Shown here: positions 1 to 64,000 of the stretch, one piece after another
Layout: each line of letters opens with the position of its first letter
How positions within the stretch are numbered: position 1 is the first letter of the stretch
Source of the DNA: a virus
IMG/VR virus record: IMGVR_UViG_3300013306_000001
Coordinates: 1 to 64,000 of that record
Length of the DNA: 64,000 bases
Strand: one strand, 5' to 3'
Position numbers and translations under genes: made by a program
Notes under the pieces: model-generated
Seen by the model: only the letters and a program-made list of their open reading frames with translations
Told to the model about the DNA's origin: nothing
The model's database searches: none

Positions 1-514
1 AAGAGCTTACGATCCAAAACTACACGAGAAATTTCCAACTTATGTGGGATGTAGTGTTCATGAACATTGGAGACGCTTCTCAAAATTCAAGCTATGGATG
101 GAAAATCAAAATTATGTAAACCTCTATTTAGATAAAGACATATTAATAGAAGGCAATAAAGAATACGGCCCCGAAACTTGTGCTTTCGTCCCAAAAGAAA
201 TTAACCAGTTACTGCATATAAAAAGTTCTAATAGAGACGTTCCAGTAGGTGTTTTTGTAAAAATAAGGGGTCAAAGCAAAAGGTATATTGCAACAATTTG
301 TGAAAATGGGCTTGGTCGGCACCTACAGTCCTTTGAGTGTGAAAAAGAGGCACATAAAGCTTGGCAGGAAGAGAAAGCAGATGTTATTGAGAGGACAGTC
401 AACAAATACGCTAAGACCTGCGAATTTAATACACAGGTGGCGGATGCGCTGATGTCAAGAGTATGGAAGCTAAGACTCCACGCGTTTTTAGGGGTAGAGA
501 CAAAAAATTTATAA
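1..514 (+). CDS. HNH-like homing endonuclease, 5'-truncated by window edge
   Basis: Motifs Y.GCSV.E.W..FS.F..W and LDKDIL..GNK.YGPETCAFVP.EIN are shared with 22889-23683 and 61399-62064. The reading frame continues upstream of 44. Confidence 0.75.
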   Translation, partial: RAYDPKLHEKFPTYVGCSVHEHWRRFSKFKLWMENQNYVNLYLDKDILIEGNKEYGPETCAFVPKEINQLLHIKSSNRDVPVGVFVKIRGQSKRYIATICENGLGRHLQSFECEKEAHKAWQEEKADVIERTVNKYAKTCEFNTQVADALMSRVWKLRLHAFLGVETKNL

Positions 515-520
515 AAATTG

Positions 521-549
521 TTGACAGTAGGTTTAGCCTATGCCAGAAT
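521..549 (+). promoter_or_regulatory. sigma70-type early promoter
   Basis: TTGACA-17-CAGAAT with extended -10 TG, followed by an A/C-rich leader and RBS. Confidence 0.7.
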
Positions 550-588
550 GAGTACAGATAAAACAAACCAAACACAGGAATCATAGCC

Positions 589-735
589 ATGACTTACTCG
601 ATTGTAGACATTCAAACCAAAACAGTGGTTGGTAAACCATATAATGATCGTGCAAGAGCCCGTAATCAGGCTAACAAGCTTGACTTGAAGTATGGAGCAG
701 TACGCTTCACTGTTCGTACAAACTACGCTTCGTAA
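589..735 (+). CDS. small early protein (48 aa, below ORF-track cutoff)
   Basis: AGGAA RBS, ATG at 589, MTYSIVDIQTKTVVGKPYNDRARARNQANKLDLKYGAVRFTVRTNYAS, directly after a promoter. Confidence 0.7.
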   Translation: MTYSIVDIQTKTVVGKPYNDRARARNQANKLDLKYGAVRFTVRTNYAS

Positions 736-759
736 CTTAAATAGATAAGGAGATTTAAA

Positions 760-1029
760 ATGACAGTAATTATTGATAGCGCTTTGAATGGTGGTACACA
801 GGTTGTTCACCGTTTTGATAACAACTTTGGTGCTAGTGTTGTGTGCCATGACTTCTCTTATGGTCGCGAAGAAGGCTTGAAAGAGCTTGCTGTGCTTAAG
901 TTTGGCACAGACGAATATAACTATGAACTGACGTATGACACTGAAATTACAGATGATGTTATTGGTGACTTGACAGACGGAGATGTAAACGATTTACTTG
1001 CTCGGATTGAAGCTCTTAAAGCTGAATAA
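760..1029 (+). CDS. hypothetical early protein
   Basis: AGGAG RBS, 89 aa ORF. Confidence 0.8.
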   Translation: MTVIIDSALNGGTQVVHRFDNNFGASVVCHDFSYGREEGLKELAVLKFGTDEYNYELTYDTEITDDVIGDLTDGDVNDLLARIEALKAE

Positions 1030-1045
1030 TTTTACCAGAAGCCTC

Positions 1046-1074
1046 TTGACACATTGAGAGGTTTCGATTAAGAT
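1046..1074 (+). promoter_or_regulatory. sigma70-type promoter overlapping a hairpin
   Basis: TTGACA-17-TAAGAT; inverted repeat AAGCCTCT/AGAGGTTT flanks the -35 box. Confidence 0.6.
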
Positions 1075-1131
1075 TATGCTTGTATCTAAGCAAACATAAG
1101 AAGTAAGACAAACAGACATTGGAGGGATGAT

Positions 1132-1422
1132 ATGAAATGTTCAATCGAAGACAAACGTAAAATACTCGACTCTGCCAACGGACGTATCTTTTCTTGTGTT
1201 TTTATAAAGAAAGACGGTAGTGTGCGTGAGATGACAGCTAAAACTTGGATGGAAAAAGCCTTTACGTATGGTTCCGCAAATGCACGAGCAAATACGGTGA
1301 CAGCACGTCCAGAATATTACACTGCTGCTGAGGTTGGTAGTGGCGAGTTTAGGAATATTAATTTGTCAAGCATGATTGAAGCTAAAGTGAATGGTGTTTG
1401 CTATAATTTTGGAGAAGAGTAA
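1132..1422 (+). CDS. WYL_2/Sm-like SH3 beta-barrel phage protein
   Basis: Pattern V.FIKKDGSVREMT...FRNINL typical of this phage family; GGAGG RBS. Confidence 0.5.
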   Translation: MKCSIEDKRKILDSANGRIFSCVFIKKDGSVREMTAKTWMEKAFTYGSANARANTVTARPEYYTAAEVGSGEFRNINLSSMIEAKVNGVCYNFGEE

Positions 1423-2123
1423 TGACCACCAACCAAACGATTGACGGCGTGTCTGTCAGCCTTACCGATGAGCAAGTAAAAGACCTGCTGCGCTTCCACG
1501 AAACCACCGAAGACGGCCAGGATTATGACGTATCGAAAGATGGCATGAAGGCGCTGGCACGCATTGGCGCTGTTCGCTGGTGCGGCGGTTCGCGCTACGA
1601 TTTCACGGATGTCGGCATTAAGCTGCGCGCCCTGCTGGATGCGCCCGCTGTTAACACTGATGTTCGCACGATCCTGCTTGACGTTACCCCTGGCTTTGAC
1701 GGCATGGGTCACGAGGTGTACGCCAGGTCTGTTGAAGATGTTGAGGACGCGTTGAGCAAACAGGGTGAGCGCATCGAAGAGCTGGAAATGGAGCTGCACA
1801 GGATCAAAGCCGCCCAGCCCCAGGGCGAGCCGGTGGCGTGGGAGTATCGAATGGTTAATAAGGGTGCCATTCTTTTTGATGATCTAGTACCGAGCGGGTG
1901 GCTTAGGTGCAGCCGAAAGCAGGCTGAAAATATGGTTAAACACCCTTGCACTGGAAGTTTTCTTTGTGTGGTCAGGCCGCTCTACGCCGAGCAGCCCGCG
2001 CCGGTAGCAGTGGTGATGCCGGAGCGCAAAACCGTTTCGGTCGGCGTTCTTTCTGAGTCCAATACGCATAACCAAGGCTGGAACGCCTGCCTCGACGAGC
2101 TGAAACGCCTCAACACAAAATAA
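1422..2123 (+). CDS. GC-rich temperate-phage-type accessory protein
   Basis: Visibly higher GC than flanks. Motifs AQPQGEPVAW, PLYAEQPAPVAVVMPER and GWNACLDE recall Pseudomonas prophage accessory proteins. Confidence 0.7.
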   Translation: MTTNQTIDGVSVSLTDEQVKDLLRFHETTEDGQDYDVSKDGMKALARIGAVRWCGGSRYDFTDVGIKLRALLDAPAVNTDVRTILLDVTPGFDGMGHEVYARSVEDVEDALSKQGERIEELEMELHRIKAAQPQGEPVAWEYRMVNKGAILFDDLVPSGWLRCSRKQAENMVKHPCTGSFLCVVRPLYAEQPAPVAVVMPERKTVSVGVLSESNTHNQGWNACLDELKRLNTK

Positions 2124-2127
2124 ACCC

Positions 2128-2155
2128 TTGACATCTCCTAAATCTATGCTAATAT
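2128..2155 (+). promoter_or_regulatory. sigma70-type promoter
   Basis: TTGACA-16-TAATAT with upstream TG. Confidence 0.6.
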
Positions 2156-2216
2156 CTACACAAAGGAGAAGGAAATAAGTCTTTCTCTGTTGATAACGTA
2201 GGTTTAGGAGGTTCTT

Positions 2217-2393
2217 GTGTCTGGTATTGCGCATTTGTTGCACTTTGTGATGTTAGTCCTAACTGGTGGCTTCTGGTTGCCTGTGTGGGTAGTTTGTGCA
2301 TTAGTCTGTGGAAGTGCTCGTAAGAAAGAAGAACGAGCTATGAAGAAAGAAGAGCTTGAACTATTGAGGCAGTTAGTAAAGGATAAAAAGTGA
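2217..2393 (+). CDS. small membrane protein (58 aa)
   Basis: AGGAGG RBS, GTG start, hydrophobic HLLHFVMLVLTGGFWLPVWVVC then a charged helix; stop overlaps the next ATG. Confidence 0.7.
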   Translation: MSGIAHLLHFVMLVLTGGFWLPVWVVCALVCGSARKKEERAMKKEELELLRQLVKDKK

Positions 2394-2650
2394 TGGATAA
2401 ACTATTAGATTTGATAGAACGTTTCCAAAACCTGAAAAATATTACAGGTACTACTAAATCTAGCAGCTATTCTGTACAGCTACACTTTGATCCTTGGTCT
2501 GACAGAGTTCAGATTGAGTTTGGTGGTTATGATGTCGGATGCTGGTCTAGACATGAATACCTAAACACCACCAAACAGAACCTTTTATTTGATATGGAAG
2601 CTAAGATTGTAGAAGCAGAATCGTTAGTGAAGGACATTGACCATCTATAA
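2393..2650 (+). CDS. hypothetical protein
   Basis: Translationally coupled (TGATG) ORF. Confidence 0.7.
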   Translation: MDKLLDLIERFQNLKNITGTTKSSSYSVQLHFDPWSDRVQIEFGGYDVGCWSRHEYLNTTKQNLLFDMEAKIVEAESLVKDIDHL

Positions 2651-2678
2651 AATAATCTGAAATTTTTCCAAATGGCCC

Positions 2679-2707
2679 TTGCGGCCCTTCTTTTGTTTGT
2701 GTAGAAT
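2679..2707 (+). promoter_or_regulatory. sigma70-type promoter
   Basis: TTGCGG-17-TAGAAT. Confidence 0.5.
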
Positions 2708-2743
2708 GACCCTAACGAAACAGAAAAGCTTTAGAGGTGTAAC

Positions 2744-3433
2744 ATGTGGGCTTCCAAAGGTAGATCAGGTTATGGTGACAGCACAATCGGTGGTGACTAC
2801 GATTCGTGGGATGGTGTGAGCCCTAATGGTCGTCAGTACAAGAATGAAGCCACTATGGAAACACGTAACCTGTCTGGCGCTGACTACTGGCATTATCGTA
2901 AACAGAATCGTCCTACAGAGGCTATCCCTGCACATCTTCATATGCTCAACAAAGATCGTGCCAACATTGATGCTTATGCTGATCCTGTTGAAACAACCAA
3001 ACGCAAAACCTCTGTCCCTTTGTCTGATAGAATTTTACCTCAGAAAAAGCGTCTGAACACCCTCCGTGATCAACTCATCGAACTCGAAAAAGAATACAAA
3101 ACCACAGACATGTCAATAGAAGAATATAGCACTCTTCGTGACATTTTGATGGTTAAGATCAATCGTGCAGAAGTGCTTTACAAGAAGGCTGTCAATGTAC
3201 GTCCAACACAGCCTCAAGAATCAATCGAAGAGGACGATTCACCGATAGAATCAGCCTATAAAATCAACGATAGCCATTCAGCTAACTCCGTATGTGGAGC
3301 TGGGATTATCGACGATTTGAGTGATGAAAATTGCCTGAAAGTATTTTTACAAAAGGCTTGCACAACAGCTAAAACTTTAGTAAAGTGGTGTCAACAGGCA
3401 AAAGCCTATTACCAAGAATTGAAAGAGGTGTAA
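2744..3433 (+). CDS. hypothetical protein with coiled-coil segment
   Basis: 229 aa ORF, GAGGTG RBS. Confidence 0.8.
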   Translation: MWASKGRSGYGDSTIGGDYDSWDGVSPNGRQYKNEATMETRNLSGADYWHYRKQNRPTEAIPAHLHMLNKDRANIDAYADPVETTKRKTSVPLSDRILPQKKRLNTLRDQLIELEKEYKTTDMSIEEYSTLRDILMVKINRAEVLYKKAVNVRPTQPQESIEEDDSPIESAYKINDSHSANSVCGAGIIDDLSDENCLKVFLQKACTTAKTLVKWCQQAKAYYQELKEV

Positions 3434-3434
3434 C

Positions 3435-3764
3435 ATGGACAAGTACCAAGCTTTGTTTGTACGAGCAATTAAAAGTAAATCTCCCGACTTTCGTGTTAAA
3501 CGTCTTTACTCTAAGTTTTACTGTTCACAGGTATCTGAAATCCACATCTGTCGAGTAGTAAGTAAAATCGTAGAAAATAACAACTTAATGTCTACTAAAG
3601 ATTGGATTGATGGACTTAACCCCAGTAATGGTTGGATGTACGGTATTGATGAGAATACAAGCTACTACGAACGCTGCAACAAGTTAATGTACAGCTTTAT
3701 TCGATTAACCGAAATCAGCAAGTTTGATAAATTTCCTCTACCGGCATTCTGGAGAAACAAATGA
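3435..3764 (+). CDS. hypothetical protein
   Basis: 109 aa ORF, GAGGTG RBS. Confidence 0.75.
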   Translation: MDKYQALFVRAIKSKSPDFRVKRLYSKFYCSQVSEIHICRVVSKIVENNNLMSTKDWIDGLNPSNGWMYGIDENTSYYERCNKLMYSFIRLTEISKFDKFPLPAFWRNK

Positions 3765-4347
3765 CAAACACACAAGCATTCACTAAAGCTTTCTCCTTGC
3801 TTGAGAACGGAATTAGGACTAAGCTGTATAAATCTAATGGAATGTGGGTTTGTGAGGAGATAAAGTGATCAAATTTAAGCTCACAATCCTATGTGTAATT
3901 CTTATAATTGGTCCTATATCTTTAGCTGTAATAGGTGTTGGCGTAAGTTTGTCACAGAGCAATTGTGTAATTGAAGTATCTAAAACCCACAATGTAATTG
4001 AAACTAAGGAACTTTGCAAATGAAACACATCCAACAATACGTTGAACAAACATCATTCCAGAAATTCGTTAAGACATCTAAGCGAGATGGTGTAGAAGAT
4101 TATAGTGATAAGACTAGTAAGCGCAATGGCTACAGCAAGCAACGAGAATTTAAACGAGATATGTGGAGTGTTGATTAATGGATGATAGTCTTAAAGTAGG
4201 ATTAGGGTTGGGTATTTTAATTCTTATATGCTTTGGTATGTTAGCTATTGGGGCCACTATTGAAAATACTAACAGGCTTAAGTGTTTAGAAACTGTATCA
4301 GCACACAAGAATAATGTCTCAGAAATAAAAGACATTTGTGGGGTTAG

Positions 4348-4674
4348 GTGATGAAATTCATTGAAAACAATACATACACTCTACAAACTGACAAGGGGCT
4401 TGCCCCGTATAACAGTGTCAAAGTAGTGTGTACTTATGTTGAGGATGGCGTAGCCTATTTCCATTCTAAGACTACCCAAGATGTGTGGAATGTTCCAACA
4501 GAGCTAGCCTATAAGCTTGTACTTAAGACACATAAACTCTATCAGTGGAACTATGCTTATATGTCCTGGGATTCTGTTGAGAACACATTGTCTGAAGAAA
4601 CAGCAGAGGATGTGTGGTCGAAACGAATGGGCTATCAAAGTTATTCATATGATGGAATGAATCAAGGAGATTGA
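4348..4674 (+). CDS. hypothetical protein
   Basis: 108 aa ORF in the co-oriented early cluster. Confidence 0.7.
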   Translation: MMKFIENNTYTLQTDKGLAPYNSVKVVCTYVEDGVAYFHSKTTQDVWNVPTELAYKLVLKTHKLYQWNYAYMSWDSVENTLSEETAEDVWSKRMGYQSYSYDGMNQGD

Positions 4675-4675
4675 T

Positions 4676-4939
4676 ATGGATGACATGGATAAAGGTATCT
4701 CTCTTGGACTGCTTTTAGGTGCATTCACACTGGTCGGTGGCATCTTCATGGCTTACATAACTCAGTCACCGGATGAGAAGTTTGTTAGAGATAAAGATAA
4801 TTCTTGTAAAGTGGTTCAGCAGCAAGACACAGACGAGAAAATCTATTGTGGTAAAGCTTGTTGGGTACCTGCTGTCATCAATACCTATCAATGTGCCAAT
4901 GGTAGAAGCTACACAATCACCGAGACAGATAGACGGTAA
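4676..4939 (+). CDS. membrane-anchored Cys-containing small protein
   Basis: N-terminal hydrophobic helix, 4 Cys; AGGAG RBS. Confidence 0.7.
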   Translation: MDDMDKGISLGLLLGAFTLVGGIFMAYITQSPDEKFVRDKDNSCKVVQQQDTDEKIYCGKACWVPAVINTYQCANGRSYTITETDRR

Positions 4940-4949
4940 GAATAATCTG

Positions 4950-4978
4950 TTGACAGCTTCCTAGGAACCCTCTAGAAT
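4950..4978 (+). promoter_or_regulatory. sigma70-type promoter
   Basis: TTGACA-17-TAGAAT. Confidence 0.7.
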
Positions 4979-5196
4979 TCACTTAGTAGAACGACATTCT
5001 CTAGGAACAATAGCCATGAACCAATTAAGAACCCCAATGTTTACAATGCTTGATGGTGAGGAAGTTGTTCTGTTCCAACCCTATTGGTATGCTGATACAC
5101 ATAAGCTGTTCTTAATGTTTAGTGAAGATTATGGGATGTATTGCCCAGTGGTTTTTGACTGATCCTTTTGTGTTTGATTAATCTGAGAGGTGTAGT

Positions 5197-5406
5197 ATGA
5201 AATATCCAATCAAGTGTTATGGACGTGTGTTCAATAATTCAACTGAGCTTCAAGATTACACAGACGGTTTAATTCTTTTCATGAAAAGTAAACCAAGCTT
5301 TGAGCTTATCAAGTTTGATTATCTGACTGTCAAACACTGCTACGATAATGGTGTTCTTAACCATCCAGATTACAAATACCTTATGAAAATCTGGCCTAAG
5401 GAATAA
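5197..5406 (+). CDS. hypothetical protein
   Basis: GAGGTG RBS, 69 aa. Confidence 0.7.
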   Translation: MKYPIKCYGRVFNNSTELQDYTDGLILFMKSKPSFELIKFDYLTVKHCYDNGVLNHPDYKYLMKIWPKE

Positions 5407-5409
5407 CCC

Positions 5410-5601
5410 ATGTACTCCCTAAAAGACATTGTACGAATCAATGACATCCTATCTGAATATCATGGTGTTAAATGTGTTGTTGTGAAGGTAGGATCTGGCA
5501 ATCCTCCGAAGTACTATGATGTAGAGACACTGAACACAAAGACTCGGATTCGAGTGGTACAAGAGCAGATTATTGGGAGTGTTAAAAATAAATCAAAATA
5601 G
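5410..5601 (+). CDS. small KOW/SH3-like protein
   Basis: YSLKDIVRI...G.K.VVV.V pattern, 63 aa. Confidence 0.55.
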   Translation: MYSLKDIVRINDILSEYHGVKCVVVKVGSGNPPKYYDVETLNTKTRIRVVQEQIIGSVKNKSK

Positions 5602-5604
5602 TTG

Positions 5605-5633
5605 TTGACAGCTATGTGTAGGATTGAGATAAT
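5605..5633 (+). promoter_or_regulatory. sigma70-type promoter
   Basis: TTGACA-17-GATAAT with TG. Confidence 0.7.
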
Positions 5634-5668
5634 CATTACATCGAAACCAAACAACGGAGCAAGACGAG

Positions 5669-5857
5669 ATGACTAGCCTGACCTTTGAAACCGCAGTAAT
5701 GGCAATCTCTAAAGTAGCAGTGACTTATGAAGTTTCTGAATTAGAAGCCATTACTATTATGCAAGCTGCCGCTGCTAAAGCTAACGATGAAAAGTCTTTG
5801 GAAATTCTTTGTGATATAAAATCCACCTTGATTCTTAAACAATATGCTAAAGCATAG
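5669..5857 (+). CDS. hypothetical protein
   Basis: GGAG RBS, 62 aa, first gene after a promoter. Confidence 0.7.
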   Translation: MTSLTFETAVMAISKVAVTYEVSELEAITIMQAAAAKANDEKSLEILCDIKSTLILKQYAKA

Positions 5858-6101
5858 GACTTGGAATATGACTACTATAAAATTTAAAGAAATCAAACTG
5901 ACAGCCAGCAAAAGTGGAAAATGTGCTTTCTGTGGAAAACAAGCAAAAAGAACTCAGCACTTCTGGCAAACTGTCAACCCATTTAACAAAAATACAGATG
6001 GATCAGTTAAAACATCTGATGAAATAAAGAAAGAGATTAGTAAAGAAGCCGAACTTTGGAAAGATAGCCCTGTATATCATATCAAGTGTGAAAGTAATTA
6101 A
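5844..6101 (+). CDS. small Zn-finger-like protein (start may be 5868)
   Basis: CAFCGK...HIKC motif. Confidence 0.6.
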   Translation: MLKHRTWNMTTIKFKEIKLTASKSGKCAFCGKQAKRTQHFWQTVNPFNKNTDGSVKTSDEIKKEISKEAELWKDSPVYHIKCESN

Positions 6102-6288
6102 TTTACTGAAAACAATTGGAGAACAATCATGACACACAATAGAGAAGACATTACAGATTATGGAATCTTGTTTATCATTGGTTTTATTGCTTTGTGTGTG
6201 CTGCTATGATTGTGTCGAGAACATGTCTTAGCTGATGTGTTATCGTTTTCTTGTTTTGAAGACATGTGAAATAATTGAAAATATGTGG

Positions 6289-6317
6289 TTGACAAGGTTG
6301 TTTGTTGTGGCTATAAT
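6289..6317 (+). promoter_or_regulatory. consensus sigma70 promoter
   Basis: Perfect TTGACA-17-TATAAT. Confidence 0.85.
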
Positions 6318-6927
6318 TTAAGTATAGAAAGCAAACAGTAGATAGGAATTAAGATTATGACAAACCAAGAGAAAATAAAATATGTAAGCTTATTGACACT
6401 CGTTAGTGAAGATCTTGCCAAGGCATACTTGGAGGCTGAAGAGTGGCTTGTAGATGAAGCTGTATACACAATCAATGCTGAACGTAAGGACAGTATACTT
6501 GATGAATAGCATATGGTTGGCATGGTATCCTGTGAAGACGGTAAGTGGCTGCTGGGTATGGCTAAGGCCCGTCATTAAGGAATGGGATGAGTCACTTAAA
6601 CCTTGGTGTGATGCTTATACAGGCTACAGCGGAACAGACGGTGGTTGGAAATACTATTAACTAGAGGCTTCATAATAATGAATATCTATCGAGCTAAACT
6701 TCTTTACAATGAATTCGAATCATGCTCTGAAGGCTCTACTGTTCAAGAAGCTATTGACAGGGCATGGGTTGACAGCCATACGATCCAAGGTGCTGTTGAC
6801 TATTGGCACATAGCACTGATCGTATGGATACAAGGACTTGACAAAGTATGGAGAGTCTGTGAGGTTTGCCGTTTCCATGAGTACAAAGGTTGACGACGAA
6901 CGGTAGGTATTCTTTTTAAAATAAGTG

Positions 6928-6955
6928 TTGACTGCTTTTCTAGCTGCTGTATACT
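6928..6955 (+). promoter_or_regulatory. sigma70-type promoter
   Basis: TTGACT-16-TATACT. Confidence 0.65.
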
Positions 6956-6994
6956 GAACACAAGAAAGCAAAACAACCCAAAAGGAATACGAAA

Positions 6995-7213
6995 ATGAGC
7001 CTGATCAAAATCCAAGAGTACGCAGTAGCAGCTTTCAAAGTAGCTAAAGTTGCACACGTAGATGCTGGTAAGAAGATGTCTGATCGTGTAGAAGCTACTC
7101 GTAAATACTGGATCAAGTTTGCAATGGATAAGAAAGGCTACTCACTGGAATCGGCTACACTGATGATCAAAGATTCTGAAGACATGGCTGACTTGGAGAT
7201 GAATGCAATCTGA
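6995..7213 (+). CDS. hypothetical early protein
   Basis: AAGGA RBS, 72 aa, followed by a hairpin. Confidence 0.8.
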   Translation: MSLIKIQEYAVAAFKVAKVAHVDAGKKMSDRVEATRKYWIKFAMDKKGYSLESATLMIKDSEDMADLEMNAI

Positions 7214-7230
7214 ATACTAGCAGGATTTAA

Positions 7231-7256
7231 TAAGCCTCTCACATGAGAGGCTTAAT
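7231..7256 (+). terminator. hairpin, probable intrinsic terminator
   Basis: TAAGCCTCTC-ACAT-GAGAGGCTTA perfect stem. Confidence 0.6.
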
Positions 7257-7624
7257 GCTATTCTTAATATGACTTCAATCACTCTTCTAGATTCCTTTCC
7301 GGAATACTGTAAATTGTCCTCAATACCTTATAGAATCTAGTGTACACATGTACTCTTAAAGAGGTATAAGTTACTAAAGTAGCTAGTATAAGGTGGGTGA
7401 AAGTATGTTGAAAGATTAAGCATAGGCACAAACCCCTCTCAATTCCATCATCCCAATATATGAACACAATCATTTAGTACACTAAATATTAGCTTCTTTA
7501 CACTCTAGCTACAAATAATCCTGTACAAATCTCTTAAACAATGCTATATGAACACGATAGGTTTTCTCTACTGTTAGCCAAGAGTGTGATAGAAATCTTT
7601 GTTAGAGATTGTTGGAAATAAATG

Positions 7625-7652
7625 TAGACACCTATCTTCAAAGTGCTATACT
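7625..7652 (+). promoter_or_regulatory. sigma70-type promoter
   Basis: TAGACA-16-TATACT with TG. Confidence 0.6.
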
Positions 7653-7692
7653 AACTACACAGAAGCAAAACAACTTAGACAGGAATACAGAC

Positions 7693-7902
7693 ATGAAAAA
7701 GTTCTTTGCAGTGATGGTCAATGGTAAGGCTCACACTAAACAAGAAGTCACTTTGCAGATGTTCGAAGAACGTGGTTACAGTGTTAAGAAGTCTCGTGCC
7801 TATGGTGACTATGACGTCTTCACTAAGGACGGTATCAACAAAGTAGCAACTCTGTTTAGTAATCAAATTGAAGCTGTAGATTATCTTAATCAAGTAAAAT
7901 AA
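7693..7902 (+). CDS. hypothetical early protein (start 7693, not 7609)
   Basis: AGGAA RBS before ATG 7693; a promoter lies inside the longer track ORF. Confidence 0.7.
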   Translation: MKKFFAVMVNGKAHTKQEVTLQMFEERGYSVKKSRAYGDYDVFTKDGINKVATLFSNQIEAVDYLNQVK

Positions 7903-7988
7903 TACCCAACTATAGGAATACAGGCTAGTATTAGGACACTCTGGCAACGTTAGCTGTCTACCCATACACACTGTCAGCTAGATCAATA

Positions 7989-8013
7989 GCCCCTACAGAG
8001 AGGGGCTTTCTTA
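7989..8013 (+). terminator. intrinsic terminator ending the early + strand region
   Basis: AGCCCCT-ACAGAG-AGGGGCT followed by TTCTT. Confidence 0.7.
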
Positions 8014-8482
8014 TGCCTGTTGTTTAATTATCTTGTGCACTAAGTATTAGTATCTTAATAGACTCTTCACTAACATCCTTTGTGCAAGACATTGGTGTGT
8101 ACAGGTGTGTCCTGATTAGTCTCTATCAGGATAGCTTAGGTGATAGATTGTGTTAATGATTAGGAGAGACTATTGGACAGAGAGTGTTGATGAATTGTTT
8201 AGGATATTTTGATATTATGGTTGACATGGGGTTGACGGGGTGGTAGGCTGTTAAGCCCCTCAGATATAGAGACAGTAAATTCATAGACAACGCCCCTTAC
8301 AAATAAAGGCTTTCACATATTTCCAGACATAAAAATAGACACTTACTAATACAAGCTAAGTGTCTCTCAGAGGGGGTTGGGAAATTATACTGCCTAGAAC
8401 TTACTCTTATATTATATATGTCTATTTGCTCTGTCACATAATACGTGGCTTACAGACACTTTAAGGGATTTTGAAAATCCCT

Positions 8483-9127
8483 TTAGGTCATTTCTATATC
8501 TTCTCCATATTCGTAACTCAGACCAATAGCCACAGCCCATGCACTGTATCTACCTTTCCAGTAAAGCTTTGGGTGTACTTTAATCAAAGACTTCCATGCA
8601 CCGCCTAAGTCAAACCTGTCGTGGAGCAATTTGACAAGTCCTTTTTCTTCAAGTGATTTAAATACTCTACCTGCGTGTTTCTTACTCTTAAGCTTTAGTG
8701 CATCTTTGAAAGAGTCTTGCTCCACCACAGAGTAATTCCAAACAATAACATTCTCACACAGATATTTGAACAGCTTAGTTTCAGTTAAAGTGCAGTCTTC
8801 ATTCCACAAGAAATCCAGAAGGAAGCCATCATCACCTTTACGATGTCTAGTTTTATCCGAACACAGCCTGTGCAGCTCAGACAAATCTTTAGCTGTATCC
8901 GGATGATTCTTTGGGATTGAATACCCTTGCGTATAAAAGTCTCTAAACGTTGTATTGTTGTTCCACTCGTAATCCCATATTTCTATGTATTCATCTAGGG
9001 TAACTTTCTTATATATTTCACCTGTATGTTTATCAGTTACAAATACAAAATCCCCATCTCTGATATAGAGTATGGGGTAATTTGCTATGTCGTCTGCTAG
9101 ATATTCTTTTATGTAGTTTCTACCCAT
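8483..9127 (-). CDS. RepL-like winged-helix replication/DNA-binding protein
   Basis: N-terminal D..TGEI, central wHTH (TETKLFKYLCEN...RVFKSLEEKGLVK) and C-terminal VHPKLYWKG match the plasmid RepL family pattern. Confidence 0.5.
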   Translation of the reverse strand: MGRNYIKEYLADDIANYPILYIRDGDFVFVTDKHTGEIYKKVTLDEYIEIWDYEWNNNTTFRDFYTQGYSIPKNHPDTAKDLSELHRLCSDKTRHRKGDDGFLLDFLWNEDCTLTETKLFKYLCENVIVWNYSVVEQDSFKDALKLKSKKHAGRVFKSLEEKGLVKLLHDRFDLGGAWKSLIKVHPKLYWKGRYSAWAVAIGLSYEYGEDIEMT

Positions 9128-9356
9128 TGTGTATCCCGTTATCTTTTAGATATTCCATAAACCAAGCTCCTTCAAGAAATCCTTGAAAACGTAACTCTGT
9201 TTCTAGATTGTGGTAAATTGTATATGTCTTATCAAATTTAAGATCTGGTTCGGTGTATTCATGTAACATAAAATCCTCAAATCCCTTCCTTAGAAAGTTC
9301 ATTTGATAGTTGCTATCTTCTTCAATCCTATCTTCATACTTTACTCCTCCCATCAT
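9120..9356 (-). CDS. hypothetical protein
   Basis: Coupled between the SLOG and RepL-like genes. Confidence 0.65.
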   Translation of the reverse strand: MMGGVKYEDRIEEDSNYQMNFLRKGFEDFMLHEYTEPDLKFDKTYTIYHNLETELRFQGFLEGAWFMEYLKDNGIHNG

Positions 9357-9922
9357 TCACCCTCCACAAACTTAATCAATCGTTGTTTATCTTCTTCATT
9401 GTACAAATTAAAACAAGGAACTCCATTTGCTTTAGCTAGGCTCCATGCTGTTGCAGTCCCACCTTTAATCTTACCATGTTTGTCTACTTGTGCCCAACAG
9501 ATAAGAAAGCTACTTGGATTATTCAAACCACTACCTAGGATTTGAAATGTATTACGTGCATGGAGAGCCTTAACTCCCTTTGAACACTTATCCCATGCTG
9601 GATGTGTCTCAGAGGCTAGGTGATAAGCCTCAGCTTTCTTAGGCATTCTATCCAGCACTTTGTACCAATCTTTGTAGAACTCGTCGTAAATTACAAAGCT
9701 AGCCCATGGAATATATAACTGAGCTAGTGTGACACGCTCATCAACCTGTTCAGCATAAGCCTTAGCACCAAGTTCAAAGGCAGTGTCAGCACCTCCAGCA
9801 GCACCTGAACGTAGAATGTAACCCTTCTGTGCAAGCTTGAATGCAATATCTTCCATAAGCTTGAGGATATCTTTGGGTGTCTGCCTTGATCCAATCCCCG
9901 TATAATATTTCATTTGCACCAC
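9353..9922 (-). CDS. SLOG-superfamily (DprA/Smf-like Rossmann fold) protein
   Basis: YTGIGSRQTP, LRSGAAGGADTAFE, HARN, GGTATA motifs. Confidence 0.75.
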   Translation of the reverse strand: MVQMKYYTGIGSRQTPKDILKLMEDIAFKLAQKGYILRSGAAGGADTAFELGAKAYAEQVDERVTLAQLYIPWASFVIYDEFYKDWYKVLDRMPKKAEAYHLASETHPAWDKCSKGVKALHARNTFQILGSGLNNPSSFLICWAQVDKHGKIKGGTATAWSLAKANGVPCFNLYNEEDKQRLIKFVEGE

Positions 9923-10270
9923 TCCACCATAATAAACAAGAATCCATCTTCAATATGACTGGAGTGTTCATCTTCGTATGCAATAGCATCTTCAACTTTA
10001 TCAAAACGTCCTATGATATCCCACCGCTCATCGTCATAATCTTTTCGATAGCAGTGTGTAACTGTATAACTAATATTCATTCCCGACCCCCATCCTCTAA
10101 CCAACTCCGATAAGCCTCTACTGGTGTCTTTCCCACACCACAAGCATAGTATATTTCCCAATCCTTGTTAGAAGCGTCTCCTTGTGGAGTATCCTCATCT
10201 GGTATTGTGCAGATATAGTGATCAGGACTTAGTCTGTTGATTACCCCATCAGCCCTAACTATTCTTGGTT

Positions 10271-10450
10271 TCATTTCGTCTCCATACATCCAGCAGCTAA
10301 TGTCTTACCTGTAAAGCTCGGAACAATCATTGTGAAGTATGTCCCATTACGCTCAATACACATCTTACGAATGTGTAGGTAATCATCTGTGTTGATTTGA
10401 TTACAACCTGAAACAGTAAGTAAACAGAAAGTCAATATTACATATTTCAT
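10271..10450 (-). CDS. small lipoprotein (59 aa)
   Basis: MKYVILTFCLLTVSG|C signal II with lipobox; translated by hand. Confidence 0.6.
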   Translation of the reverse strand: MKYVILTFCLLTVSGCNQINTDDYLHIRKMCIERNGTYFTMIVPSFTGKTLAAGCMETK

Positions 10451-12487
10451 TGAATAAACACCCCACTAGAACACTTCTCACAACCCTTATACCAAATCAT
10501 GTAATTACCTCCTTTCCAATAAGACTTAGGTATTCCTTTATGGTAACATTTGAAACATGTGAGTTCTTTCATTCTTCTCTCCTAGAAAATCTGACATTAT
10601 ATTTCATACCAAAAGATTCTACTTCCACAACAGTATTCCCCACCATAAACATAGTGTTGTATACAGGCATCTTCTGAAAGATAAGATTTGCTACATCCTC
10701 ATCTGTACCACCGTACACAAATAGCTCTGTGGTTAGTGGAGAATACTCATCTTGAGGATATTCTTCAAGAATCTTAGTTACACCAATAGCTTCCCAATCT
10801 GACCAAGATATCATCTAATCCTCCATCACAATAGTTTCATAACACCAACTACGCCAATGCTCATCACCACATCCACACGGGCAAGAATACTTAAACCCTT
10901 TCAATCCAGGATCTTGCTGTATACAATACTCTTGTGCAGACTTATGGTCAACAAAGACTTTCTCAGGGATATTAATCAAGCCCGGAGTATCATCTAAAGG
11001 CATTTCATATCACTGCACTAGATAAACTATTTTCTCACTCACTGTTCATCCTCCCAATAAACATAATCACTCCAGTCAGCATCACAAGCACACTCTGATG
11101 GTTCGTATGCACAACAGAAGCAAGCTCTGATATCCAATACCTTAGACCCATTACAAACTCCACACACTGTATCTAGTGTAAGATGTTCTTCTAGATATTT
11201 CTCATCCCTGTCTGCACAGAACTCACAAGGTCTTGTTGTCATAGTAATGGTAGCTCTACATATCTGTATTTATAGGCAAAATTCTTTTGGTTGCACAATA
11301 GACAAACCTCTTCAGCAGCATCTTGAGTAGAATGGACACTCATCAAATCCCGCATACTGTCTTCTTTCCACTCTCGATAAACAACGTACACCTTCTCCAT
11401 AATCTATCCTCAACAATAAGCTGAACACTTCCTACACGGGCACGATAGGCCCATAGGCTTCATACGTTCTTCTACAGGAATGCTATCCCACAGACATTTT
11501 GTTTCATAGGTAATATAATAATTAGGTTGTTCTTCGCTCAACCACCCAAATCTTTTATACCGTGCAACACTCTCTTCCATCTCTTTGCGAAGTTGTTTTA
11601 GTTCATCTTCTACGTTTTGCATACGATCTTCTAGTGTTTGATTCATTGTTCTTTCCTCAAATAAAGCTCATCACCGGTTGTCATGTACATAAACCACATC
11701 CTTGCTTTATGTCTGGCCTCTCTAGGTGTTTTCCATGTACCGACCATGAATCCATCTGAGTCAATAACATCAAACCATTTTTGGAATATACCTATTAGGT
11801 GCAATTTTAATCATTTCTCACTAACCTTCTTTAAAGCATGTTGATATCTACCAAACATAATATCAAAAGTTTCTTCAACACTCAAGTTGTTTGGTTTAGG
11901 TTCTCCATAAATTTGGTCTAGAAAATACTCCCCATACTTTCTAACTTCATCTTTAACCCATCTATCCCTGTAGTCAGAATCTTTTAGAAGTCTTTGTTCA
12001 TCAATAAATTCCCTCAAACACATCTTCCCACTCTTGTGCTCAGATTCCTCACAACATTTATGTTTAGGTCTTTTACCACATGTGCATAGGGGTTCAGTCA
12101 TTTTATTTACCTATCAAATGTAAGTAGACACCAATCGAGCCTAATACAGTTCCAATAGCAATTTGCCAAATAGGGAAAACTACAAATGTAAAAGCAATCA
12201 GCATACCAAGACCTGCACAAAGCACACAAGCAATAAATCCCATGACTAGTAGGTAAAGAAGCCCTATTAGTGTTTTAAGATATTTCATTTATTCCTCCAA
12301 TAATTCTCGCATTCAGGCTGATAACAACCTTTTGATTTAAAGAATAACCAATTAGGCTTCATTCCACTACCACATAGTGTGCAGGGGTCACCATTGCAGC
12401 CTACACGCATTAATGGTGATTTAGGTGGTGCACAAGGAGCTTTTGGTCTAATAACCCCCTCTGGCATTGGTATAGGTTCTTTAGCTG

Positions 12488-12880
12488 TCATTTTATTACT
12501 CTCCCATTAACAATCCCGAAATGTTCCTGAAGTATATCACACATCACTTGATAAGCAACAGGACTTTTCTCTTTCATCATAGCCCTGCCTGTACCAATAC
12601 CATCTTCAGGGAATACAATCACTTTACCTTGTGAAATCTTGTACAGATTACGTAACGATTCCTTTACAGCCTCAATCTCTTCCGGCTGGTCACTAAAGAA
12701 TGCCCAATCATCCCAAGACGGGTATCTTTTTGTGGGGATACCGAAGGCATTGGGCTCACCTCTGATGATAGCTTGTCCACCTTTGCCAAATGCTTTGAGA
12801 TTATCACCAAAGACAAATATCTTATTTGGGTAACGTCTGCACACTGGAGGGGATAAGATTTTATGGTACTCAATTATCAA
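12488..12880 (-). CDS. conserved phage protein, IFVFGDN family (possibly macrodomain-like)
   Basis: IFVFGDNL...GKGGQA.IR.EPNAFGIPTK and GIGTGRA Gly-rich loops. Confidence 0.45.
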   Translation of the reverse strand: MIIEYHKILSPPVCRRYPNKIFVFGDNLKAFGKGGQAIIRGEPNAFGIPTKRYPSWDDWAFFSDQPEEIEAVKESLRNLYKISQGKVIVFPEDGIGTGRAMMKEKSPVAYQVMCDILQEHFGIVNGRVIK

Positions 12881-14510
12881 AATCTCTCCTATTTAAATTT
12901 ATTACCCCGATTATAGCTAGCCTTCTTCCATTTGTACAGTAATCTTTCCTCTTCTTTCTGATAATCATCAGCATATTTTAAATATTGACTTGCTAGAAGG
13001 AGTGTATCTGGATGATCTGGGTCAAGGGAATCTGCTAGCTTTCTGTAGTAGGCTGGGACACTTGGTTGTTTTAGGTCGCGCTTCGACATTAAGGGGTATC
13101 AACCCACAACTCGTTAATCCAACAATCGTACATATAAGGTCCATTATCCCCAATCAAATAATTGATAAGCTCGTCCAAATATTCTTGTGCATCTTCTTTT
13201 GTTGTCCAGATATTTTTAGAATAGACAATATTAAATCCATGTGAGTCTGTTTGGTATACAGCTTGGTAGTATTTCATACTCTCTCCTATTTGTTTATGTT
13301 TAGTATACAATGCATAACTTGGTGTTTAATTAGAAATGCATTGTATTTAATATCAGTACTCAGCCCTACCACCAGATTTACAAGTTGGTCTCAATGTCAT
13401 TACCCCATTCTTCAATAAGATCGTCTAACCGACAAGTATTATAACTATTTATACTGTCCCATGGAACAACAAAGTTAAGATAAGCGTCAATTAGAGTAAT
13501 ACCTTTTACATCTTCTAACCAATCAATAAAATCTACAATTGTATCTCGTTCAGAACTCATATCTTAAACATAATATAACCTTTCTCGATAGCGTCAGCAA
13601 GTTTCACAAGCTGCATATTTCGCTGTGGGAGGTATGTGTAGTATTCCCCATCTTTCTTAACAAGACTAAATACAGCATTCTCAACATCTGCAAAGCGAAT
13701 AGATGAAATTGATTTCAATACAAATCCCTCTTGTGCTGTGTAGAATGATGTCACTCCATTAATTGTACGTACTTTGATGTGATTGCTCATTTACCCATCT
13801 CCATTCTGTTTTCCCAATCCCTTTTAATATTTTCCCAACCACCAAGAGCGTAAGACTTGTATCGAGGAATAATATTTTCTTTCTCTCCTGAGTTACTCCA
13901 ATCAATACCGCACAGCAGAAATTGTGTAAGAAGCTCATTATTTACATAACGCCAGTCTGAGAAATCTCGGACAACGCGAGTAAATTCTATTAAATCTCCA
14001 ATGCACATTCTCACATCTTTACACATTTCTTCCTTTCTACGCTCACGCATAATTTTAAAGGCTGCTTCATTACGCTCTTTAATACTAGTTTCCATAATAA
14101 ATCCCCTTCTCTCGTCGTTCAGCATCTGTATCAAATACACCAGTCCAGTAAGCTTTTGTAAACATCATCCAGCTTGTTTGGGTATTCAAGTCTTGGAAAT
14201 ACTTATCCAATGTAGGGTGTAGCTCAACATCCATACCCCAAGACTTTGCAAGGGAGAGGAATGTCTGGAATTGTTCTTCGTGTGATTTAACCATTATCTT
14301 TGTCCTGCATCTTGTAAACTGAAAGAATTGCAAGAGGGACGCTGACAGGGAAGAACAAAGCTGCAATAAAGCTCCCTTTCAGATTAAATTTATGCTTGGC
14401 TGCATAGCAACACAGAGCATCGTTGTGGATTGTTAACAGAACACCTACAACATAGATTATAAATAACATATTCCTCTCCTAAAACAATCGGTAAAATTCA
14501 TATAACAAAT

Positions 14511-14540
14511 ATAGTGTAGATGATTACCCTGTACGTGTCA
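14511..14540 (-). promoter_or_regulatory. sigma70-type promoter
   Basis: Reverse strand TTGACA-17-TACACT. Confidence 0.65.
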
Positions 14541-14644
14541 AGCTTGTTTTACTTAACTCGTCTAGAATAGGGTAAAACTACGCCAACTTTACCACTTTCG
14601 TTTGATTTCTAAACACTATCTCGACCTAAGTAACAGACTAATCT

Positions 14645-15385
14645 TCAAAGAAGGGTAAAAAGCTTCTCCACTCCCTTCTTAGAGCCCGTGTCTTTGGTCA
14701 ATGAGTTGTTAACCTCTTTAGACCAAACACAAATAAAATCATCAGGCATGTTGTATTCAGACACAAATACTTTATGGCCTTCGTTGTGACGATCACGACA
14801 CCATTGATAAAAACGCTCGTGGTCAAAATCATCCTTATACTTTGTAGTCCCAGCATAAGGTGGATCACAGTAGATAGTTGCCTTCCCACAACGACTAAAA
14901 TCAATATCAAATACAGACTTATTTTGGAAGTGTACACCTAAAAGATTCTTTTGCTGTTTTAGCAAACTTTCGTAAGACTTACGGCTTTGCTCATTCTCAT
15001 TAAATTCTTTTAATTTTGGATCTTCTTTAGTACCTGCAATATCTCGTCGATACCCGCCAAACCATTTACCCCCAAATGACATTGCAAAACCTACATAACC
15101 AGTAAGTGCTTTATTCTGATCTTTGTTAGATCGTACATTTGAGTACATATCCTCTGTAATAAGTTGATTGGGCAACCAACCTTTACTCACAGATTGCCAC
15201 AAAGCAATCAGATATTCATGTACATCACAGCCCAAACGCTTAGGGGCAATCAACGGATCAACCTTATCAATCATGTTAGCCCCGCCAACAAAAGGCTCTA
15301 CATACCACATATCAGGAGTATGGTCTTTCAAGATAATTGGTAGCAACTCTTTTGCGTGACGTGCTTTCGATCCCATATATTTCAT
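14645..15385 (-). CDS. dam: DNA adenine methyltransferase (D12/Dam family)
   Basis: KYMGSK, YVEPFVGGA (motif I) and IYCDPPY (motif IV). Confidence 0.9.
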   Translation of the reverse strand: MKYMGSKARHAKELLPIILKDHTPDMWYVEPFVGGANMIDKVDPLIAPKRLGCDVHEYLIALWQSVSKGWLPNQLITEDMYSNVRSNKDQNKALTGYVGFAMSFGGKWFGGYRRDIAGTKEDPKLKEFNENEQSRKSYESLLKQQKNLLGVHFQNKSVFDIDFSRCGKATIYCDPPYAGTTKYKDDFDHERFYQWCRDRHNEGHKVFVSEYNMPDDFICVWSKEVNNSLTKDTGSKKGVEKLFTLL

Positions 15386-15738
15386 TAGTTGTTATCTCCT
15401 TTATTTTCTGAGAATTCAAGCACTAACCCCACCATAGCTACAGCCGTCCATGTAGAATTAGCATTTACAAGCTGATTTAGGTTACTAAAACCTGTTGACT
15501 CGATAAACGCATCCATGTCCACTCCAGTCTTCTTGCAAGCTCTTCGGATATACTTTGTAGCTGATGCTGGGATGTACCAATGGGGCATGGTTAGCCTATA
15601 TTTTGATGCAATCTCTCGCCAGTATGGCTCGTCTGCATAATCTGTTTTCAGATTAGCCTTAGCGTACTCTTGGTCAGCTAGCCGTCTCTGTTTGATATCC
15701 TCTCGTTGTTGCTCAGTCATCGGAACTAGATGTGTCAT
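15385..15738 (-). CDS. hypothetical protein
   Basis: 117 aa coupled ORF. Confidence 0.75.
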   Translation of the reverse strand: MTHLVPMTEQQREDIKQRRLADQEYAKANLKTDYADEPYWREIASKYRLTMPHWYIPASATKYIRRACKKTGVDMDAFIESTGFSNLNQLVNANSTWTAVAMVGLVLEFSENKGDNN

Positions 15739-16025
15739 TTTGTCCCCTCAAGAAATTCTAAGTAATCCATACAACCTTTTGTGAAGGCATCCCCGTTCAG
15801 ATATTTAGCCACAGAGTGAAAAGCAATTGTGCCACCTTCTTTATGTTTAAACTCAACACGCAGGTGGTCGTGTGAATGAAGACACCACCCACCTTTGATA
15901 AGCTGCCCTGCTTCCAGTAACCCATTAAACCAATCAGACTTCTTATATTTACTCATAGCAATCCTCTTGCGCATTCTTTTGCACATCTTAGACGATTTTA
16001 GCCGAAGATATGCACTATATTTCAC
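15735..16025 (-). CDS. hypothetical protein
   Basis: 96 aa coupled ORF. Confidence 0.65.
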   Translation of the reverse strand: MKYSAYLRLKSSKMCKRMRKRIAMSKYKKSDWFNGLLEAGQLIKGGWCLHSHDHLRVEFKHKEGGTIAFHSVAKYLNGDAFTKGCMDYLEFLEGTK

Positions 16026-16310
16026 TTATATGGTTATTCCGATATTCATAGAACATTTCTTAACCAAATAGCTATGAATATCCTTAACCATTTCTTCTGT
16101 AAAGCTATACCCTTCCTTAGTCTTCTCAATCACAAGGTCTCGTGTAACATCCCAAGCTTTAGATTGACATTCTTTGAACACAGCATCGTGCCATCTGTTA
16201 TACATTGGTGATGTGATAATAACATTCTGCTTTGGTGGAGCAATTGTACAGCCTGTTATGACAACAGTCAAGGATATTGTCAGGATAAGCTTTACAGAAG
16301 AAATATTCAT
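16026..16310 (-). CDS. lipoprotein
   Basis: Start at 16310; MNISSVKLILTISLTVVITG|C lipobox. Confidence 0.6.
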   Translation of the reverse strand: MNISSVKLILTISLTVVITGCTIAPPKQNVIITSPMYNRWHDAVFKECQSKAWDVTRDLVIEKTKEGYSFTEEMVKDIHSYLVKKCSMNIGITI

Positions 16311-16344
16311 TTTGGTTTGTCCTTGAGGTCCTTCCTCAGTGAGA

Positions 16345-16674
16345 CTATGTTTTAGGTTTCCACAGTTTTGCAAATTTCAATACATTAGGTATGGCATCAC
16401 TTTCTACAGGAAACACCACAAGACAACTCTTCTCTCCACTTAGTGTAGTATTCTCGTGACCTTCCCAGCAAATAAGTGCACTACGAATATTTTCAAATTC
16501 TTTACGATTTACTCGTAGTACCACCTTTCGAAAAGAATCTTTAAGCCATAGACGATAATCATCTTCATATTCCCAAAGCATATGGGCATTTAGAATGCTG
16601 TGAGCTACAAGAGTTGGCACCATAAAATCTGACACTTCGTCAAGTACAGCAATGTAAAGTTTACTATAGTTCAT
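16345..16674 (-). CDS. PTH2-like peptidyl-tRNA hydrolase domain protein
   Basis: KLYIAV...VAHS...W....FRKVVLRV pattern of PTH2-fold proteins. Confidence 0.6.
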   Translation of the reverse strand: MNYSKLYIAVLDEVSDFMVPTLVAHSILNAHMLWEYEDDYRLWLKDSFRKVVLRVNRKEFENIRSALICWEGHENTTLSGEKSCLVVFPVESDAIPNVLKFAKLWKPKT

Positions 16675-16851
16675 TTTCCTTCTCCTTTAGAGATTCAATG
16701 TAATCCAACACATCTTGAGTCTGTTGTACAGCGAAACTGATCAAATCATTTGGTGGAATATCACAAGCTTTGGCTATACGCTTGCAACGACGATCACATT
16801 TGTCAAGATCACGTTTTAGGAATTCAAGTTCTTTTGCTAATTTATCTTTAG

Positions 16852-17202
16852 TCACTCAAGATCCTCCTCGGTAATCTCTGGAAAATTATAACCTTCATCC
16901 TTAAGAATCTGTAGACGACTGAGTAAAGTTTCCTTGTCATCAACAAATCTTTCACCATCATATTTCAAACCAATCCTCTTGCGTTTACAAGATTCTAGGA
17001 AACTCATCTGGGCTTTGTGTTGTTCTGCCCAAAGCTCTCCTAACTCCTCTGTGTAAACATCCGGAAGAAAGATTGTATTATCTACTTTTGGTACTGGGCC
17101 AATAATACGATTGCTAGCAACATGTGTGTAATAAGTTCCTTCTCCCTCATAAATATAAAGATCACAAGACCAGTTCATACTGGACCATCTACACAGAGCC
17201 AT
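16852..17202 (-). CDS. hypothetical protein
   Basis: AGGAGG RBS; MALCRWSS...CDLYIYE. Confidence 0.75.
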   Translation of the reverse strand: MALCRWSSMNWSCDLYIYEGEGTYYTHVASNRIIGPVPKVDNTIFLPDVYTEELGELWAEQHKAQMSFLESCKRKRIGLKYDGERFVDDKETLLSRLQILKDEGYNFPEITEEDLE

Positions 17203-17237
17203 AAAACCTCCTAATTAATTTATAAATCCATATTAAC

Positions 17238-17272
17238 AAAAAGAGCAGCCAATCACAAGGACTAGCTGCTCC
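17238..17272 (-). terminator. intrinsic terminator
   Basis: GAGCAGC stem followed by a T-run on the - strand. Confidence 0.6.
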
Positions 17273-17482
17273 ATAAATTTCTATTCATCTTCAAAAGTTG
17301 ATAGATTCTCTTCATGATAACTCTGAAGCATTCTACTAACCTCATTATCATTCCAACCCTGACCTAAGACAATCTCTTGATACTTCTGTCCAGCATATCG
17401 AGCATGAGAATATTCATCACACCAGCACCAATTACCATCTTGGAATAAATAAACTCTGTCACGATTCATATAAAGTACCTCC

Positions 17483-17893
17483 TCACAGATATTTGGAATA
17501 AAGCATGTATTCATAAGCTGGGTCTACAAAGCTTACAAGATTACTTGTAGTTCGAATGTGTCCAGTTTTCTTGTTTAGTTGGATATTCACAATATTCACA
17601 ATCTTAGCGGCCTTAGCTTTACGGATTTTATAGTGGCTGAAGTCAAATGGTGCTTTAAAGTCTTTACCATGCCAATCACTGTAAACATTATTGTGTAAGA
17701 GGCAAGCAGTGTGTACAGAAATACTTTTACGAGCTTTGTTCTCGTAGTCATCACTTACAAAGTGTGGTGAACCAAATAGACGACCTTCGTATTCATAATT
17801 AAGTCCACGCATGAACTCTGTTAAGGATTTAAATTGAAGCTTATATGTGTCAATGATTTCTTCTGGTAGAAGGGTGTTCTCTGTAGCTGTCAT
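17483..17893 (-). CDS. hypothetical protein
   Basis: 136 aa coupled ORF. Confidence 0.7.
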   Translation of the reverse strand: MTATENTLLPEEIIDTYKLQFKSLTEFMRGLNYEYEGRLFGSPHFVSDDYENKARKSISVHTACLLHNNVYSDWHGKDFKAPFDFSHYKIRKAKAAKIVNIVNIQLNKKTGHIRTTSNLVSFVDPAYEYMLYSKYL

Positions 17894-18300
17894 TTAGGTT
17901 CTCCTTTAAATTGTTCTGTCTTAACGTTGTATTTGTTTAGATAATCAATCCCATCAAGTTTACGATAACTTTCTAAGTAAACTACTCGATTTACTTTTGC
18001 CCTCACTAGAAGCTTTGCGCACTCGATGCAGCAGCTCAATGTTACGTAGACCGTAGATCCTTTTGCGCTAACTCCTTGTTCAAGCATTTTGCCTAAGCAG
18101 TTCAGTTCTGCATGTATCACTTCCTGATTTCCTTCCTTTGAGTAATCCCATATATTCGGACCTCCACTCGCCATACCGTTGAATCCCACAGAAAGCATGC
18201 CTGACTCTGGTACAATGACACAACCTACAGCTTTACGTGGACACTTACTCTCTTGCGACACACGTATAGCTAAATCCATGTAGAGATTATCATACTTCAT
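17890..18300 (-). CDS. dCMP deaminase
   Basis: S.CPRKAVGC, GFNG, HAE and CCIEC zinc-deaminase motifs. Confidence 0.9.
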   Translation of the reverse strand: MKYDNLYMDLAIRVSQESKCPRKAVGCVIVPESGMLSVGFNGMASGGPNIWDYSKEGNQEVIHAELNCLGKMLEQGVSAKGSTVYVTLSCCIECAKLLVRAKVNRVVYLESYRKLDGIDYLNKYNVKTEQFKGEPK

Positions 18301-18736
18301 AAGTCAACTCACGAATATCACCAACACTTAAGTCTTTTCGTTGACTACCACACACCACTTCTTGATACATATCTCCAACTGTGTTTCGGAGTTCTTTAAA
18401 GGTTTCTCCCCAAGGACCAGTAATGAGAAGTGTAACACAACCTTTACTTCGTGTGATTCTATGATAAGAATTCTTTGGGATAAACAAAGCTTTTGAACGA
18501 CTACGAAGACACTTTATAATTTTATTACCTTGCAATACTTCTTCTGTGTAATCACCTTTCAGAAGAAAGCTATAAGCATTGAAAGCGTGAGTATGGAAAC
18601 GATCTTGCACACCTTTTGATTTGTGGAAGTTAAATAATTTAATACTGAACCACTTTTTATATTCCAGAATAGTTAATTCAGTAACTGATTGATCACCTAA
18701 GTCAATCTTTTTCTTCTTGAAAAATACAACTTTCAT
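18290..18736 (-). CDS. cupin-fold protein
   Basis: FHTHAF...GDYTEE...SYHRI...TLLITGP cupin motifs. Confidence 0.65.
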   Translation of the reverse strand: MKVVFFKKKKIDLGDQSVTELTILEYKKWFSIKLFNFHKSKGVQDRFHTHAFNAYSFLLKGDYTEEVLQGNKIIKCLRSRSKALFIPKNSYHRITRSKGCVTLLITGPWGETFKELRNTVGDMYQEVVCGSQRKDLSVGDIRELTYEV

Positions 18737-18744
18737 ATTCTCTC

Positions 18745-19029
18745 CTATTTCTTTCTAGTGGCAGTTCCACGACAACTCAATTCACCACTCTCAGATTTAC
18801 TCACTGTCTTCTGTAGCTTACTGGCTACGACAGTGTAACGTGATTTACCGTATACAGAGTCAATGTATTCCTGAGCTACTTGTCGTGAAGCTGTATGGAC
18901 AAAGACATACTCTCCCATAGCATTCTGTATGTAGAATGTAGACGGCGGATTGAACTCGTAATCTGTGAAAGTGTTGTAGTCAATGATGGTTACTTTAGGC
19001 TCTTTGACTTTACTTTCACTCATTGCCAA
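18745..19029 (-). CDS. hypothetical protein
   Basis: 94 aa ORF with RBS. Confidence 0.7.
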   Translation of the reverse strand: MAMSESKVKEPKVTIIDYNTFTDYEFNPPSTFYIQNAMGEYVFVHTASRQVAQEYIDSVYGKSRYTVVASKLQKTVSKSESGELSCRGTATRKK

Positions 19030-19185
19030 TCTCCCTGAGCGTATTCTAGATCAGGCTCATACCTCCATGAGCTATCTACTTCAAAGTCATGATCATTCAG
19101 TGCCAAATAATCATCAAACTCATCCCCGAGTTCGTTCACCATATCGTTTAGGGTCATTTTAGTCTCCTTTGTGTTAATCTGTCGC

Positions 19186-19215
19186 TATTGTAAGCCGACA
19201 GATTGTTAGAGTCAA
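19186..19215 (-). promoter_or_regulatory. sigma70-type promoter
   Basis: Reverse strand TTGACT-17-TACAAT. Confidence 0.65.
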
Positions 19216-19217
19216 GC

Positions 19218-20009
19218 TTATTTTGTAGTAATGTCAAAACCTTCGGGTTGCATAGCTGGTTGCACAGTTTTAGCTTTAGATTTACGGGCTAATTTCTTAG
19301 CAGCTTCATCTTTTTGTTTGTCGTATGCAATTAGAGCTTTTGTGACAGCTTGTTCAACAATTTCCTCAATTGAAGGCATGTCATCAAAATCTTCTTCTTG
19401 CTCAAGAGGCCCTTCTTGTCCACATGCAGGATTACCACATTGGCAAGGTAGGTTTGCCCGGTACTCCTGAAGATTATCCAAACGATCAGCAATTGTTTCT
19501 GCATCAAAATAAAACGGTGTGCCTTTAATCACATCGGATAGCTCTTCATTAGACAAGAACCCACTATACACATTTTCATAAAGGCGTTTAAGTTGCTGAC
19601 GACTAAAGTTCGCATGTTCAAAAATATCAGTGTCCTTTGCCATGATTCCGTAAGAACTCGTGTGAATCATTAGACTAGAAGTGTCATCTAAGATCCACTC
19701 CCGGCAGGAAAGCCCAATGATAGACCCCGCTGAAGCAACTTCAGGCCCTAGAATAGCAATTGTATGTGCAGCACAACTATTCAAACTCCGAACAAACAAC
19801 ATTGCAGTGTAGAGGTCGCCGCCTGCTGTACACAAATCCAGCACTACGGTATCTTGTTCAGACGCCCCATTAATCAAATCAAATTCATCACTAAAGTTTG
19901 ATGGTTCTGTAATATCCTCATGAATCCGAATAACGTGAGTCATACCGCCATTATGACTAGATGAGATTCGGGACTTCTGTGGCAACAGCATTAGTTCTTC
20001 GTGTTTCAT
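19218..20009 (-). CDS. clpP: ClpP-like serine protease
   Basis: L.T.GGD, VASAGS (catalytic Ser) and LMIH (His) motifs; extra Cys-rich, acidic C-terminal tail. Confidence 0.8.
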   Translation of the reverse strand: MKHEELMLLPQKSRISSSHNGGMTHVIRIHEDITEPSNFSDEFDLINGASEQDTVVLDLCTAGGDLYTAMLFVRSLNSCAAHTIAILGPEVASAGSIIGLSCREWILDDTSSLMIHTSSYGIMAKDTDIFEHANFSRQQLKRLYENVYSGFLSNEELSDVIKGTPFYFDAETIADRLDNLQEYRANLPCQCGNPACGQEGPLEQEEDFDDMPSIEEIVEQAVTKALIAYDKQKDEAAKKLARKSKAKTVQPAMQPEGFDITTK

Positions 20010-20012
20010 ATT

Positions 20013-20840
20013 TCACCCCTTCTCAAAATAAAATGCTTTAACAAGCGCCTTCGTCAACTTACTACGCCGACCGCTATCCTCAAACGTGAAGTTTACAAAA
20101 CCAATGTTGTTTTCCAATTCATAAATATCTTCTTTATCTAGAAACTTTGGCGGGTTCTCTTTGATACTCTCCAAAAGTTGACTGAGATACAACAGTCCAG
20201 TTTCTTTCTTGATGTCTTTTTGACGCCAGTCCCCCGTCAGGCAAAGTTGCGCGCCATCCCCAACCCGAGTAGTCATCATTTGCATAAGGTCAGTATCAAA
20301 GCCTTGCGACTCTTCACACAAGACCATAACACCATCCTCAAAAGAGTATCCACGCAGCCATTCGACGCTTTTGAACTCTACAACTTTCTTCTCAAGCATA
20401 TATGCAAGTTGTGCTTTACCGAGAAACTTACTCAAATGTTCCAAAATACTTGTAAAGATCATTGACAATTTTTCTGTTTCAGTGCCAGGAACTGCACCGA
20501 TTGTACGACCGCAAGACTCATAAGGACGAACTAGGAAAAGTTTATGGATAGCTTTATCCCGCAATTGGTTTGCTGCGTGCCAAGCTGCCAGAATTGACTT
20601 ACCACCACCTGCTGGGCCTTGTAGTGCTACAATTTTGCGACCTTCTTGTAGATAATAAGCTCCAAGCTTCTGTGCATCCCCAATTGGAGTAAAAGGCATT
20701 GCATTGAAAACTTTTTCCTCAGCAAATTTGTCACGATTTACAGCAGAGCCTCCTGTCTTAGTTTTACGAGTACGAGTTCTGGGAACTGCCACTTCTAGGC
20801 CGTCCACCTCCATCATGATCTGTCTTTGCTTCGCGCCCAA
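20013..20840 (-). CDS. phoH: PhoH-family ATPase
   Basis: GPAGGGKS Walker A, LRGYSF, EESQ, TRVG and GDWRQKD. Confidence 0.9.
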   Translation of the reverse strand: MGAKQRQIMMEVDGLEVAVPRTRTRKTKTGGSAVNRDKFAEEKVFNAMPFTPIGDAQKLGAYYLQEGRKIVALQGPAGGGKSILAAWHAANQLRDKAIHKLFLVRPYESCGRTIGAVPGTETEKLSMIFTSILEHLSKFLGKAQLAYMLEKKVVEFKSVEWLRGYSFEDGVMVLCEESQGFDTDLMQMMTTRVGDGAQLCLTGDWRQKDIKKETGLLYLSQLLESIKENPPKFLDKEDIYELENNIGFVNFTFEDSGRRSKLTKALVKAFYFEKG

Positions 20841-20880
20841 GATACCACCTCACTACGTTAATTAATATTACCAACCATTC

Positions 20881-22889
20881 CTACTTCACCACAAACACAA
20901 CCTCACCACTTTCCTCTACACTTTTCTTCCAACTCTGCCTTTCCCTAAGCTTCTCATCCATATTAATCTTATTCTCAACCAATTGCAATACTTTTTCAAC
21001 AATCTCTTCAGGATAGAAATAGTTCTTATCTCCAAGATCATCACAAACTTCATCTACCCAAGCTAAGTATTGACTTAGTATAAGTTCCTTATCTTCTTTT
21101 GTAAAGATCATGTTAGATATTCTGAAGGGATGTCACTAAAGCTTTGTGGAAAACTTCCACCCTCCTCAAGCCAATCTCCATCAACCTCAAGATTTTGTGT
21201 TTTAAAAATACTTTGATTTTCAACAATATCTAACCACTCATGTACAGGAATAGAATGACCCTCTGTTAAAAGATTATTGTCAATATAAATACCACACCAG
21301 TCACCATTACTACTTGATACATATGATAAATCGCTCACTGTATTCTCCTGTGTACACCTATAAGCTAACATTCTACACTACATCGTAAGCCTATACACTT
21401 ACAAATCCTTAATCTCTGTCTCAATCGTCGCAATAGCCTTCTCAAAAGATACATCACCTTCCACTAGTGTAGCAACTGTTGCAAGGATATTCAAGAGATA
21501 TTCTTTACCATCACCGACATAATACACTAAACCAGATTCTGATGTGTACACTCCGTTTGATAGTGTTCCTCGTGTTGTGTTCATTACTTGTTCTCCTTGC
21601 TTTTGTATGATTCTGCAAAAGCCAACCAACCTTTCTTATCACATCGCTCTAGAAAAGGTTTTGCTAAATATAAAATCGCTCGTGCATTTGCATAATAGTC
21701 AACACCCTCTCCTCGACTACCCCATAGACTACCTTTGCGCAGACAATTAAATAAAGATTGTAAAGAGTAGCCACTGGGATTGCTTGCTACATCCAAACCA
21801 TTTTTAAAAATCCAGTCAATATTACTCTCAATATCTCCTTTGTTCTTTAAATAGTCTTCCCATTCATTCAACTCTTCATAACAGGATTTTTCAATAAGCT
21901 CCATCTGGTGTTCATGATACCAAGAAATTTCTCCTCGACCTTGGATATGGATGGTGTAGGAGTGTATATCTGAACCTCCGTATTTGTCCTTGTATGAACC
22001 AATTACAATAGCCTCCATACCACCTTGGAAATGACTCATGTGTGGACCAAGGTCATCTGCAACTTTTACTTTATCCCCTTTATTAAACTTTTGCATTGCG
22101 CTCTCCTTAAAAGTCTTCAACGATCTGCTGATAGCTAGCAGCACTCTTCAACACAGATTCTAGCACTTTCCCTTGATAAGTCAAGCCATTATGAATGATC
22201 ACTAAAAATTCTTTTTCAAATGGCACTTGCAAACAGTTATTAGTGTACTTTAGTTTCTTCAAAGGCAGCCCTTCAGTATTCCCATACTTTGCATCAAAGG
22301 CTATGACGCCAGATACACTTCGGATATTACCAGAGAAGAAATGTAAAAACCCACTCTTGCAGCGAAAGACAAGGGATGTACGTTCATCGTTAATGATCAG
22401 GCTGTCTAGTGTTTCTTGTTTAAGTTCTTTGAAATCTGTCATTGACCCTCCTTCTTGATATATTTCACACTTCCACTTATGCCATTACCACCAAACCCAC
22501 CTGTTGCACAATCATCGGAATTTCCACTCTTAGGGTAAAATCCTGCTGCACGTTCAGCTTTGATGAAAGCTTCTTTACTAACTTCTTTCTCTCCAAATTC
22601 TTCATGTTTTAGGTAGTACTTAATATCATAATCAGTCATCCTATTTCTCCTCATAATTTGGTAGGACATTATCCCGAGTGTAAAGGTTGTTCGCTTTCAA
22701 GACAGAGGATAGCACATGATTCTCTTCTGTCAAAGCTTTCTTTTCCTCAAGAGTCTGTTTCACCAAATACTCCAGTGCCTTGTGATAAGGCATATTCAGG
22801 ATATTTGGGCGCATAAGTAGTTCCTGCACAGTTCCCGATAAGCGATCTGGATCAAGAGAAATTAGAAAATTTATTTGATCTGGCTTCAT
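20881..22889 (-). other. cluster of hypothetical ORFs (20881-21111, 21108-21371, 21399-21584, 21584-22096, 22107-22442, 22439-22640, 22641-22889)
   Basis: Abutting co-oriented ORFs with RBS. Confidence 0.65.
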
Positions 22890-23683
22890 TACGCTTCTCC
22901 TATACCTAAGTGTGAATTCACTTCCATATTCTTTAAGTTAAAATAAACTCGTGGATCAATTTTATCTTTCCATTCATCCGCAAGAGCTTTTAGATAGTTC
23001 TCTTTTTCTGATTTATAGCAAAGCATTGCTTGAGACTTATCTGCGAAACGCCCCAAGCTTCTAAGTTTCCCTTTAGTAGAAATTTTAGCCTGCCATGTTG
23101 ACCTGTCACTGTCAAATGTAACCCCTATGTCCTTACCTGTCCCCGTTACATCACAGTTAAGAATGCAACTGTTTATCTCACTAGGGACAAATGAACAGGT
23201 TTCTGGTCCATATATCTTATTACCAATAACACAAAGGTCTTTATCTAATTGCCAACCCTTCACAAAATTATTTTCATACCACTCAGAGAAATTCTGAAAA
23301 TTATGCCATACCTCATCTACGGAACAACCTTTATACGTAGAATAGTTTAGTTTGTTTTCAGAGTAAACTCTGTCTATCATCCCAGTCCAAACAGGAAAAG
23401 CTTTTGAATATGAATCGTACTTGCCAACCCCCATGAATCCTACCCCTTGATATATAGGATGGAAAGGGTTCATAGGATATCCTGATCGTATTCCTTGTGC
23501 CCGTACTATACACTCGTGGGCTGTTTTATCTAAAAACTTTATATGGATCGTACAGGAATCGTAATATTCAATAACCTCATATTTGCAACCTTTAGTATTT
23601 GTATAAATATCTCCTTTGTTAATAGATGGTTTTCTACTACCGACCCTTTTAATCAATGAAGCTGTTACGTCTCTAGATTGCAA
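22889..23683 (-). CDS. HNH-like homing endonuclease with AP2-like C-terminus
   Basis: YKGCSVDEVWHNFQNF, LDKDL..GNKIYGPETCSFVP and GV.FD...WQAKI...LGRF. Confidence 0.8.
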   Translation of the reverse strand: MQSRDVTASLIKRVGSRKPSINKGDIYTNTKGCKYEVIEYYDSCTIHIKFLDKTAHECIVRAQGIRSGYPMNPFHPIYQGVGFMGVGKYDSYSKAFPVWTGMIDRVYSENKLNYSTYKGCSVDEVWHNFQNFSEWYENNFVKGWQLDKDLCVIGNKIYGPETCSFVPSEINSCILNCDVTGTGKDIGVTFDSDRSTWQAKISTKGKLRSLGRFADKSQAMLCYKSEKENYLKALADEWKDKIDPRVYFNLKNMEVNSHLGIGEA

Positions 23684-23725
23684 ATTAATTCTCCTTTAAA
23701 TTTAACCAACGTATCTCGTTTTCTT

Positions 23726-23944
23726 TCATGTGTTTTCCCACCCAAGTTGTGGGATTGGCTCTGTTGAAAACCAGTAACCTTCTTGTACCGTGAATAAATG
23801 AAAACTACCAACAGTAAATAAATCATGTGCGTAAACCGCCCCAGCTTCGCAGTCAATCCACACAACTCTAGGGATATCTTCGTAATCTTCAGAAAACCAA
23901 TAGTACCCCGATTTTCTTGGTAATTTTTGTGTCCACTTCATCAA
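23726..23944 (-). CDS. hypothetical protein
   Basis: GGAGG RBS; KWTQKLP..SGYYW. Confidence 0.65.
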   Translation of the reverse strand: MMKWTQKLPRKSGYYWFSEDYEDIPRVVWIDCEAGAVYAHDLFTVGSFHLFTVQEGYWFSTEPIPQLGWENT

Positions 23945-24308
23945 GCCCTCCAGCAGGTATTCATATTGTAAGGTGGTACCAAATAGATTTCAGCAAATGC
24001 GTTTGCAGATTCTCTTGTGGAAAACTCAGCTAGTTTCTCACGTTTGTAGAATATTGCAAAGCGTTTCTTGCCATAGGGTTTTTCTATTAGCTTGAGTTTG
24101 GTCACGAAATCAACTCCAATTCCTTAATGAATATATCGTGCGGATATCCTTCTAGGTCATTCTCAGAAATCTTCAGTAATGTAGAGTATGCGTCATCATA
24201 TTTTTCATAAACTCGACTAAGATAGACTTTCTCAAAACCTTCATCTGACACTTGGTATACAATCTGATAAATTTTCATTCGTTCTCTCCTTGTGTATTTG
24301 ATAGAAGA

Positions 24309-24337
24309 ATCATAGCATAGTGATCCATGGATTGCAA
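24309..24337 (-). promoter_or_regulatory. leftward sigma70-type promoter at the strand switch
   Basis: Reverse strand TTGCAA-17-TATGAT with TG. Confidence 0.65.
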
Positions 24338-24580
24338 GAGTATTTTTGAGTAATTTATGGGTGGTTAGATTTTATTGGAATAGGTGGTTGACATGGGGAT
24401 ATTTTAGGAGTAGTCTTGTTTATATAAATTAGGTAGAAAACAGAGAAAGTACCGAGTAGAATGAGGAGAAACCCTTATAAACCGTGGGCTGTAGAGCATT
24501 TAGTGTACTACAATACATCTATCTACTAACACCATACTATCTCTCTACTCTTACTAATCAGTCATAAGGAGGATAATTGA

Positions 24581-25939
24581 TTGATCTATGAATTAAGTCA
24601 TATGACAGAATATGATGTATATGCAGTTAACCTACAGTGTGTTAGAAGCTATATCTATTACCATGAATCTAAATACTATAAGAAGATAGTAGACGATATC
24701 ATGGAACATACTAGGTACAAGTGGGAAGATGCAGTTAGGTGGTGGGTTTCTAACTCCGCTCGTGCAATCAAGAAGAAAGCTAATGGATTTGTCTTTAGCT
24801 TGGATAGGAATGCATACAGTAAGACAAAGCAACGTATTAATTATAGAAAGGTTAAATCTCTTGTTGATTTTCTGGAACAAAAAGGTTATATTGACATTTA
24901 TAAAGGCTATGTTAAGTCTTGGAAGATGGAGAAAGGAAAGCTCATTCCGGATGAAGCTATTGCTTCTTGCATGATCTTCAGAAAGCGTACAAAAGAGATG
25001 TGGGAGAATGTAAATACCTCATACAATCTGTGGAAAGAATTGGAAGAGAATGATCTGGCGATCATTCGTGATCGGGAGACTAAAGAACAAATGCCTACTC
25101 GTGGACACAAAGGTTTTAAAGAAATTAAAAATGAGGTAAGAGATATGAACGATACACTGCAAGGCAGCTCAATTACATTTGATGGTGTTCCTATTGCTGA
25201 CGTATCTTATCGCCGCATCTTCAGTGGAGATATGGATAGCGGAGGTCGTCTGTATACTCTCGGTGGAGGTGTTCAGTTATTACCTCAACATGTGCGGGCA
25301 TCATCCTTAATGATTGATGGTGAATCATCTGTGGAGCTGGATTACTCCGCAATTCATCCCTCAATCTGTTATCAATTGATGTACAAAACAAATGGGTTTA
25401 ACATTTATGATGTAATGGGTAAGGACTTTTCACCATATGATGCAGATCTATCATTCCTTAAGGTTGATGGCAGGTTGAAAGAAGAATGGGAGAAGAAAAC
25501 AGGCAAGAAACACAACCCTATTCGTCAATTAGCCAAGTTAGCTATCTTGATTGGCATGAACTCCAATGATAAGAATAGCGCAGCTTGGACACTCGGAAAT
25601 AAAGTCAAACAAGACCGAGCGAAGGCAATTAAAGATCAAGACTTCTATGCCCTGATAGGAGAAACAGACTATTGCGCTGTCCTTGAGGCTGTTCAAAGCC
25701 ACAACGATTTCATTAAGGATCATTTCTTTTCTGATTCAGGCATTGTTCTTCAAAACATAGACAGTAAGATCATGATGCGTATTGTTGGTGCAATGGGGAC
25801 AAAGGGTCATACAGTGCTGGCTTATCATGACAGTTGTTTGGTAAAAGCTTCTGCTGAAGATGACTTGCGTGAAGCTATGTATTCGGCATGGGAGACAGTA
25901 TTGGGAGACACAACATTTTGTAAGGTAGACAAGAAATGA
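24581..25939 (+). CDS. family-A/T7-RNAP-related polymerase-like protein (TV-Pol-like)
   Basis: GGRLY, motif A-like VELDYSAIHP, motif B-like R..AK, LQNIDS and motif C LAYHDS; AGGAGG RBS with TTG start. Confidence 0.65.
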   Translation: MIYELSHMTEYDVYAVNLQCVRSYIYYHESKYYKKIVDDIMEHTRYKWEDAVRWWVSNSARAIKKKANGFVFSLDRNAYSKTKQRINYRKVKSLVDFLEQKGYIDIYKGYVKSWKMEKGKLIPDEAIASCMIFRKRTKEMWENVNTSYNLWKELEENDLAIIRDRETKEQMPTRGHKGFKEIKNEVRDMNDTLQGSSITFDGVPIADVSYRRIFSGDMDSGGRLYTLGGGVQLLPQHVRASSLMIDGESSVELDYSAIHPSICYQLMYKTNGFNIYDVMGKDFSPYDADLSFLKVDGRLKEEWEKKTGKKHNPIRQLAKLAILIGMNSNDKNSAAWTLGNKVKQDRAKAIKDQDFYALIGETDYCAVLEAVQSHNDFIKDHFFSDSGIVLQNIDSKIMMRIVGAMGTKGHTVLAYHDSCLVKASAEDDLREAMYSAWETVLGDTTFCKVDKK

Positions 25940-26118
25940 AAATTGAAAAGTTTGATAAAAGTGTTTCCACAGTAAAATATAAGTTCGGCAGACTAGGATG
26001 GACGTTTCATTGGGTACATGAGCATTGCGATTCATTTACACTAATTGATTCTCATGGGATTTGGAGAGGTTTGTTCGGAAAATTAATCTGGTTAGAGAAG
26101 AAGTCTAACTATAAATAA
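25936..26118 (+). CDS. hypothetical protein
   Basis: Coupled (ATGA) 60 aa ORF. Confidence 0.55.
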   Translation: MKIEKFDKSVSTVKYKFGRLGWTFHWVHEHCDSFTLIDSHGIWRGLFGKLIWLEKKSNYK

Positions 26119-26134
26119 TTATTTTCACAAACAC

Positions 26135-26163
26135 TTGACTTTGAGAAATCTATAGAGTAGTAT
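26135..26163 (+). promoter_or_regulatory. sigma70-type promoter
   Basis: TTGACT-17-TAGTAT. Confidence 0.55.
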
Positions 26164-26205
26164 GTTTCTTATAGAACTTAAATAACTTTGTGTTGGAGGT
26201 GTAAT

Positions 26206-26397
26206 ATCAGATGCCGATGCTGTAATTTACCTCTTTCGTGGAGGAATTTTAAAATGAAACAAGACGATGGAAGTGAAGAAGACTTCTGTACAAACTGCTT
26301 AAACATTGTCTATAACATAGATCAGTACGAACCAAGACAGTATACGTTTGAGCAAGAGTGTGATCCTTTCCATATTCCAGAAACATATATAGAATAA
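26206..26397 (+). CDS. small Zn-finger protein, probable ATC start
   Basis: GGAGGTG SD 4 nt before the in-frame ATC; CRCC...CTNC motif. Confidence 0.55.
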   Translation: MRCRCCNLPLSWRNFKMKQDDGSEEDFCTNCLNIVYNIDQYEPRQYTFEQECDPFHIPETYIE

Positions 26398-26404
26398 ATA
26401 ATGC

Positions 26405-26433
26405 TTGCTATTGTCATGTAATAATGTTACAAT
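26405..26433 (+). promoter_or_regulatory. sigma70-type promoter for the RNA locus
   Basis: TTGCTA-17-TACAAT with TG. Confidence 0.6.
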
Positions 26434-26465
26434 GTTGTATGGATGATATGTTTTATCTGAAAGCA

Positions 26466-26878
26466 AGCCTTGGTGATATGGCACAACTCTAGCCATTTCC
26501 ATATGTTCGTCGGTAGGGTGAGAGTAAGGCTAAAAAGATTTATGAGAAGCCAGATAACCCTTCATTTGGTTATTGAAAGGTCAGACTACCACTGACGGCA
26601 GCTACTGGGATACTTTGATATTCTGGTCTGACGCTGACACAGCTTCTCACTTAACACATTCAATCTTGACGGAGATTGTCTAATTCCCTTTAAGGGGCTT
26701 GAAGAATTCTGACGAGAGTTTAAAGTCTTCCATTGTGTAACTGGGAGCAATGAATCAGCTGAAAGGCAAAAAGAGCATGCAGTTCAATTCTGCTCGGTAG
26801 CTGAGGGTTGGTACGCAACCGTTCGATTCGGTTCTGGTCTATCTGGTGATAGAAGCTTGACTGATGGAAAGACATCAC
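26466..26878 (+). ncRNA. large structured non-coding RNA, family unknown
   Basis: No credible ORF. Nested stems (TGAGAAGC/GCTTCTCA, TCAGACTA/TGGTCTGA, TCAGCT/AGCTGA) and two T-arm-like hairpins (GCAG-TTCAATT-CTGC, AACCG-TTCGATT-CGGTT). Confidence 0.55.
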
Positions 26879-26885
26879 AAATTTC

Positions 26886-26968
26886 GGATGAGTAGTCCCA
26901 GGATTCTTCTAAAGTCCTACGGGTAATTGGAACTGTAAATGTGGGATCGTACCCCATCTCATCCTCCA
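26886..26968 (+). tRNA. atypical tRNA-like RNA with Arg(UCU) anticodon loop
   Basis: Acceptor GGATGAG/CTCATCC-T-CCA, T arm GTGGG-ATCGTAC-CCCAT, hairpin AGGATT-CTTCTAA-AGTCCT; no D arm at the canonical position. Confidence 0.6.
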
Positions 26969-26977
26969 AAGTTTCAC

Positions 26978-27221
26978 CCACAATCACTAAGATTAAGTCT
27001 AAAAAGATTGTGGTATTCACGCTGTCATCTCCTCTCCTAAGACAGCACTTAAAGATATTTCAAGTCTCCTCTCACTCCTCATTCTTGAAATATCTTTGGC
27101 CTTGGATAGATTATAAGAGTTCTCTCCTTCTCGTATAATCTTCGCTAACAGGGCCATTTCTTAAGCGTTCTTCTTCATTATGAATACTACAGGGCATAGC
27201 CGGTAAGTTCGCTTAAGAAAT
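26978..27221 (+). ncRNA. tandem hairpin array with CUCCU (anti-SD) loops
   Basis: Five consecutive hairpins; three loops carry five copies of CTCCT in total. Confidence 0.6.
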
Positions 27222-27245
27222 CACTTATTCATAGGAATATACATT

Positions 27246-27644
27246 ATGACTACCAAGAATAAAAACCCTAGTCTGGCAACAAGATTTGACGGTCCAAAGT
27301 CAAATCGTAAAACCACTGGCGGAAATAGCAAACGAATCACTAAAAGCAAGCTTCGCATCCTAGAAGAACAGTTGCTTGAGATGAAAGATAAAGCTCTTGA
27401 GAACATCAAGAAGAGTATCAACGGCGAGCAGATTGATACTGAACAGCTTGGCTCAAGTAAGTGGTTGGTTAACAGCATCGTAACAGTCAGTAAATCGGCT
27501 AATGCTGAAGAAATCTCTTACAACAAGCTTAAGTTTGAAGTGAAGGATTCTCTGGAAGCTGGTGAACAGACTCCTTCTGAAATCAAAGCAGAATTGAAAC
27601 CTCGTTTGAGTCTAGTTTATACAGAACCTGATCAAGACGAGTAA
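27246..27644 (+). CDS. putative terminase small subunit
   Basis: Basic N-terminus with TRF, helical 132 aa protein upstream of the packaging module; positional inference. Confidence 0.4.
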   Translation: MTTKNKNPSLATRFDGPKSNRKTTGGNSKRITKSKLRILEEQLLEMKDKALENIKKSINGEQIDTEQLGSSKWLVNSIVTVSKSANAEEISYNKLKFEVKDSLEAGEQTPSEIKAELKPRLSLVYTEPDQDE

Positions 27645-27755
27645 CTAACACGGCCACGGCCTGTGTATCGGACTGCCTAGTCTAAACCCGTACTTCTGGC
27701 GAAGTACATCTGTTAGTGAAAGGGATGGCCGTCCTTGTCTTGCCACATCAAGACT
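27644..27755 (+). ncRNA. small multi-hairpin structured RNA candidate
   Basis: ACTAACA/TGTTAGT stem; hairpins GGC-CACG-GCC, GGACT-GCCT-AGTCT, GTACTTC-TGGC-GAAGTAC and GTCTTG-CCACAT-CAAGAC. Confidence 0.4.
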
Positions 27756-27789
27756 AGCTAGCACTTATTTAATCTATGTGGAGATATAT

Positions 27790-27879
27790 GGAACAGACGC
27801 CAGTATTAGTTTGCTGGCATCCACCTCATAAGTGGAAGTCTTTTGACCGTTGCGAGTGCAATTCTCGCCTGTTCCCCCA
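27790..27879 (+). tRNA. atypical tRNA, anticodon CAT (Met or Ile2)
   Basis: Acceptor GGAACAG/CTGTTCC-C-CCA; anticodon arm TCCAC-CTCATAA-GTGGA; T arm GCGAG-TGCAATT-CTCGC; 7-bp D stem; long variable arm. Confidence 0.7.
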
Positions 27880-27885
27880 AATTCT

Positions 27886-28614
27886 ATGAAATACACTAAA
27901 GAAATACTTAAACAGAAACTGCTGGATTTTGTTGAAATATATAATAGGAATCCCACTGGCAGAGACTGTAAAAAGTACCCAGAAATATTAGTCGGTAAAA
28001 ATACTTTCGTCAGATATTTTGGCTCATTTAATTCAGCCATTTTATATGCAGGACTAATTCCCTATACGAGAGATTTAAGAGACTATAAAACTATTTCTTG
28101 TGAATTCTGCAATATTGAGTTTATAGATAAAACTTGTGAAGCTAAGTTTTGTTCGAAGTCTTGTTATAATTCTTCAAGGAAAGATCAAGCTAAAAATAGC
28201 AAACCCGACATAGTTATAAAGGTTTGCTTAGAGTGTAATTGTTCATTTGAATCTGACAAAAAGAGCAGAAAGGGAAATTTCTGTAATTTTATTTGTAGGT
28301 CTACCAATCAGATGAAGAACACTTCAATTGGTGAGATGTCTAGATATACTGAACAAAATAAATACCGAGCTATTAGAGATAAAGCACATAATTTCTATAA
28401 CACTTTTGGTAAAAGTTGTTCTTGTGCAAATTGCGGTTACTCAAAGCATGTTGAGCTTTGTCATATAAAGGCAATTACTGATTTTGATAAATCAGAAAGT
28501 GTTTGGGAATGCAATAAACCCGAAAACATTATATTCTTATGTCCTAACTGTCACTGGGAGCTAGACTATGGCGACCTTTCAGTAGAAGATATAAGGGTTT
28601 GTAATTTGTCGTAA
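27886..28614 (+). CDS. HNH endonuclease with Zn-finger repeats, inserted in the tRNA locus
   Basis: N-terminal YTKE.L...YFGSFN.A repeat, CxxC/FCSKSC modules and CANCG...ELCHIK...N.IFLCPNCH HNH motif; ATG at 27886. Confidence 0.8.
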   Translation: MKYTKEILKQKLLDFVEIYNRNPTGRDCKKYPEILVGKNTFVRYFGSFNSAILYAGLIPYTRDLRDYKTISCEFCNIEFIDKTCEAKFCSKSCYNSSRKDQAKNSKPDIVIKVCLECNCSFESDKKSRKGNFCNFICRSTNQMKNTSIGEMSRYTEQNKYRAIRDKAHNFYNTFGKSCSCANCGYSKHVELCHIKAITDFDKSESVWECNKPENIIFLCPNCHWELDYGDLSVEDIRVCNLS

Positions 28615-28638
28615 GTTCAAGTCTTACTGGACCCACCC
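28595..28638 (+). pseudogene. tRNA 3'-half remnant
   Basis: T arm GTAAG-TTCAAGT-CTTAC followed by TGGACCC-ACCC, overlapping the HNH stop codon. Confidence 0.45.
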
Positions 28639-28786
28639 TACATTATAGTCAATTATATTCTTTGGTATAATTGATTCATGTGAAAGCAGACAAGGGCTGT
28701 CCAACTAAAAGCCTATGTTGTCTGTCTATAGGCTATAATACCCTTAAAACAAGACACCTAAAATAAATACAATATAAGGTGTTGCA

Positions 28787-29050
28787 ATGTCAGATACGAT
28801 TGCAGATGTTATCTTAGATAACGTTAATTATCAGAATGTGAATGCTCTTTCAGGAATTCCTGTAGGAACTAAAGTTCTTCTCCAGTTCAAGGGTAGCGGT
28901 AACGTAAGGGTACAACTTAAACCATTTCAACCAGCCAGCTCTTCTGCCGACGGTCTTCAGTTGATCTCCTTTGAGATGTACATGATTGATCAAGGAGAGT
29001 CAATCATTTGGGCAAAGGGCACAGGCCGCCTTTGCGTACAGGTGGCTTGA
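28787..29050 (+). CDS. small beta-rich virion-associated protein
   Basis: 87 aa, coupled to the downstream fibre gene. Confidence 0.55.
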   Translation: MSDTIADVILDNVNYQNVNALSGIPVGTKVLLQFKGSGNVRVQLKPFQPASSSADGLQLISFEMYMIDQGESIIWAKGTGRLCVQVA

Positions 29051-29051
29051 T

Positions 29052-30389
29052 ATGCCAGTACGTCCAGTTTTTCCCGGAGAGGGTGGTGGTAATGGTACAG
29101 GTGCTGTAAATTCTGTGAATGGTGAGCAAGGTGATGTGATAATCACTGCTCAAGATTTGAATGCACAGCCCGCGTCTACAGTGCTTACAGATATTGCTGC
29201 TATTACAATGCCAGACAATAGTTTCCTACATACAGATGGTTCAGGAAGTTTTACACCATCCTTATGTATGCCTGCTGGTGTTGCTTGGTTGTCCTATACA
29301 ACTGTAGATCAGCAAAAAGAACACCTCGCATTGGCTGAAGTAGCAAGCTCTGGTGACTATAATGATTTAATCAACAAACCTACTTTGTTTGATGGAACTT
29401 ACGCATCACTTATAGGTAAACCGACAAGCTTCACACCAGCAGCCCACACACATAGTATAAGTGACGTGACGGGTTTGCAAACAAACCTTGACTCAAAGCT
29501 CGGTATTGGCTCCAGTATTCCTTACAGTAGTTTGACAGGAACTCCTAGTATACCTGCCGCTCAAGTTAACAGTGACTGGACAGCAGTTAGCGGTATTTCT
29601 CAGGTCTTAAACAAGCCTAACCTAGCAACCGTGGCTACCAGTGGAAGTTATGCTGATCTAACGAATAAGCCTGTAATTCCTTCGGTCAATTATCCAGTTA
29701 CATCGGTAAATACTAAAACTGGTGTAGTAGTATTGACCAACGCTGATGTTGGAGCAGCAGCTTCTGTTCACACTCATACAATCAGTGACGTTACTGGTCT
29801 ACAAAGTTCTCTTGACAGTAAAGCTAGTACAGCCTCTCTGTCAGTGTATGTGACCACGGGTTCGTTGAGTACAAGTCTAAGTGGTTATGCAACAACATCT
29901 GCATTGACTTCAGGTCTTTCTTCAAAGTTTAATGCCCCAACAGGAACCGCATTACAATATGTACGTGGAGATGGTACACTAGCTCCTACTCCTATAATAC
30001 CTACAATTGTGAGTGCATTTAGCAATGATGCTGGATATCTTACAAATGCTGTTTTGCCAGTTTATAGGAGAGTTGATAACTCTATTGTAACTGCTCCTAT
30101 AAAGGTAAAGTATTACACAGTGACAAGTGATAGCAGCTCTGTTTGGACTGTAGCTTTAGGAACTGATTTTACTGAAGTTTTGGATGTTCAAGTACAACCA
30201 GTAAGCGTTTCTAATACGATTGCTGGAGTAAGGACTGCCAGTTTAAATGCTTACACAACTACAGCAACATCTATCTCTGGTATAACTTATGGTAATAATG
30301 TATTGACAACTGTATTAGTTGGAGTAGGAGCTAACACCCTTGCACTGCTACCTTCTACGGTTGTTAGGGTTAGGGTTGAAGGAAAGTAG
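29052..30389 (+). CDS. auxiliary fibre protein with repeated modules
   Basis: Duplicated VxSVNxxxGxV, VAxSGxYxDLxNKP and HTHxISDVTGLQxxLDSK fibre repeats; ATG 29052 after the upstream stop. Confidence 0.7.
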   Translation: MPVRPVFPGEGGGNGTGAVNSVNGEQGDVIITAQDLNAQPASTVLTDIAAITMPDNSFLHTDGSGSFTPSLCMPAGVAWLSYTTVDQQKEHLALAEVASSGDYNDLINKPTLFDGTYASLIGKPTSFTPAAHTHSISDVTGLQTNLDSKLGIGSSIPYSSLTGTPSIPAAQVNSDWTAVSGISQVLNKPNLATVATSGSYADLTNKPVIPSVNYPVTSVNTKTGVVVLTNADVGAAASVHTHTISDVTGLQSSLDSKASTASLSVYVTTGSLSTSLSGYATTSALTSGLSSKFNAPTGTALQYVRGDGTLAPTPIIPTIVSAFSNDAGYLTNAVLPVYRRVDNSIVTAPIKVKYYTVTSDSSSVWTVALGTDFTEVLDVQVQPVSVSNTIAGVRTASLNAYTTTATSISGITYGNNVLTTVLVGVGANTLALLPSTVVRVRVEGK

Positions 30390-30396
30390 TTTTACA

Positions 30397-30423
30397 AAGC
30401 TGTCTTGAAATATAGACAGCTTC
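30397..30423 (+). terminator. hairpin terminator
   Basis: AAGCTGTCT...AGACAGCTT. Confidence 0.55.
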
Positions 30424-30465
30424 AATAAGGCTATTGAAAATAGTTAAAATAAATTAGAGAAATAC

Positions 30466-30495
30466 TTGACAAACACTCTATCTATCATGTAATAT
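30466..30495 (+). promoter_or_regulatory. sigma70-type promoter upstream of the packaging operon
   Basis: TTGACA with TAATAT 18 nt downstream. Confidence 0.55.
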
Positions 30496-30529
30496 CTCTT
30501 TTATGAATTGAACATAACGGAGAAACTAA

Positions 30530-30913
30530 ATGGCAACTCAACAAATTGTAGTGAGTTCAGCAAATCCTGTAGAATTTATTAAGCGTGTCATTGAGCTTAG
30601 TAAACAAGGCGCTGTCCTTAAAGATAATACTTGTCCTCGACTTCGTACACTTCCTTTTATTGCTGAGTTTACTTTCGAGCTTAGTGGCACAGAAGAGTTG
30701 AAGACTAGCCCTGGTGTGAATGCTATCCCTGTAGCGCTTAGTGACAAGGTTTACACTAAAGAGCAGCTTGAAGCTATGCCTATCGAGGATATGCGCCCTG
30801 TTGTAGCTAGTCGGGGTGTTAAGGGCAGGGACAAGCTTAAAATGATTAAGCAATATCTTGCTGCTGTAGAAAGTGGTAAGGATGCAGATGAGTCTTCGGG
30901 AGAAGACGAATAA
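30530..30913 (+). CDS. hypothetical protein with C-terminal Rho-N/LEM-like helix pair
   Basis: YTKEQLEAMPIEDMR...GVKGRDK.KMI; GGAG RBS. Confidence 0.65.
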   Translation: MATQQIVVSSANPVEFIKRVIELSKQGAVLKDNTCPRLRTLPFIAEFTFELSGTEELKTSPGVNAIPVALSDKVYTKEQLEAMPIEDMRPVVASRGVKGRDKLKMIKQYLAAVESGKDADESSGEDE

Positions 30914-31049
30914 AGAGTTTGCTGTTTGCAGCAACATGAGGCCCGTCGGGATGACGCCCTCACCTATTCAGGACACGTTGTGAAACGCTCCTATACTCAT
31001 GTCTTGCCGAGAGGCACACAGTTATCTTAGTTTGATAAGAGGCTAATAC

Positions 31050-31637
31050 ATGAATGAAGTATTACTTACCCACGAGTATTTAAAAGAAGCTTTAACTTAT
31101 AATCCAGAAACTGGAAAGTTTACTTGGAGGTTGGATAGACCAGATTCACACTTCAAAGATTGGAGAGGTAAGAATGGCTTCTATAGTAATATTAGTCCTT
31201 CCTTAGAGGCGGGATCAGTATCAAGAGTGACCAAGAGAAATCCTTCATCATATATTGTAATCGGCCTTTGTGGAAAGCTTTATAAAGCCCACCGCCTTGC
31301 CTGGTTTTATGTAAACGGTGAATGGCCGTCCGAAGATATTGATCATATTGATTTAAATACTCAAAATAACGCAATATCTAATTTACAACTTAGTATTGAT
31401 AAACTTAACCACAGAAACCGTTCCAAATACAGTAATAATTCTTCTGGAGTTGTTGGTGTATCTTTCCATAAAAAGACTGGTAAATGGCAAGCTGAAGGTC
31501 AAGAAATTGTTGACGGTAAGAGAGTCAGACACTATTTAGGTCTATTTAAAAATCTAGAAGATGCAGCAAATGCTCGAAGAGATTGGGAAGTCGCGTACGG
31601 ATATTCTGAAAATCATGGTAAAGAAATTTCCAGATGA
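31050..31637 (+). CDS. HNH-AP2 homing endonuclease
   Basis: L.YNPETGKFTW, YKAHRLAWFY..GEWP..IDHID...NN.ISNL and NSSGVVGVSF...KWQA...YLGLF. Confidence 0.9.
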   Translation: MNEVLLTHEYLKEALTYNPETGKFTWRLDRPDSHFKDWRGKNGFYSNISPSLEAGSVSRVTKRNPSSYIVIGLCGKLYKAHRLAWFYVNGEWPSEDIDHIDLNTQNNAISNLQLSIDKLNHRNRSKYSNNSSGVVGVSFHKKTGKWQAEGQEIVDGKRVRHYLGLFKNLEDAANARRDWEVAYGYSENHGKEISR

Positions 31638-33346
31638 CAGATATGGATTATAGTTTCCAGCCAGCTTCGCGAAAGCAAAGCTGGTTCTTGGCTAGCAATA
31701 GTAATATCATTGTATATGGTGGTGAACTTAGCGCCTCCATTTAAAACCCCTCTAATTCGGTGAAACCCAAACGTAAAGACGTGGGTAATACCGAGCGAAG
31801 ACTTATTTATAAGTAACGTGTAGAGACTAACGCTGATGAATGTAAGCGAGTAGGTTGCAAGTGCAATCGAAACGGGGGGCTACGAAAGTAGAAGATATAG
31901 TCCGATCCTTTGCGAAAGCGAAGAGAGTTTAACGAACTCTATAACTAAAAGGCTATGGGTGGTGGCAAGTCCTATTGTGGTTTGCTACGACATCTCCGCT
32001 GGGTTGACGATCCTCAGTATCGTGGATTCATTATCCGTAAAAACCAAACAACTTTGATGAAAGCTTCTGGTTTGTTTGACGAAGCTACCAGCTTATATAA
32101 AGCGTTTGATCCTAAAGTAAAAATTAACAAAAAGGCTATGACCTTTACGTTCCCAAGTGGTGCCATTATTGCCATGTCTCACTTGGAAACTGACGAAGAT
32201 GCAGAGAAATTTCGTGGCCTCCAAATTTCCGGGGCGATGATAGATGAAGCCACTCAGATAACCGAAGACCATACTCTGGTTGTATTATCTCGGCTGCGTT
32301 CTAAAGCAAAGATGGTTCCCAATCTTTTCCTGACTTGTAACCCTTCACCTGATTCTTTTTTGAGACGTTGGATTGATTGGTGGATTATTCCAAAAGGAGA
32401 AGAAAACGAAGGTCGGCCCGACCCCGAACGGGATGGTAAAGTTCGTTGGTTTATTCGAATCGCTGGTGACATGATTTGGGCAGACACAAAAGAGGAACTC
32501 CTGGAGATATACGGCAACAGAGACGGTGAAGGTAATATTTTACCGGACACAGATGAAAAACAACATTGTCGTCCACTGTCCCTACAGTTTATTTCAGCCA
32601 CAATCTACGATAATCCGCCACTTATTAAATCCAACCCCGGATATCTTGCAAACCTTCAAGGTCTCAAGCGCGTAAAAAAGGAGCGCGACCTTTACGGGAA
32701 CTGGGATATTCGTGAGGATGCCGCAGGATTTTGGAAAGCGGAGTGGCTGGGTGAGCCCGTAAATGAATATGATTTAAATATTGTTCAATATTGTCGTGCA
32801 TGGGATATTGCCGGAAGTTTACCTTGTGAAGCGTTGCCAAATCCTGATTGGACTGCTGGCGTTTTAATGGGTAAAACAAAAGAAGGTCTATATATCATTC
32901 TAGATGTTGTTCGATTTAGGGCAAGATTTGGAGAGGTGATGCAGCGCATTGTAGAGACGGGCTTAGATGACCCCGATGGTACTCAAATCATTATTCCACA
33001 AGAGCCGGGCCAGGCAGGTAAAGCTGCTGGACAAATGATGATTAAAGAACTTATTTCTGAAGGTCTTTTCGCAAGAATGCGCCCGTCTAATAAGTCTAAG
33101 GTTGTACGGTTTCAACCAGTAGTTTCGGCATCGGAAGCGGGTCTTGTTCGTTATGTTCGCGGTGCATGGAATGATGCTTATTTCTCAGAGATGGAAGGCT
33201 TCGATGGAACCCGCGCTGTGAAGGATGACCAAGTTGATGCAACTAGTGACTCATTCATTACATTAGCACAGAAAATCCATATTGGTAATTTTCTTGGTGG
33301 TTTAGTAACTGCTGACCTCTCAACTAAAAATCCATTTAATCGCTAA
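31634..33346 (+). CDS. terL: terminase large subunit, two exons (31634-31723 and 31952-33346), 494 aa after splicing
   Basis: Splicing restores Walker A IIVYGG|AMGGGKS; Walker B MIDEA, LTCNP, RAWD and DDQVDA nuclease motifs. Confidence 0.9.
31724..31951 (+). mobile_element. group I intron without internal ORF (228 nt)
   Basis: P AATTCGGTGAAA, Q AATACCGAGC, R GTAGAGACTA, S AAGATATAGTCC. P1 with U.G splice pair, P10 TAGC/GCTA and terminal G at 31951. Confidence 0.9.
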
Positions 33347-33355
33347 GGAGCCTTC

Positions 33356-34840
33356 ATGGCTGAAGAAAATACAGAAACCCTTAGTATGGGTGAAAATACA
33401 CCCATTAGATTGAAGTTGGGGGAGACAGGTTACAACGCACTCAAAGTTGCCGGAGGCGTCCTGTTTGAAGAGTGCGCATGGGAACTGCGATGGCCTCATG
33501 CCGTACAAACGTTTAAGAAAATGTCAAAAGATGGCACTATCTCTCCAGCATTAAATCTAGTTGAGATGATGATTGCTCGTGTCCCTTGGACTGTAAAAAT
33601 CCCCGAAGGTTATGAGGAAGAATTAAAATCAAAAGCAAATTTCCTCTCCCAATGTAAAGAGGACATGGACCATTCTTGGAATCAGTTTATAAAGGAAGTT
33701 GTAAGCTTTAATAGATATGGTTTTGATATTCAAGAAAAAGTCTACCGCCGCAGATTTAAATCAAACGGATCTAAGTATGATGATGGTTTAATTGGTATCA
33801 AAAAGCTTCCTCAACGTTCTCAAGATTCCGTAGTTGGATGGGAATGGGAAAATGATGGCCGTGATCTTTCTGCTGTCTGGCAAGCAGTTGTAAAACCAAC
33901 AGGACTTGAACAATCAACTTATTTTGGCCAAGACTCTATTTATGGAGACAAGGTAAAAATTCCTCGCAAGAAGTTTTTATTGTTTCGTGCGGGCAGTCAG
34001 AAAGATGATCCAACAGGCCAAAGCCCCTTAGTAGGTGCATGGGAGTCTTGGAAGTATAAGAAGGCTTTTGAAGAGTCTGAGGCGATTGGTGTATCACAAG
34101 ATATGCAAGGTTTCAAGGTATTGTACCTACCTCCTCGTTATATGGACCCTAACGCTTCTCCTGAAGACAAGGCTGTATACGAATACTACAAGAAAATGAT
34201 GCGAAATGCTGCTGTAGCGGAGCAATCAGGTTTTATTCTCCCGATGGTACAGAATGCAGACGGTAATAAAGAGTTTTCGTTTGAGATTGTTTCTGTCACA
34301 GGACAAAAAGCTTTTGACACCAGTGCAATAATTTCCCGGTATGCACAAGAGATTTTGACATGTTTGTTTGCTGATTTCTTGAGTCTAGGTAATAACGGAT
34401 CAGGCTCGTTCTCTCTTGCAGAGAGCAAAGTTTCTGTTGCAGAGATGGCTATTGAAGCAAAGCTAATTGAGATTAAAGATCAATTGAACCACGATCTAAT
34501 TCCTCAGTTGTTTTCTTTAAACGGCTGGGACACAACAGTTACTCCATACTTTGACTTTGGTAAGTTAGCTCAACAAGATCTAGATGTTCTTTCCAAGTTC
34601 ATCCAACGCGTAGCCTCTGTTGGTCTAATGTCTCAAGACGCTGACACTATCAACTGGATTGCTGATCAGGCTGGGATGCCAACACCATTCTATGGAACAG
34701 AGGATATGGAAGAAGTAAGAGAAAAACTTACAACGTATTCTTCTGGTGCTGGAGAAGGAATGACAACAGCCGGTGAAGGGACATCAACTAGCCCAATAGG
34801 AGGAGATGATGCCTCTGTTGGTAATAATGAAAATACATAG
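33356..34840 (+). CDS. portal protein
   Basis: 494 aa directly after TerL; GSFSLAESK and LN.DLIPQLF.LNG (DUF935-like) motifs. Confidence 0.85.
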   Translation: MAEENTETLSMGENTPIRLKLGETGYNALKVAGGVLFEECAWELRWPHAVQTFKKMSKDGTISPALNLVEMMIARVPWTVKIPEGYEEELKSKANFLSQCKEDMDHSWNQFIKEVVSFNRYGFDIQEKVYRRRFKSNGSKYDDGLIGIKKLPQRSQDSVVGWEWENDGRDLSAVWQAVVKPTGLEQSTYFGQDSIYGDKVKIPRKKFLLFRAGSQKDDPTGQSPLVGAWESWKYKKAFEESEAIGVSQDMQGFKVLYLPPRYMDPNASPEDKAVYEYYKKMMRNAAVAEQSGFILPMVQNADGNKEFSFEIVSVTGQKAFDTSAIISRYAQEILTCLFADFLSLGNNGSGSFSLAESKVSVAEMAIEAKLIEIKDQLNHDLIPQLFSLNGWDTTVTPYFDFGKLAQQDLDVLSKFIQRVASVGLMSQDADTINWIADQAGMPTPFYGTEDMEEVREKLTTYSSGAGEGMTTAGEGTSTSPIGGDDASVGNNENT

Positions 34841-34851
34841 GGAGTCCGTTA

Positions 34852-35568
34852 ATGGCTGAAGTTTATTGGCTGAGACTCCCGGAACATACAGATATGTTTT
34901 CTGAAGGTTATGTTGGAATTACCAGAAAGACTACTCAAATTAGGTTCGATCACCATTGTAGGGCTGTGAATTCTAAAAAAGCTAAAAATTCAATTATCTC
35001 ACGAGCTATTAAGAAGTATGGCAAAGATGGTCTAGTAGCTGAAACTTTAGTAATCTGTGAAATAGATTATGCAGTAGATATTGAAAAGAAGCTCAGACCT
35101 TCAGACGGCATAGGCTGGAACATCACAAAAGGTGGTGGTCTTCCTCCCCTTGCTAATAGGCTAGGTCACAAGATGCCTGACTATGTCAAAGAAAAACTTA
35201 TAGAAGCTAATACAGGTAAGAAGGATTCTGAAGAGACTAGATTGAAGAAATCTAGATCAGGAATTGGTCGTAAGCATTCAGAAGAATCTATTAATCTAAT
35301 GAAAGCCAGTAAAGCAATGGTTAAACTTTGGGAAAGACCTTTTGTTAGATTAGACATTTGGAAAGACGCTGATTTTTATTATAGTCGTTTTCTTGATGGC
35401 ATGAGTTCTTACCACACCGAGAAGAAATTTGAACTTGTTAGAGGATCTTTAACTAGTCTTTATAAGCACTTCAAAAGCGGTTGGAATCCTTTACAAGACC
35501 TTTTGTGGCTAGAAGATTTTAAACAACAGGAGGCCATGAATGGCTCACAATCTATTCCGTCTCCGTGA
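34852..35568 (+). CDS. GIY-YIG homing endonuclease with NUMOD3 repeats
   Basis: VYW...GYVGIT...RF..H, GWNITKGG, GKKDSEETR/GRKHSEES. Confidence 0.85.
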   Translation: MAEVYWLRLPEHTDMFSEGYVGITRKTTQIRFDHHCRAVNSKKAKNSIISRAIKKYGKDGLVAETLVICEIDYAVDIEKKLRPSDGIGWNITKGGGLPPLANRLGHKMPDYVKEKLIEANTGKKDSEETRLKKSRSGIGRKHSEESINLMKASKAMVKLWERPFVRLDIWKDADFYYSRFLDGMSSYHTEKKFELVRGSLTSLYKHFKSGWNPLQDLLWLEDFKQQEAMNGSQSIPSP

Positions 35569-36883
35569 GAAGACTTTAAATACTCCGCAACTCATGTCCA
35601 TTCAAGGTTTTGATGCAATTGCTAAATACCTTGATGATCGTTGTTCACAAGACTTTAAACTTGAAGTTGGTGAAGACTTTAGAAATGAAGCTAATGAGCG
35701 TTATTCATTTAATGCTGACCTTGGCGTAGCAACACTTTCTATTGATGGTCCTCTTAGCTACCGTCCTATCACCATGTTTGGTATGGATTGTGGGGGTACA
35801 AGTTACCAACAACTCAAAGAAGATTTCACATATCTTGTAGAGAGTGGTGCAAAGACTGTTGCTCTTACCGTAGACTCACCCGGCGGTGAAGCACACGGTT
35901 TGTTCCCAACCGCACAATATATGCGTGATCTTGCTAATGAGAACGGTGTAAAGATTTTGGCGTTCGTAGACGGTATGTCCGCGAGCGCTGGATATGGTCT
36001 TACTTCTATTGCTGATGAAATTATTATTTCTCCCGGCTCTGAGGTTGGATCGATTGGTGTAGTTGTTCGTTTAATGAATGACTCGAAAGCTCTGGAAAAA
36101 GAAGGGTATGAACGTTCCTTTGTGTATGCAGGTGGCTCTAAGGTGCCATATGCAGAAGATGGTTCTTTTCGCCCTGACTTTATCAATGATATTCAATCGA
36201 AGGTTGATTCCTTGTATGTAGAGTTCACAGAGTTTGTTGCAAATCAACGTAACCTTTCTGTTGATAGTGTCAAGTCAACCGAAGCTCGTACTTTCCTTTC
36301 AAAAGAAGCTGCTGAACTCGGTTTGATCGACCAAGTAATGACTGTCGAGTCATTTTACAATTACCTTGCCGATACGGCTCAGAAACCCCAAGAGAATGGA
36401 ATGATTAAAAGTCGTCTATTTAATATGAAAAACAATACTGAGGAAACTCTTGAAATGACCCAACTTGCTGAATTGCAATCGCAACTCACTGCTGCAAATG
36501 AGCAACTTGCAGAGTTCTCCTCTGTAAAACAAGCTCTCGCTACGTTGCAAACTAACTTCACCGATCAGACTACAAAATTGAGCGAAGCTCTTGAAAAAGT
36601 AGCTCAGATGGAATCTGAAAAAGTTGAAGCTAAACTATCAGCCCGGAAAGAAAAATTGTCTGCTGTTAAACAAGAAGCTTTGCTGACATCGTTGTCTGCT
36701 TTGGATGATGCATCATTTGAAGCTGTTGTAGCTGGCTTTAAAGCACAAGCTGAAGTAATCGACCACTCCGCTTTGATGTCAGAAGTTGGTGGTCAGGGTA
36801 AAGAAGTAGTGCCAGAAAAACCTCAAGGTGAAAACCTCACCGCTCAACTCCTGAAAAATCAATTCCAAAAAGGTGCTAAATAA
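35540..36883 (+). CDS. prohead protease (S49) fused to scaffold
   Basis: DSPGGE, ASAGY and VGSIGVV S49 motifs; coiled-coil C-terminus. Confidence 0.85.
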   Translation: MAHNLFRLREKTLNTPQLMSIQGFDAIAKYLDDRCSQDFKLEVGEDFRNEANERYSFNADLGVATLSIDGPLSYRPITMFGMDCGGTSYQQLKEDFTYLVESGAKTVALTVDSPGGEAHGLFPTAQYMRDLANENGVKILAFVDGMSASAGYGLTSIADEIIISPGSEVGSIGVVVRLMNDSKALEKEGYERSFVYAGGSKVPYAEDGSFRPDFINDIQSKVDSLYVEFTEFVANQRNLSVDSVKSTEARTFLSKEAAELGLIDQVMTVESFYNYLADTAQKPQENGMIKSRLFNMKNNTEETLEMTQLAELQSQLTAANEQLAEFSSVKQALATLQTNFTDQTTKLSEALEKVAQMESEKVEAKLSARKEKLSAVKQEALLTSLSALDDASFEAVVAGFKAQAEVIDHSALMSEVGGQGKEVVPEKPQGENLTAQLLKNQFQKGAK

Positions 36884-37317
36884 TGCCCATCGTAGTTCGT
36901 GGTTTTACCCAACTGTCCGACCTTGTAGTTCACGAACGTGATCCTAGTGTTGGTTATGCCCGGGAAGTTGTCTTTGTTGACGTAGCTGCTGATACTCCTG
37001 TTGTAATGGGTATGGTTGCTTATCGTGCAAAAGCCGCAACTGACACTGCTTACACTCTTCTGTCTGCTGCTGCACAGCTTGTTGCTACTAACGAATTCAT
37101 CGTTCTGTTTGGTGACGAATATTGCGCTAAGCCACAAGGCTTCACTTTGCTGGCTGCTGAAACTACCGACAACGCTGTTGGTTATGTCCGTGACAACGTA
37201 ATCCTGAAAGATTACCCAGTACGTCAGGCCACTTCCGGTTTCCTGAACGCCACTCAATTCGAAGGTCTGCGTCACTTGCTCAAAGAGCAGGGCGTCATTC
37301 TTGAACTTACTGTTTAA
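36883..37317 (+). CDS. head decoration protein
   Basis: Position between protease and MCP; 144 aa. Confidence 0.7.
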   Translation: MPIVVRGFTQLSDLVVHERDPSVGYAREVVFVDVAADTPVVMGMVAYRAKAATDTAYTLLSAAAQLVATNEFIVLFGDEYCAKPQGFTLLAAETTDNAVGYVRDNVILKDYPVRQATSGFLNATQFEGLRHLLKEQGVILELTV

Positions 37318-37335
37318 TCTGGAGCTTAAATAACT

Positions 37336-38424
37336 ATGCCACTTTCTTATAATCCTACGGACTTCAACCGCGTAGTAGACCTGTCCGAAGATATCATGAT
37401 CGTCCCCAACTCTTGGGGTCTGTTCAATCAATTAGGTATCTTCGACGTAGAACGTAAAACCCAAAAGACTGTTCTGGTTCCTCGCACTACTTGGAACGAA
37501 GGTTTGATTCCAGACCGTAACTGGGATGAACGTAACAACGCATCCCGTGGTCCAGCTCGTAGCTATCTGACTGCTTCTATTCCTCACTTCCCTTTGGATG
37601 ATGCAATTACTCCAAATGATGTTGACGGTGTTGTTGCTTGGGATAACGTTTTCGCCGGTATCCAAACTGAAACTGTTGCCGGTACTCGTGCCCGTAAAAT
37701 GCAACAAATGCGTATGAACCACGCTGTGACTCTTGAAGCTGCTCGTGCTCAACTGATCACCACTGGTTCCGTATATGCTCCAAGTGGTACTCTGCGTCAA
37801 TCCTACGGTGCTACCATTAACTGGTACAACGAGTTTGGTGTTACCCGTACTGAACTGACCATGCCTTTGAACAGCCTTGCTACTGATCCTCTGGAAAGTG
37901 TTGAGCCTATCATTGCTGGTGTTCAAGATGGTATTCAGTCTGGTCAAGTTGTTGAGGGCATGATTGCTGTTTGCTCACCTTCTTTCTTCAACGCACTGAT
38001 CACCCACCCTTTCGTGGTAGATGCTTACAAATACTACGCTCGTGATCGTGGTGCTGACGTTCTGACTGGTCGTCTAACTGCTAATGCCTATGGTCTGGAT
38101 GCTCGTTATCGCACCTTCAGCTATGGTGGTATTCTGTGGATCGAATATCGTGGTAGCTACACCGACCGTGTAACTGGAGCAACTGTTCCTTACATCCCAG
38201 CCGGTGATGCGTACGTGTTCCCACAAGTGGCTGCTGCTGCACTGTTCAAAACTTACTTTGCTCCGGCAAACCGTTTTGCAACTGTTAACCAAACTGCCCA
38301 AGAAGCATACTGGTTTGAATACATGAACGAGAAAGACGATTTCATCGAAATTATGTCCGAATCTAACTTCATGAACGCCGTACTGCGTCCTCAAGCTCTG
38401 GTTCGCGTAAGTATCGCTGCCTAA
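37336..38424 (+). CDS. major capsid protein (lambda gpE-like)
   Basis: 362 aa, position in the head operon, strong codon bias, TYFAPA...IEIMSESN...LRPQALV. Confidence 0.85.
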   Translation: MPLSYNPTDFNRVVDLSEDIMIVPNSWGLFNQLGIFDVERKTQKTVLVPRTTWNEGLIPDRNWDERNNASRGPARSYLTASIPHFPLDDAITPNDVDGVVAWDNVFAGIQTETVAGTRARKMQQMRMNHAVTLEAARAQLITTGSVYAPSGTLRQSYGATINWYNEFGVTRTELTMPLNSLATDPLESVEPIIAGVQDGIQSGQVVEGMIAVCSPSFFNALITHPFVVDAYKYYARDRGADVLTGRLTANAYGLDARYRTFSYGGILWIEYRGSYTDRVTGATVPYIPAGDAYVFPQVAAAALFKTYFAPANRFATVNQTAQEAYWFEYMNEKDDFIEIMSESNFMNAVLRPQALVRVSIAA

Positions 38425-38432
38425 ATCTGAAT

Positions 38433-38454
38433 GGGGCTGAAAAGCCCCTTCTTT
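38433..38454 (+). terminator. intrinsic terminator after MCP
   Basis: GGGGCT-GAAA-AGCCCC-TTCTTT. Confidence 0.7.
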
Positions 38455-38466
38455 GGAGATATAAAT

Positions 38467-38691
38467 ATGGCTGTTACCCCAACAGTTGGCGCAGGTTATA
38501 TTGAGGCAGTCAATTCTGTTGCTGCTCAAGTGAACTCTGGTGCTGGTGTTCCTGTTGCAACTACTACTGTCAATGGCACTGTAAAGAAAGCTGCAACTCA
38601 AGCTAACTTCGCAGGTGCAGATACAGCAGCCCTCATCGTTGAGTTGAATGCTTTTCTGGCTAAACTCAAAGCTGCTGGTATTGTCGCTTAA
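38467..38691 (+). CDS. small head fibre protein
   Basis: ATTTVNGTVKKAA...LNAFLAKLKAAGIVA head-fibre-like motif; GGAG RBS. Confidence 0.6.
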   Translation: MAVTPTVGAGYIEAVNSVAAQVNSGAGVPVATTTVNGTVKKAATQANFAGADTAALIVELNAFLAKLKAAGIVA

Positions 38692-38730
38692 AAATTGGGC
38701 AGCTAGTCTGCCCTCCTTACTTTTAAAGGA

Positions 38731-39192
38731 GTGGCTATGGCCTTAACGCCCATTCAACAAGTTAGAATTTTGATCGGTGATGTTCCAACATCCCCTTTCT
38801 ATCAGCTATTCACTGATGATGAAATACAATTCTTTCTTGATCAGAATAATGGAAATGTTCAACTAGCTGCAAGGATGGCTGCAATTTCTGCAAGCTTTCA
38901 ATTGGCTGGTTGGAGTACAAGAGAGCGCACTGGAGACATTGAAGTGTGGTCTTCTCTTTCTACTCAATATTTAAAAGCTCTTGGTAATCTAATTGACAAC
39001 CCAATTGTTAATTTACCTAATGGAATGATGCCTTGGGCTGGCGGGATTAGTTGGGCAGATGTTTGTGACAATAATCATAATCCAGATAATGTTCGTCCTA
39101 AACTTTCACAAATTAAAACTTGTGATTGTGATGATAGATGTAGTTGCGAGTGTTCAGATACTTTTGGTGTTGAATTTATTGTGATTCCTTAA
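38731..39192 (+). CDS. head-tail adaptor
   Basis: VRILIGD...FTDDEIQFFL motif and position. Confidence 0.7.
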   Translation: MAMALTPIQQVRILIGDVPTSPFYQLFTDDEIQFFLDQNNGNVQLAARMAAISASFQLAGWSTRERTGDIEVWSSLSTQYLKALGNLIDNPIVNLPNGMMPWAGGISWADVCDNNHNPDNVRPKLSQIKTCDCDDRCSCECSDTFGVEFIVIP

Positions 39193-39201
39193 GGAGTTGA
39201 T

Positions 39202-39576
39202 ATGTTAAAACCTCAATTCCTTTTGACCCATAAAATTCCACTAACAATCTTTCGTAAATCTGAAGGGTCTTATGTTAATGGTAGGTGGGTAGAAGGTACA
39301 ACTTCTGAAATTGTTCTCCAAGTCAATATTCAGCCCTTAAAGCCTTACGAAATTCTAATGCTTCCAGAAGCTGATAGAACAAGAGCTTGGGTGAAATTCT
39401 ACTCTGCGGATTATGCTCGTACTCTCAAGGAAGGGGTTGGTGGTTGGTCTGCCGATGAATTCATTTGGAAGAATGATCGTTATAAAATCATGAAGGTTGA
39501 TGATTGGACGAACGGAATGGGGATATTGGAGCATGTAAAAATTCAGGCTGCAAGAATTGAGCTGACACCAAATTAG
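39202..39576 (+). CDS. head closure protein
   Basis: G.YVNGRWVEG, NIQPL and LPEADR motifs. Confidence 0.7.
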   Translation: MLKPQFLLTHKIPLTIFRKSEGSYVNGRWVEGTTSEIVLQVNIQPLKPYEILMLPEADRTRAWVKFYSADYARTLKEGVGGWSADEFIWKNDRYKIMKVDDWTNGMGILEHVKIQAARIELTPN

Positions 39577-39585
39577 GGAGTATCT

Positions 39586-40053
39586 ATGGCATCAAAATTA
39601 AAAGTAGATACTTCTGTATGGGATAAGATAAAGAGGAATATCTTGGTTGGTAACAACCTTGAGGTTTCTACTGGATTCTTTGAAGATGCTATTTATGATG
39701 AAGAGAATAACAACGCTCAAGTTGCTCAGATTGCTAGGGACAACGAAGAGGGAACTGTAAAGAATCCAACGCGTCCTTTTATGCGTGTAGGGTTTGGTGG
39801 CAAGGTAGCCAAGCAGCTTCCAGACTTATTCAAAGATAACATGAAACGCATTGCCGAAGGTAAGTCTACCTTTGTTCAAGAATACACAAAGTTAGGCTCA
39901 ATTCTCACTGCTGAAATGAAACAATCTATTATCGAATGGTCCACACCACCCAACAGCCCTAGAACGATTGCAGACAAGGGTTTTAATGATCCTTTGATCA
40001 AGACAGGGAAGATGTTGGAGTCTGTAGAATCAAAAGTTGAGGCTAAACCATGA
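39586..40053 (+). CDS. neck/tail completion protein
   Basis: P.RPFMR and PPNSPRTIADKGFNDPLIKTG motifs. Confidence 0.7.
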   Translation: MASKLKVDTSVWDKIKRNILVGNNLEVSTGFFEDAIYDEENNNAQVAQIARDNEEGTVKNPTRPFMRVGFGGKVAKQLPDLFKDNMKRIAEGKSTFVQEYTKLGSILTAEMKQSIIEWSTPPNSPRTIADKGFNDPLIKTGKMLESVESKVEAKP

Positions 40054-40583
40054 GTATTTATTCTCAACTAGAAGATGGGTTGTACAATGTTGCTTTGGTG
40101 GCTCTTTCAAAGTTCACTAACCCACAGGTTATTTTTAGTCATCTTAATGGTACAGAACCTGCTGAAAGTTTTGTGATAATCAATATCCTAAGCAACACAC
40201 AGCAAGGGCATCACACAACTTCCACACTTACAGATACTCAAGAAATATTAGCCACGCAAGCATCTTATGAAGTGTTTGTACAATTTAGTTTCTGTGGTAG
40301 TAAGTCTGGAGAAATGTCTTCAAGCTTCAATCAAAGAATTAATAACAATCACAAAGTGTTTGAAGAATTAGCTAAAAACAATATGGGTGTTATGCGTAAA
40401 AGTCCTATGCGTAGAGCCCCACAGAAAAGAGACACTAAGTGGGTTGAATACCACAATTTAGATGTCACCTTTTCCTATACAGTCGTTACACAAGAGCTTG
40501 TAGATGTTATTGAGGTTGTAATTCTTCAAGATGTTATTACAGGCGATGTATTCACTGTCCCCCCAGATATCGTTACACCATAA
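40050..40583 (+). CDS. tail terminator protein
   Basis: Position before the sheath gene, 177 aa. Confidence 0.6.
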   Translation: MSIYSQLEDGLYNVALVALSKFTNPQVIFSHLNGTEPAESFVIINILSNTQQGHHTTSTLTDTQEILATQASYEVFVQFSFCGSKSGEMSSSFNQRINNNHKVFEELAKNNMGVMRKSPMRRAPQKRDTKWVEYHNLDVTFSYTVVTQELVDVIEVVILQDVITGDVFTVPPDIVTP

Positions 40584-40621
40584 GGCATTCGTATGCCAAA
40601 CAACAATTAAAGGATATTCGA

Positions 40622-41914
40622 ATGTCAGAACTCGACCAAATCGTACAGCTCCAGCTGACCCGTGGCTCTACTCCGGTGGAGACGGCTAGCTTCCAAATCC
40701 CCGGTATCTTAGCCACATTTACTAATTTCTCGGAACGTACTCGCACCTACACTGATATTGATGGTGTTGGCGAAGACTTCCGTACAACTGATCTAGTTTA
40801 TATGATCGCAAGTAAACTGTTTGGTCAGTCTACTGTTGGCGCTGTTCCTCCAAGTATTGTAGTAGGTCGTCGTCAAGTTAACACTGTAAACGGCTCTGTA
40901 ACCGTACAGAACTCTACTCCTTACACAGTAACTATCAACGGCACCACTTACAGCTTTACTAGTGATGCTTCAGCCACTGCAATTGAAATCATTGCAGGTT
41001 TGGACACAGCAGTAGGTACAAGCCCAGTAGGTGTAACTTTCACCGATAACTTGGATGGTACTTTCACTGTAGGTCCAACTGTCGCAGGTACTCCATGGTC
41101 TTTCCGTGCATCTACTAACATTACTCTTGCAAATGCTACACCTACCGAGAGTTATGCAGATGCTGAAGTAGCCATGAACGAGGACAACGGTACTTGGTAT
41201 GCTCTGTTTACCGATACCCATGTTCAAGCTGATGTAGTTGCTCTAAGTAATGTCATTGTAGCACAACGTAAGATCTTCGGTACTTCCTCACAAGATGCTG
41301 CTGTAATCACCACCGGTACTACTGACGTGGCTGCTGTGCTGAGTGCTGCAAGTGCTGGCCGTACTTATGGTGTATATCTTCCTACTGCTGATACCGAGTA
41401 CCCAGAAGCAGCTTGGGCTGGTAGTCAGCTGGCTTATACCCCAGGCTCTAATGATTGGGACTTCAAGCGTGCTGTAGGTGTTACTGTCAGCAAACTTAGT
41501 GATACTGCCCGTGTTAACCTTCGCAATAAGAACATGAACATGTACACTCGTGTTGGTGGCGTTAACATTTTCCAAGATGGTAATATGTTTGATGCTTCTC
41601 CGATTGATGAGGTTATCGGCATTGACTGGCTGTATGCTCGTTTGCAAGAAGGTATCTACTTCCGTCTGATCAACTCTCTGAAAATCCCTATGACCAACCC
41701 AGGTCTGGTTATTGTAGAGAACGAAATCCGTTCTGTACTTTCTCAAGCAGAAGCTAACGGCTTGATTGATCGCGGATGGTCATGCACCACCCCTGATGTA
41801 CTCGACATCCCTGAAAACATGAGGGCTGCCCGCACCGCTGGGGTGTTTAAATTCAATGCCCGCCTCGCCGGGTCAATCAGAAAGATCCAGATCACCGGAT
41901 TCCTTAGCGTATAA
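40622..41914 (+). CDS. tail sheath protein (DUF3383-like)
   Basis: PEAAW, PGS..W.FK, IDEVIGIDWL, KIP.T..G and ARLAG.I motifs. Confidence 0.85.
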   Translation: MSELDQIVQLQLTRGSTPVETASFQIPGILATFTNFSERTRTYTDIDGVGEDFRTTDLVYMIASKLFGQSTVGAVPPSIVVGRRQVNTVNGSVTVQNSTPYTVTINGTTYSFTSDASATAIEIIAGLDTAVGTSPVGVTFTDNLDGTFTVGPTVAGTPWSFRASTNITLANATPTESYADAEVAMNEDNGTWYALFTDTHVQADVVALSNVIVAQRKIFGTSSQDAAVITTGTTDVAAVLSAASAGRTYGVYLPTADTEYPEAAWAGSQLAYTPGSNDWDFKRAVGVTVSKLSDTARVNLRNKNMNMYTRVGGVNIFQDGNMFDASPIDEVIGIDWLYARLQEGIYFRLINSLKIPMTNPGLVIVENEIRSVLSQAEANGLIDRGWSCTTPDVLDIPENMRAARTAGVFKFNARLAGSIRKIQITGFLSV

Positions 41915-41982
41915 TTCTAAAAGTCTTCAATTCTCTTTTGAGACGTGGTATAATATCCACTAATTTTAAATGGAGGTTTATA

Positions 41983-42870
41983 TTGAAGTCTTATTATCTT
42001 TACAAAATAGTAAATACGGTAAATGAAAAAGTATACATTGGTATAACTTATAGGCCGAAAGATCGTCTAAGAGAACATTTTTCTAAGTCTTCTACTTGTA
42101 GGAAGCTTAACCGCGCGATTAAAAAGTACGGCAAAGATAAATTTTCTATGATTATTCTTTGTGAAGGTTTAGAAGATTATATTATTGATTTAGAAGAAAA
42201 AGCAATTTCTATTTATGACTCTATAGAAAATGGATACAACCTAATGAGTGGGCACCCCAATAAAAATGGGGCCTCTCACTCAACAGAGTCTAAGTTAAGA
42301 ATTTCTGAAGCATTATTTAAATATTATTCACAAAATGTTTGTGTTAATCTTGGGGCAACTCGCCTTAGTAAGCGTGATCTTCAACCTTACTATGTCAAAG
42401 GTTTTTGGTTTCCTACGAAAGTAGTTGCCTTAAAATCTCTTAATATGAACGAAAAAAGTTTTTATAAATGGAGAAAAGAGGGGACATTAGGCGAAGTTTG
42501 TCACCCTGCCAGCAACTCTAAGTCTCATACTCCTGTTTATTTACTTGGCTTTTGGTTCAATGACTTACTTGAAGCAAGTGTTACCTTACAGAAAGATAAA
42601 GATTTTCTGTTGCTTCTTTTAAGGTCAGACCAGTTTGAAGAAGACCTTGGTAAAATTGGAACAAAACCAAGGAAGAAACCTAAGAACATAAACATAGGTG
42701 TGAATCAGAGGGACAACGGAACATACAGAGCAATTTTAACAGTAAATAAACACAAGGTTCTAAATAAAACTTTCAGTAATTTGCAAGCTGCTCTCTTAGC
42801 TTACGACGATGCATCAGAAGAACATTATGGTGATCGACCGAACAAAACTCAAAAGGGAGCGATCCCATAA
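41983..42870 (+). CDS. GIY-YIG homing endonuclease
   Basis: YLYKIVN.VNEKVYIGIT...R..EH and NGYNL; GGAGG SD before TTG 41983. Confidence 0.85.
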   Translation: MKSYYLYKIVNTVNEKVYIGITYRPKDRLREHFSKSSTCRKLNRAIKKYGKDKFSMIILCEGLEDYIIDLEEKAISIYDSIENGYNLMSGHPNKNGASHSTESKLRISEALFKYYSQNVCVNLGATRLSKRDLQPYYVKGFWFPTKVVALKSLNMNEKSFYKWRKEGTLGEVCHPASNSKSHTPVYLLGFWFNDLLEASVTLQKDKDFLLLLLRSDQFEEDLGKIGTKPRKKPKNINIGVNQRDNGTYRAILTVNKHKVLNKTFSNLQAALLAYDDASEEHYGDRPNKTQKGAIP

Positions 42871-42887
42871 TTAAAAGGTATATTTAA

Positions 42888-43409
42888 ATGGCCGATGGCG
42901 TATTGGGCTCATACAGCCCTGAAGCAATGGTTGTAATCATTAGTAAGGGTGACTTTGTTCATCGTATTGGTGGTTACGCCGATGGTACTTTTCTAAATAT
43001 TTCGCGTATCACTCCAGCATCAGAACTGTATGTAGCTTCTGATCTACAAGCTGGCCGTGTTAAGCGTCGTAATAAAGCAAGCACTATCACCCTAACCCTG
43101 TTCCAACAAAGTTCAAGCAATGCTATTTTGCAAGAGCTGCAACGTGCTGACGAAGAAGACGATAGAAACTCTTGGGTTTTCTCTATCACCATCAAGGATA
43201 CTTCTGGTACTAGCGTATTCTCATCTAACCAAGCATTTATCTCCACTGTTCCAGATATTGGTTATTCAAATACCACTGAAACTCGTGATTGGATGATCAG
43301 TGCAGTTAGTGTTGATTCTCACGTTGGCAGCAACATGGAATTTGATGCTGCTGAAGTTGCAGCAATGGCAGCGGTTGGGGTTCAAGTTCCAGCCCGGTGG
43401 CAGCTCTAA
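42888..43409 (+). CDS. tail tube protein
   Basis: SYSPE.V, GYADGTF, ITLTL.Q.S.SN and IKD.SG (DUF3277-like). Confidence 0.75.
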   Translation: MADGVLGSYSPEAMVVIISKGDFVHRIGGYADGTFLNISRITPASELYVASDLQAGRVKRRNKASTITLTLFQQSSSNAILQELQRADEEDDRNSWVFSITIKDTSGTSVFSSNQAFISTVPDIGYSNTTETRDWMISAVSVDSHVGSNMEFDAAEVAAMAAVGVQVPARWQL

Positions 43410-43425
43410 TAGGTAAGGAAGTATA

Positions 43426-43926
43426 ATGGCCCAATTAGCTACTTATATGCCAGAGGAAGTAACCATCCTTCTTGCTGGTATTCCAGTCTCAGGCTTTATC
43501 CAAGGGTCATTTATTTCTGTTGACAAGGATGTCAAACCTTTTACATCTAAACGTACTGCTGATGGAACAGTTAGTCGGATGTATAATAATGACCAAACCT
43601 ATACAATTAATTTGACTCTTTACAGTGGTAGTGATTCTAACCAACTTCTAACTAGACTTTGGCAACTAGATGAAATTACACAAAGAGGTAAATTTCCTCT
43701 GATGATCAAGGATGGTAGTGGATCAGATTTATTCTTCTCCACAACTACTTGGATTGAGGGTATTCCTTCTTTAGTGAAGAGTAACCAATATGAACCTCGT
43801 GCATGGACATTACGTTCAAGCTCAGCAATAATAAACATTGGTGGTAATGGTGATGCTGAATCTATCTTAAATGATATTGTCAGTATTGCTACCTCTGCTC
43901 TCCCTGCTCTAAAAGGATTAATTTAA
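43426..43926 (+). CDS. tail tube-like protein (paralog 2)
   Basis: TY.PEEV, INLTL..GSDSN and IKDGSG. Confidence 0.65.
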   Translation: MAQLATYMPEEVTILLAGIPVSGFIQGSFISVDKDVKPFTSKRTADGTVSRMYNNDQTYTINLTLYSGSDSNQLLTRLWQLDEITQRGKFPLMIKDGSGSDLFFSTTTWIEGIPSLVKSNQYEPRAWTLRSSSAIINIGGNGDAESILNDIVSIATSALPALKGLI

Positions 43927-44424
43927 ATGACTAATTCTTTTAGTGTAGAGACATATTCAGCTTCAGATGTTAAGTTATCTATCGGTGGCTATATTATTAC
44001 TGGTTGGGATAACTTAACAATTAACAGACGTGTTAAAGCTTTCACTCCAGTTTATGGCATTCGTGGTAAGAATACTAGGGTTAAGAATGTTGACACGTCA
44101 GCTACAATTATCATTACTCTGATTCAAACTTCTCAGAGTAATGATGTACTTTCCTACATACATGAATTAGATATTGACGAAGGTACTGCTAGGATAACAC
44201 TAACTCTTAAGGATAACTCAGGAAGAAGTGTTTTCTCTAGCAACGAAGCTTATATCTCATCCTATCCTACAAAATCTTTCTCAGGTGATTTTACCTATAA
44301 TACTTGGGAGATTATTTTACAATCAACACAATCATACACTGTTGGTGGCAATGGCAGGCCAAGCACTGGCCTCCTAGACAATATCATCAGTGATGCAACT
44401 GACTTTGTTAGTGATTTATTTTAA
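43927..44424 (+). CDS. tail tube-like protein (paralog 3)
   Basis: TYS.SDV, ITLIQTSQSN and LKDNSG. Confidence 0.65.
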   Translation: MTNSFSVETYSASDVKLSIGGYIITGWDNLTINRRVKAFTPVYGIRGKNTRVKNVDTSATIIITLIQTSQSNDVLSYIHELDIDEGTARITLTLKDNSGRSVFSSNEAYISSYPTKSFSGDFTYNTWEIILQSTQSYTVGGNGRPSTGLLDNIISDATDFVSDLF

Positions 44425-44451
44425 AGCTAACTACAATCTGAGATAAAATAA

Positions 44452-44772
44452 ATGGCAGCTCCACAAATTAAAGCCCTCCCCCAAGAAACCATTGAAGTTG
44501 GTGGAGAGGAATACGTAGTAACAGCTATGTCAGCTACTGACGGTCTCGCTTTCATGGAAAAGTATCAAGCTGACATGGATACGGGCAAGAGCGATCTTAA
44601 AGTTATGAAGGGTGTTATTAAAGCCTATGTAACTAAAGATAATAAAATTATCGACGATAAAACTTTTGATATTATCTTTGCTCGTAAATATATGCACCTA
44701 CAACAACTCTATGCAGAAGTTATCAAGTATAATTTCTCTGATGTTTTTCAAGCGCCCGGTACAGAAGAATAA
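44452..44772 (+). CDS. tail assembly chaperone (G)
   Basis: Position before TMP; slippery T-run near the 3' end. Confidence 0.7.
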   Translation: MAAPQIKALPQETIEVGGEEYVVTAMSATDGLAFMEKYQADMDTGKSDLKVMKGVIKAYVTKDNKIIDDKTFDIIFARKYMHLQQLYAEVIKYNFSDVFQAPGTEE

Positions 44773-45011
44773 GCAACAATCCTTCTGTATCCGGGCCTAT
44801 AGAAAAAGAGATTGAAAGCAAATACTCTCAGAGATGGGAGATTTACAGAATAGCAACTCATGAGAAAGGTGGGTTGGATATAGCTGCTGATATGAGTACA
44901 AAGTATAGTACTAAGCAGCTTTATGAAATGCTAGAAACGCTAGATGTCTATGACACACTTAAGAAGCTAGCTCATGATAGGGCAATAGCTGAATCTAAGC
45001 CTAAGAAATAA
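44742..45011 (+). CDS. tail assembly chaperone extension (GT) reached by -1 frameshift
   Basis: The -1 frame is open from the GTTTTTC site to TAA 45009-45011; strong hairpin at 44754-44796. Confidence 0.7.
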   Translation, partial: CFSSARYRRISNNPSVSGPIEKEIESKYSQRWEIYRIATHEKGGLDIAADMSTKYSTKQLYEMLETLDVYDTLKKLAHDRAIAESKPKK

Positions 45012-45022
45012 GGAGCTTCCTG

Positions 45023-46870
45023 TTGGAGATTGCAAAGTATACGATAGGAACTTCAATTGTCTTTCCTAAGTCTGAGATGACAAGGTTTGATGCTCAACTT
45101 AAGATTTTAGAAAATAAAATGAAAGCATCTGGTGAACGGATGCGGCAATTTTTCAATCTTAATTTAACTAGGTTTAGTGTAAACCAGACTGCAATGAACA
45201 GGGTGATTGGTGGGGCATTAGATGTAGCCAGTCAGGCAACAGTATTCCGAATTGAAAGGTTTGTTGTAGACCAATCTCGTTTAAATGCTGCACTTGGCAG
45301 TGCTATGGCTAAAACCAATGCTGTTACTAATGTTCGTCAAAATGGTTCCCCAGTTGGAACCAGACGGGCAGCCGCAGCAGGGGGTTTAATCGGTGGAGGT
45401 TTGTCTAGGTTCTATGGTCCAGCACTTGCCCTGGGCTTAGGTGGTTACGGTCTTGGAGCCTTAAACAAGAGAAACCAAGAAGTTGTATCTGCTCAACTTC
45501 AGTCTTCCGCTGTGGTTCAACAAGCTGGTGGTACAGCCGCACAGGGCTCAGAGTCTTTCCAATACTTAAGAAGTGAAGGTCAAAGAATTGGTTTTAACTA
45601 CCTTGATGCATCTGGTGATTACAATAAGTTAATCTCTGGTCTAACTGGTTCAGGTATTGGACTTAAGGAAAGTCAAAAAGTATTTTCTGGATTTGCTGAG
45701 CTTGCCCGTGTTAACAAACTAGACAAAACAACTCAGAACAGACTTTTCCGGGCGCTTTCACAAGTAGCTGGTAAAGGTAAGCTGATGAGTGAAGAACTTA
45801 CAGGGCAGATAGCCGAAGCTCTTCCAGGAGGCACAGCTCTTTTTGCCCAAGCTTATCAGGCTAAGCTTGGCGGTAACAAAACTGGTGCCGATGCAATACA
45901 ACAACTTCTTGCTGATATGAAGAAGGGTAAAGTTACAAGCGATATCCTGACTTATGCTGGCGCTGCTGCGTCACAAAGGGCAAACCAAGGGGGTGCATTA
46001 GGAACTGCATCTCAGGCATCGCAGGCCGAACAAGCTAGATATCAAAACTCTGTAAATGATATGGCTGTCTTGGCTTCAAACTCAGGCGTAGAAGAAGGTT
46101 TTGCGCGTATTTTCCGCACCCTTAACGCTGGTTTGAGTGAGAGTGGTGGGCTAGTGAGGAGTCTATCAGAAGGCTTCAATGAGGCTACTAAATGGGCCGA
46201 TGATTTACTTCTTTTCCCTCAATCTTTTGTAAGAGCCCTTGAAGGCAAGGATAGTCTTGTAGCAGATTGGCTAGGTATTGATAAGTCTGCTCAACTGTTG
46301 AAAGATTGGCAAGATATCAAAACCCTTTGGGAACAAATGTCAGCCTTAAATCCAACTAAGCTATTTGGGGATTTCCTTCCAACGCTTGAAGCAACTACAA
46401 GAGAACTTGCTGCGATCTTGAATGCGATAGGGGAGTTTCAGAGATGGAAAAGTGGAAATCTGCCAACTGAGAATAGCAATAGAAGTGATACAGAAAAAGT
46501 TAATCTCTTTGGTCTAGAATACACCAGCCCAGCTGCTGTTGTAGGGGATCTTATAAACAACACTATGGCAGGCTTTGCAAGAGCTAGGGATAGAGGTCGT
46601 TCTGTTTATGATGATCCGAACTCTTTCTATTATCAAAACCCAGCCCTATATGATGAAAACCAAAAGAACATGGCTATGGATCAAGCAGCAGCAGCCAACG
46701 ACTACCAGCTAACCGGTTCAGGTGCAGTCACAAATCAATTTGATATCAGTATCAGTATAGACCCAGCAACTATGGGCGCCGTTGATATTAAAGCTCAGGC
46801 AGAAAATCTGATGGACGCTTTCAGAATTGAACTATCCAACGCTTCCGTTAATTTTCCGGTTAAAGAGTAA
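45023..46870 (+). CDS. tape measure protein
   Basis: ALSQVAGKGKLMSEELTGQIAEALPG tape-measure domain; AGGAG with TTG start. Confidence 0.85.
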   Translation: MEIAKYTIGTSIVFPKSEMTRFDAQLKILENKMKASGERMRQFFNLNLTRFSVNQTAMNRVIGGALDVASQATVFRIERFVVDQSRLNAALGSAMAKTNAVTNVRQNGSPVGTRRAAAAGGLIGGGLSRFYGPALALGLGGYGLGALNKRNQEVVSAQLQSSAVVQQAGGTAAQGSESFQYLRSEGQRIGFNYLDASGDYNKLISGLTGSGIGLKESQKVFSGFAELARVNKLDKTTQNRLFRALSQVAGKGKLMSEELTGQIAEALPGGTALFAQAYQAKLGGNKTGADAIQQLLADMKKGKVTSDILTYAGAAASQRANQGGALGTASQASQAEQARYQNSVNDMAVLASNSGVEEGFARIFRTLNAGLSESGGLVRSLSEGFNEATKWADDLLLFPQSFVRALEGKDSLVADWLGIDKSAQLLKDWQDIKTLWEQMSALNPTKLFGDFLPTLEATTRELAAILNAIGEFQRWKSGNLPTENSNRSDTEKVNLFGLEYTSPAAVVGDLINNTMAGFARARDRGRSVYDDPNSFYYQNPALYDENQKNMAMDQAAAANDYQLTGSGAVTNQFDISISIDPATMGAVDIKAQAENLMDAFRIELSNASVNFPVKE

Positions 46871-46882
46871 GGAGCTACACTT

Positions 46883-47668
46883 ATGACGCTAGCCGTTAGA
46901 TGGGGTGAAGACCTTACAGATGACCTTGGTGGGTTTATTTACTTTGACTGCGTTACTGCATACACTCAAAACTTTAAAGGTCAGGTTACAAAGCATCCCA
47001 TTGCTAATGGTGGGAACGTCTCTGACCACTTCATTAGGGATAATCCTGTAATAACATTATCGGGTGTTATTACAGGAGTTGATATTTCTACTGGTGTCTA
47101 CCTAATCCAAGACACAAATGGGATTGAACCTTCCAATACATTTCCAGCACCAAGTGCTGTATCTGTAAACTCAACTGACCAAAGCGTGTTGCAAAAGTTT
47201 ATACCAGACAGCATCGGTCAGTTCTTGGCAGATGGAACACCAGAAGTTACAGTAGATGCAAGACGTGCTGATCTTATTGAACAGATCAGACAAGCATTGA
47301 TGAATCTTGCAACTGGTGATGTTTATAATTCAAATACAGGTCAATTTAGGCCCCAAATTCAATTGGTAAGACTGTTTGAGTTTGATAAGAATCTTATCAG
47401 AAGAATTATAAACAGACTAGTCATTACAAATGTCACTTTTAAAGAAGATTCAAACTCTGGTTACGCACTGTATTGTGATATAACTTTTGAGCAGGTTACT
47501 TTCGCAAATCTTAAGAAGACGACTATTCCAAAAGATGTTGTTAATTCACTTAAGAAGAAAGGATCAACAAAAGCTGACAAAGGTAAACAAGACAGCACAC
47601 CACAAGATGTAGGCGCTAGTGAAGGACCAAAAGATACAGATCCTCTAAGAAAAGCTAGGGAGAACTAA
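46883..47668 (+). CDS. distal tail/tube initiator (Dit-like) protein
   Basis: VTKHPIANG..VSDH....P motif. Confidence 0.65.
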   Translation: MTLAVRWGEDLTDDLGGFIYFDCVTAYTQNFKGQVTKHPIANGGNVSDHFIRDNPVITLSGVITGVDISTGVYLIQDTNGIEPSNTFPAPSAVSVNSTDQSVLQKFIPDSIGQFLADGTPEVTVDARRADLIEQIRQALMNLATGDVYNSNTGQFRPQIQLVRLFEFDKNLIRRIINRLVITNVTFKEDSNSGYALYCDITFEQVTFANLKKTTIPKDVVNSLKKKGSTKADKGKQDSTPQDVGASEGPKDTDPLRKAREN

Positions 47669-47672
47669 TGTA

Positions 47673-48005
47673 ATGGCTACTAAATATATTTCACTCCCTC
47701 TTTACTCTGATGCTTACTATACCTATGCCGTGGCTTTACAAGATGTTTCTTACAATCTTGAGTTCATCTACAATGAACGTACACAGCTTTATTCATTATC
47801 TTTGTACGACCAAGATAATAACGCTATTGTGTTAGACGAAGCTTTAGTACCTAATTACCCGATATTCAAAGACTATGCAATCTTCCCACTTACTGGATTC
47901 TTTTGGATGGAAGAGAAAGCTGATATTATCTCTGAGCCATACAAGGTTTACCCTGACTCCATTGATCAGTATTACTCATTGTATTATATTTATGATGAGG
48001 TGTAG
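47673..48005 (+). CDS. baseplate protein
   Basis: Position; YNERT..Y.L motif. Confidence 0.6.
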   Translation: MATKYISLPLYSDAYYTYAVALQDVSYNLEFIYNERTQLYSLSLYDQDNNAIVLDEALVPNYPIFKDYAIFPLTGFFWMEEKADIISEPYKVYPDSIDQYYSLYYIYDEV

Positions 48006-48007
48006 TC

Positions 48008-48895
48008 ATGGATTTGATTCAAAAGAATCGTGAATATAAGTTAATTATTGGTAACTATCAAACTACAAATGCTTTAGAGATTGATGCTCTTCAAATTACA
48101 TTTGATATTTCAAAGTCAATGAACAATAAGAAGAAAACAAACTCCGCATCTATTGAGGTTTATAATCTTACTGACGACCAACTTAAGATATTGGATACAG
48201 ATTATCCAGCAGCGGTATTTTCAGCAGGGTATGAAGATACGGGTGGAGCTAAGAGATTATTTTCTGGTCAAGTTAACAACGTCACCACTCGTAAATCTGG
48301 TGCGGATAGAGTCACACAGATACAGATGGGTAGCGGCTATGTTGAACTAAACCATGAAGTTTTGAGTCAAGTTGTACCTCCGGGAAAGAATGTACAAGAT
48401 GCTATTGAAGAGTTACGTAAGGCTATTGGCGCCAACCGTGGAGTCTATAATGGAACCAATCTTAGTAACCAGATTATATATGGATATCCTCTTTCCGGTA
48501 CTCCTAAAGAAATGCTGGATGAGCTGGCTGAAAAGTATAACTTAAACTGGCAGCTTGATGGTGAAGTTCTTTATGTGAATAACAATGATAGGGCCAACAC
48601 TGAGAATTTCAATCAAGCTTACATTATATCTGAGTTTACAGGAATGGTGGATATCCCTTATCGCACTACCTTGAACAAAGGTAGATCCAAAAAAGATAAA
48701 GTTAAGAAGCCTGGTGTTCAGTTTAAGATTCTACTTAACCCAGCTATTACTGCTGGAGATATTATTAGACTTGAAGATACTCTTATCACAGGTTGGTATA
48801 AAGTCGAAGACATCAGGCATACTGGCAGTTGGCGCGGGAATCCGTGGTACACAGAAATCAAGGCAACAACACTAGAGAAAGTAGACAGGAAGTAG
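48008..48895 (+). CDS. baseplate hub protein
   Basis: FDISKS...N.ASIEVYNL, AGY, LLNP.I and HTG motifs. Confidence 0.7.
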   Translation: MDLIQKNREYKLIIGNYQTTNALEIDALQITFDISKSMNNKKKTNSASIEVYNLTDDQLKILDTDYPAAVFSAGYEDTGGAKRLFSGQVNNVTTRKSGADRVTQIQMGSGYVELNHEVLSQVVPPGKNVQDAIEELRKAIGANRGVYNGTNLSNQIIYGYPLSGTPKEMLDELAEKYNLNWQLDGEVLYVNNNDRANTENFNQAYIISEFTGMVDIPYRTTLNKGRSKKDKVKKPGVQFKILLNPAITAGDIIRLEDTLITGWYKVEDIRHTGSWRGNPWYTEIKATTLEKVDRK

Positions 48896-48898
48896 ATT

Positions 48899-49657
48899 AT
48901 GGTTCCAGAATTACAAGAATTTGTTATGAGTGCAATCGAATCAGAGAACAATAACAAATACACTTGTATTCCTTGTATTGTTGTTGCTGTCAGAGATGAT
49001 TTGAACACTCAGATGGTGGATATTCAACCAAGTGTGAACCAGATGTTCAAGGATGGCACTGTTAAAGAACGTCCTGTAATTCAAGGTGTTCCTGTCTCTT
49101 TTCAAGTGTCTAAGACTTCTGGGTTCACCTTTCCCATTAATGTAGGCGATACTGGCACAGCTATTTTCTCTATGCGTAGTATTGAAGCATGGAAAGGTGG
49201 TAATGGTAGACCATCAGCACCCACTAACTTCTCTAAGATGGATAAGAGTGATGCTATCTTCATTCCCGGTATCCAGCCTCCGGGTAATGCTGTAAACAAC
49301 CCAGCAAAGCATGTACTTACTCATAGTACTAAAGATGTCGTCATTTTTGGCAACATTGGTGCTGCCGAGGCTGAAGTTAGGATTCGTGCTGATGGTAGTA
49401 TTGGAATTACAACTAGCAATATGCCCATCATTGTTGAAGGTAGTGATGTTACAATTAATGCAGCTTCAAGTATTAATCTCAACTCCCCTACAATGATTGT
49501 TGATGTTCCAACTACAACTTGGATTGGTAATATCACACATCAGGGTGACTATGCCCAAACTGGTAATTATACTCTTGTTGGTGGGCAAGCTACGTTCAAC
49601 GGCGTAATTTTCAATACCCACAGACATGCACCATCCACAGTACCACCAAGTAATTAA
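48899..49657 (+). CDS. baseplate central spike (gp138-like)
   Basis: TCIPC.V, VDIQP, FPI.VGD and C-terminal HRH metal motif. Confidence 0.8.
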   Translation: MVPELQEFVMSAIESENNNKYTCIPCIVVAVRDDLNTQMVDIQPSVNQMFKDGTVKERPVIQGVPVSFQVSKTSGFTFPINVGDTGTAIFSMRSIEAWKGGNGRPSAPTNFSKMDKSDAIFIPGIQPPGNAVNNPAKHVLTHSTKDVVIFGNIGAAEAEVRIRADGSIGITTSNMPIIVEGSDVTINAASSINLNSPTMIVDVPTTTWIGNITHQGDYAQTGNYTLVGGQATFNGVIFNTHRHAPSTVPPSN

Positions 49658-49668
49658 GGAGGTGTGTC

Positions 49669-50025
49669 ATAGATTTTCTACTGAATGAGCAACACGATAT
49701 CGTTTGGCACAACGGGCCTCTTTTGAAGTCTGACACTACACAGCCTCTAATTGATACTGTTAGACAGAGATTACTTATCCTCTTGAAGACATTCCAAGGC
49801 GAGTGGTTCCTCGATACCACATATGGTATTCCGTATTATCAAAGTATCCTTGGGCGTAAGACCACAAAAGATGGTGTAGATCTAATCTTCCAAACAGCTA
49901 TCTTATCAGAAAATGGAGTTAAGGAAATTACATCCTTCTCATCCACATTTGTTAAAAGACAATATTCCATGACTTTTTCTGTGAGAGTCAATGATGGTCA
50001 GATTACAGATCCCATCACTATTTAA
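49669..50025 (+). CDS. baseplate wedge/sheath initiator (gp25-like), probable ATA start
   Basis: QRL...L..FQGEWFLDT.YGIPY; AAGGAGGT SD 5 nt before the in-frame ATA. Confidence 0.7.
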   Translation: MDFLLNEQHDIVWHNGPLLKSDTTQPLIDTVRQRLLILLKTFQGEWFLDTTYGIPYYQSILGRKTTKDGVDLIFQTAILSENGVKEITSFSSTFVKRQYSMTFSVRVNDGQITDPITI

Positions 50026-50043
50026 TTAAATTAAGGAAATAAA

Positions 50044-51489
50044 ATGGCGGGTATTTCTGACCAAGGCTTTACAATTAAAAGAATGACAGAGATACTTTCA
50101 GACTTACGAGCTGAAGCTACCTCTTTATTTCAAGATTTAGTGGAACCTGGTGATCAGGTCGATACATCTGATAGTTCAGCTTTAGGTAGATTGATATCCC
50201 TTGTTAGCCCAAGCTTAGCAGATTTATGGGAAGTAGCACAAGCTGATTATCAAGCATTTGATCCTAATTCTGCAACTGGTATTGCTCTAGATAACCTTGT
50301 AGCTCTTGGTGGTATCACTAGACAGGAGCAGACATTTACAACAGCATCTATCCTAGTTTCTGGTGATAATGGTACATTGATCCCTATTGGTAATACAGTC
50401 TCAAGTACTACAAGCGCTAATCAATTTAAGACTACTTCACCAATAGCATTATCACCTAGTTCGGCTAGTGGTATAACGTTATCCGTGATCGCTGTACAAA
50501 ACTCAAGCCTATATTCAATAAGCTATTCAAATACCACAACTACTAATACTGTTAACTTCACATCAGATGCTTCAGCAACACTTGCTGAAATCCTCACAGG
50601 ATTGCTTACTATAATTAACAGTGCACACCCAAGCTTGGATGCTTCAGTTGTTGGTAATAATTTAGTAATAGACAGGGATGATATTTTTCAAACCGTTTCA
50701 TTTTCTGTTAGTGCTAACTTATCCTTCACCAAAATTAGGACAGTTAGTGAAGTTGTATCGGACACCCCTGGGATATCTGAACAAGAGGTTGGAACTATCA
50801 ATACTATTCTAACTCCTGTATTGGGGTGGGATAGCGTAACTAATCCTCTACCTGCAATATCGGGGCAAGAAAGAGAAACTGATGAGCAGCTTAGGCTTAG
50901 GTTTAGAAACGGTAAATTTGAAAAAGCTACCAATACAATTGATTCTATCTACTCCGCATTAATTAATCTAACCGGAGTTACAGAAGTAACTATTTACGAG
51001 AATGATAATGGTACAGTAGACGCTAATGGCGTTCCTGGGCACAGCTTTTTGCCAATTGTAGTAGGTGGATTATCAACAGATATTGCTAACGCAATTTGGC
51101 AAAACAAGCCTATAGGTATTCTAAGTTATGGCAACACTACCGTAACTATAAATGACAACCAAAGCCCCCCTTTTCCTCACGCAGTTAGCTTTTCTCGACC
51201 GACACCCATTGTAATTTACATTACAATGAATATCACGACAGATGGTAATTTCCCAGCTAACGGAGAGGATCAAATAAGGACAGCTTTAATTGATTATTTC
51301 TCTCAGAATTTTGGTACCGGAGATGATGTAATTTATAGCAGGTTGTATACAGCTATTAACTCGGTGCCAGGACACTATGTTGAAAGTTTATCAGTTGGTA
51401 CTTCACCCTCTCCAACCGGCACAACAAATATACCTATTGCTTTTGATTCTGTAGCAAGTCTGAGTTCTATAAATATAGTCATAACGTAA
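50044..51489 (+). CDS. baseplate J-like wedge protein
   Basis: ATGIALD.L and G.ERETDEQLR.R motifs. Confidence 0.85.
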   Translation: MAGISDQGFTIKRMTEILSDLRAEATSLFQDLVEPGDQVDTSDSSALGRLISLVSPSLADLWEVAQADYQAFDPNSATGIALDNLVALGGITRQEQTFTTASILVSGDNGTLIPIGNTVSSTTSANQFKTTSPIALSPSSASGITLSVIAVQNSSLYSISYSNTTTTNTVNFTSDASATLAEILTGLLTIINSAHPSLDASVVGNNLVIDRDDIFQTVSFSVSANLSFTKIRTVSEVVSDTPGISEQEVGTINTILTPVLGWDSVTNPLPAISGQERETDEQLRLRFRNGKFEKATNTIDSIYSALINLTGVTEVTIYENDNGTVDANGVPGHSFLPIVVGGLSTDIANAIWQNKPIGILSYGNTTVTINDNQSPPFPHAVSFSRPTPIVIYITMNITTDGNFPANGEDQIRTALIDYFSQNFGTGDDVIYSRLYTAINSVPGHYVESLSVGTSPSPTGTTNIPIAFDSVASLSSINIVIT

Positions 51490-51500
51490 GGAGTATAAAA

Positions 51501-52244
51501 ATGGCTGAAACAAACCCGTTTCAAATTGCTCCTTATTTAGAAGAAGCTAGATCAAGAGTTACTGAGCAATTTAAAGATAAAGAAATCTTCGATAAATATC
51601 TACAACTACTTTTAAATGGAATGGTAGATATTCAGGAAGTATTTCGTCAGCTCATGCAATTAAGATCTGTTGACACAGCTACAGGTGCTCAATTAGATAT
51701 TATTGGAAATATTGTAGGTCAGCCCAGAGAGCTTATTGATACAGATCTTCTTACATTCTTTGCTTTTCAGGGATATCCTGAAGCACAGTCCTATGGGGAT
51801 CTTAGCAATCCATCTGTAGGGGGTTACTATTATGATATTAAAAACCCTTTAGCTGGTAATACATTACTTACAGATGAACAATATAGGTTGTTCATTAAAG
51901 CGAAGATTATAAAAAATAATACATCCGCCACACCAAATCAAGTCATAGACTTCGTTAAATTTGTATTTGGTGTAGAGTTAAGTCTTGTGGTTGGAGAGGG
52001 TAACGCTGAATTTACCCTAATGTTAGGTAAGAATCTGTCCTCCTTTGAAAGAGTTCTTCTTACTTATATTTCTAATTCCTCTGGTTACCCCTCCAATTTT
52101 ATACCAAAACCTATCGGGGTGAAGATGAATTTTGGTCAATTTAATTCAGCCAATTATTTTGGTTTCCAAGGTGCACCTAATGCTAAAGGTTATGGTGATC
52201 TTAACAATCTTTCACTTGGCGGTATTTATGGTCAACTTCTTTAA
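51501..52244 (+). CDS. baseplate wedge protein (DUF2612-like)
   Basis: A.GAQLDIIG.IVG..R and L.DEQYR..IKAKI.KN. Confidence 0.8.
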   Translation: MAETNPFQIAPYLEEARSRVTEQFKDKEIFDKYLQLLLNGMVDIQEVFRQLMQLRSVDTATGAQLDIIGNIVGQPRELIDTDLLTFFAFQGYPEAQSYGDLSNPSVGGYYYDIKNPLAGNTLLTDEQYRLFIKAKIIKNNTSATPNQVIDFVKFVFGVELSLVVGEGNAEFTLMLGKNLSSFERVLLTYISNSSGYPSNFIPKPIGVKMNFGQFNSANYFGFQGAPNAKGYGDLNNLSLGGIYGQLL

Positions 52245-52258
52245 AGGAAATAATTAAG

Positions 52259-53503
52259 ATGGTAGCTGAAGTTACTAAGCCGGACTTTTCATATGTCTGG
52301 TCCTCTGGTGGTGCAAATGTGCTACCAAGTGCTGTAAAGATTCAAACTGGGTGGGTAGCAGAAGTACCCCCTTTCCAGTGGGAAAATGCCATTCAGAATA
52401 GGCAAGATAATGCTATTGTACATTTATTTCAAAAAGGTATTAGTGAGTGGGATGCTACCTCTAATTATTATTTTACAACAAGTGGTACTAGATCGTATGT
52501 CCAAGGTTCTGATGGTTTAATATATGTTGCTGTCCAAGACAGCGTTGGACAGAACCCTACAACCGACCTATCCGATACTTATTGGAAAGTCGCATGGGCG
52601 GCGGCTGACAGCGGATATTTAACCCAGACAACAGCTGATGCTAGATATCTACAAAGATCTAGCAATCTATCTGATTTAACTAATACCGCAACAGCAAGAA
52701 CAAATCTTTCTGTATACTCAAAAGTTGAAACTGATGCTTTACTTCCTACGGGATATTTTTACGGCTTTGCTTTAAGTAATAATGTAACCTCGCCTAATAC
52801 AACTTTGGACGTTGGTGCAGGCCAAGCTAAAACTTCTGATAATCTATTCTCAGTATCATTGTTATCGAGTTTGACTGGGGTTATCCAGTCGAGCGGCTCA
52901 TGGGTGGCAGGTAACAATCAAAATAAACTTGATACAGGGGTGCGTGGGAATAACACCACCTACCACGTATTTGTTATTAGAAAAACGAGCGATGGTTCTG
53001 GAGATATCCTGTTCAGCCTGTCGGCCACTTCACCAACAATGCCAACTGGTTACTCAGGCTCTCGTTGGATTCATGCTATCAGGACAGACTCTTCTGGCAA
53101 CATTATTGGATTCCTGAGCCGGGGTGATAGAATGTATTACAAATCGCCAATCCGAGATATTAATCTGTCGGGCCAGACCCCTGGCAGTGTAAGCACTTTC
53201 AGTATCAGTACCCCTTCTGGGATTGTAGTAGAGGCATCCCTCTATGCTGAAATTGGTGGGGATAATACTGCTATGTATGTCTCTAGCCCCGATGCTACAG
53301 ATCTTACTCCTATAGGGTTTGGCTCTACATATGTAGGTGGTTTATCACTAAGTGCTGGTGGCGGGTCATCTTTAGAGTACACCGGGCAACAACTTAACGT
53401 TCTAACAAATACTAGTAATCAGGTACGTACTAGGTACACAGGTCAAAATGCTGTTGCAAATGAGATTCGTATTGTAGTTAATGGGTGGAGGGTATTTCGA
53501 TGA
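52259..53503 (+). CDS. tail fibre protein
   Basis: N-terminal KI.TGW..E.PP.QWEN attachment domain; NLSDL.N.A.AR.NL repeat. Confidence 0.8.
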   Translation: MVAEVTKPDFSYVWSSGGANVLPSAVKIQTGWVAEVPPFQWENAIQNRQDNAIVHLFQKGISEWDATSNYYFTTSGTRSYVQGSDGLIYVAVQDSVGQNPTTDLSDTYWKVAWAAADSGYLTQTTADARYLQRSSNLSDLTNTATARTNLSVYSKVETDALLPTGYFYGFALSNNVTSPNTTLDVGAGQAKTSDNLFSVSLLSSLTGVIQSSGSWVAGNNQNKLDTGVRGNNTTYHVFVIRKTSDGSGDILFSLSATSPTMPTGYSGSRWIHAIRTDSSGNIIGFLSRGDRMYYKSPIRDINLSGQTPGSVSTFSISTPSGIVVEASLYAEIGGDNTAMYVSSPDATDLTPIGFGSTYVGGLSLSAGGGSSLEYTGQQLNVLTNTSNQVRTRYTGQNAVANEIRIVVNGWRVFR

Positions 53504-53643
53504 TGCATGTTATGCGCAATGACGAAGGCGATATAGTTGGTGTTTTTGTTTTAAGGCAAGAGGGGTTTGCAGAAGAACAGGTTGATGATGAAGATCCAGA
53601 GCTTATTGATTTTTTGACTCCCATAAATGAGGGAATCAACTAG
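53500..53643 (+). CDS. small tail fibre assembly chaperone-like protein (47 aa)
   Basis: Coupled to the fibre stop; V.RNDEG.IVGVF...Q.G.AEE.V.DEDPEL..FL. Confidence 0.55.
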   Translation: MMHVMRNDEGDIVGVFVLRQEGFAEEQVDDEDPELIDFLTPINEGIN

Positions 53644-54518
53644 TGAGTATTATTGCTAGGTATTTTAATGGTACAAACGTGTCAGATGTGTCACAACCCA
53701 CCGGAACCTTCCCCGCAATGTCCAATCTAAACGTACCTTTCGGCCAACCGGGTATATACAATTTGGACGGGCATAACGTTGACTGTACATCGCCAGGCTT
53801 GTATAGGTTTAAATGTCCCTCTCGGCCTTACTGGATTAACAGGTTTATTGGTAAGAGTTTAAATGGTACAACTGACTTATATGCCTTAATGAGTGCAATA
53901 AGTTGGAACCAAGTGTATGGTTCTGCCCATGAATTATCTCCAGATCCAGTTAACATGACTGATACACAGTGCCAAACTATTAGTAATTCGGGGCATTATG
54001 GCAAATGGAGATTTCGTTGTGGTTATGTTGTACGGTTTCTTCTATGGCTTCTACCACAATATGGGGTAATTTGTCGTAGAGTTCAGTTTAACACCGGAGA
54101 GGCATTTAATGGGTACAGCGACGGGCACGTTGCTATTGAAACTTATACAAGTGGTAGGTGGGTTTTGTGGGACATGAGCAATGGCTTATATTTCACCAAC
54201 GATTATGGTGAGCATTTAAGTACAAAGGCAGTCATGGAGATGTTTCGTTTAAGGGTTCCACCTGGTGTAGTTAGAATGGATGCCACAGACAAATGGTCCA
54301 GTGACGCCCCAGCTTATTTTGATATGAGCGTGTGGCGTGATGCAGAAGTGCTAACTCCTGATGAACTTATTGCGTGGCATAAGCGAGTCATGCAGATTCC
54401 TGAAATTTCAAATGTTGCATGGCTCCCCCCCGGAACCGAAAGTAAAGCTACTTGGCTAGCAAGTCGTGGGGTTCAGGTGGTATCTGAGGCAACTTTCAAT
54501 GCTCAATTCTATCCATAA
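53643..54518 (+). CDS. transglutaminase-like (Cys-His-Asp) protein
   Basis: RCG, GHVAIE.Y and GRWVLWD motifs in transglutaminase-core order. Confidence 0.6.
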   Translation: MSIIARYFNGTNVSDVSQPTGTFPAMSNLNVPFGQPGIYNLDGHNVDCTSPGLYRFKCPSRPYWINRFIGKSLNGTTDLYALMSAISWNQVYGSAHELSPDPVNMTDTQCQTISNSGHYGKWRFRCGYVVRFLLWLLPQYGVICRRVQFNTGEAFNGYSDGHVAIETYTSGRWVLWDMSNGLYFTNDYGEHLSTKAVMEMFRLRVPPGVVRMDATDKWSSDAPAYFDMSVWRDAEVLTPDELIAWHKRVMQIPEISNVAWLPPGTESKATWLASRGVQVVSEATFNAQFYP

Positions 54519-54639
54519 CTTGTAGAAATTTAGGCAGCATAGGATGTGCATAAGATAAGAGAGTTTTTAAATCTATTTTTAGAATTTTACTAATATGACA
54601 AACTATTCAGAAGCTGGAAAGCTCTTGGGTGTAGAGGAG

Positions 54640-54668
54640 GCAGCCGTAAAGGCTGTCGCTTCTTTTTA
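54640..54668 (+). terminator. intrinsic terminator
   Basis: GGCAGCC-GTAA-AGGCTGTC followed by T-rich tail. Confidence 0.55.
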
Positions 54669-54682
54669 GTAAAGAGGTTTAT

Positions 54683-55111
54683 ATGAACATCAGTCAAAAA
54701 GGTATTAGTCTTATTAAGAGTTTTGAGGGATTATCTCTTAAAGCTTACAAAGACTCTGTTGGTGTAACCACAATTGGGTATGGCTCAACTGGCCCAGATG
54801 TTTCAATGGGACAAACCATCACAGAAGCTCAAGCGGAATCTTTGTTGAAGAGTGACCTTTCAAGGTTTGAGAAAGGGGTCAGTGATCTAGTTACTGCTCC
54901 ACTTAATCAAAACCAATTTGATGCTTTAGTTAGCTTTAGCTTCAACCTTGGCTTAGGTAATCTCAAATCCTCGACTCTACTGCGAAAACTGAACTCTCTG
55001 GATTATTCAGGTGCAGCTAGGGAGTTTGAAAGATGGAACAAAGCTGGCGGTAAAGTTCTTGCTGGACTAACTCGTAGACGCATTGCAGAGAGAGATTTGT
55101 TTCTTTCATAG
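54683..55111 (+). CDS. endolysin, GH24 lysozyme
   Basis: FEGL.L.AYKD.VG..TIGYG, NQFDALVSF.FN.G and GLTRRR.AE. Confidence 0.95.
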   Translation: MNISQKGISLIKSFEGLSLKAYKDSVGVTTIGYGSTGPDVSMGQTITEAQAESLLKSDLSRFEKGVSDLVTAPLNQNQFDALVSFSFNLGLGNLKSSTLLRKLNSLDYSGAAREFERWNKAGGKVLAGLTRRRIAERDLFLS

Positions 55112-55120
55112 GCATACATA

Positions 55121-55459
55121 ATGACAGACGTAAAGAATGAAACAGTTCCACTAACAGTAGATACACAAACAGAAGCTACGATCACTTCTACAGTATCCTC
55201 AACCCCTAAGAAACTGGAGATAGTAAGTAACTGGCGTAAGGTTTTACTTACTTGGAGCTTTTGGCTTCATATGGGCTCTGTGATCTTAACCTTCGTTGAT
55301 CAACTCTTGCCGTTTTTGGGTCTATTAGAACCAACGATGACAACTCAAACCTACGCCTTACTAATGTTCACGTTCAACGGACTAGGCTTGTTTGCAAGGT
55401 TTATCAAGCAACGTAAGTTGTGGGAATACAAACCAGAGGATAAGGACAATGTTCAGTAA
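55121..55459 (+). CDS. holin
   Basis: NWRK...WSFW, two TM segments, ARFIKQ; next to the endolysin. Confidence 0.65.
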   Translation: MTDVKNETVPLTVDTQTEATITSTVSSTPKKLEIVSNWRKVLLTWSFWLHMGSVILTFVDQLLPFLGLLEPTMTTQTYALLMFTFNGLGLFARFIKQRKLWEYKPEDKDNVQ

Positions 55460-55934
55460 CCTATTCTCTGGTGCTACTCTGTATATCATACTAGCTCTGT
55501 TGGCTTCGACAGCAGGATTTGGCTACCTTTCTTATAGTTTGAGCAACGATAAGGCTGTAGCAGTAGCTCAGCTTAAAGATGCTAATAAAGCGATTCTAGG
55601 CTATCAAAAGGCCGCTGAATTAAAGGATTCTTCTTGTAAATTAGACGACCAAGCAGTTGTTGAATCTTTAACAGAAAGAAAAGAAGTTAGGAATAAGATT
55701 GATAATTTAGTTGTTAAAATAAATAAACTCAAGACAGGAGTTGCAATAGCACCTTCCAATATAGAGACAAATAAAAATGCGAAAACTACTACAATTTATG
55801 GCTCTGAGTTGCTTTCTCTTGATTTGCGTCTCTTGCTCGACTCAGCCTATTGCATTGCAAGCCCCGAAGACAGTATATGTGGGACCACCGGACAGCCTTC
55901 TAGTGTACCCTTGCAAAGCAAGCCCATCAGGTGA
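55449..55934 (+). CDS. i-spanin (Rz-like)
   Basis: N-terminal TM plus coiled coil; ATG 55449. Confidence 0.7.
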   Translation: MFSNLFSGATLYIILALLASTAGFGYLSYSLSNDKAVAVAQLKDANKAILGYQKAAELKDSSCKLDDQAVVESLTERKEVRNKIDNLVVKINKLKTGVAIAPSNIETNKNAKTTTIYGSELLSLDLRLLLDSAYCIASPEDSICGTTGQPSSVPLQSKPIR

Positions 55935-56064
55935 AAGTGTAATGGATTTGGCTGTAGCATACAGCAAGAATACCGGCTGTATTGCTATGTGGCAAAAGCA
56001 AATGGACAAGATTAAACAGAACAAGAAAGCGCAGGAGGCTCTTTATAATGTCAAGCCCAAGTGA
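55777..56064 (+). CDS. o-spanin (Rz1-like lipoprotein)
   Basis: Overlaps the i-spanin in another frame; lipobox CVS|C; PPDSLL.PC. Confidence 0.75.
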   Translation: MRKLLQFMALSCFLLICVSCSTQPIALQAPKTVYVGPPDSLLVYPCKASPSGESVMDLAVAYSKNTGCIAMWQKQMDKIKQNKKAQEALYNVKPK

Positions 56065-56365
56065 TGCTAATACAAGGATGAACAACCTGATTGAGCGTGC
56101 ATGTATTGCTCTGTTAGGTATTTGTGTCTCAGTGATGTTCATTAGCTATCAAAGTGTGACCAAGGACGTTAAGGACGCTAATGATAAGATCATCCTCTTG
56201 CAAATGGATAAGGTTGGAAAGTCTGACATGCGTGAATTTGAGGTTAGAACTAACTCTCGTATGGATGCGGGCTTTTCAAGTTTAGCACAGAGAGTTGATA
56301 GTAATCAGCAGGATATTCTCAGACAATTCCAGTTTTACTTTGATAAGGCTAAGAGTGGTCGATAG
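56048..56365 (+). CDS. single-TM coiled-coil membrane protein
   Basis: GGAGG RBS, TM segment. Confidence 0.65.
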   Translation: MSSPSDANTRMNNLIERACIALLGICVSVMFISYQSVTKDVKDANDKIILLQMDKVGKSDMREFEVRTNSRMDAGFSSLAQRVDSNQQDILRQFQFYFDKAKSGR

Positions 56366-56370
56366 GGAGA

Positions 56371-56730
56371 TTGCACATGGTCTGGGTGATTATAGAAAGA
56401 TTTGTTCATCTCATGACCTTAGTTCTTTTGATATTGATGATTAGTATCATCTTCAATAATAATAAAACTGGGGATGAAAGGAATACTTTTAGCTTAAAAC
56501 TAGAAGAGTTCAGGCAGGAAAGTAAGAAGGTTACGGCAAGTAATGTAACTTATATTGAAGGTAGGATTAATACTCTAGCTGAGATTCAAGATAGTTATCA
56601 GGTAAGTACAAGTAATAAAATGTATATCCTTGAGAAGCGTATGGATAAACTTGAACAGCAGAATAAGTTAGCACCTAAGATCATCAACAATAATAACTCT
56701 AATGCAGTGATAAACACCATGCTGCCTTGA
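56371..56730 (+). CDS. single-TM coiled-coil membrane protein
   Basis: TM segment followed by coiled coil. Confidence 0.65.
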   Translation: MHMVWVIIERFVHLMTLVLLILMISIIFNNNKTGDERNTFSLKLEEFRQESKKVTASNVTYIEGRINTLAEIQDSYQVSTSNKMYILEKRMDKLEQQNKLAPKIINNNNSNAVINTMLP

Positions 56731-56802
56731 GAGAAAGAATAAAAATAAGTACTGCCCTAGCAGACATTTGAGGTTACGCCATTAACCCTATCTTAGATAA
56801 TT

Positions 56803-56843
56803 AAAAAGCTCCCTATCCAATCACGGAAGGGAGCTTTCTTTTT
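56803..56843. terminator. bidirectional terminator at the convergence point
   Basis: AAAAAGCTCCCT...AGGGAGCTTTCTTTTT. Confidence 0.75.
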
Positions 56844-56852
56844 GCCTAAATT

Positions 56853-57056
56853 TTACCAACTACTGTAGTTAGTTACATCTTTATTGATAAACAGTTCTTC
56901 ACAAACAAATGAAGTCTTTGTACCAAGACCAGTAGGAACTACTTTAAAATAGAATTCATACTCTTTTTCATTTAGTTCCTCAAGAGCTTTAATTTTCTTC
57001 CTAAGTTCGTCTACATTCTTATTTTCTACAATGTCCAAGCTTAGCCAGATATTCAT
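56853..57056 (-). CDS. hypothetical protein
   Basis: GGAGG RBS; PTGLGT...DVTNYSSW. Confidence 0.65.
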   Translation of the reverse strand: MNIWLSLDIVENKNVDELRKKIKALEELNEKEYEFYFKVVPTGLGTKTSFVCEELFINKDVTNYSSW

Positions 57057-57057
57057 A

Positions 57058-57267
57058 TCATTCCTCCAAATTAGTCGTCTTAACGCTACTCTCGAAAGAC
57101 TTTTCCAAATCCTTCAGACTCTTATTAATCACTTGTTGCTTCTGTTCAACTACACTCACACCATCTTCAATCTGAGACTTCTTCCAGTCAAGCCAGAGAT
57201 AGCCGCCTAGTAGCACTGTGGCTAAGAGGAAGAGTGTAGCAGCAATGTCGATCAATGGTCCTTTCAT
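57058..57267 (-). CDS. small membrane protein
   Basis: AGGAG RBS; N-terminal TM. Confidence 0.65.
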   Translation of the reverse strand: MKGPLIDIAATLFLLATVLLGGYLWLDWKKSQIEDGVSVVEQKQQVINKSLKDLEKSFESSVKTTNLEE

Positions 57268-57277
57268 ATTATTCTCC

Positions 57278-57589
57278 TTATGGATAACGAATGATCTTAA
57301 CTTTCTTCGATTTCTCTACAAGCTTTTGACGAAGTTTTTCTTGTTTATTATCTTCTTCAATTTTTAGAACAATGTCAATAATTTTCTTAGCCCTCTCTAG
57401 AGAGCCGTATGGTCCAAATTCTTTTGCAAAAGCTTCTTTGCTCATGCTGCTTGTGTAACCCATCCAATCAAGTTTAAGTCTTGCTGGATACCAAGACAAG
57501 GAGTCCTGCCATACGTGGACCTCTGCCAGATATTCTGTAACATCAACACCATCGTAGGTTTTGGTTGTCTGTTTAATGCGTGTTCTCAT
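57278..57589 (-). CDS. hypothetical protein
   Basis: GAGG RBS before MRTRIKQT. Confidence 0.6.
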   Translation of the reverse strand: MRTRIKQTTKTYDGVDVTEYLAEVHVWQDSLSWYPARLKLDWMGYTSSMSKEAFAKEFGPYGSLERAKKIIDIVLKIEEDNKQEKLRQKLVEKSKKVKIIRYP

Positions 57590-57611
57590 AATTCTTTCCT
57601 CAAGTCCACAA

Positions 57612-58288
57612 TTAGTTTCCGAAATTTTCACCATAGTAGTGAAGTTCTGCTTGTTTCCTGATGGCAACAGCTTCGTCGTAATCTTTATATGCACCTAAAC
57701 ATAATCTCTTACCATTGGTGCTTATCCTTACCCTCCAGTTACTATTTGCAGCTTCCCAAGAGACCCCTGTTGTACCAGAAGTATTGGTTATGGGGGTGTT
57801 CTTGTTGATAGCTTGTAAATAGGTATCCACCCAACGGCAATTTTCTTTTGTATAGTTGCCGTTTGGATCAATCCTGTCCAGTGTAAGATTATCAGAGTAT
57901 CCTTTGCTCATGTCCTCCCAAAACCCTTCAAAATTTTCCCACGCAGGATCGTATGAAACACCTCTCCCTCCATAACTTAGGTACGAATCATTTTTCTGGT
58001 TGTTACATCTAGCCTTCATCCCACTCCACGTTTGGTATTGCCGTGTTCCATGAAAACCATGTGTTGTGTTATTCTTACCGACCCTAACACTTGACTCTCT
58101 AAGAAGACAACCGCACGATTTTACATTTCCTTTTATAATTTGCCTTGTAAGTAACACAACGCTATTACCACAATCACAAAGACAATTCCAATAATCTGCT
58201 TGATAATGACTTTTATCCGATAAGGTCAAAGCAGTTAATCTATTAAATTTTGATTTTGAATATCTAACCCTTTATATTTTGCACTCAT
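57612..58288 (-). pseudogene. HNH-AP2 homing endonuclease with a 1-nt frameshift near the N-terminus
   Basis: WNCLCDCG, KSCGC, W.GMK.RC.N, YGGRG, LDRIDPNGNY..ENCRW and AP2 motifs; the ATG 58288 frame stops after 17 codons. Confidence 0.65.
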
Positions 58289-58289
58289 A

Positions 58290-58889
58290 TTAACTCCACA
58301 AACTCCTATGAATTTTAATCAACCGAATAAGCATTTCTTCTTCTTGTTTAAGATAGTCTTCTTTGTTCTCAAAGTCAACATTTTTTCTGTCTTTATTGGC
58401 TTTCCACCAATTATAAATCTCGTTCTGTTCAATTGCTGCAAGAGCTTGTGGTGTGAGAGTGCCATATTTAGGACTGTCAGACTCAACTCCCCAATCCTCA
58501 TCATAGGTGAGCTTCATTTCCCACTGATGTGTCTCAAGACCTTTCTCTTGCTCGATAAACTTTTCAAGCTCATAGAACAAGCAGACAGGGATACGATACA
58601 CAAGGTCGTACCATTCACCTTTCTTCAAACCACCATCAAGGACGTGAGAGTTACCTTTAGAGTTCTTCAGATAAATCTTGACAGAATAGATCAAGTCTGA
58701 AGGGAACAGGATAATGTCTTGAAGTTTGTCAATGACGTGTTCAAGCTTAGGTGTCTTGTCTACACCAGTTGAAATACGTTCTGTAAGCATATCAAAAGTA
58801 AGCGGTTTCTTAGAATCCTCTGAAAGCATCCAAGAGAATACTTTTGAGTCAGACCAGTAAGACTTTCGGTATTGTTTATAGAATTTCAT
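58290..58889 (-). CDS. hypothetical protein
   Basis: GGAG RBS before MKFYKQ; EEEMLIRLIKI.RSLW C-terminus. Confidence 0.7.
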   Translation of the reverse strand: MKFYKQYRKSYWSDSKVFSWMLSEDSKKPLTFDMLTERISTGVDKTPKLEHVIDKLQDIILFPSDLIYSVKIYLKNSKGNSHVLDGGLKKGEWYDLVYRIPVCLFYELEKFIEQEKGLETHQWEMKLTYDEDWGVESDSPKYGTLTPQALAAIEQNEIYNWWKANKDRKNVDFENKEDYLKQEEEMLIRLIKIHRSLWS

Positions 58890-58964
58890 TTTATTTCTCC
58901 ATAAAGAAAAAGGCTCACATCCCCGAAGAGACATGAGCCAAGGATAGCACATCAGATTATTGTG

Positions 58965-59156
58965 TCAAGTTTTTGTTAGGCAATTTTTACACATACAAAC
59001 GTCATTCATTTCTAATCCTTTGCTCTGTACACTGAAACACCAGCAGACGTTCTTACCTAACATAATATCGCATCGAACTGGCATTTCACATCGAGGACAA
59101 GAGTGAGTCACGTTAGATTGTGTACCAACCTTTTCCATTAGTTCTACGTAGTCCAT
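58965..59156 (-). CDS. cysteine-rich CWC-family protein
   Basis: CPRC...C...CWCF...CMCKNCL. Confidence 0.7.
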   Translation of the reverse strand: MDYVELMEKVGTQSNVTHSCPRCEMPVRCDIMLGKNVCWCFSVQSKGLEMNDVCMCKNCLTKT

Positions 59157-59163
59157 CTATACC

Positions 59164-61386
59164 TCAGTTGAAGACAATTTCACACACGCCACCACTACAG
59201 CCGACAGCTCCCATAGTATCTACATCTGTGTAGCTCTGTTGAGACAAGTCTTTAGAAAAATCTACATCAACAAAGTTTGTATTGATACTGACCCATTTAT
59301 GAAGGTTATGACAATCCTTCAACATAAAAGTAAGTTTCATAACATCTCCGTCAAAGTTCTTTTCTGCAAACTTCTTAACTCGACGTACCCAATCCCGTTT
59401 CAGCAAATCACTAGAATCTTCTGGATCAAGCTTCAATCCAAACCCAAGCGCTGTATCACATGCCATCCACAAGTTGTTACCAAATGCTTGCAATGCACCA
59501 ACAATCAAGCCAGATGCAAACATTGAGCTATCACCATACATATCCAGAATCTGCTGTGCTGTAAACACTTCAGTGAACGGAGCTTGAGCATATGCACGAT
59601 CACCCATAGAGCTGAGAAGGGAAATACCAGCAAACCACTTACGGTTGTTGTAGATATATTCCTCAACCTCATCCCAATCATCAACTGTAATAGTATTACT
59701 TACATTGTGACGAAGATCAGGGTCAACACACAGTTCATAGTTTGTACCATGTTCAATCCAATATTGCTGAGCAGTCTTAACATAATCAAGCTGTTTCACG
59801 CCCATCAAATCTGATTTGTAGATACTTCCTTCTTTACTCTCAACAGGGAAGCTAACTACAACATCTGTCCCGTTACTACTCCAAACACTTGACTCAACCA
59901 TTTTAGGGTTAGTCTTAGTAATGATGCGAGTAACCTCATCTCCAACATTCATCTGTACATTTCGTAGATATTTAGGGCTGTGTTCCCCATGAATACCTGA
60001 AGCCGTACCCAACACAACAGAGGCATTGCCACTTGGTTTTACTGCTGTAGTTCGTGCTGCTTGATTAATACCAAGAAGAATAGCAACAACAGAGTTGATA
60101 TCTTTAACAACTGTTGCACCATCAATCATGTTTTGTGGATCAAACAGAACATCAGGATTATTCATCCAACCTGTAATACTCACACCAAGTAGAGCTTCTT
60201 TTTCTGTGATTCGACGTGTAGCATCAGACAGATATTTGAAATTAGAGTAACCAGCTTGCAGAGTACCAAGGATTGCACCAGCTTTACAAGCTCGGAAGAA
60301 TGACTCTTTATCTACGCATCGACCGCCATTAATCTCCGTCAGATTACAAAATTGAAAGCCCGATTCACCATTCTCCGCAACTGGCAACATGCCAATTTCT
60401 ACACAAGGGTTGAAACAGAACTCTTTATTCTCAGTAAAGATGAAACCGGGTTCACCAAAGTCTTTAACAGATTTCATAATATTAGCCCATTCTTCACGAC
60501 TAAGTTCATCACGAACAAGCATTACAGAGTTATTGCTACGACCACGTTGAGGGTTATCAACAAACCAGTCACCAGTTTTGGCCTTCAACATCAACTCATC
60601 ATCTTTATCAAACATACAGATGGTTGCTGATCGGCGAACACCACCACTTAAAACAGCGTCAGACATATGCATAACAAAGTCATAGGCTGTGATTGTAGGA
60701 ACGCTAACACCCTCTGTTTTACCCTCAACTAATGCCTCTAGCAACGCTTCACACTTGACCAACGCACTACGCAACCCGTCTGGGCCAGGAGCTTTAAAAC
60801 CGCCGCTAATCAAAGCTCCTTTAGGTCGAATCTTATTGAAATCAAAGTGTACTTGACAGCCTTTATAATCAGGGAATGTACCGCCATCTACAAAATAGCT
60901 GCTGAACAATACGCCAAAAGCATCTGCCCAACCTTCAATTGTGTCTGGAACCTGAAAAACTTTTACTTTCTTTTCATAACGCTTATGTACTTTTGGTAGC
61001 TTAGCAATGTGATGAGATTGTACAGAGAACCCAACACCACAACCACACAACAGAAGGTACATACACTCTTGGAAGAATGCTGCGCGGTCACAATGAGATA
61101 CGGAGCAATTATACATACGAGCTTCGTGTTTAAACAGTTGCTCACCACCAAACTGTAATGCTCGTTGTGCCCCTAGCACAACTTTATCTTTATAGGCTTG
61201 TTCTGCAAAAGAGATATATTCTTCAAGCTCTGGTGTCATAACAGCAGCATATTTCTGCCGATGCATATTCATTACACGAGAGACTGATTCATCCCAAGTT
61301 TCATATCCACCCTTTACTTCGTCCCAACGAGAGTAGCCCATGTAAAACTTTGATTGACTCATCATATTTTTGCCAGCGGTATTCAT
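59164..61386 (-). CDS. nrdJ: ribonucleotide reductase, class II (NrdJ/RTPR-like)
   Basis: YSRW..ETW.E.V.RV, YNCS, GGVRRSA, NPCVEI, FCNLTEIN, VKPSG and C-terminal CSGGVC; no adjacent beta subunit visible. Confidence 0.75.
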   Translation of the reverse strand: MNTAGKNMMSQSKFYMGYSRWDEVKGGYETWDESVSRVMNMHRQKYAAVMTPELEEYISFAEQAYKDKVVLGAQRALQFGGEQLFKHEARMYNCSVSHCDRAAFFQECMYLLLCGCGVGFSVQSHHIAKLPKVHKRYEKKVKVFQVPDTIEGWADAFGVLFSSYFVDGGTFPDYKGCQVHFDFNKIRPKGALISGGFKAPGPDGLRSALVKCEALLEALVEGKTEGVSVPTITAYDFVMHMSDAVLSGGVRRSATICMFDKDDELMLKAKTGDWFVDNPQRGRSNNSVMLVRDELSREEWANIMKSVKDFGEPGFIFTENKEFCFNPCVEIGMLPVAENGESGFQFCNLTEINGGRCVDKESFFRACKAGAILGTLQAGYSNFKYLSDATRRITEKEALLGVSITGWMNNPDVLFDPQNMIDGATVVKDINSVVAILLGINQAARTTAVKPSGNASVVLGTASGIHGEHSPKYLRNVQMNVGDEVTRIITKTNPKMVESSVWSSNGTDVVVSFPVESKEGSIYKSDLMGVKQLDYVKTAQQYWIEHGTNYELCVDPDLRHNVSNTITVDDWDEVEEYIYNNRKWFAGISLLSSMGDRAYAQAPFTEVFTAQQILDMYGDSSMFASGLIVGALQAFGNNLWMACDTALGFGLKLDPEDSSDLLKRDWVRRVKKFAEKNFDGDVMKLTFMLKDCHNLHKWVSINTNFVDVDFSKDLSQQSYTDVDTMGAVGCSGGVCEIVFN

Positions 61387-61398
61387 ACAACTCCTTAT

Positions 61399-62064
61399 TT
61401 ATAAATATTTAGTTTCTTTGTTCGTAGAGTGATATAACCTAAGATTCCAAACTCTAGATGTTAAAGCTTCAGCTACATCGCTTCTAAAACAGGGCTGTAA
61501 TGCATACCAACTTACAGCTTTTTCAATTTGTATTGACTTCTCCCATTGCCAAGCCTTGTGAGCTACGAACGGATCAGATGTCATACCCAGATGTTTATAC
61601 CCTCCACCAAAACAGTTGACTCTAGCAAAGAAAGGGTTAATCAAGTTCTTTCCTTTATACCTCCTTTTGTCATAAGCAACACCCACAGGTGTAGTTGTGT
61701 TTGTTGTAACTAGCCTAAGTAAGGTATTTATCTCGTGCGGTACAAAGACACAACTATCTTCGCAATAGTGCTTGTTACCCGGCGATAATATGTCTTTATC
61801 TAGATCCATTCCTTCCCATATGAATGTCTTCATCGATAACTTAAAACTTGAGAAGTATTTCCAGTTGTCTGTTACTGTGGCCTGTTTATAAGTAGGGAAT
61901 TTCAACTTAAACTCTTCTGATTTTGTTCTCCGTAAAACATCTTTCCAACTTGCATATATGGGGCACATTGTCTGTTTACCATTGTCATCTGTAACGATCA
62001 CATTATAGTCAGCATCATTGATACCCCAACCCCAAACTAACTTATTCCTTTTCCTAAGCTGCAC
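61399..62064 (-). CDS. HNH-like homing endonuclease (paralog of 1-514)
   Basis: G.GINDADY, LDKDIL.PGNK.Y...C.FVP.EIN; C-terminus VAEAL.SRVW.LRL shared with 1-514. Confidence 0.8.
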   Translation of the reverse strand: MQLRKRNKLVWGWGINDADYNVIVTDDNGKQTMCPIYASWKDVLRRTKSEEFKLKFPTYKQATVTDNWKYFSSFKLSMKTFIWEGMDLDKDILSPGNKHYCEDSCVFVPHEINTLLRLVTTNTTTPVGVAYDKRRYKGKNLINPFFARVNCFGGGYKHLGMTSDPFVAHKAWQWEKSIQIEKAVSWYALQPCFRSDVAEALTSRVWNLRLYHSTNKETKYL

Positions 62065-62419
62065 CCTTGTGTTTCTCCATCTGCTCTAGAATCATCCCAG
62101 TGTTATTACTTTGTGCTCCCATGTTCAACAAGTCAATACGTAGGTTAAGCTCACAACTCTCTACAATAGCTTCCCAGCTCGCAGCCCCTTGAGTTAGCCA
62201 TTCACCAGTACGCTCATGACCCTGATACATCAGACAGTCTACGATATTCCCACGAAGATTACGATGTTTGCAAACTACTTCATCTACTCCCATGGCCACA
62301 TCCAATCCGTTATTAAAAAGAAATTTATTAATCTCTTCTTTATTGTCTTCCCCAAATGCTTGGGCGAACCCTTCACAGAGAAGTAAATCTGACAAACTCA
62401 AATTAAATCCTACGGCCAT
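62054..62419 (-). CDS. hypothetical protein
   Basis: MAVGFNLS...HRNLRG ORF. Confidence 0.65.
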   Translation of the reverse strand: MAVGFNLSLSDLLLCEGFAQAFGEDNKEEINKFLFNNGLDVAMGVDEVVCKHRNLRGNIVDCLMYQGHERTGEWLTQGAASWEAIVESCELNLRIDLLNMGAQSNNTGMILEQMEKHKGAA

Positions 62420-62420
62420 T

Positions 62421-62791
62421 TTATTCTTCCCCAACCAAAATACTACGAGCAGCTTCCATTACAGCATCGGAAACATCATTGAATGAATCTTTACTATCAA
62501 TAGCATTCCTAAGCTTGTTTCGATCAACACCAGCTTCTTCAAAAACTGTAAGGAAAGCACCCCAAGCTTTATCTTCAAGGTAGCAAAGTTGTTCGTAATT
62601 CATTCTGTGTACTCCTCAAAAGCTTCTTGTGGTGAACTACCACCTTCATACAGCTCAATAAACTCTACAATGTTCTCTTGTACAACCAACCAAGCATCTT
62701 CTTTCTTCATCAGGAATCCACGCTTCTTTAGGATGTTGATCAAGTCTGCAATCCAAGATGATACGTTATAGTCATCACGTTCAATAATCAT
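62421..62791 (-). other. two small acidic hypothetical ORFs (62421-62603, 62600-62791)
   Basis: Coupled ORFs with RBS. Confidence 0.6.
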
Positions 62792-62792
62792 T

Positions 62793-63452
62793 TTATTTCT
62801 CCATAACTTCTTTAAGGAACGGGAAGTATTTTACCACTTCTTCTTTACATTTGATAGCTACATCTTGATGTTCTAGTTGTGTACCGTTGGCTTCTCGTAG
62901 GGAACAATAGTGTAGCCAACTACGAACAGTACCATTCATGTACATCTTACTCATTGTCAAACCTTCTGGAAGAATAACACGAGCAACTTCTTTAGCGATG
63001 CCTTTATCTAAAGCACTTTGATAAATATCTTTTGTACGAGCTAATAGGATTTCTTGTACTTCTTCCCACCACCCGATTGTTTCATCGTCCCAACACGCCA
63101 AGCTATTTTGTCGGTTCTTTGTATCTTGCAAACGGCATTCACGAGTAATAAAGTCTGTACTTTCTGCATAACGTTGGCTGAACTCTTGAAAGCTAAAACT
63201 ACGGTGACGAAGAATCTGCCGTGCAATATCCCGTGGAGCCTCAATCTCCATTGTAATGTTACAGGTTTCAAACACTGAATAGTGGTGATGTTCTACGAAA
63301 TATTTAAGAAGCTTTGCTGCTGTGTCGAAGTTACTTTGATTCTGTGGTGCTGAGACCCGTGCGGCGAACGAAATTATACCCTCGCTATCTGGGATGTCCT
63401 CCACTACTGGTTGGGTAACTCCAATCACACGACATTTAATGAAATCAAACAT
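62793..63452 (-). CDS. thyX: flavin-dependent thymidylate synthase
   Basis: H.SVFE, RQILRHRSFSFQEFSQRY and EVAR.ILP motifs. Confidence 0.95.
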   Translation of the reverse strand: MFDFIKCRVIGVTQPVVEDIPDSEGIISFAARVSAPQNQSNFDTAAKLLKYFVEHHHYSVFETCNITMEIEAPRDIARQILRHRSFSFQEFSQRYAESTDFITRECRLQDTKNRQNSLACWDDETIGWWEEVQEILLARTKDIYQSALDKGIAKEVARVILPEGLTMSKMYMNGTVRSWLHYCSLREANGTQLEHQDVAIKCKEEVVKYFPFLKEVMEK

Positions 63453-64000
63453 TTACCTCTCCTACTACCAGTTTATAAATATCTTTAAAGTTTGTACCTA
63501 AACAGATAGACTGGACCGTTACACGGTTGAAATCATACTTTTCTGCGATTCCTTTTACTAAACCCTTAGGTGCCCGAGGGCTATCTCCTTTCCCATCAAG
63601 GTATTCTATAAGAATATTCTTAGCAACCTCATCAGAAATCATTTGGTTAAAAGGTCTTAGTCCTTGAGCTTGTCTAGCCTTCACAGCAGCATTGGATCTA
63701 ACTTTAGGATTCTTATCAAACTGATTATCCTGAGAAGTACCAAGAACAATATTCTCTTTGGATAAGTTTAAAGGATTATCATCTAAATGTCTAACATTAA
63801 TACCGGGCTGAAAAGATTCTTCTCCGTACAATACATATCCAACAAATTTATGAAACGGGAAACTGCCGCGTGTCTTATCTCCCTTACGCAAACTTATACT
63901 AAAAGACGGGTATCTTTGCTTACCGTATAGCTGAGGTTTAATTCTGTTACCAAAAGGTGTTACGAATTCCTGCGTATCAAAATCAAACCAGTACCCCCTC
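63445..64000 (-). CDS. HNH homing endonuclease, 5'-truncated by window edge
   Basis: HKFV...VRHLDDNPLN...NI..GT..DN HNH motif. Confidence 0.75.
   Translation of the reverse strand, partial: RGYWFDFDTQEFVTPFGNRIKPQLYGKQRYPSFSISLRKGDKTRGSFPFHKFVGYVLYGEESFQPGINVRHLDDNPLNLSKENIVLGTSQDNQFDKNPKVRSNAAVKARQAQGLRPFNQMISDEVAKNILIEYLDGKGDSPRAPKGLVKGIAEKYDFNRVTVQSICLGTNFKDIYKLVVGEVNV

What the first reader, a model, noticed from the sequence alone, without database searches (positions are those of the whole stretch)
26405..28640. Candidate undescribed phage RNA toolkit locus acting on translation
Seen: after a sigma70-like promoter (26405) come, in order, a ~410-nt structured RNA, a rearranged tRNA-like RNA, an anti-SD hairpin array, a putative TerS gene, a multi-hairpin RNA, an atypical tRNA(CAU), an HNH gene and a tRNA remnant. 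No canonical tRNA was seen. Inference: a polycistronic RNA cut at the tRNA-like elements by RNase P/RNase Z-type processing, releasing regulators or decoys that reshape translation late in infection. This is the best candidate for a new system in the window.
Basis: partly seen in the sequence, partly recalled or inferred. Interest (0 to 1): 0.75.

Follow-up and report, generated by a model that had tools for sequence, protein, structure and literature searches.

The report
Phage tRNA island with rearranged tRNAs
This stretch of a 90-kb soil phage is its variable tRNA and small-RNA region, and its most interesting part is a transfer-RNA-like gene whose inner parts are in a swapped order, a build that recurs in many phages and that standard tRNA finders mostly miss.

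Summary
Most of the listed elements are real, but they are a mosaic, not one system. Confirmed:
- A rearranged tRNA-like RNA, anticodon loop UCU (26886-26968).
- Three hairpins with CUCUCCU loops (27021-27141).
- A conserved multi-hairpin RNA after a 132-aa gene (27645-27789).
- An atypical 90-nt tRNA(CAU).
- An HNH gene that overwrote the 5' part of a canonical tRNA-Met, leaving its 3' 35-47 nt.

Not confirmed:
- The '410-nt structured RNA': fold z -0.13; it is four shuffled modules.
- The TerS label.

The rearranged tRNA belongs to a class of 56 distinct sequences with anticodons UCU, UCG, GAU and UAU. 95.7-98.8% of cells pair, and 12-20 of 22 pairs show compensatory changes. It sits inside phage tRNA arrays (68 of 75 instances have a tRNA within 1 kb). 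ARAGORN called 10 of 75, and the window's copy has no Rfam match. None of 40 pattern hits in bacterial and archaeal genomes was real.

Best reading: a co-transcribed tRNA/small-RNA island at the head of the late genes. Unusually built but working tRNAs replace the canonical ones of sister phages, next to homing-endonuclease turnover and two regulatory RNAs around p132. Processing, charging and any decoy role are untested. Earlier notes of this scan had already flagged the hairpin array.

The parts
26405..26433 (+). Sigma-70-like promoter candidate, TTGCTA-17 nt-TACAAT with an upstream TG
   Evidence: 26402-26453 is 77-82% conserved in L008, L053, L058 and L061. Not above chance as a class (11 found against 9.1 +/- 2.7).
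26468..26530 (+). Module A1: small structured RNA domain. Outer stem CCUUGG/CAAGG; inner stem AUAUGG/CCAUAU.
   Evidence: Eight sequences (A13): 9 of 19 predicted pairs have compensatory changes. The inner stem covaries by eye (UAUGG/CCAUA, ACAGA/UCUGU, GCAGA/UCUGC). In L004, L043 and L052 it lies just before P1 of the RNA that follows p132; in L045 it also lies downstream of p132, about 70 nt further off.
26561..26652 (+). Module A2: conserved, function unknown
   Evidence: 80% identical in L008, 84% in L052 (contiguous with B), and present in L173.
26653..26755 (+). Module B: about 104 nt, nearly invariant, function unknown
   Evidence: 90-95% identical in L003, L004 and L026/L044, whose flanks are unrelated; also in L052 and L173, there together with A2. 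Fold z +0.32 and no compensatory pair. Sharp boundary at 26652/26653 in RNA-library contigs, and highest depth in X23.
26774..26883 (+). Module C: three hairpins. Two are T-arm-like (26779-26793, loop UUCAAUU; 26817-26833, loop UUCGAUU). The third is UGAUG-GAAAGA-CAUCA (26862-26877).
   Evidence: 82% identical to L058 2587-2695, which follows tRNA-Asn directly. The second hairpin is fully compensated, AACCG/CGGTT against GTGGG/CCCAC. The third hairpin also occurs in the RNA after p132 of L007 and L040.
26886..26968 (+). Rearranged-core tRNA-like RNA, anticodon loop CUUCUAA (UCU, Arg). In order: acceptor GGAUGAG/CUCAUCC; UA; GUCC; C; hairpin AGGAUU-CUUCUAA-AGUCCU; AC; GGGU; AAUUGGAA; CUGUAAAU; T arm GUGGG-AUCGUAC-CCCAU; U; CCA.
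   Evidence: 98.8% of cells paired, 12 of 22 pairs compensatory, 0 of 500 shuffles as high; 98.2 bits; the only match in the window.
26971..27221 (+). Leader of p132. It starts with GUUUCACC, then hairpin H0 (26978-27013), three hairpins with CU-rich loops (27021-27046, 27049-27099, 27108-27141 inside 27098-27155), and a long hairpin H4 (27156-27221).
   Evidence: z -7.22. Hairpins listed. 16 of 35 family loci have 3 or more such hairpins within 400 nt upstream of p132, against 9 of 1022 control windows; 35 of 71 loops hold CTCTCCT. 74 of 542 stem pairs are G-U. Weak likeness to Rfam ar14 (17.8 bits, gathering 58.8).
   Evidence: 76-98% identical in 8 relatives. 148 homologues, none named beyond 'hypothetical' and one 'phage gp46-like'. 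No Pfam, PHROG, NCBIfam or PDB match. 12 of 54 remote relatives match DUF5681, and 1 of 54 matches Mu Gp27 at E 0.0095.
27645..27789 (+). Conserved multi-hairpin RNA after p132: P1 (27648-27666), GUAUC, P2 (27670-27683, loop UGCCUA), P3 (27690-27707, loop UGGC), and further hairpins up to GUGGAGA (27778-27784)
   Evidence: Family found in 28 fetched stretches. A10 (23 sequences): 7 of 14 predicted pairs have compensatory changes, 5 of them in P3. No Rfam match in five full-length relatives or in the window.
27790..27879 (+). 90-nt tRNA(CAU) with a long variable arm, T loop UGCAAUU, and C + CCA at the 3' end
   Evidence: ARAGORN. No RF00005 match at E<=10. Against L003 there are compensatory changes in the acceptor stem (G2-C71 to C-G), the anticodon stem (UCCAC/GUGGA to CUCGC/GCGAG) and the T stem (GCGAG/CUCGC to GUGAG/CUCAC). 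Found only in the window, L014 and the contig of L003.
27886..28614 (+). HNH homing endonuclease gene
   Evidence: PF13391 HNH_2 at 27.7 bits (cut-off 21) and HNH_repeat at 20.8 bits, below its cut-off of 26. phrog_1271 HNH endonuclease, E 3.5e-9. 100% identical in L014; a related HNH (33% identity) lies between the rearranged tRNA and the p132 relative in L012. Absent from L052, whose flank is otherwise the same.
28594..28640 (+). 3' remnant (T arm and acceptor 3' strand) of a canonical tRNA-Met, overlapping the end of the HNH ORF
   Evidence: Aligns to the 3' part of the tRNA-Met of L004 (4856-4931) and L052 (3884-3959). L052 continues with the same downstream sequence as window 28641-28690.

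Best explanation
The stretch is the hypervariable tRNA and small-RNA island at the start of the rightward (structural, late) gene block of a 90-kb phage. The phage belongs to a family of about 85-93-kb phages from soil, water and wastewater metagenomes.

The island is a mosaic of independent parts.

(a) Two structurally unusual but probably working tRNAs:
- A rearranged-core tRNA with anticodon UCU. The strand that normally forms the 3' side of the D stem, together with the whole anticodon arm, comes before the 5' strand of the D stem and the D loop. The D-stem-like helix therefore stacks directly under the anticodon hairpin.
- A 90-nt long-arm tRNA with anticodon CAU.
Both stand where sister phages carry canonical tRNA-Arg(UCU) and tRNA-Met.

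(b) A free-standing HNH homing endonuclease that has overwritten the 5' part of the canonical tRNA-Met gene.

(c) Two conserved RNA elements around the conserved gene p132:
- A 5' leader with three hairpins showing CUCUCCU. This is complementary to the AGGAGAG ribosome-binding sites typical of the phage's non-late genes.
- A multi-hairpin RNA in the 3' untranslated region.

(d) Four shuffled upstream modules (A1, A2, B, C).

Inferred, not shown:
- The whole region is transcribed rightward from the promoter-like site at 26405 and cut at the tRNA units by the host's tRNA-processing enzymes. This would free the tRNAs and set the 5' end of the hairpin-array RNA.
- The UCU tRNA is charged with arginine and serves AGA codons, which are twice as frequent in the late genes.
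- Its changed core may spare it from host enzymes that attack tRNAs.
For: tRNA status of 26886-26968:
- 11 homologues: 98.8% of cells paired, 12 of 22 pairs compensatory, 0 of 500 shuffles as high, slid controls 33-47% paired.
- 18 sequences: 96.9% paired, 18 of 22 compensatory.
- An independent set of 49 distinct metagenome sequences: 95.7% paired, 20 of 22 compensatory. The inner 4-bp helix is 89.3% paired, with 3 of 4 pairs changed on both sides.
- Context: 68 of 75 instances have an ARAGORN tRNA within 1 kb and 56 have three or more. In L016 it fills a slot between two tRNA-Leu genes at tRNA spacing.
- Same place as a canonical gene: in L004 tRNA-Arg(tct) 3677-3753 abuts the block homologous to window 26970 onward. 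In L003 it lies 357 nt upstream of that block.
- Identity letters: 41 of 42 Arg-type members have GGA, and 14 of 14 Ile-type members have GGU and discriminator A. A20 as the ArgRS identity element and A73 for IleRS are recalled knowledge.
- AGA is 12.7 per 1000 codons in late ORFs against 6.5 in the others.

tRNA(CAU): compensatory changes in three stems against L003. Canonical tRNA-Met sits at the equivalent place in L004 and L052.

HNH insertion.

Hairpin array: 16 of 35 against 9 of 1022; G-U pairs, so an RNA of the + strand.

Ribosome-binding sites: GGAGA(G) in 43 of 91 non-late genes against 4 of 30 late genes; GGAGAG in 14 of 91 against 0 of 30 (crude gene calls of my own).

RNA after p132.

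Co-transcription and processing: no real terminator, and GUUUCACC starts 0-2 nt after a tRNA end in 4 loci.
Against: - No RNA ends, no charging data and no host are known. The RNA libraries gave contigs only, and DNA carry-over cannot be excluded.
- The Rfam tRNA model gives no match to either tRNA-like gene, so function in translation is inferred from shape and context alone.
- 32 of 75 instances have a canonical tRNA of the same anticodon in the fetched locus. The rearranged form is therefore not simply a replacement there and could do something else.
- The discriminator base of Arg-type members varies: A 24, U 11, G 5.
- The alignments were fitted to the model, which favours its structure.
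- The ribosome-binding-site contrast rests on heuristic start choices, and the timing of the transcript is unknown.
- 7 of 35 family loci have no CU-loop hairpin within 400 nt upstream of p132.
- The promoter-like site is not statistically distinguishable from chance.
Confidence: 0.6

Rival explanations
1. The locus is a dedicated RNA toolkit. Its tRNA-like RNAs are not used in translation. They are decoys or processing handles: baits for host anticodon nucleases or other tRNA-directed defences, or mere RNase P/Z cutting sites that release regulatory RNAs.
For: - 32 of 75 rearranged members coexist with a canonical tRNA of the same anticodon in the same fetched locus, which fits a second, non-decoding role.
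- The anticodon loop CUUCUAA is invariant in the UCU type, as a bait would need.
- Phage tRNAs that counter tRNA-targeting defences are in print (PMC10264068, PMC11464382, PMC11555353; search listings and abstracts only).
- The hairpin array abuts tRNA ends.
Against: - The acceptor stem, T arm, 7-nt loop, isoacceptor-specific GGA/GGU and discriminator A in the Ile types are all kept. A bait for an anticodon nuclease would need only the anticodon arm.
- In the window's own family the rearranged form stands instead of the canonical gene, not beside it.
- AGA use is higher in late genes.
Confidence: 0.2
2. The RNAs around p132 (CU-loop array, RNA after p132, and perhaps modules A1 and C) are partners of the p132 protein. 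Together they form a ribonucleoprotein, for example an RNA-binding regulator with its operators. They would then not be free antisense-type regulators of ribosome-binding sites.
For: - p132 is flanked by these two RNA elements across relatives down to 41-54% protein identity.
- p132 has a basic N-terminal third.
- The same hairpin (GAAAGA loop) recurs in different modules, as protein operators do.
Against: - No RNA-binding domain was found.
- In L008 the array precedes another gene.
- 7 of 35 loci have no CU-loop hairpin within 400 nt upstream of p132, and 14 of 35 have fewer than two.
Confidence: 0.1
3. A decaying tRNA cluster: the odd tRNAs and T-arm-like hairpins are pseudogene debris left by endonuclease-driven rearrangement and have no function.
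For: - A true remnant exists (28594-28640).
- The modules are shuffled among relatives.
- The Rfam tRNA model finds nothing.
Against: - Compensatory changes in every helix across 56 distinct sequences from unrelated phages.
- Compensated stems in the tRNA(CAU), module C and module A1.

Debris would not keep base pairing.
Confidence: 0.05
4. The inverted repeats upstream of p132 act at the DNA level, as a packaging (pac/cos) or replication signal bound by a small terminase encoded by p132.
For: - Their position is upstream of a gene guessed to be TerS.
- The motif is repeated three times.
- 12 of 54 remote relatives of p132 match DUF5681, and one matches Mu Gp27 faintly. That Mu Gp27 is a small terminase is recalled, not tested.
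Against: - 74 of 542 stem pairs are G-U, and 41 of 64 hairpins hold at least one. These would be A-C mismatches on the other strand, so selection acts on a + strand RNA.
- The stems differ wholly between relatives while the loops are kept.
- p132 has no TerS match and lies 4.0 kb upstream of the start of TerL exon 1 (31637), with five ORFs between them.
Confidence: 0.05

Closest known systems
Phage tRNA gene clusters with free-standing homing endonucleases (T5 F-TflI/II/IV, T4 SegB; recalled from memory. The PA11 record names its HNH 'similar to Bacteriophage T5 H-N-H endonuclease TflI')
   Same: - tRNA genes lie in a variable block.
- An HNH gene is wedged between or into tRNA genes.
- Presence or absence varies among sister phages while the flanks are conserved.
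   Different: - This phage has no canonical tRNA left.
- The island also holds conserved non-tRNA RNAs.
Non-canonical tRNAs: D-armless mitochondrial tRNAs, tRNA-Sec, and allo-tRNAs with 8/4 or 9/3 acceptor branches (PMC7609411, passages read; PMC5389517, abstract in the listing)
   Same: - A tRNA that departs from the cloverleaf yet keeps the acceptor/T-arm branch and a 7-nt anticodon loop.
- It is missed by standard finders.
   Different: - No arm is lost and the 7/5 branch is kept.
- Instead the order of the parts is changed: D-stem 3' strand and anticodon arm first, D-stem 5' strand and D-loop-like stretch after.
- The review has 0 occurrences of 'phage' or 'permuted'.
Phage tRNAs that escape or neutralise tRNA-targeting defences (PMC10264068, PMC11464382, PMC11555353; listings and abstracts only)
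   Same: Phage-borne isoacceptors that duplicate host or phage tRNAs. Their altered features plausibly change recognition by nucleases.
   Different: - The published cases change anticodon-loop letters of otherwise canonical tRNAs.
- Here the loop is kept and the core topology is changed.
- No defence link was tested here.
Cuckoo / alpha-r14 family of small RNAs with CCUCCUCCC hairpin loops (Rfam RF02344; PMC4615179, abstract in the listing)
   Same: Consecutive hairpins with unrelated stems that display a pyrimidine-rich anti-Shine-Dalgarno-like motif in their loops.
   Different: - The loop motif is CUCUCCU, not CCUCCUCCC.
- The Rfam score is 17.8 bits against a gathering score of 58.8.
- It is phage-borne, lies in the leader of p132, and abuts a tRNA 3' end.
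T4 tRNA operon with co-processed small stable RNAs (species 1 and 2; recalled from memory, no call)
   Same: tRNAs and other small structured RNAs lie in one rightward block and are presumably matured by host tRNA-processing enzymes.
   Different: No transcript or processing data exist here, and the non-tRNA RNAs are unrelated in sequence.

Membership tests
Canonical tRNA (Rfam RF00005) | Match to the tRNA covariance model at or above 29 bits | tested here: not met
   0 matches in the whole genome even at E<=10, and none in 26400-27250 at E<=10. Canonical tRNAs of relatives score 47-69 bits.
Canonical tRNA (Rfam RF00005) | 7-bp acceptor stem, 5-bp T stem with a 7-nt loop, and a 7-nt anticodon loop with U33 and a purine at 37 | tested here: met
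   (helices 96.8-100% paired, with compensatory changes). The loop is CUUCUAA.
Canonical tRNA (Rfam RF00005) | Cloverleaf order: D stem-loop lies between the acceptor stem and the anticodon arm | tested here: not met
   The order is acceptor, UA, 4-nt strand, anticodon hairpin, complementary 4-nt strand, D-loop-like AAUUGGA, linker, T arm.
Canonical tRNA (Rfam RF00005) | Aminoacylation and use on the ribosome | not testable with these tools
   Indirect only: GGA in 41 of 42 Arg types and GGU in 14 of 14 Ile types.
Cuckoo / alpha-r14 small RNAs (RF02344) | Match at the gathering score, with CCUCCUCCC loops | tested here: not met
   17.8 bits against 58.8, E 0.69. The loop core is CUCUCCU in 35 of 71 loops.
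Terminase small subunit (for p132) | Match to a TerS family in Pfam, PHROGs, NCBIfam or PDB | tested here: not met
   No match for p132. Among 54 remote relatives, 12 match DUF5681 and 1 matches Mu Gp27 at E 0.0095; the four PHROG matches carry no function name.
Terminase small subunit (for p132) | Gene lies directly upstream of the large terminase gene | tested here: not met
   TerL exon 1 starts at 31637. HNH, p87, a 445-aa tail-fibre-like ORF, p127 and a second HNH lie between it and p132.
Terminase small subunit (for p132) | Oligomeric ring fold with an N-terminal DNA-binding domain | not testable with these tools
HNH homing endonuclease | HNH nuclease domain | tested here: met
   PF13391 at 27.7 bits (cut-off 21). 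HNH_repeat at 20.8 bits is below its cut-off of 26. phrog_1271.
HNH homing endonuclease | Insertion polymorphism: present or absent among relatives with conserved flanks | tested here: met
   L052 has an intact tRNA-Met followed by the same downstream sequence and no HNH. The window has the HNH plus the tRNA's 3' remnant.
Large ornate phage RNAs next to tRNAs (GOLLD, ROOL; considered for 26440-26885. Their presence in Rfam is recalled, not checked by a call) | Match to the Rfam models | tested here: not met
   No match for any Rfam family in 26000-29000 at E<=1, nor in 26400-27250 at E<=10. Fold z -0.13.

The most novel reading that the evidence does not exclude
Phages carry a so far undescribed topological isomer of tRNA. 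The D-stem 3' strand plus the anticodon arm are swapped with the D-stem 5' strand plus the D loop.

This isomer would still fold into an L shape, be charged (Arg for UCU/UCG, Ile for GAU/UAU) and decode on the ribosome. Its altered core would make it invisible to host enzymes that recognise and destroy canonical tRNAs.

In this phage family it is co-processed with an anti-Shine-Dalgarno hairpin RNA that would shut down the phage's own early messages (AGGAGAG sites) when late genes turn on.
Probability: 0.3. Interest if true: 0.85.

Novelty: new variant of a known kind. Interest (0 to 1): 0.72.

Why it matters
- The cloverleaf order of tRNA is among the most conserved designs in biology. If the rearranged RNAs are charged and decode, a natural tRNA with its core parts in another order would show that the L shape can be reached by a different strand path. 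That gives a new scaffold for tRNA engineering.
- ARAGORN called only 10 of 75 instances, and the GenBank records examined carry no tRNA annotation there. Counts of phage tRNAs would therefore be too low.
- The restriction to Arg and Ile anticodons, and the coexistence with canonical isoacceptors, point to a specific selective pressure, possibly host tRNA-directed defence. This can be tested in cultured Pseudomonas phages of the PA11 group, which carry a member.
- The CU-loop array and the RNA after p132 are two further conserved phage RNA motifs without an Rfam family.

Tried and rejected
- Rfam at gathering scores gave only the group I intron at 31698-31924. E-value scans of 26000-29000 and 26400-27250 gave only weak chance-level rows.
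- Relaxed ARAGORN (-ps90, -ps80) gave spurious intron-bearing calls that I did not use.
- My own T-arm-plus-acceptor scan found nested long-range pairings, 26578-26840 and 26601-26801. I rejected them because L008, which has A2, lacks any 3' partner.
- A hammerhead-like CUGACGA in module B was considered. There is no Rfam match and no stem II.
- Module B as a minus-strand ORF was rejected: L003 has a 1-nt indel there.
- The alternative pairing GYCC with GGARC for the inner helix was rejected. The UCG and GAU subfamilies pair the 4-nt strand that directly follows the anticodon hairpin.
- The pattern scan of 185,579 species genomes gave 40 stretches. My own estimate is that about 70 would arise by chance. 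None matched the model at E<=1e-6 or had the flanking motifs.
- RNA libraries X19, X22, X23 and X24 were contigs only. They showed no ends or strands, parts were without cover, and DNA carry-over is possible. The shares of words in other runs were small and say nothing about habitat.
- The protein atlas gave only unnamed viral clusters for p132, with DUF5681 on 37% of one cluster at rank 30.
- PDB sequence searches with two profiles gave nothing below E 0.68.
- The one paper that mentions DUF5681 only lists it among virion peptides (passages read).
- Paper searches for rearranged or D-arm-altered phage tRNAs found none (listings only, plus passages of PMC7609411).

Full report
**Context**

The window is the first 64 kb of a 90,095-bp virus record (39.6% G+C, ends overlapping). 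The best DNA holder is a rhizosphere metagenome, which may be the source.

Genes left of about 24.4 kb run leftward. From 24,581 they run rightward into tail-fibre-like, terminase, portal and other structural genes. The finding therefore lies at the head of the rightward block.

No cultured phage is close at the DNA level. Protein searches with the 132-aa ORF found 9 and then 36 related IMG/VR loci. Most come from 78-93-kb contigs, with protein identity ranging from 98% down to 41%.

**What standard tools see**

- ARAGORN finds one gene in the whole genome, a 90-nt tRNA-Met(cat) at 27790-27879.
- The Rfam tRNA model finds nothing, even at E<=10.
- Rfam finds no family in the finding's range.
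- The promoter-like site at 26405 exists and is conserved in four relatives. Such sites are not enriched over shuffles (11 against 9.1 +/- 2.7).
- The only terminator-like site is the anticodon stem of the tRNA(CAU).

**The rearranged tRNA (26886-26968)**

A BLAST hit of 80 nt at 78% identity to Pseudomonas phages of the PA11 group led to this element. There it is unannotated or overlaps the end of an HNH gene.

The alignment shows these parts, in order:
- a 7-bp acceptor stem;
- UA;
- a 4-nt strand, G(U/C)CC;
- one unpaired C;
- a 6-bp hairpin with the invariant loop CUUCUAA;
- two unpaired bases;
- GGGU;
- a D-loop-like AAUUGGA;
- a linker, CUG(A/U)AAAU;
- a 5-bp T stem with a 7-nt loop;
- the acceptor 3' strand and a discriminator;
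- in the window, CCA.

Covariation was tested on three sets.

| Set | Cells paired | Pairs with compensatory changes | Notes |
|---|---|---|---|
| 11 sequences | 98.8% | 12 of 22 | no shuffle of 500 as high; slid controls 33-47% paired |
| 18 sequences | 96.9% | 18 of 22 | aligned to the model |
| 49 distinct metagenome sequences, independent set | 95.7% | 20 of 22 | inner 4-bp helix 89.3% paired, 3 of 4 pairs changed on both sides (CG 32 / AU 10 / GC 2; CG 32 / GC 12) |

The last two alignments were fitted to the model, which leans towards its structure. The first was a plain MAFFT alignment.

A covariance model built from the 11 sequences finds one match in the window (98.2 bits). It also finds further members with other anticodons, while canonical tRNAs score 33 bits or less.

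The canonical tRNA-Arg of sister phage L003 has the D arm AUUC-AAUUGGAUA-GAAU. The rearranged form has GGGU followed by the same AAUUGGA. I therefore read GGGU as the equivalent of D-stem positions 10-13 and G(U/C)CC as positions 22-25. The block '22-25, 26, anticodon arm' has changed places with the block '10-13, D loop'.

The stacked inner helix plus anticodon stem has 10 pairs. This is the same number of layers as D stem plus 26 plus anticodon stem in a normal tRNA. That the L shape is kept is inference; nothing here tests the three-dimensional structure.

**Is it a tRNA in function?**

For:
- 68 of 75 instances have an ARAGORN tRNA within 1 kb, and 56 have three or more.
- In L016 it fills a slot between two tRNA-Leu genes.
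- In L004 a canonical tRNA-Arg(tct) occupies exactly the window's position, abutting the block homologous to 26970 onward. In L003 the canonical gene lies 357 nt upstream of that block.
- Among 56 distinct sequences the anticodons are UCU 37, UCG 5, GAU 13 and UAU 1.
- 41 of 42 Arg types read GGA in the D-loop-like stretch. All 14 Ile types read GGU and have discriminator A. From recalled knowledge, A20 is the main ArgRS identity element and A73 counts for IleRS.
- AGA is twice as frequent in late ORFs as elsewhere, 12.7 against 6.5 per 1000 codons.

Against, or open:
- 32 of 75 instances have a canonical tRNA of the same anticodon nearby.
- The Arg-type discriminator varies.
- No charging or expression data exist.

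Distribution and prior knowledge:
- ARAGORN itself of the 75, as 80-96-nt tRNAs.
- None of 40 pattern hits in one genome each of 185,579 bacterial and archaeal species is a member. On this sample the class looks phage-borne.
- Four paper searches and one review did not turn up such a tRNA.

**The 90-nt tRNA(CAU), the HNH gene and the remnant**

The tRNA(CAU) has a normal acceptor, D, anticodon and T stem layout. It differs in a 15-nt variable arm, a T loop UGCAAUU and C-CCA at the end.

Against L003 (86% identical) every difference inside a stem is compensated: one pair in the acceptor stem, three in the anticodon stem and one in the T stem. A pattern scan found it only in L014 and in the contig of L003, so the support rests on two distinct sequences.

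L004 and L052 have a canonical 76-nt tRNA-Met at the equivalent place after the RNA that follows p132.

The window's 28594-28640 is the T arm and acceptor 3' strand of that canonical gene. L052 continues with the same downstream sequence.

The HNH ORF (PF13391) fills the space between the tRNA(CAU) and the remnant. It thus replaced the 5' part of the canonical gene.

HNH genes also adjoin the rearranged tRNA in PA11 and L012. This is the known habit of homing endonucleases in phage tRNA clusters.

**The hairpin array**

26972-27245 is far more stable than shuffles (z -7.22).

Three consecutive hairpins display CU-rich loops.

| Measure | Result |
|---|---|
| Family loci with 3 or more such hairpins within 400 nt upstream of p132 | 16 of 35 |
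| Family loci with 2 or more | 21 of 35 |
| Control windows with 3 or more | 9 of 1022 |
| Control windows with 2 or more | 76 of 1022 |
| Family loci with none | 7 of 35 |
| Loops holding CTCTCCT | 35 of 71 |
| G-U pairs in the 64 hairpins of 21 loci | 74 of 542 |

The stems are unrelated between relatives, while the loops keep their motif. The G-U pairs show that the selected structure is an RNA of the + strand.

The module begins with GUUUCACC in 12 of 21 loci. In the window, L004, L039 and L059 that start lies 0-2 nt after a tRNA or tRNA-like 3' end.

The loop is complementary to AGGAGAG. By my crude gene calls, GGAGA(G) precedes 43 of 91 non-late genes but only 4 of 30 late genes. GGAGAG precedes 14 of 91 against 0 of 30.

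Two earlier first-reader notes of this scan had flagged the array and this match. I tested the match here only with heuristic start sites.

A sponge or antisense action on early messages is a reasonable hypothesis. A ribosomal protein S1 platform or a protein operator array are alternatives. None of these was tested.

**The RNA after p132**

Directly after the p132 stop codon, 28 fetched stretches share the following layout:
- P1;
- GUAUC;
- P2, with loop (U)GCCUAG;
- P3, with loop UGGC closed by U-G and C-G.

Full-length forms continue with:
- UGUAAAUG;
- P4, with loop GAAAGA;
- GUGGAGA;
- two more hairpins.

In a 23-sequence alignment, five of the seven P3 pairs and two P1 pairs have compensatory changes. 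P2 covaries by eye, but MAFFT misaligned it.

No Rfam family matches.

The window's copy has P1-P3 and GUGGAGA but a different middle. Its fold energy alone is unremarkable (z -0.94).

**The upstream 450 nt**

This is not one RNA (z -0.13). It consists of four modules.

- A1 (26468-26530) is a small domain with covarying outer and inner stems in eight sequences. In L004, L043 and L052 it lies just before P1 of the RNA after p132; in L045 it is also downstream of p132 but about 70 nt further off.
- A2 and B are contiguous in L052 and L173.
- B is 90-95% identical in phages whose flanks differ (L003, L004, L026/L044). It shows no compensatory pair and no excess stability.
- B has a sharp left boundary and the highest depth among contigs of one RNA library. 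That is not proof of transcription.
- C (26774-26883) recurs in L058 right after tRNA-Asn. One T-arm-like hairpin there is fully compensated.

I could not assign a function to A2, B or C.

**p132**

p132 is conserved. It has 148 homologues and 92 representative clusters, all unnamed but for one 'phage gp46-like' label.

It has no family or PDB match of its own.

Among 54 remote relatives, 12 match DUF5681 and one matches Mu Gp27 faintly.

p132 is not next to TerL. The TerS label is therefore a guess.

**Verdict**

It is a recombining island, not one system.

The part that deserves attention is the rearranged-core tRNA class. It is strongly supported as a structure, widespread in phage tRNA arrays, absent from Rfam and from the papers searched, and mostly missed by ARAGORN.

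Its function as a working tRNA is my preferred reading (about 0.6). A decoy role is the main rival (about 0.2).

Noticed in passing
window 31050-33346: The large terminase gene is split inside its Walker A region by an ORF-less group I intron (Rfam RF00028, 31698-31924, 71.5 bits). Exon 1 reads MTDMDYSFQPASRKQSWFLASNSNIIVYGG from 31637. Exon 2 resumes near 31949 with AMGGGKSY. A free-standing HNH gene (31050-31637) lies directly upstream.
   Followed up: partly
L016, L017, L019, L021, L023, L024 (phage tRNA arrays): Many arrays hold pairs of a canonical tRNA and an 82-94-nt version with a long variable arm and the same anticodon (Asn, Thr, Cys, Gly, Val, Pro, Met). These are anticodons that normally belong to short-arm tRNAs. 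The window's 90-nt tRNA(CAU) is of this second kind.
   Followed up: no
window 26653-26755 (module B); L003 2804-2905, L004 3489-3594, L026 6025-6128, L044 2384-2487, L052, L173: A ~104-nt block is 90-95% identical in phages whose flanking sequences are unrelated. It has a sharp left edge at 26652/26653 in contigs of several libraries and the highest depth in RNA library X23. There is no excess fold stability and no compensatory pair, so its nature is unexplained.
   Followed up: partly
many loci just after the p132 stop codon; before A1 in L043 and L045; before B in L003, L004 and L026: The heptamer AAAGAAU (AAAGAAC before B) precedes many of the RNA modules. It could be a processing site or part of a phage promoter.
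   Followed up: no
window 26862-26877; L007 and L040 after p132: The same hairpin, UGAUG-GAAAGA-CAUCA, occurs in module C of the window and as P4 of the RNA after p132 in relatives. The RNAs thus seem to be assembled from a shared set of hairpins.
   Followed up: partly
whole genome (G000), leftward genes at 8.3-24.4 kb and 57-80.6 kb, and rightward genes at 81-90 kb: The non-late genes favour an extended ribosome-binding site AGGAGA(G), whereas late structural genes use AGGAG(C/U) or AAGGA. This class difference exists independently of the hairpin array.
   Followed up: partly
LR745206.1 (uncultured phage, 634,780 bp) 388064-388148: A huge-phage record holds an 81% identical copy of the rearranged UCU tRNA. 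The record has no annotation.
   Followed up: no
window 30530-30913: A 127-aa ORF with an acidic tail lies upstream of the HNH gene and TerL, separated from TerL only by that HNH gene. By position it is as good a small-terminase candidate as p132. Its only match is a weak one to DUF7440 (E 0.012).
   Followed up: no

What the first reader, a model, noticed from the sequence alone, without database searches (positions are those of the whole stretch)
26886..26968. tRNA-like RNA with rearranged arms: anticodon arm first, D-like arm second
Seen: a perfect 7-bp acceptor stem with U-CCA and a T arm. The hairpin with a canonical CU-UCU-AA loop (Arg UCU, 26908-26910) sits only 7 nt after the acceptor strand. 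It is followed by ACGG-GTAATTGGAA-CTGT, a 4-bp stem with a D-loop-like AAUUGGAA. An alternative fold pairs TAGTCCCA with TGGAACTG into one long arm. Inference: not a decoding tRNA, but perhaps a decoy for anticodon nucleases or synthetases, or a processing signal.
Basis: partly seen in the sequence, partly recalled or inferred. Interest (0 to 1): 0.7.

Follow-up and report, generated by a model that had tools for sequence, protein, structure and literature searches.

The report
Non-cloverleaf phage arginine tRNA gene
This 83-base phage gene is very probably a working arginine tRNA whose D-arm is replaced by pairing that wraps around the anticodon arm, a layout that gene finders miss and that I found described in no paper.

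Summary
Window 26886-26968 (+) has a 7-bp acceptor stem, U73-CCA, a T arm and an anticodon hairpin with loop CUUCUAA (UCU), but no D hairpin.

It is a conserved gene. I collected 22 distinct homologues from Pseudomonas PA11-like phages, IMG/VR and metagenomes. Similarity to the closest relatives stops exactly at its two ends.

Covariation supports a three-way junction. The strand after U8 (AGU-CCC) pairs with two segments 3' of the anticodon hairpin (GGG and ACU). These flank a bulged, D-loop-like UAAUUGGA.

I read it as a decoding tRNA-Arg(UCU), confidence about 0.7:
- It is the only tRNA-like gene in PA11 and one of two in this 90-kb phage.
- About 40% of Arg codons in both phages are AGA/AGG.
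- In Felix O1 a same-topology UCU gene fills the slot where Sf14 has a canonical tRNA-Arg(UCU).
- The base after GG (position-20 equivalent) is A in Arg-type and U in Ile-type members.

Expression and charging are not shown, and a decoy role remains possible.

Earlier notes of this scan reported the same layout on other DNA. My paper searches found no description.

The parts
26886..26968 (+). whole gene, 83 nt: non-cloverleaf tRNA-Arg(UCU) with encoded CCA
   Evidence: The conserved block ends at both gene ends. R1 scores it 95 bits.
26886..26892 (+). acceptor stem, 5' strand GGAUGAG (positions 1-7)
   Evidence: Pairs with 26958-26964. All 7 pairs show double changes across the 22 sequences.
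26893..26893 (+). U8, invariant; RNAalifold pairs it with G50
   Evidence: UA at positions 8-9 in 22 of 22.
26894..26896 (+). distal core helix, 5' strand A9 G10 U11
   Evidence: Pairs with 26932-26934. Pair 11-47 is UA 13, CG 6, UG 2, other 1. Across the class, pair 10 is GC 22, AU 4.
26897..26899 (+). proximal core helix, 5' strand CCC (positions 12-14)
   Evidence: Pairs with GGG 26921-26923. Invariant within the UCU subfamily, which the search patterns partly forced. Across the class the middle pair is CG 21, GC 4, AU 3, UA 1. RNAalifold predicts the helix on its own.
26900..26918 (+). anticodon arm: A15-U33 pair, 5-bp stem 26901-26905 / 26913-26917, loop CUUCUAA 26906-26912, anticodon UCU 26908-26910
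   Evidence: Five of the 6 pairs show double changes; the loop is invariant in 22 of 22. Window and L006 differ only by two compensatory pair changes in this stem.
26919..26920 (+). 2-nt bulge A34 C35 between the anticodon arm and the proximal helix
26921..26923 (+). proximal core helix, 3' strand GGG (positions 36-38)
26924..26931 (+). D-loop-like bulge UAAUUGGA (positions 39-46): UA, then GG, then A at the position-20 equivalent
   Evidence: Its length varies only between AA and GG and after GG, as in true D loops. A follows GG in 20 of 22. The role in the elbow and in ArgRS recognition is inferred.
26932..26934 (+). distal core helix, 3' strand A47 C48 U49
26935..26940 (+). linker GUAAAU (positions 50-55), in the place of the variable loop
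   Evidence: The last four bases, AAAU, are conserved or invariant.
26941..26957 (+). T arm: stem GUGGG / CCCAU, loop AUCGUAC
   Evidence: Four of 5 pairs show double changes. U55 C56 in 22 of 22. Positions 54/58 are U-A in 18 and A-U in 4, including the window.
26958..26964 (+). acceptor stem, 3' strand CUCAUCC
26965..26968 (+). discriminator U73 and encoded CCA
   Evidence: Across the family the discriminator is A 10, U 8, G 4, and CCA is encoded in 9 of 22.

Best explanation
The element is a phage gene for an elongator tRNA-Arg(UCU) that is not a cloverleaf.

Shown by comparative analysis:
- A normal 7-bp acceptor stem, T arm and anticodon arm.
- No D hairpin. The strand after U8 (A9-C14) continues straight into the anticodon stem.
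- That strand pairs with two segments lying 3' of the anticodon hairpin: GGG (proximal helix) and ACU (distal helix).
- The two segments are separated by an 8-nt bulge, UAAUUGGA, that looks like a D loop.
- The result is a three-way junction with one long rod of about 12 bp ending in the anticodon.

Inferred:
- The rod takes the place of the stacked D and anticodon stems.
- The bulged GG reaches U55-C56 of the T loop to make the elbow, giving an L shape.
- The A after GG serves as the A20 identity element, so host ArgRS charges the RNA.
- The RNA is cut out by RNase P and 3' trimming (CCA is encoded), then reads AGA, and probably AGG, on host ribosomes.
- This supplies a codon pair that makes up about 40% of Arg codons in these low-GC phages.

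Why the core is wired this way is open. My guess is that it makes the tRNA a poor substrate for host enzymes that recognise or cut ordinary tRNA-Arg.
For: Real, selected RNA
- 22 distinct homologues; 97.5% of cells paired; 17 of 24 pairs with double changes; 0 of 500 shuffles reach the covariation score.
- RNAalifold predicts the same fold on its own.
- Window and L006/L020 are 79/83 identical inside the gene and unrelated outside it. The 4 differences are two compensatory pairs in the anticodon stem.

Core wiring
- Pair 11-47 covaries: UA 13, CG 6, UG 2.
- In a 29-sequence class alignment the proximal pair 13 is CG 21, GC 4, AU 3, UA 1, and the distal pair 10 is GC 22, AU 4. This alignment was fitted to the model.

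tRNA features needed for decoding
- Loop CUUCUAA (U33, A37) in 22 of 22.
- U55 C56 in 22 of 22; positions 54/58 covary, U-A 18 and A-U 4.
- The bulge keeps UA...GG and changes length where D loops do.

Isotype signals
- The base after GG is A in 20 of 22 UCU-subfamily members and in all 6 other Arg-type members (4 UCG, 2 second-type UCU).
- It is U in all 5 Ile-type members (4 GAU, 1 UAU).
- The review PMC9976931, Table 1 and the arginine section, lists A20, C35, U/G36 and A/G/U73 for bacterial Arg, and U20, A73 for Ile.

Demand
- PA11: no ARAGORN tRNA, none annotated; AGA 23.4% and AGG 18.4% of Arg codons.
- Window phage: AGA 23.5%, AGG 16.9%; its only other tRNA-like gene carries CAU.
- The TC6 paper reports 45.06% GC against 66.35% in the host, and 'No intact tRNA genes' by tRNAscan-SE (passages).

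Slot equivalence
- Felix O1 and Sf14 share tRNA gene order.
- Between tRNA-Ile(GAU) and tRNA-Ser(UGA), Sf14 has a canonical 77-nt tRNA-Arg(UCU). Felix O1 has a same-topology UCU gene there (R1 43.4 bits).
- None of Felix O1's 25 ARAGORN tRNAs carries UCU.

Context
- Members lie inside phage tRNA clusters.
Against: - There is no direct evidence of a mature RNA, of charging or of decoding. The RNA-library contigs laid on the window cover only 26912-26996 and 26917-26965, come from relatives, and may be DNA carry-over.
- In 9 of the 22 member-bearing loci scanned, a canonical tRNA-Arg(UCU) lies in the same stretch, often adjacent. There the element is at least redundant and could do something else.
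- The canonical tertiary core (8-14, 15-48, 26-44, D-stem contacts) cannot form as such. Whether RNase P, EF-Tu and the ribosome accept the fold is untested.
- Folding one sequence gives no support. The tRNA-like fold is -21.0 kcal/mol against an MFE of -22.3, with z = -0.85.
- CCC, GGG and GGGUAAUUGG are invariant in the subfamily partly because my search patterns required them. The class alignment that shows their covariation was fitted to the model.
- R1 separates the Felix O1-type member poorly from ordinary tRNAs: 43.4 bits against up to 38.7.
I could not see which part.
Confidence: 0.7

Rival explanations
1. A tRNA-Arg(UCU) look-alike that does not decode. It would soak up or divert a host protein that acts on tRNA-Arg, such as an anticodon nuclease, a modification enzyme or ArgRS itself.
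For: A canonical tRNA-Arg(UCU) sits beside it in 9 of 22 loci, so decoding alone does not explain keeping both. The anticodon loop and the D-loop-like bulge are the most conserved parts, as expected for protein-recognition surfaces. The view that phage tRNAs answer host tRNA nucleases, colicin D among them, is in print (eLife 2023, PMC10264068; abstract and one passage).
Against: PA11-like phages and the window phage carry no canonical UCU gene, yet use AGA/AGG for about 40% of Arg codons. In Felix O1 the gene fills the one slot that is canonical in Sf14. A decoy needs neither a 7-bp acceptor stem maintained by covariation, nor CCA, nor an allowed discriminator. No nuclease or partner gene is consistently adjacent.
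Confidence: 0.15
2. A processing signal only. A tRNA-shaped punctuation mark would recruit RNase P and 3' processing to cut the neighbouring structured RNAs (26466-26878 upstream, 26978-27221 downstream) out of a long transcript.
For: It lies between two ORF-free, structured stretches in an RNA-rich locus (earlier notes seen, not tested by me). Its acceptor and T arms are intact.
Against: A cutting signal does not need an invariant CUUCUAA loop, a covarying anticodon stem or isotype-matched bases. Homologues sit in quite different surroundings: after an HNH gene in PA11 and inside tRNA arrays elsewhere. Any real tRNA would give the same cutting as a by-product.
Confidence: 0.04
3. A decaying or chance tRNA remnant with no function.
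For: Standard finders reject it. The TC6 authors found 'No intact tRNA genes'. One sequence alone does not fold better than shuffles.
Against: It is conserved across unrelated phages and habitats with compensatory changes in every helix. Conservation has sharp edges at the gene ends. A Felix O1-type relative occurs in 263 phage records.
Confidence: 0.02
4. A working tRNA with a different job from ordinary Arg decoding, for example charged by another synthetase or used at special sites.
For: The unusual core and its coexistence with a canonical isoacceptor. The discriminator varies: A 10, U 8, G 4.
Against: The loop has the normal 7 nt with U33 and A37. C35 and U36 are invariant and the A20 equivalent is nearly so; these are the bacterial ArgRS determinants. 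All three discriminators seen are listed as accepted for bacterial Arg. I saw no sign of recoding in the phage ORFs, but I did not search for it.
Confidence: 0.07

Closest known systems
Canonical class I bacterial and phage tRNA-Arg(UCU) (Rfam RF00005), for example the 77-nt gene of Shigella phage Sf14 at 15811-15887
   Same: 7-bp acceptor stem, 5-bp T stem with a UUCRA-type loop, 5-bp anticodon stem with loop CUUCUAA, GG followed by A in the D-loop(-like) element, a place in phage tRNA clusters, and in the Felix O1/Sf14 pair the same slot.
   Different: There is no local D hairpin. The 5' D-side strand runs on into the anticodon stem and pairs with two segments 3' of the anticodon arm, giving a three-way rather than a four-way junction. 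It is 83 nt long. RF00005 does not match it and ARAGORN misses or mis-draws it.
D-armless metazoan mitochondrial tRNA-Ser(GCU/UCU) (Kuhle et al. 2022, PMC9427863, passages read; Krahn et al. 2020 review, PMC7609411, passages read)
   Same: [quoted passage not shown] These are natural tRNAs that work without a cloverleaf.
   Different: The human mitochondrial tRNA has lost the tertiary core and elbow and has a remodelled T loop with no bulged bases. The phage RNA keeps a standard T loop and a bulged GG motif. It is encoded by phages and must use ordinary bacterial enzymes, not a co-evolved mitochondrial synthetase. The review does not mention phages (0 occurrences).
allo-tRNAs with 8/4 or 9/3 acceptor/T branches (Mukai et al., PMC5389517; only the start of the abstract seen in a search listing)
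   Same: Non-standard tRNA shapes found in bacterial and metagenome data.
   Different: By that abstract their oddity is in the acceptor/T branch. Here that branch is the normal 7/5 and the D side is altered.
Laboratory-evolved E. coli using a tRNA with a non-canonical fold (PMC11551756; only the start of the abstract seen in search listings)
   Same: It asks whether bacterial translation can use a tRNA that is not a cloverleaf.
   Different: That work is engineered, and its abstract starts from the statement that all known bacterial tRNAs are cloverleaves. This is a natural gene family.
Candidate structured RNA DNAVirus_2961 in the IMG/VR survey of Fremin et al. 2023 (PMC10690425, passages read)
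   Same: A phage RNA motif that only sometimes overlaps ARAGORN tRNA-Arg calls, listed as 'tRNA or tRNA-like'. ARAGORN behaves the same way on this family.
   Different: I could not tell whether it is the same family, because the figure and the supplementary tables are not available to me. The text gives no topology, anticodon or function.

Membership tests
Canonical cloverleaf tRNA (class I, bacterial type; Rfam RF00005) | 7-bp acceptor stem, discriminator, 3' CCA (encoded or added) | tested here: met
   all 7 pairs covary. CCA is encoded in 9 of 22, including the window.
Canonical cloverleaf tRNA (class I, bacterial type; Rfam RF00005) | T arm: 5-bp stem, 7-nt loop with U55 C56 and a 54-58 pair | tested here: met
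   U55 C56 in 22 of 22; positions 54/58 are U-A 18 and A-U 4.
Canonical cloverleaf tRNA (class I, bacterial type; Rfam RF00005) | Anticodon arm: 5-bp stem, 7-nt loop with U33 and a purine at 37 | tested here: met
   loop CUUCUAA in 22 of 22.
Canonical cloverleaf tRNA (class I, bacterial type; Rfam RF00005) | Local D hairpin between positions 9 and 26, giving a four-way junction | tested here: not met
   Only 8 nt separate the acceptor and anticodon stems. The nearest local hairpin, 3' of the anticodon arm, is not conserved: 3/22 and 9/22 paired.
Canonical cloverleaf tRNA (class I, bacterial type; Rfam RF00005) | Matches the family's covariance model or standard finders | tested here: not met
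   No RF00005 match at E<=10. ARAGORN finds nothing here. In 3 relatives it calls distorted 88-96-nt versions.
Canonical cloverleaf tRNA (class I, bacterial type; Rfam RF00005) | Is aminoacylated and decodes on the ribosome | not testable with these tools
   Only indirect support: codon demand, slot equivalence and identity bases.
Phage tRNAs with the D loop placed 3' of the anticodon arm (no published name found; earlier notes of this scan call them 'rewired') | The strand after U8 pairs with two segments 3' of the anticodon arm | tested here: met
Phage tRNAs with the D loop placed 3' of the anticodon arm (no published name found; earlier notes of this scan call them 'rewired') | A bulge with UA...GG between the two segments | tested here: met
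   It is present in the UCU, UCG, GAU and UAU members and in the Felix O1 gene.
Phage tRNAs with the D loop placed 3' of the anticodon arm (no published name found; earlier notes of this scan call them 'rewired') | Encoded by phages, usually within tRNA clusters | tested here: met
   The window is a 90-kb virus record with terminal repeats. Loci. The one pattern scan of 185,579 species genomes gave 3 matches, all chance. That scan was limited to one exact pattern.
D-armless mitochondrial tRNA-Ser(AGY) | [quoted passage not shown] | tested here: met
   The comparison rests on passages of PMC9427863.
D-armless mitochondrial tRNA-Ser(AGY) | Loss of the elbow and tertiary core; remodelled T loop without bulged bases | tested here: not met
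   A standard T loop and a GG bulge are conserved.
Non-decoding tRNA mimics (viral tRNA-like structures, YrlA-type RNAs, plant mitochondrial t-elements; the last two recalled, not looked up) | No anticodon loop under isotype-specific selection | tested here: not met
   The UCU loop is invariant. The position-20 equivalent follows the isotype (A in Arg-type, U in Ile-type members), and the discriminators seen are ones allowed for each isotype. No Rfam match to any such family.

The most novel reading that the evidence does not exclude
Bacterial translation routinely uses a second natural tRNA architecture. It is a three-way-junction tRNA in which the anticodon arm is threaded through the D stem and the D loop is a bulge. 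The design is carried by hundreds of phages, including PA11 and Felix O1, for Arg and Ile codons. Phages keep it because it escapes host enzymes that recognise or cut ordinary tRNAs, while ArgRS, EF-Tu and the ribosome still accept it.
Probability: 0.25. Interest if true: 0.9.

Novelty: new variant of a known kind. Interest (0 to 1): 0.78.

Why it matters
The cloverleaf is treated as universal outside animal mitochondria. One 2024 abstract says all known bacterial tRNAs have it (seen in the listing).

A natural, selected, non-cloverleaf tRNA used on bacterial ribosomes would have several consequences:
- It would show a second way to build the L shape.
- It would give a natural test of what ArgRS, RNase P, EF-Tu and the ribosome truly need from the tRNA core.
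- It would offer a scaffold for engineered tRNAs.

There is also a practical point. Phage genomes said to have no tRNA (PA11, TC6) or to lack an AGA reader (Felix O1) in fact carry one. Studies of phage codon compensation and of tRNA-based escape from host defence are therefore working from incomplete gene lists. The family can be tested at once in cultured phages.

Tried and rejected
- Rfam at the gathering threshold over the whole window found only a group I intron. At E<=10 over 26000-28500 it gave one chance hit to a flavivirus element and no tRNA.
- Folding one strand gave a non-tRNA MFE with z = -0.85. Energies of the rival folds are too close to choose between them: -19.6, -21.0 and -21.5 kcal/mol.
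- Fold A pairs C13 and C14 with the GG of the bulge. I dropped it because relatives lengthen or shorten the bulge at that point, paralogues covary with the proximal segment instead, and RNAalifold chooses the proximal helix.
- Pattern scans gave some chance matches in coding DNA: 3 of 3 in genome contigs (L008-L010) and 4 of 17 in the third viral scan (L028, L032, L035, L037). I left these out of all alignments.
- I left identical duplicates out of A3 and A4 (L002, L003, L007, L017, L020, L021, L023, L024), and also L031, whose gene matches L026 except in the last three bases.
- Sequencing runs: 24 runs listed, only one with half of the words or more, and that one may be the source sample. I laid four RNA-labelled runs. 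Contigs from relatives cover 26912-26996 (X23, no differences) and 26917-26965 (X22). X19 is probably DNA; it has a block that starts exactly at 26886. Contigs cannot show ends, strand or transcription, so I draw no conclusion on expression from them.
- The promoter and terminator scan gave 7 promoter-like sites against 5.6 expected, which is uninformative.
- Pfam on six neighbouring ORFs found only an HNH endonuclease and a tail-repeat protein, with no partner gene.
- Papers: eight full-text searches found no description of a phage tRNA without a D hairpin.
- The Schlafen paper and the eLife paper name no nuclease specific for tRNA-Arg(UCU).

Full report
**What is there**

The window is the first 64 kb of a 90,095-bp virus record with direct terminal repeats, rated complete.
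- a perfect 7-bp acceptor stem
- discriminator U and an encoded CCA
- a T arm
- a hairpin, 8 nt after the acceptor strand, with the loop CUUCUAA (anticodon UCU at 26908-26910)
- then the D-loop-like UAAUUGGA.

ARAGORN does not call it. Rfam has no match at E<=10, not even its tRNA model. One sequence on its own is not remarkable: the MFE is a non-tRNA fold at -22.3 kcal/mol with z = -0.85.

**It is a conserved gene**

- A blastn search of 2 kb around it against 50,697 phage records matched only these ~80 bases. The 6 records were all Pseudomonas aeruginosa PA11-like podoviruses, where the stretch is unannotated or lies under the end of an HNH gene.
- Queries from relatives raised this to 9 PA11-like records plus a 634-kb uncultured phage.
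- Pattern scans found it in 4 IMG/VR contigs and in 14 of 14 metagenome matches.
- A looser pattern found it in 13 of 17 IMG/VR matches. The other 4 are chance matches in coding DNA.
- The 3 matches in 185,579 species genomes are all chance.
- Against its two closest relatives the window is 79/83 identical inside the gene. Upstream identity is 16/60 and 23/60, and downstream 21/60 and 15/60. Selection therefore acts on exactly this 83-nt unit.
- The four differences are two compensatory pair changes in the anticodon stem.

**The fold**

I aligned 22 distinct members.
- 97.5% of cells pair. 17 of 24 pairs show changes on both sides. No shuffle of 500 reaches the covariation score, and sliding the partners by 1 to 3 columns drops pairing to 38-47%.
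- All four classical helices covary.
- The key pair is 11-47, which joins the strand before the anticodon hairpin to a segment after it: UA 13, CG 6, UG 2, other 1.
Its outer pairs form in 3 of 22 and 9 of 22 sequences.
- CCC (12-14) could pair with the GGG next to the hairpin or with the GG of the bulge. Within the subfamily both are invariant, partly because my patterns required them.

Three things favour GGG:
- Relatives add or drop bases exactly between AA and GG and after GG, as real D loops do.
- RNAalifold chooses GGG unaided.
- Paralogues change both sides together (next section).

The result is a three-way junction made of three parts:
- the acceptor stem
- the T arm
- one long rod (3 + 3 + 1 + 5 bp) that ends in the anticodon and carries an 8-nt bulge, UAAUUGGA, on its 3' strand.

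**A wider class**

I built a covariance model from the 22 sequences. It scored the UCU members at 80-101 bits and ordinary tRNAs at 34 bits or less. It also picked out an intermediate group at 38-73 bits in the same phage tRNA clusters. These have the same layout with other anticodons:
- UCG: 4 members
- GAU: 4 members
- a second kind of UCU: 1 member
- UAU: 1 member, which scored lower (31.5 bits).

In the 29-sequence alignment the proximal pair 13 is CG 21, GC 4, AU 3, UA 1, and the distal pair 10 is GC 22, AU 4. That alignment was fitted to the model, so it leans towards the structure.

Following a lead from earlier notes of this scan, I checked Felix O1. An unannotated gene at 25951-26032 has the same layout with UCU (43.4 bits). 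The model separates this type poorly from ordinary tRNAs, which score up to 38.7 bits, so I read its structure by eye from the cmsearch alignment. Its relatives occur in 263 phage records of Escherichia, Salmonella, Klebsiella and other hosts. Of the 40 records listed, one annotates it, as 'tRNA-OTHER'.

**Why I think it decodes**

- The anticodon loop is invariant, with U33 and A37.
- The T loop keeps U55 C56 in 22 of 22, and positions 54/58 switch together: U-A 18, A-U 4. With the conserved GG this points to a normal elbow, which is an inference.
- The base after GG is A in 20 of 22 UCU-subfamily members and in all 6 other Arg-type members. It is U in all 5 Ile-type members. The identity review lists A20, C35, U/G36 and A/G/U73 for bacterial Arg, and U20 and A73 for Ile (PMC9976931, Table 1 and the arginine section). 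The discriminators seen here are A, U and G.
- PA11 has no other tRNA gene, and 42% of its Arg codons are AGA/AGG. The window phage uses 40% and has only one other tRNA-like gene, an odd 90-nt one with CAU. The TC6 paper gives 45% GC for the phage against 66% for its host, and reports 'No intact tRNA genes'. That P. aeruginosa hardly uses AGA is my recollection, not a result of a call.
- Felix O1 and Sf14 share tRNA gene order. Sf14 has 26 annotated tRNAs, including a canonical 77-nt tRNA-Arg(UCU) between Ile(GAU) and Ser(UGA). Felix O1 has 25 ARAGORN tRNAs in its whole genome and none with UCU. It carries the non-cloverleaf UCU gene in that very slot.

**What speaks against, or is missing**

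- Nothing here shows the RNA, its ends, its charging or its use. RNA-library contigs cover only parts of the gene, come from relatives, and cannot show transcription.
- In 9 of 22 member-bearing loci a canonical tRNA-Arg(UCU) lies close by. There the element is a second UCU species whose extra value is unexplained. This keeps the decoy idea alive. It also prompts the guess that the new wiring protects against host enzymes that act on ordinary tRNA-Arg.
I do not know which part.

**Compared with what is known**

It works like a tRNA-Arg(UCU), but it fails two defining tests of the cloverleaf family: the local D hairpin and the family model.

The nearest natural analogue is the D-armless mitochondrial tRNA-Ser, whose D-replacement strand also extends the anticodon stem. 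That RNA has lost the elbow and the tertiary core, whereas this one keeps both motifs (PMC9427863 passages).

On prior description:
- The review of non-canonical tRNAs does not mention phages.
- Eight full-text searches found no description.
- The IMG/VR survey lists a motif that sometimes overlaps ARAGORN tRNA-Arg calls. It may be this family, but its figure and tables were not available to me.

**Verdict**

- The layout reading is right. The 'not decoding' inference is probably wrong.
- The gene is a member of a widespread phage class of non-cloverleaf tRNAs that I found in no paper. It is a new variant of a known kind.
- Earlier notes of this scan reached the same reading on other genomes. 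I formed mine before opening them and tested two of their leads myself.

Noticed in passing
window 27790-27879 (+): A second odd tRNA gene, 90 nt, with anticodon CAU, a long variable arm, T loop UGCAAUU, no GG in the D loop and an encoded CCA. ARAGORN calls it tRNA-Met but Rfam's tRNA model does not match at E<=10. An identical copy is in relative L006. If it is read as Ile2, the phage's two tRNA-like genes would cover AGA and AUA.
   Followed up: partly
L013:6007-6088, L016:3761-3842, L014:14011-14093, L027:13839-13921 (UCG); L031:6038-6121(-), L033:6975-7058, L013:1260-1339, L013:1341-1424 (GAU); L013:1543-1634 (UAU); L014:12164-12250 (second UCU): tRNA genes with the same non-cloverleaf layout but other anticodons, all Arg or Ile so far, in the same phage tRNA clusters. 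ARAGORN calls some of them with wrong anticodons or odd lengths.
   Followed up: partly
L013, L026, L027, L030, L031 (phage tRNA clusters): Many 'doublets': a normal 72-76-nt tRNA beside an 82-94-nt version with the same anticodon and a long variable arm, for amino acids that normally have short ones (Asn, Trp, Cys, Pro, Thr, Gly, Val, Met/CAU).
   Followed up: no
L040 (Felix O1, NC_005282.1) 25951-26032: An unannotated non-cloverleaf tRNA-Arg(UCU) gene in a classic phage. It overlaps the annotated start of an HNH endonuclease CDS (26003-26395). Relatives occur in 263 phage records.
   Followed up: partly
window 31698-31924 (+): A group I intron (Rfam RF00028, 71.5 bits) lies between ORFs 31050-31637 and 31955-33346.
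   Followed up: no
window 27850-28614 (+): [quoted passage not shown] HNH genes also flank the element in PA11 and lie within the Felix O1 tRNA cluster.
   Followed up: no
window 26466-26878 and 26978-27221: ORF-poor stretches on both sides of the element. Earlier notes read them as structured RNAs (one with T-loop-like hairpins, one with anti-Shine-Dalgarno loops). I did not test them. In a relative's contig, similarity resumes exactly at 26886 after 645 other letters.
   Followed up: no
L012:796-865: ARAGORN calls a 70-nt tRNA with anticodon CUA (labelled Pyl), a possible amber suppressor, in a metagenome phage contig.
   Followed up: no
window 24581-25939 (+): A 452-aa ORF just upstream of the RNA-rich locus has no Pfam match at E<=0.01.
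   Followed up: no

Follow-up and report, generated by a model that had tools for sequence, protein, structure and literature searches.

Positions 26970–27225 of the + strand specify a non-coding RNA of approximately 255 nt, which is organized in five helices and belongs to a conserved, uncatalogued family that occurs once per genome in an uncultured clade of myoviruses of ~78–93 kb. The virus record is 90,095 bp long and has terminal repeats; its first 64 kb make up the window, i.e. the whole stretch of 64,000 nucleotides that was analysed, in which the GC content is ~39%. The RNA-encoding array occupies an ORF-poor gap (26118–27246) flanked by a 452-aa gene and a 132-aa gene, both on the + strand, about 4 kb upstream of the terminase. 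The packaging and structural genes form an arm whose head is a tRNA region on the + strand, and the array is part of this region, as shown by the presence of tRNA-Met(CAT) on the same strand nearby. The elements of the locus are as follows.

26886–26968, + strand: tRNA-Arg(UCU)-like element, directly upstream of the array, read from the sequence
26971–26978, + strand: conserved single-stranded 5′ leader GUUUCACC
26978–27013, + strand: helix 1, CCCACAATC/GATTGTGG, enclosing a small hairpin at 26990–27000, without pyrimidine motif
27021–27046, + strand: helix 2, 6 bp, with loop ATCTCCTCTCCTAA / AUCUCCUCUCCUAA at 27027–27040
27051–27097, + strand: helix 3, 14 perfect pairs, with loop TCTCCTCTCACTCCTCATT / UCUCCUCUCACUCCUCAUU at 27065–27083
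27098–27155, + strand: helix 4, outer stem GGCCUUG/CAGGGCC, inner stem 27108–27141
27156–27221, + strand: helix 5, AUUUCUUAAG.../...CUUAAGAAAU, long closing stem with a small inner hairpin (inverted repeat I1)
27246–27644, + strand: gene for a 132-aa basic protein, directly downstream of the array, used as the handle for finding relatives
27790–27879, + strand: tRNA-Met(CAT), 90 nt, called by ARAGORN, ~150 nt beyond the 132-aa gene

The portal and terminase proteins are distant kin of those of Pseudomonas myoviruses, with vB_PsaM_M1 as the best match (52.8% amino-acid identity); no close cultured relative of the 90,095-bp record was found. The nearest cultured relatives are myoviruses of the virulent type, and the record contains no Phage_integrase match. 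Both observations are compatible with the designation as a lytic phage in the initial annotation, although they fall short of proof. The closest cultured relative infects Pseudomonas and has a GC content of 41.9%, and a Pseudomonas-like host is plausible. One array-bearing contig of 3.5 kb has been binned in a 'Pedobacter sp.' metagenome-assembled genome, but this host label is doubtful because the phage genes use strong Shine-Dalgarno (SD) sequences, which Bacteroidetes ribosomes are reported not to do (PMC7797042).

The tRNA-Arg(UCU)-like element displays an acceptor stem GGATGAG/CTCATCC, a discriminator T and an encoded CCA (26966–26968). Its anticodon-like loop reads CTTCTAA and the loop of its T arm ATCGTAC, and the element is called by neither ARAGORN nor Rfam (E≤10). 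At the equivalent position the related locus L003 carries a canonical tRNA-Arg(TCT). Six Pseudomonas phage records contain, next to HNH genes, a sequence with 77–78% identity to approximately 80 nt of the element, and these 80 nt are the only part of 26100–27300 that is matched by blastn in 50,697 phage records. For the 132-aa protein 148 homologues are present in a large protein collection; it has no Pfam or PHROG family, and a weak Atlas lead points to DUF5681, with a negative hhalign comparison to the DUF5681 protein of PAK_P3. Its gene is preceded by a weak SD sequence, AGGAA. Within 25800–27900 seven promoter-like sites are observed versus 5.6 expected, and the sole terminator-like site (a GC-rich hairpin followed by a U run) lies at 27820–27836; none is present in 26900–27300, by which an array of intrinsic terminators is rejected. 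A proposed repeated promoter motif, AAGTTTCACC, was likewise discarded, with 77 matches at ≤2 mismatches in the window versus 76.4 expected.

Folding of the + strand of 26960–27245 with RNAfold yields five helices with a minimum free energy (MFE) of −77.3 kcal/mol, and reproduces the five back-to-back hairpins that had been proposed in the initial annotation, at the same positions. For 200 dinucleotide shuffles the MFE is −46.5 ± 3.8 (z −8.17), with none of the 200 as good. Helix 3, which coincides with inverted repeat I2 and is 100% complementary, has a conserved base AAAGA...UCUUU, and the loop of helix 4 (TTCTCTCCTT / UUCUCUCCUU at 27120–27129) reads exactly CCUCUCCU in 10 of 19 arrays. The stems of helix 1 vary in sequence among the relatives with their complementarity kept, as in GATAAGAC/GTCTTATC, CGTAGTC/GACTACG and ACATAAAC/GTTTATGT. 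The leader, which takes the form GTTTCACC in 14 of 19 loci, is probably the processed 5′ end of the array RNA. Helix 5, like helix 1 devoid of the pyrimidine motif, may be a processing site.

The sequence CTCCT occurs 73 times in the 64-kb window, and five of these copies fall within the 244 nt of the five hairpins, versus a Poisson expectation of 0.26 (P(≥5) ~8e-6). All five, at 27029, 27034, 27066, 27075 and 27124, are located in the loops of helices 2–4, as had been claimed. The notion of an array of anti-SD loops holds for helices 2, 3 and 4, but not for the array as a whole, as only three of its five helices carry the motif.

To retrieve relatives, the 132-aa protein was used to fetch related contigs from IMG/VR, JGI metagenomes and GTDB, and the DNA upstream of its homologues refolds to the same architecture, with differing stems and constant loops. 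A covariance model of helices 2–4, denoted R1 (130 positions, 37 pairs), matches 19 of 27 related sources, every match being co-oriented with the neighbouring gene, as well as four of five whole records. R1 finds one copy in its own 90-kb genome, and so does a simple hairpin scan. The eight R1-negative sources include two in which the array lies ~3 kb further upstream in the full record, two that have no upstream DNA (L010 and L018) and three that are fragments or have limited flank (L006, L016 and L020). The array is absent from the complete and most divergent genome, G003. A scan of viral contigs for three spaced pyrimidine motifs, which is independent of the protein, gave at least 119 stretches; among 80 such pattern loci five were assigned to the R1 family, comprising three new ones on contigs of 37–91 kb, one on the L009 record and one with a weak match elsewhere in its locus. 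By R1 the other 75 are unrelated CT-rich DNA.

In the R1-fitted alignment, which leans towards R1's own structure, 88.1% of 611 pair cells are paired, versus 60.0 ± 1.4 in 500 shuffles (none as high) and 37–43% when the partner is slid. Double-sided, compensatory changes are observed in 34 of the 37 pairs: at 5 of 6 pairs in helix 2 (R1 helix 1; 86.8% of cells paired), at 10 of 12 in helix 3 (R1 helix 2), and at 7 of 7 and 12 of 12 in helix 4 (R1 helices 3 and 4). For helix 5, 17 pairs are predicted independently by RNAalifold from a plain MAFFT alignment of 14 sequences; compensatory changes occur in 11, and one pair is U.G in eight sequences. Conservation of the loops together with covariation of the stems had been suggested as a check on the initial annotation, and the outcome is strongly positive (CUCC in 57 of 57 loops; 34 of 37 pairs). 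The folding z-score of −8.17, the covariation and the occurrence in 19 of 27 sources establish that the array is a structured RNA element and not a product of chance. A protein-coding gene is rejected because in 13 of 13 arrays none of the six frames has fewer than two stops.

The family appears to be new to the catalogues searched. Rfam 15 gives no family at gathering score over the array in the window and 20 related loci, nor a hammerhead at gathering score in 20 loci, and R1 finds no match in the 41-kb syntenic regions of vB_PsaM_M1, Boevelstad, vB_PseuGesM_254 and phiK7A1 (0/4). The literature searched, including passages of the phage-sRNA review PMC12197685, holds no description of the RNA family.

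The + strand is the RNA. Of the four lines of evidence that agree on this strand, the first is the excess of wobble pairs: the 611 pair cells contain 56 G.U versus 12 A.C, so that 88.1% of cells are paired on the + strand and 80.9% on the − strand. In helices otherwise consisting of Watson–Crick pairs the single mismatches comprise 14 G.T, one A.C and nine others, some of these events being common to close relatives and hence not all independent. Folding is also stronger on this strand, as the − strand has an MFE of −73.2 with a z of only −2.77, and in 11 of 14 arrays the + strand has the lower MFE. Furthermore, all 12 tRNAs called by ARAGORN in 18 loci lie on the + strand. Finally, GUUUCACC is joined without a spacer to the CCA of a canonical tRNA in L003, L021, L023 and L028; in the window the tRNA-like CCA lies 2 nt upstream of it. 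The strand that had been taken for folding is thereby borne out.

Sequence related to the array occurs in two metatranscriptome libraries, as judged from assembled contigs without strand of four RNA-labelled sequencing runs; runs with a small share were left out of habitat claims. A 273-nt contig from a rhizosphere metatranscriptome corresponds exactly to 26970–27248 in a relative, with 34 other letters and 16 gaps, and a 225-nt contig from a marine metatranscriptome spans 27036–27252. The array is covered at a contig depth of 17.1, which does not exceed that of neighbouring genes (10.8–44.9). At the 3′ end there is a 30-nt overlap with two variant contigs, so that contig ends may reflect breaks in the assembly; the start of the rhizosphere contig at 26970 is a weak hint of the RNA 5′ end. 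Since the neighbours are covered as well, the depth over the array is not raised, the contigs are strandless and their ends are perhaps breaks, these contigs indicate the presence of the array in RNA libraries only.

The 57 loops of the 19 arrays consist for 89% of pyrimidines and contain CUCC in 57, CUCCU in 53, CUCUCC in 41 and CCUCUCCU in 22 cases. The conserved motif is CUCUCCU, unlike the ribosomal core CCUCC, which is present in only 12 of 57 loops. In this phage AGGAG is 24-fold enriched upstream of starts and occurs at 24 of 98 long ORFs, and all six AGGAGAGG sites outside the array are located 3–4 nt before a start codon. As the phage genes thus use SD sequences of the types AGGAG and AGGAGAGG, pairing of the loops is feasible with ribosome-binding sites in this phage, and presumably also with those of an SD-using host. 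The late genes of the phage carry the GGAG-type sequence TAAGGAG.

Sites of the GGAGAG type, which would allow extended pairing, are mostly found in the non-structural arms. In four genomes with the array they account for 16, 16, 10 and 8% of the GGAG in SD context, as against 8% in G003, which lacks it. In families with members in at least three genomes, no conservation of GGAGAG or AGGAGAG on orthologous genes is observed, such sites being sporadic and limited to one or two members, and comparison of the phage genomes revealed no phage target at which extended pairing is conserved. Because the GGAGAG share is no higher than in G003 and the sites are not conserved, specific phage targets are unsupported.

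Stable RNAs are known from the tRNA regions of other phages. In PAK_P3, the terminase is closely preceded by sRNA1 and sRNA2, which are flanked by tRNAs and small genes; they are late, abundant, without a start site of their own and made by processing (PMC4933390; bioRxiv 10.1101/2023.10.13.562163). The band C/D RNAs of T4 are further processed stable RNAs of phage tRNA regions mentioned in the former source (PMC4933390). Such regions therefore do yield stable processed RNAs. The array shares its strand with the tRNAs and in four loci adjoins a tRNA without a spacer, and in its position it fits the kind of RNA that is co-transcribed with a tRNA cluster. With PAK_P3 sRNA1 and sRNA2, as described there, it shares the status of a small RNA in a tRNA region near the terminase. 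Homology is rejected, as the best E reached by R1 in the PAK_P3 locus (L057) is 1.1 even without filters, and unlike the array the two PAK_P3 RNAs have no pyrimidine loops and fold weakly (z −1.59 and −0.79). A separate observation is that in three of five loci examined, those of PAK_P3, Boevelstad and vB_PseuGesM_254, a single stable hairpin with the loop UUCCUCCU(CCU)UC is present. This one-hairpin leader is placed between a sigma70-like promoter and the SD sequence of a DUF5681 gene, at the head of the same arm.

For the function of the RNA we tentatively prefer, with somewhat less than even confidence, a proposed mechanism in which the array RNA, co-transcribed with tRNAs and processed, hides GGAG-type ribosome-binding sites by pairing of its loops with SD sequences. 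The array would be transcribed together with the tRNAs, its 5′ end would be freed by 3′ processing of the abutting tRNA or tRNA-like element, and on its 3′ side the long helix 5 would form the boundary. Open loops at the central three hairpins would expose CUCC, usually as C-CUCUCCU, and would base-pair with GGAG-type SD sequences of the phage and presumably also of the host. In this way ribosome-binding sites would be hidden from 30S subunits, with three sites per RNA molecule, and the RNA would by analogy be a counterpart to the action ascribed to the cuckoo/CcsR RNAs and RNAIII. Several observations weigh against masking. The motif is CUCUCCU, but there is no matching excess or conservation of GGAGAG; G003 manages without the array RNA; and the specificity of an SD mask is unexplained because the phage's own late genes, with TAAGGAG, would be struck too. 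A bolder and distinctly unlikely version is that the array RNA, made in bulk from the tRNA operon, mimics the mRNA-docking tail of the ribosome and globally reprograms translation. It might do so either by soaking up GGAG-type ribosome-binding sites such that only favoured messages are read, or by diverting, as a decoy, a defence nuclease or host factor that targets the 16S 3′ end. If true, this would be the first case of a virulent phage taking over translation initiation by RNA alone, with simpler counterparts of one hairpin ahead of the late operon in cultured Pseudomonas phages such as PAK_P3.

The same loops could address a protein and not mRNA, the constant pyrimidine sequences acting as a decoy or sponge for a host factor that binds pyrimidine-rich RNA or the 16S 3′ tail, for an anti-SD nuclease or for a phage protein. 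Candidate host factors are ribosomal protein S1, Hfq and KH-domain proteins, e.g. Era. Sponges such as RsmY/Z typically have several loops, the conservation of the motif (CUCUCC in 41 and CCUCUCCU in 22 of 57 loops) is stricter than 4-nt GGAG pairing would require, and the phage genomes yielded no conserved extended RNA target. Cutters that act adjacent to the anti-SD do exist, e.g. MazF-mt11 (PMC12274833), but this enzyme recognises CACCU and not the loop motif. As the loops are also perfectly complementary to the SD type of the phage's own genes and the partner protein is purely hypothetical, a protein decoy is considered improbable, though of some weight. A cis-acting leader of the late/packaging operon, which would affect only its own transcript through a loop–SD pseudoknot or as a processing or stability module, for example as RNase E/III punctuation that separates the tRNAs from the first protein gene, is also unlikely. 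In its favour, what comes after the array is in every case a gene on the + strand or a tRNA-like element, with no terminator-like site before 27246, and the cis reading gains because the cultured distant relatives PAK_P3, Boevelstad and vB_PseuGesM_254 carry a one-hairpin, pyrimidine-loop DUF5681 leader at the syntenic place; cuckoo RNAs, too, are UTR-derived (PMC8034643, in part). However, the downstream gene varies, being mostly the 132-aa gene, but an 898-aa ORF in L029 and a 109-aa ORF in L007, and T-arm-like hairpins lie downstream in L021 and L026. In addition, the SD sequence of the 132-aa gene is weak (AGGAA), and three loops with two extra conserved helices are more than one pseudoknot needs.

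A sponge for CsrA/RsmA made from the − strand is very improbable. On that strand every loop reads A(N)GGA (AGGAGAGGAGA, GAGGAGUGAGAGGAGA, AAGGAGAGAA), as in the loops known from the RsmY/RsmZ/CsrB sponges, and a Pseudomonas-like host is plausible. The four concordant lines of evidence for the + strand argue against it, including the counts of 56 G.U versus 12 A.C and 14 G.T versus one A.C, as do the z-scores of −2.77 (−) versus −8.17 (+). The flanking genes and 12 of 12 tRNAs are likewise on the + strand, with tRNA 3′ ends abutting the + strand start, and no − strand promoter-like site is present in 26900–27300. A sponge of the CsrB/RsmY/RsmZ type was hence rejected, as GGA is found in the loops only on the − strand and the wobble counts and tRNA orientation point to the + strand. 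We regard as similarly remote an element acting as DNA, in which the hairpins would form in single-stranded DNA as a replication origin, priming signal or packaging site. The location ~4 kb upstream of the terminase, beside a gene for a small basic protein, would suit such a role, and DNA hairpins formed by inverted repeats with constant loops could bind a protein. The array, however, directly follows a tRNA in transcribed orientation and shows neither an iteron-like direct repeat nor a GC-skew switch; moreover, the strand asymmetry of the G.T wobble excess fits an RNA rather than a DNA element.

The initial annotation had likened the array to the cuckoo RNAs and to RNAIII. The likeness holds at the level of design, i.e. 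several hairpins with variable stems and a constant C/U-rich loop, and does not extend to cuckoo membership. The cuckoo/CcsR RNAs of Alphaproteobacteria comprise 2–4 adjacent hairpins with variable stems and a constant anti-SD-like loop (PMC4615179 and PMC8034643, in the sections on their structure), which in cuckoo/alpha-r14 carries CCUCCUCCC (PMC4615179, same section). The phage RNA is similar in having three motif-bearing hairpins in 19 of 19 arrays and covariation in 34 of 37 pairs. It does not score as a family member: cuckoo ar14 (RF02344) gives 17.8 bits (E 1.7) versus a gathering score of 58.8, and CCUCCUCCC is found in 0 of 57 phage loops. Cuckoo RNAs are derived from UTRs by processing, RNase E cutting CcsR1 at GUUUCC (PMC4615179 and PMC8034643, in part); the phage RNA begins with GUUUCACC. 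They are co-transcribed with a gene for a small basic protein, and the phage array adjoins such a gene too. Unlike them, the phage RNA has two extra, motif-free helices and is set in a phage tRNA cluster; the array resides in a 90-kb virus beside a gene without Pfam family, whereas cuckoo RNAs are found on alphaproteobacterial chromosomes or plasmids with a DUF1127 gene. The phage RNA thus shares with the cuckoo RNAs the general hairpin plan and no other feature of membership. The likeness is convergent, and homology is not implied.

In S. aureus, RNAIII and the Rsa RNAs use UCCC loops to start pairing with the ribosome-binding sites of their targets (PMC4615179, in its comparison with cuckoo RNAs), and like these the phage RNA exposes C-rich motifs in several hairpin loops. 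RNAIII is, in contrast, a Gram-positive chromosomal regulator with another motif and its own promoter and terminator, and Rfam gives no RNAIII sequence or structure match to the array. The c4 antisense RNA of phages P1 and P7 blocks translation by pairing of its loops around the ribosome-binding site of its target (PMC12197685, in the part on c4). As described there, it differs from the array in having a single target (ant), in belonging to temperate phages and in being a catalogued family; no Rfam C4 match is present in the array. Virulent phages are also known to silence messages via GGAG ribosome-binding sites, as T4 does with the RegB endoribonuclease and the RegA repressor. These T4 agents are proteins, whereas the agent proposed here is an RNA, without demonstrable specificity for early genes.

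A function has been assigned to very few of the regulatory RNAs found in virulent phages. Those treated in the phage-sRNA review are mostly prophage RNAs (PMC12197685), and the PAK_P3 papers describe the phage tRNA-region RNAs as abundant yet unexplained (PMC4933390; bioRxiv 10.1101/2023.10.13.562163). The RNA family described here is new in being a phage-borne, tRNA-operon-embedded, five-helix design akin to the plan of cuckoo/CcsR and RNAIII. The one-hairpin leaders of cultured Pseudomonas phages, including PAK_P3, are a possible laboratory system. Together, the three SD-complementary loops and the very strong covariation lead to a testable hypothesis, namely that translation initiation in lytic infection may be under the control of an RNA.

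The 132-aa gene, which encodes a basic protein directly downstream of the array, and the five-helix array itself lie in a region of the window that carries tRNA-related sequence on both sides. The features discussed here are the following:

24581–25939, plus strand: 452-aa gene, the first past the strand switch (phrog_4756, function unassigned)
26775–26845, plus strand: tRNA debris with a canonical-looking T arm and the D-arm-like GCTCGGTAGCTGAG
26886–26968, plus strand: tRNA-Arg(UCU)-like element whose 7-bp acceptor stem pairs perfectly and which has an encoded CCA and a T arm
27790–27879, plus strand: tRNA-Met(CAT) called by ARAGORN, unusually long at 90 nt, anticodon at position 38
31050–31637: HNH gene, directly upstream of the group I intron
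31698–31924, plus strand: group I intron (Rfam, 71.5 bits) within the terminase large-subunit gene

The tRNA-Arg(UCU)-like element lacks a normal D arm and is called neither by ARAGORN nor by Rfam. Approximately 80 nt of it are 77–78% identical to DNA in six Pseudomonas phage records, including PA11 and TC6, where the counterparts are located at the 3′ end of an HNH endonuclease gene or just beyond it. The debris further upstream, with its T arm AACCG-TTCGATT-CGGTT, contains no complete tRNA as read from the sequence; in the related locus L027 the same block is placed after a real tRNA-Asn. The tRNA-Met(CAT) is the sole tRNA that ARAGORN calls in the window, and its counterparts measure 89 nt in locus L002 versus 76 nt in locus L003.

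Relatives of the 452-aa gene occur in phages of Aeromonas, Vibrio and Rheinheimera, and vB_PsaM_M1 has an equally long gene in the same place, annotated as 'DNA polymerase'. The group I intron splits the terminase gene, and group I introns are likewise present in the related loci L014 and L017.

Outside the array, all six AGGAGAGG octamers of the 90,095-bp genome that begins with the window (14480, 21713, 63463, 67535 and 72452 on the minus strand, 87479 on the plus strand) lie 3–4 nt 5′ of a start codon. The Shine-Dalgarno (SD) sequences of the structural genes are mostly TAAGGAG followed by C or T, and the non-structural arms prefer GGAGA(A/G). The phage's genes make strong use of SD sequences, which fits poorly with the 'Pedobacter sp.' MAG into which the 3.5-kb contig JAKFCP010000003.1, containing the array and the 132-aa gene, has been binned.

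Three cultured Pseudomonas phages, PAK_P3 (84651–84683; L057:352–384), Boevelstad (L059:14976–15009) and vB_PseuGesM_254 (L060:14767–14800), each have a single hairpin of 10–12 bp with the anti-SD-like loop UUCCUCCU(CCU)UC. In all three a sigma70-like promoter precedes the hairpin, and the SD that follows it belongs to the DUF5681 gene, which opens the packaging arm. These one-hairpin leaders may be a simpler functional relative of the array.
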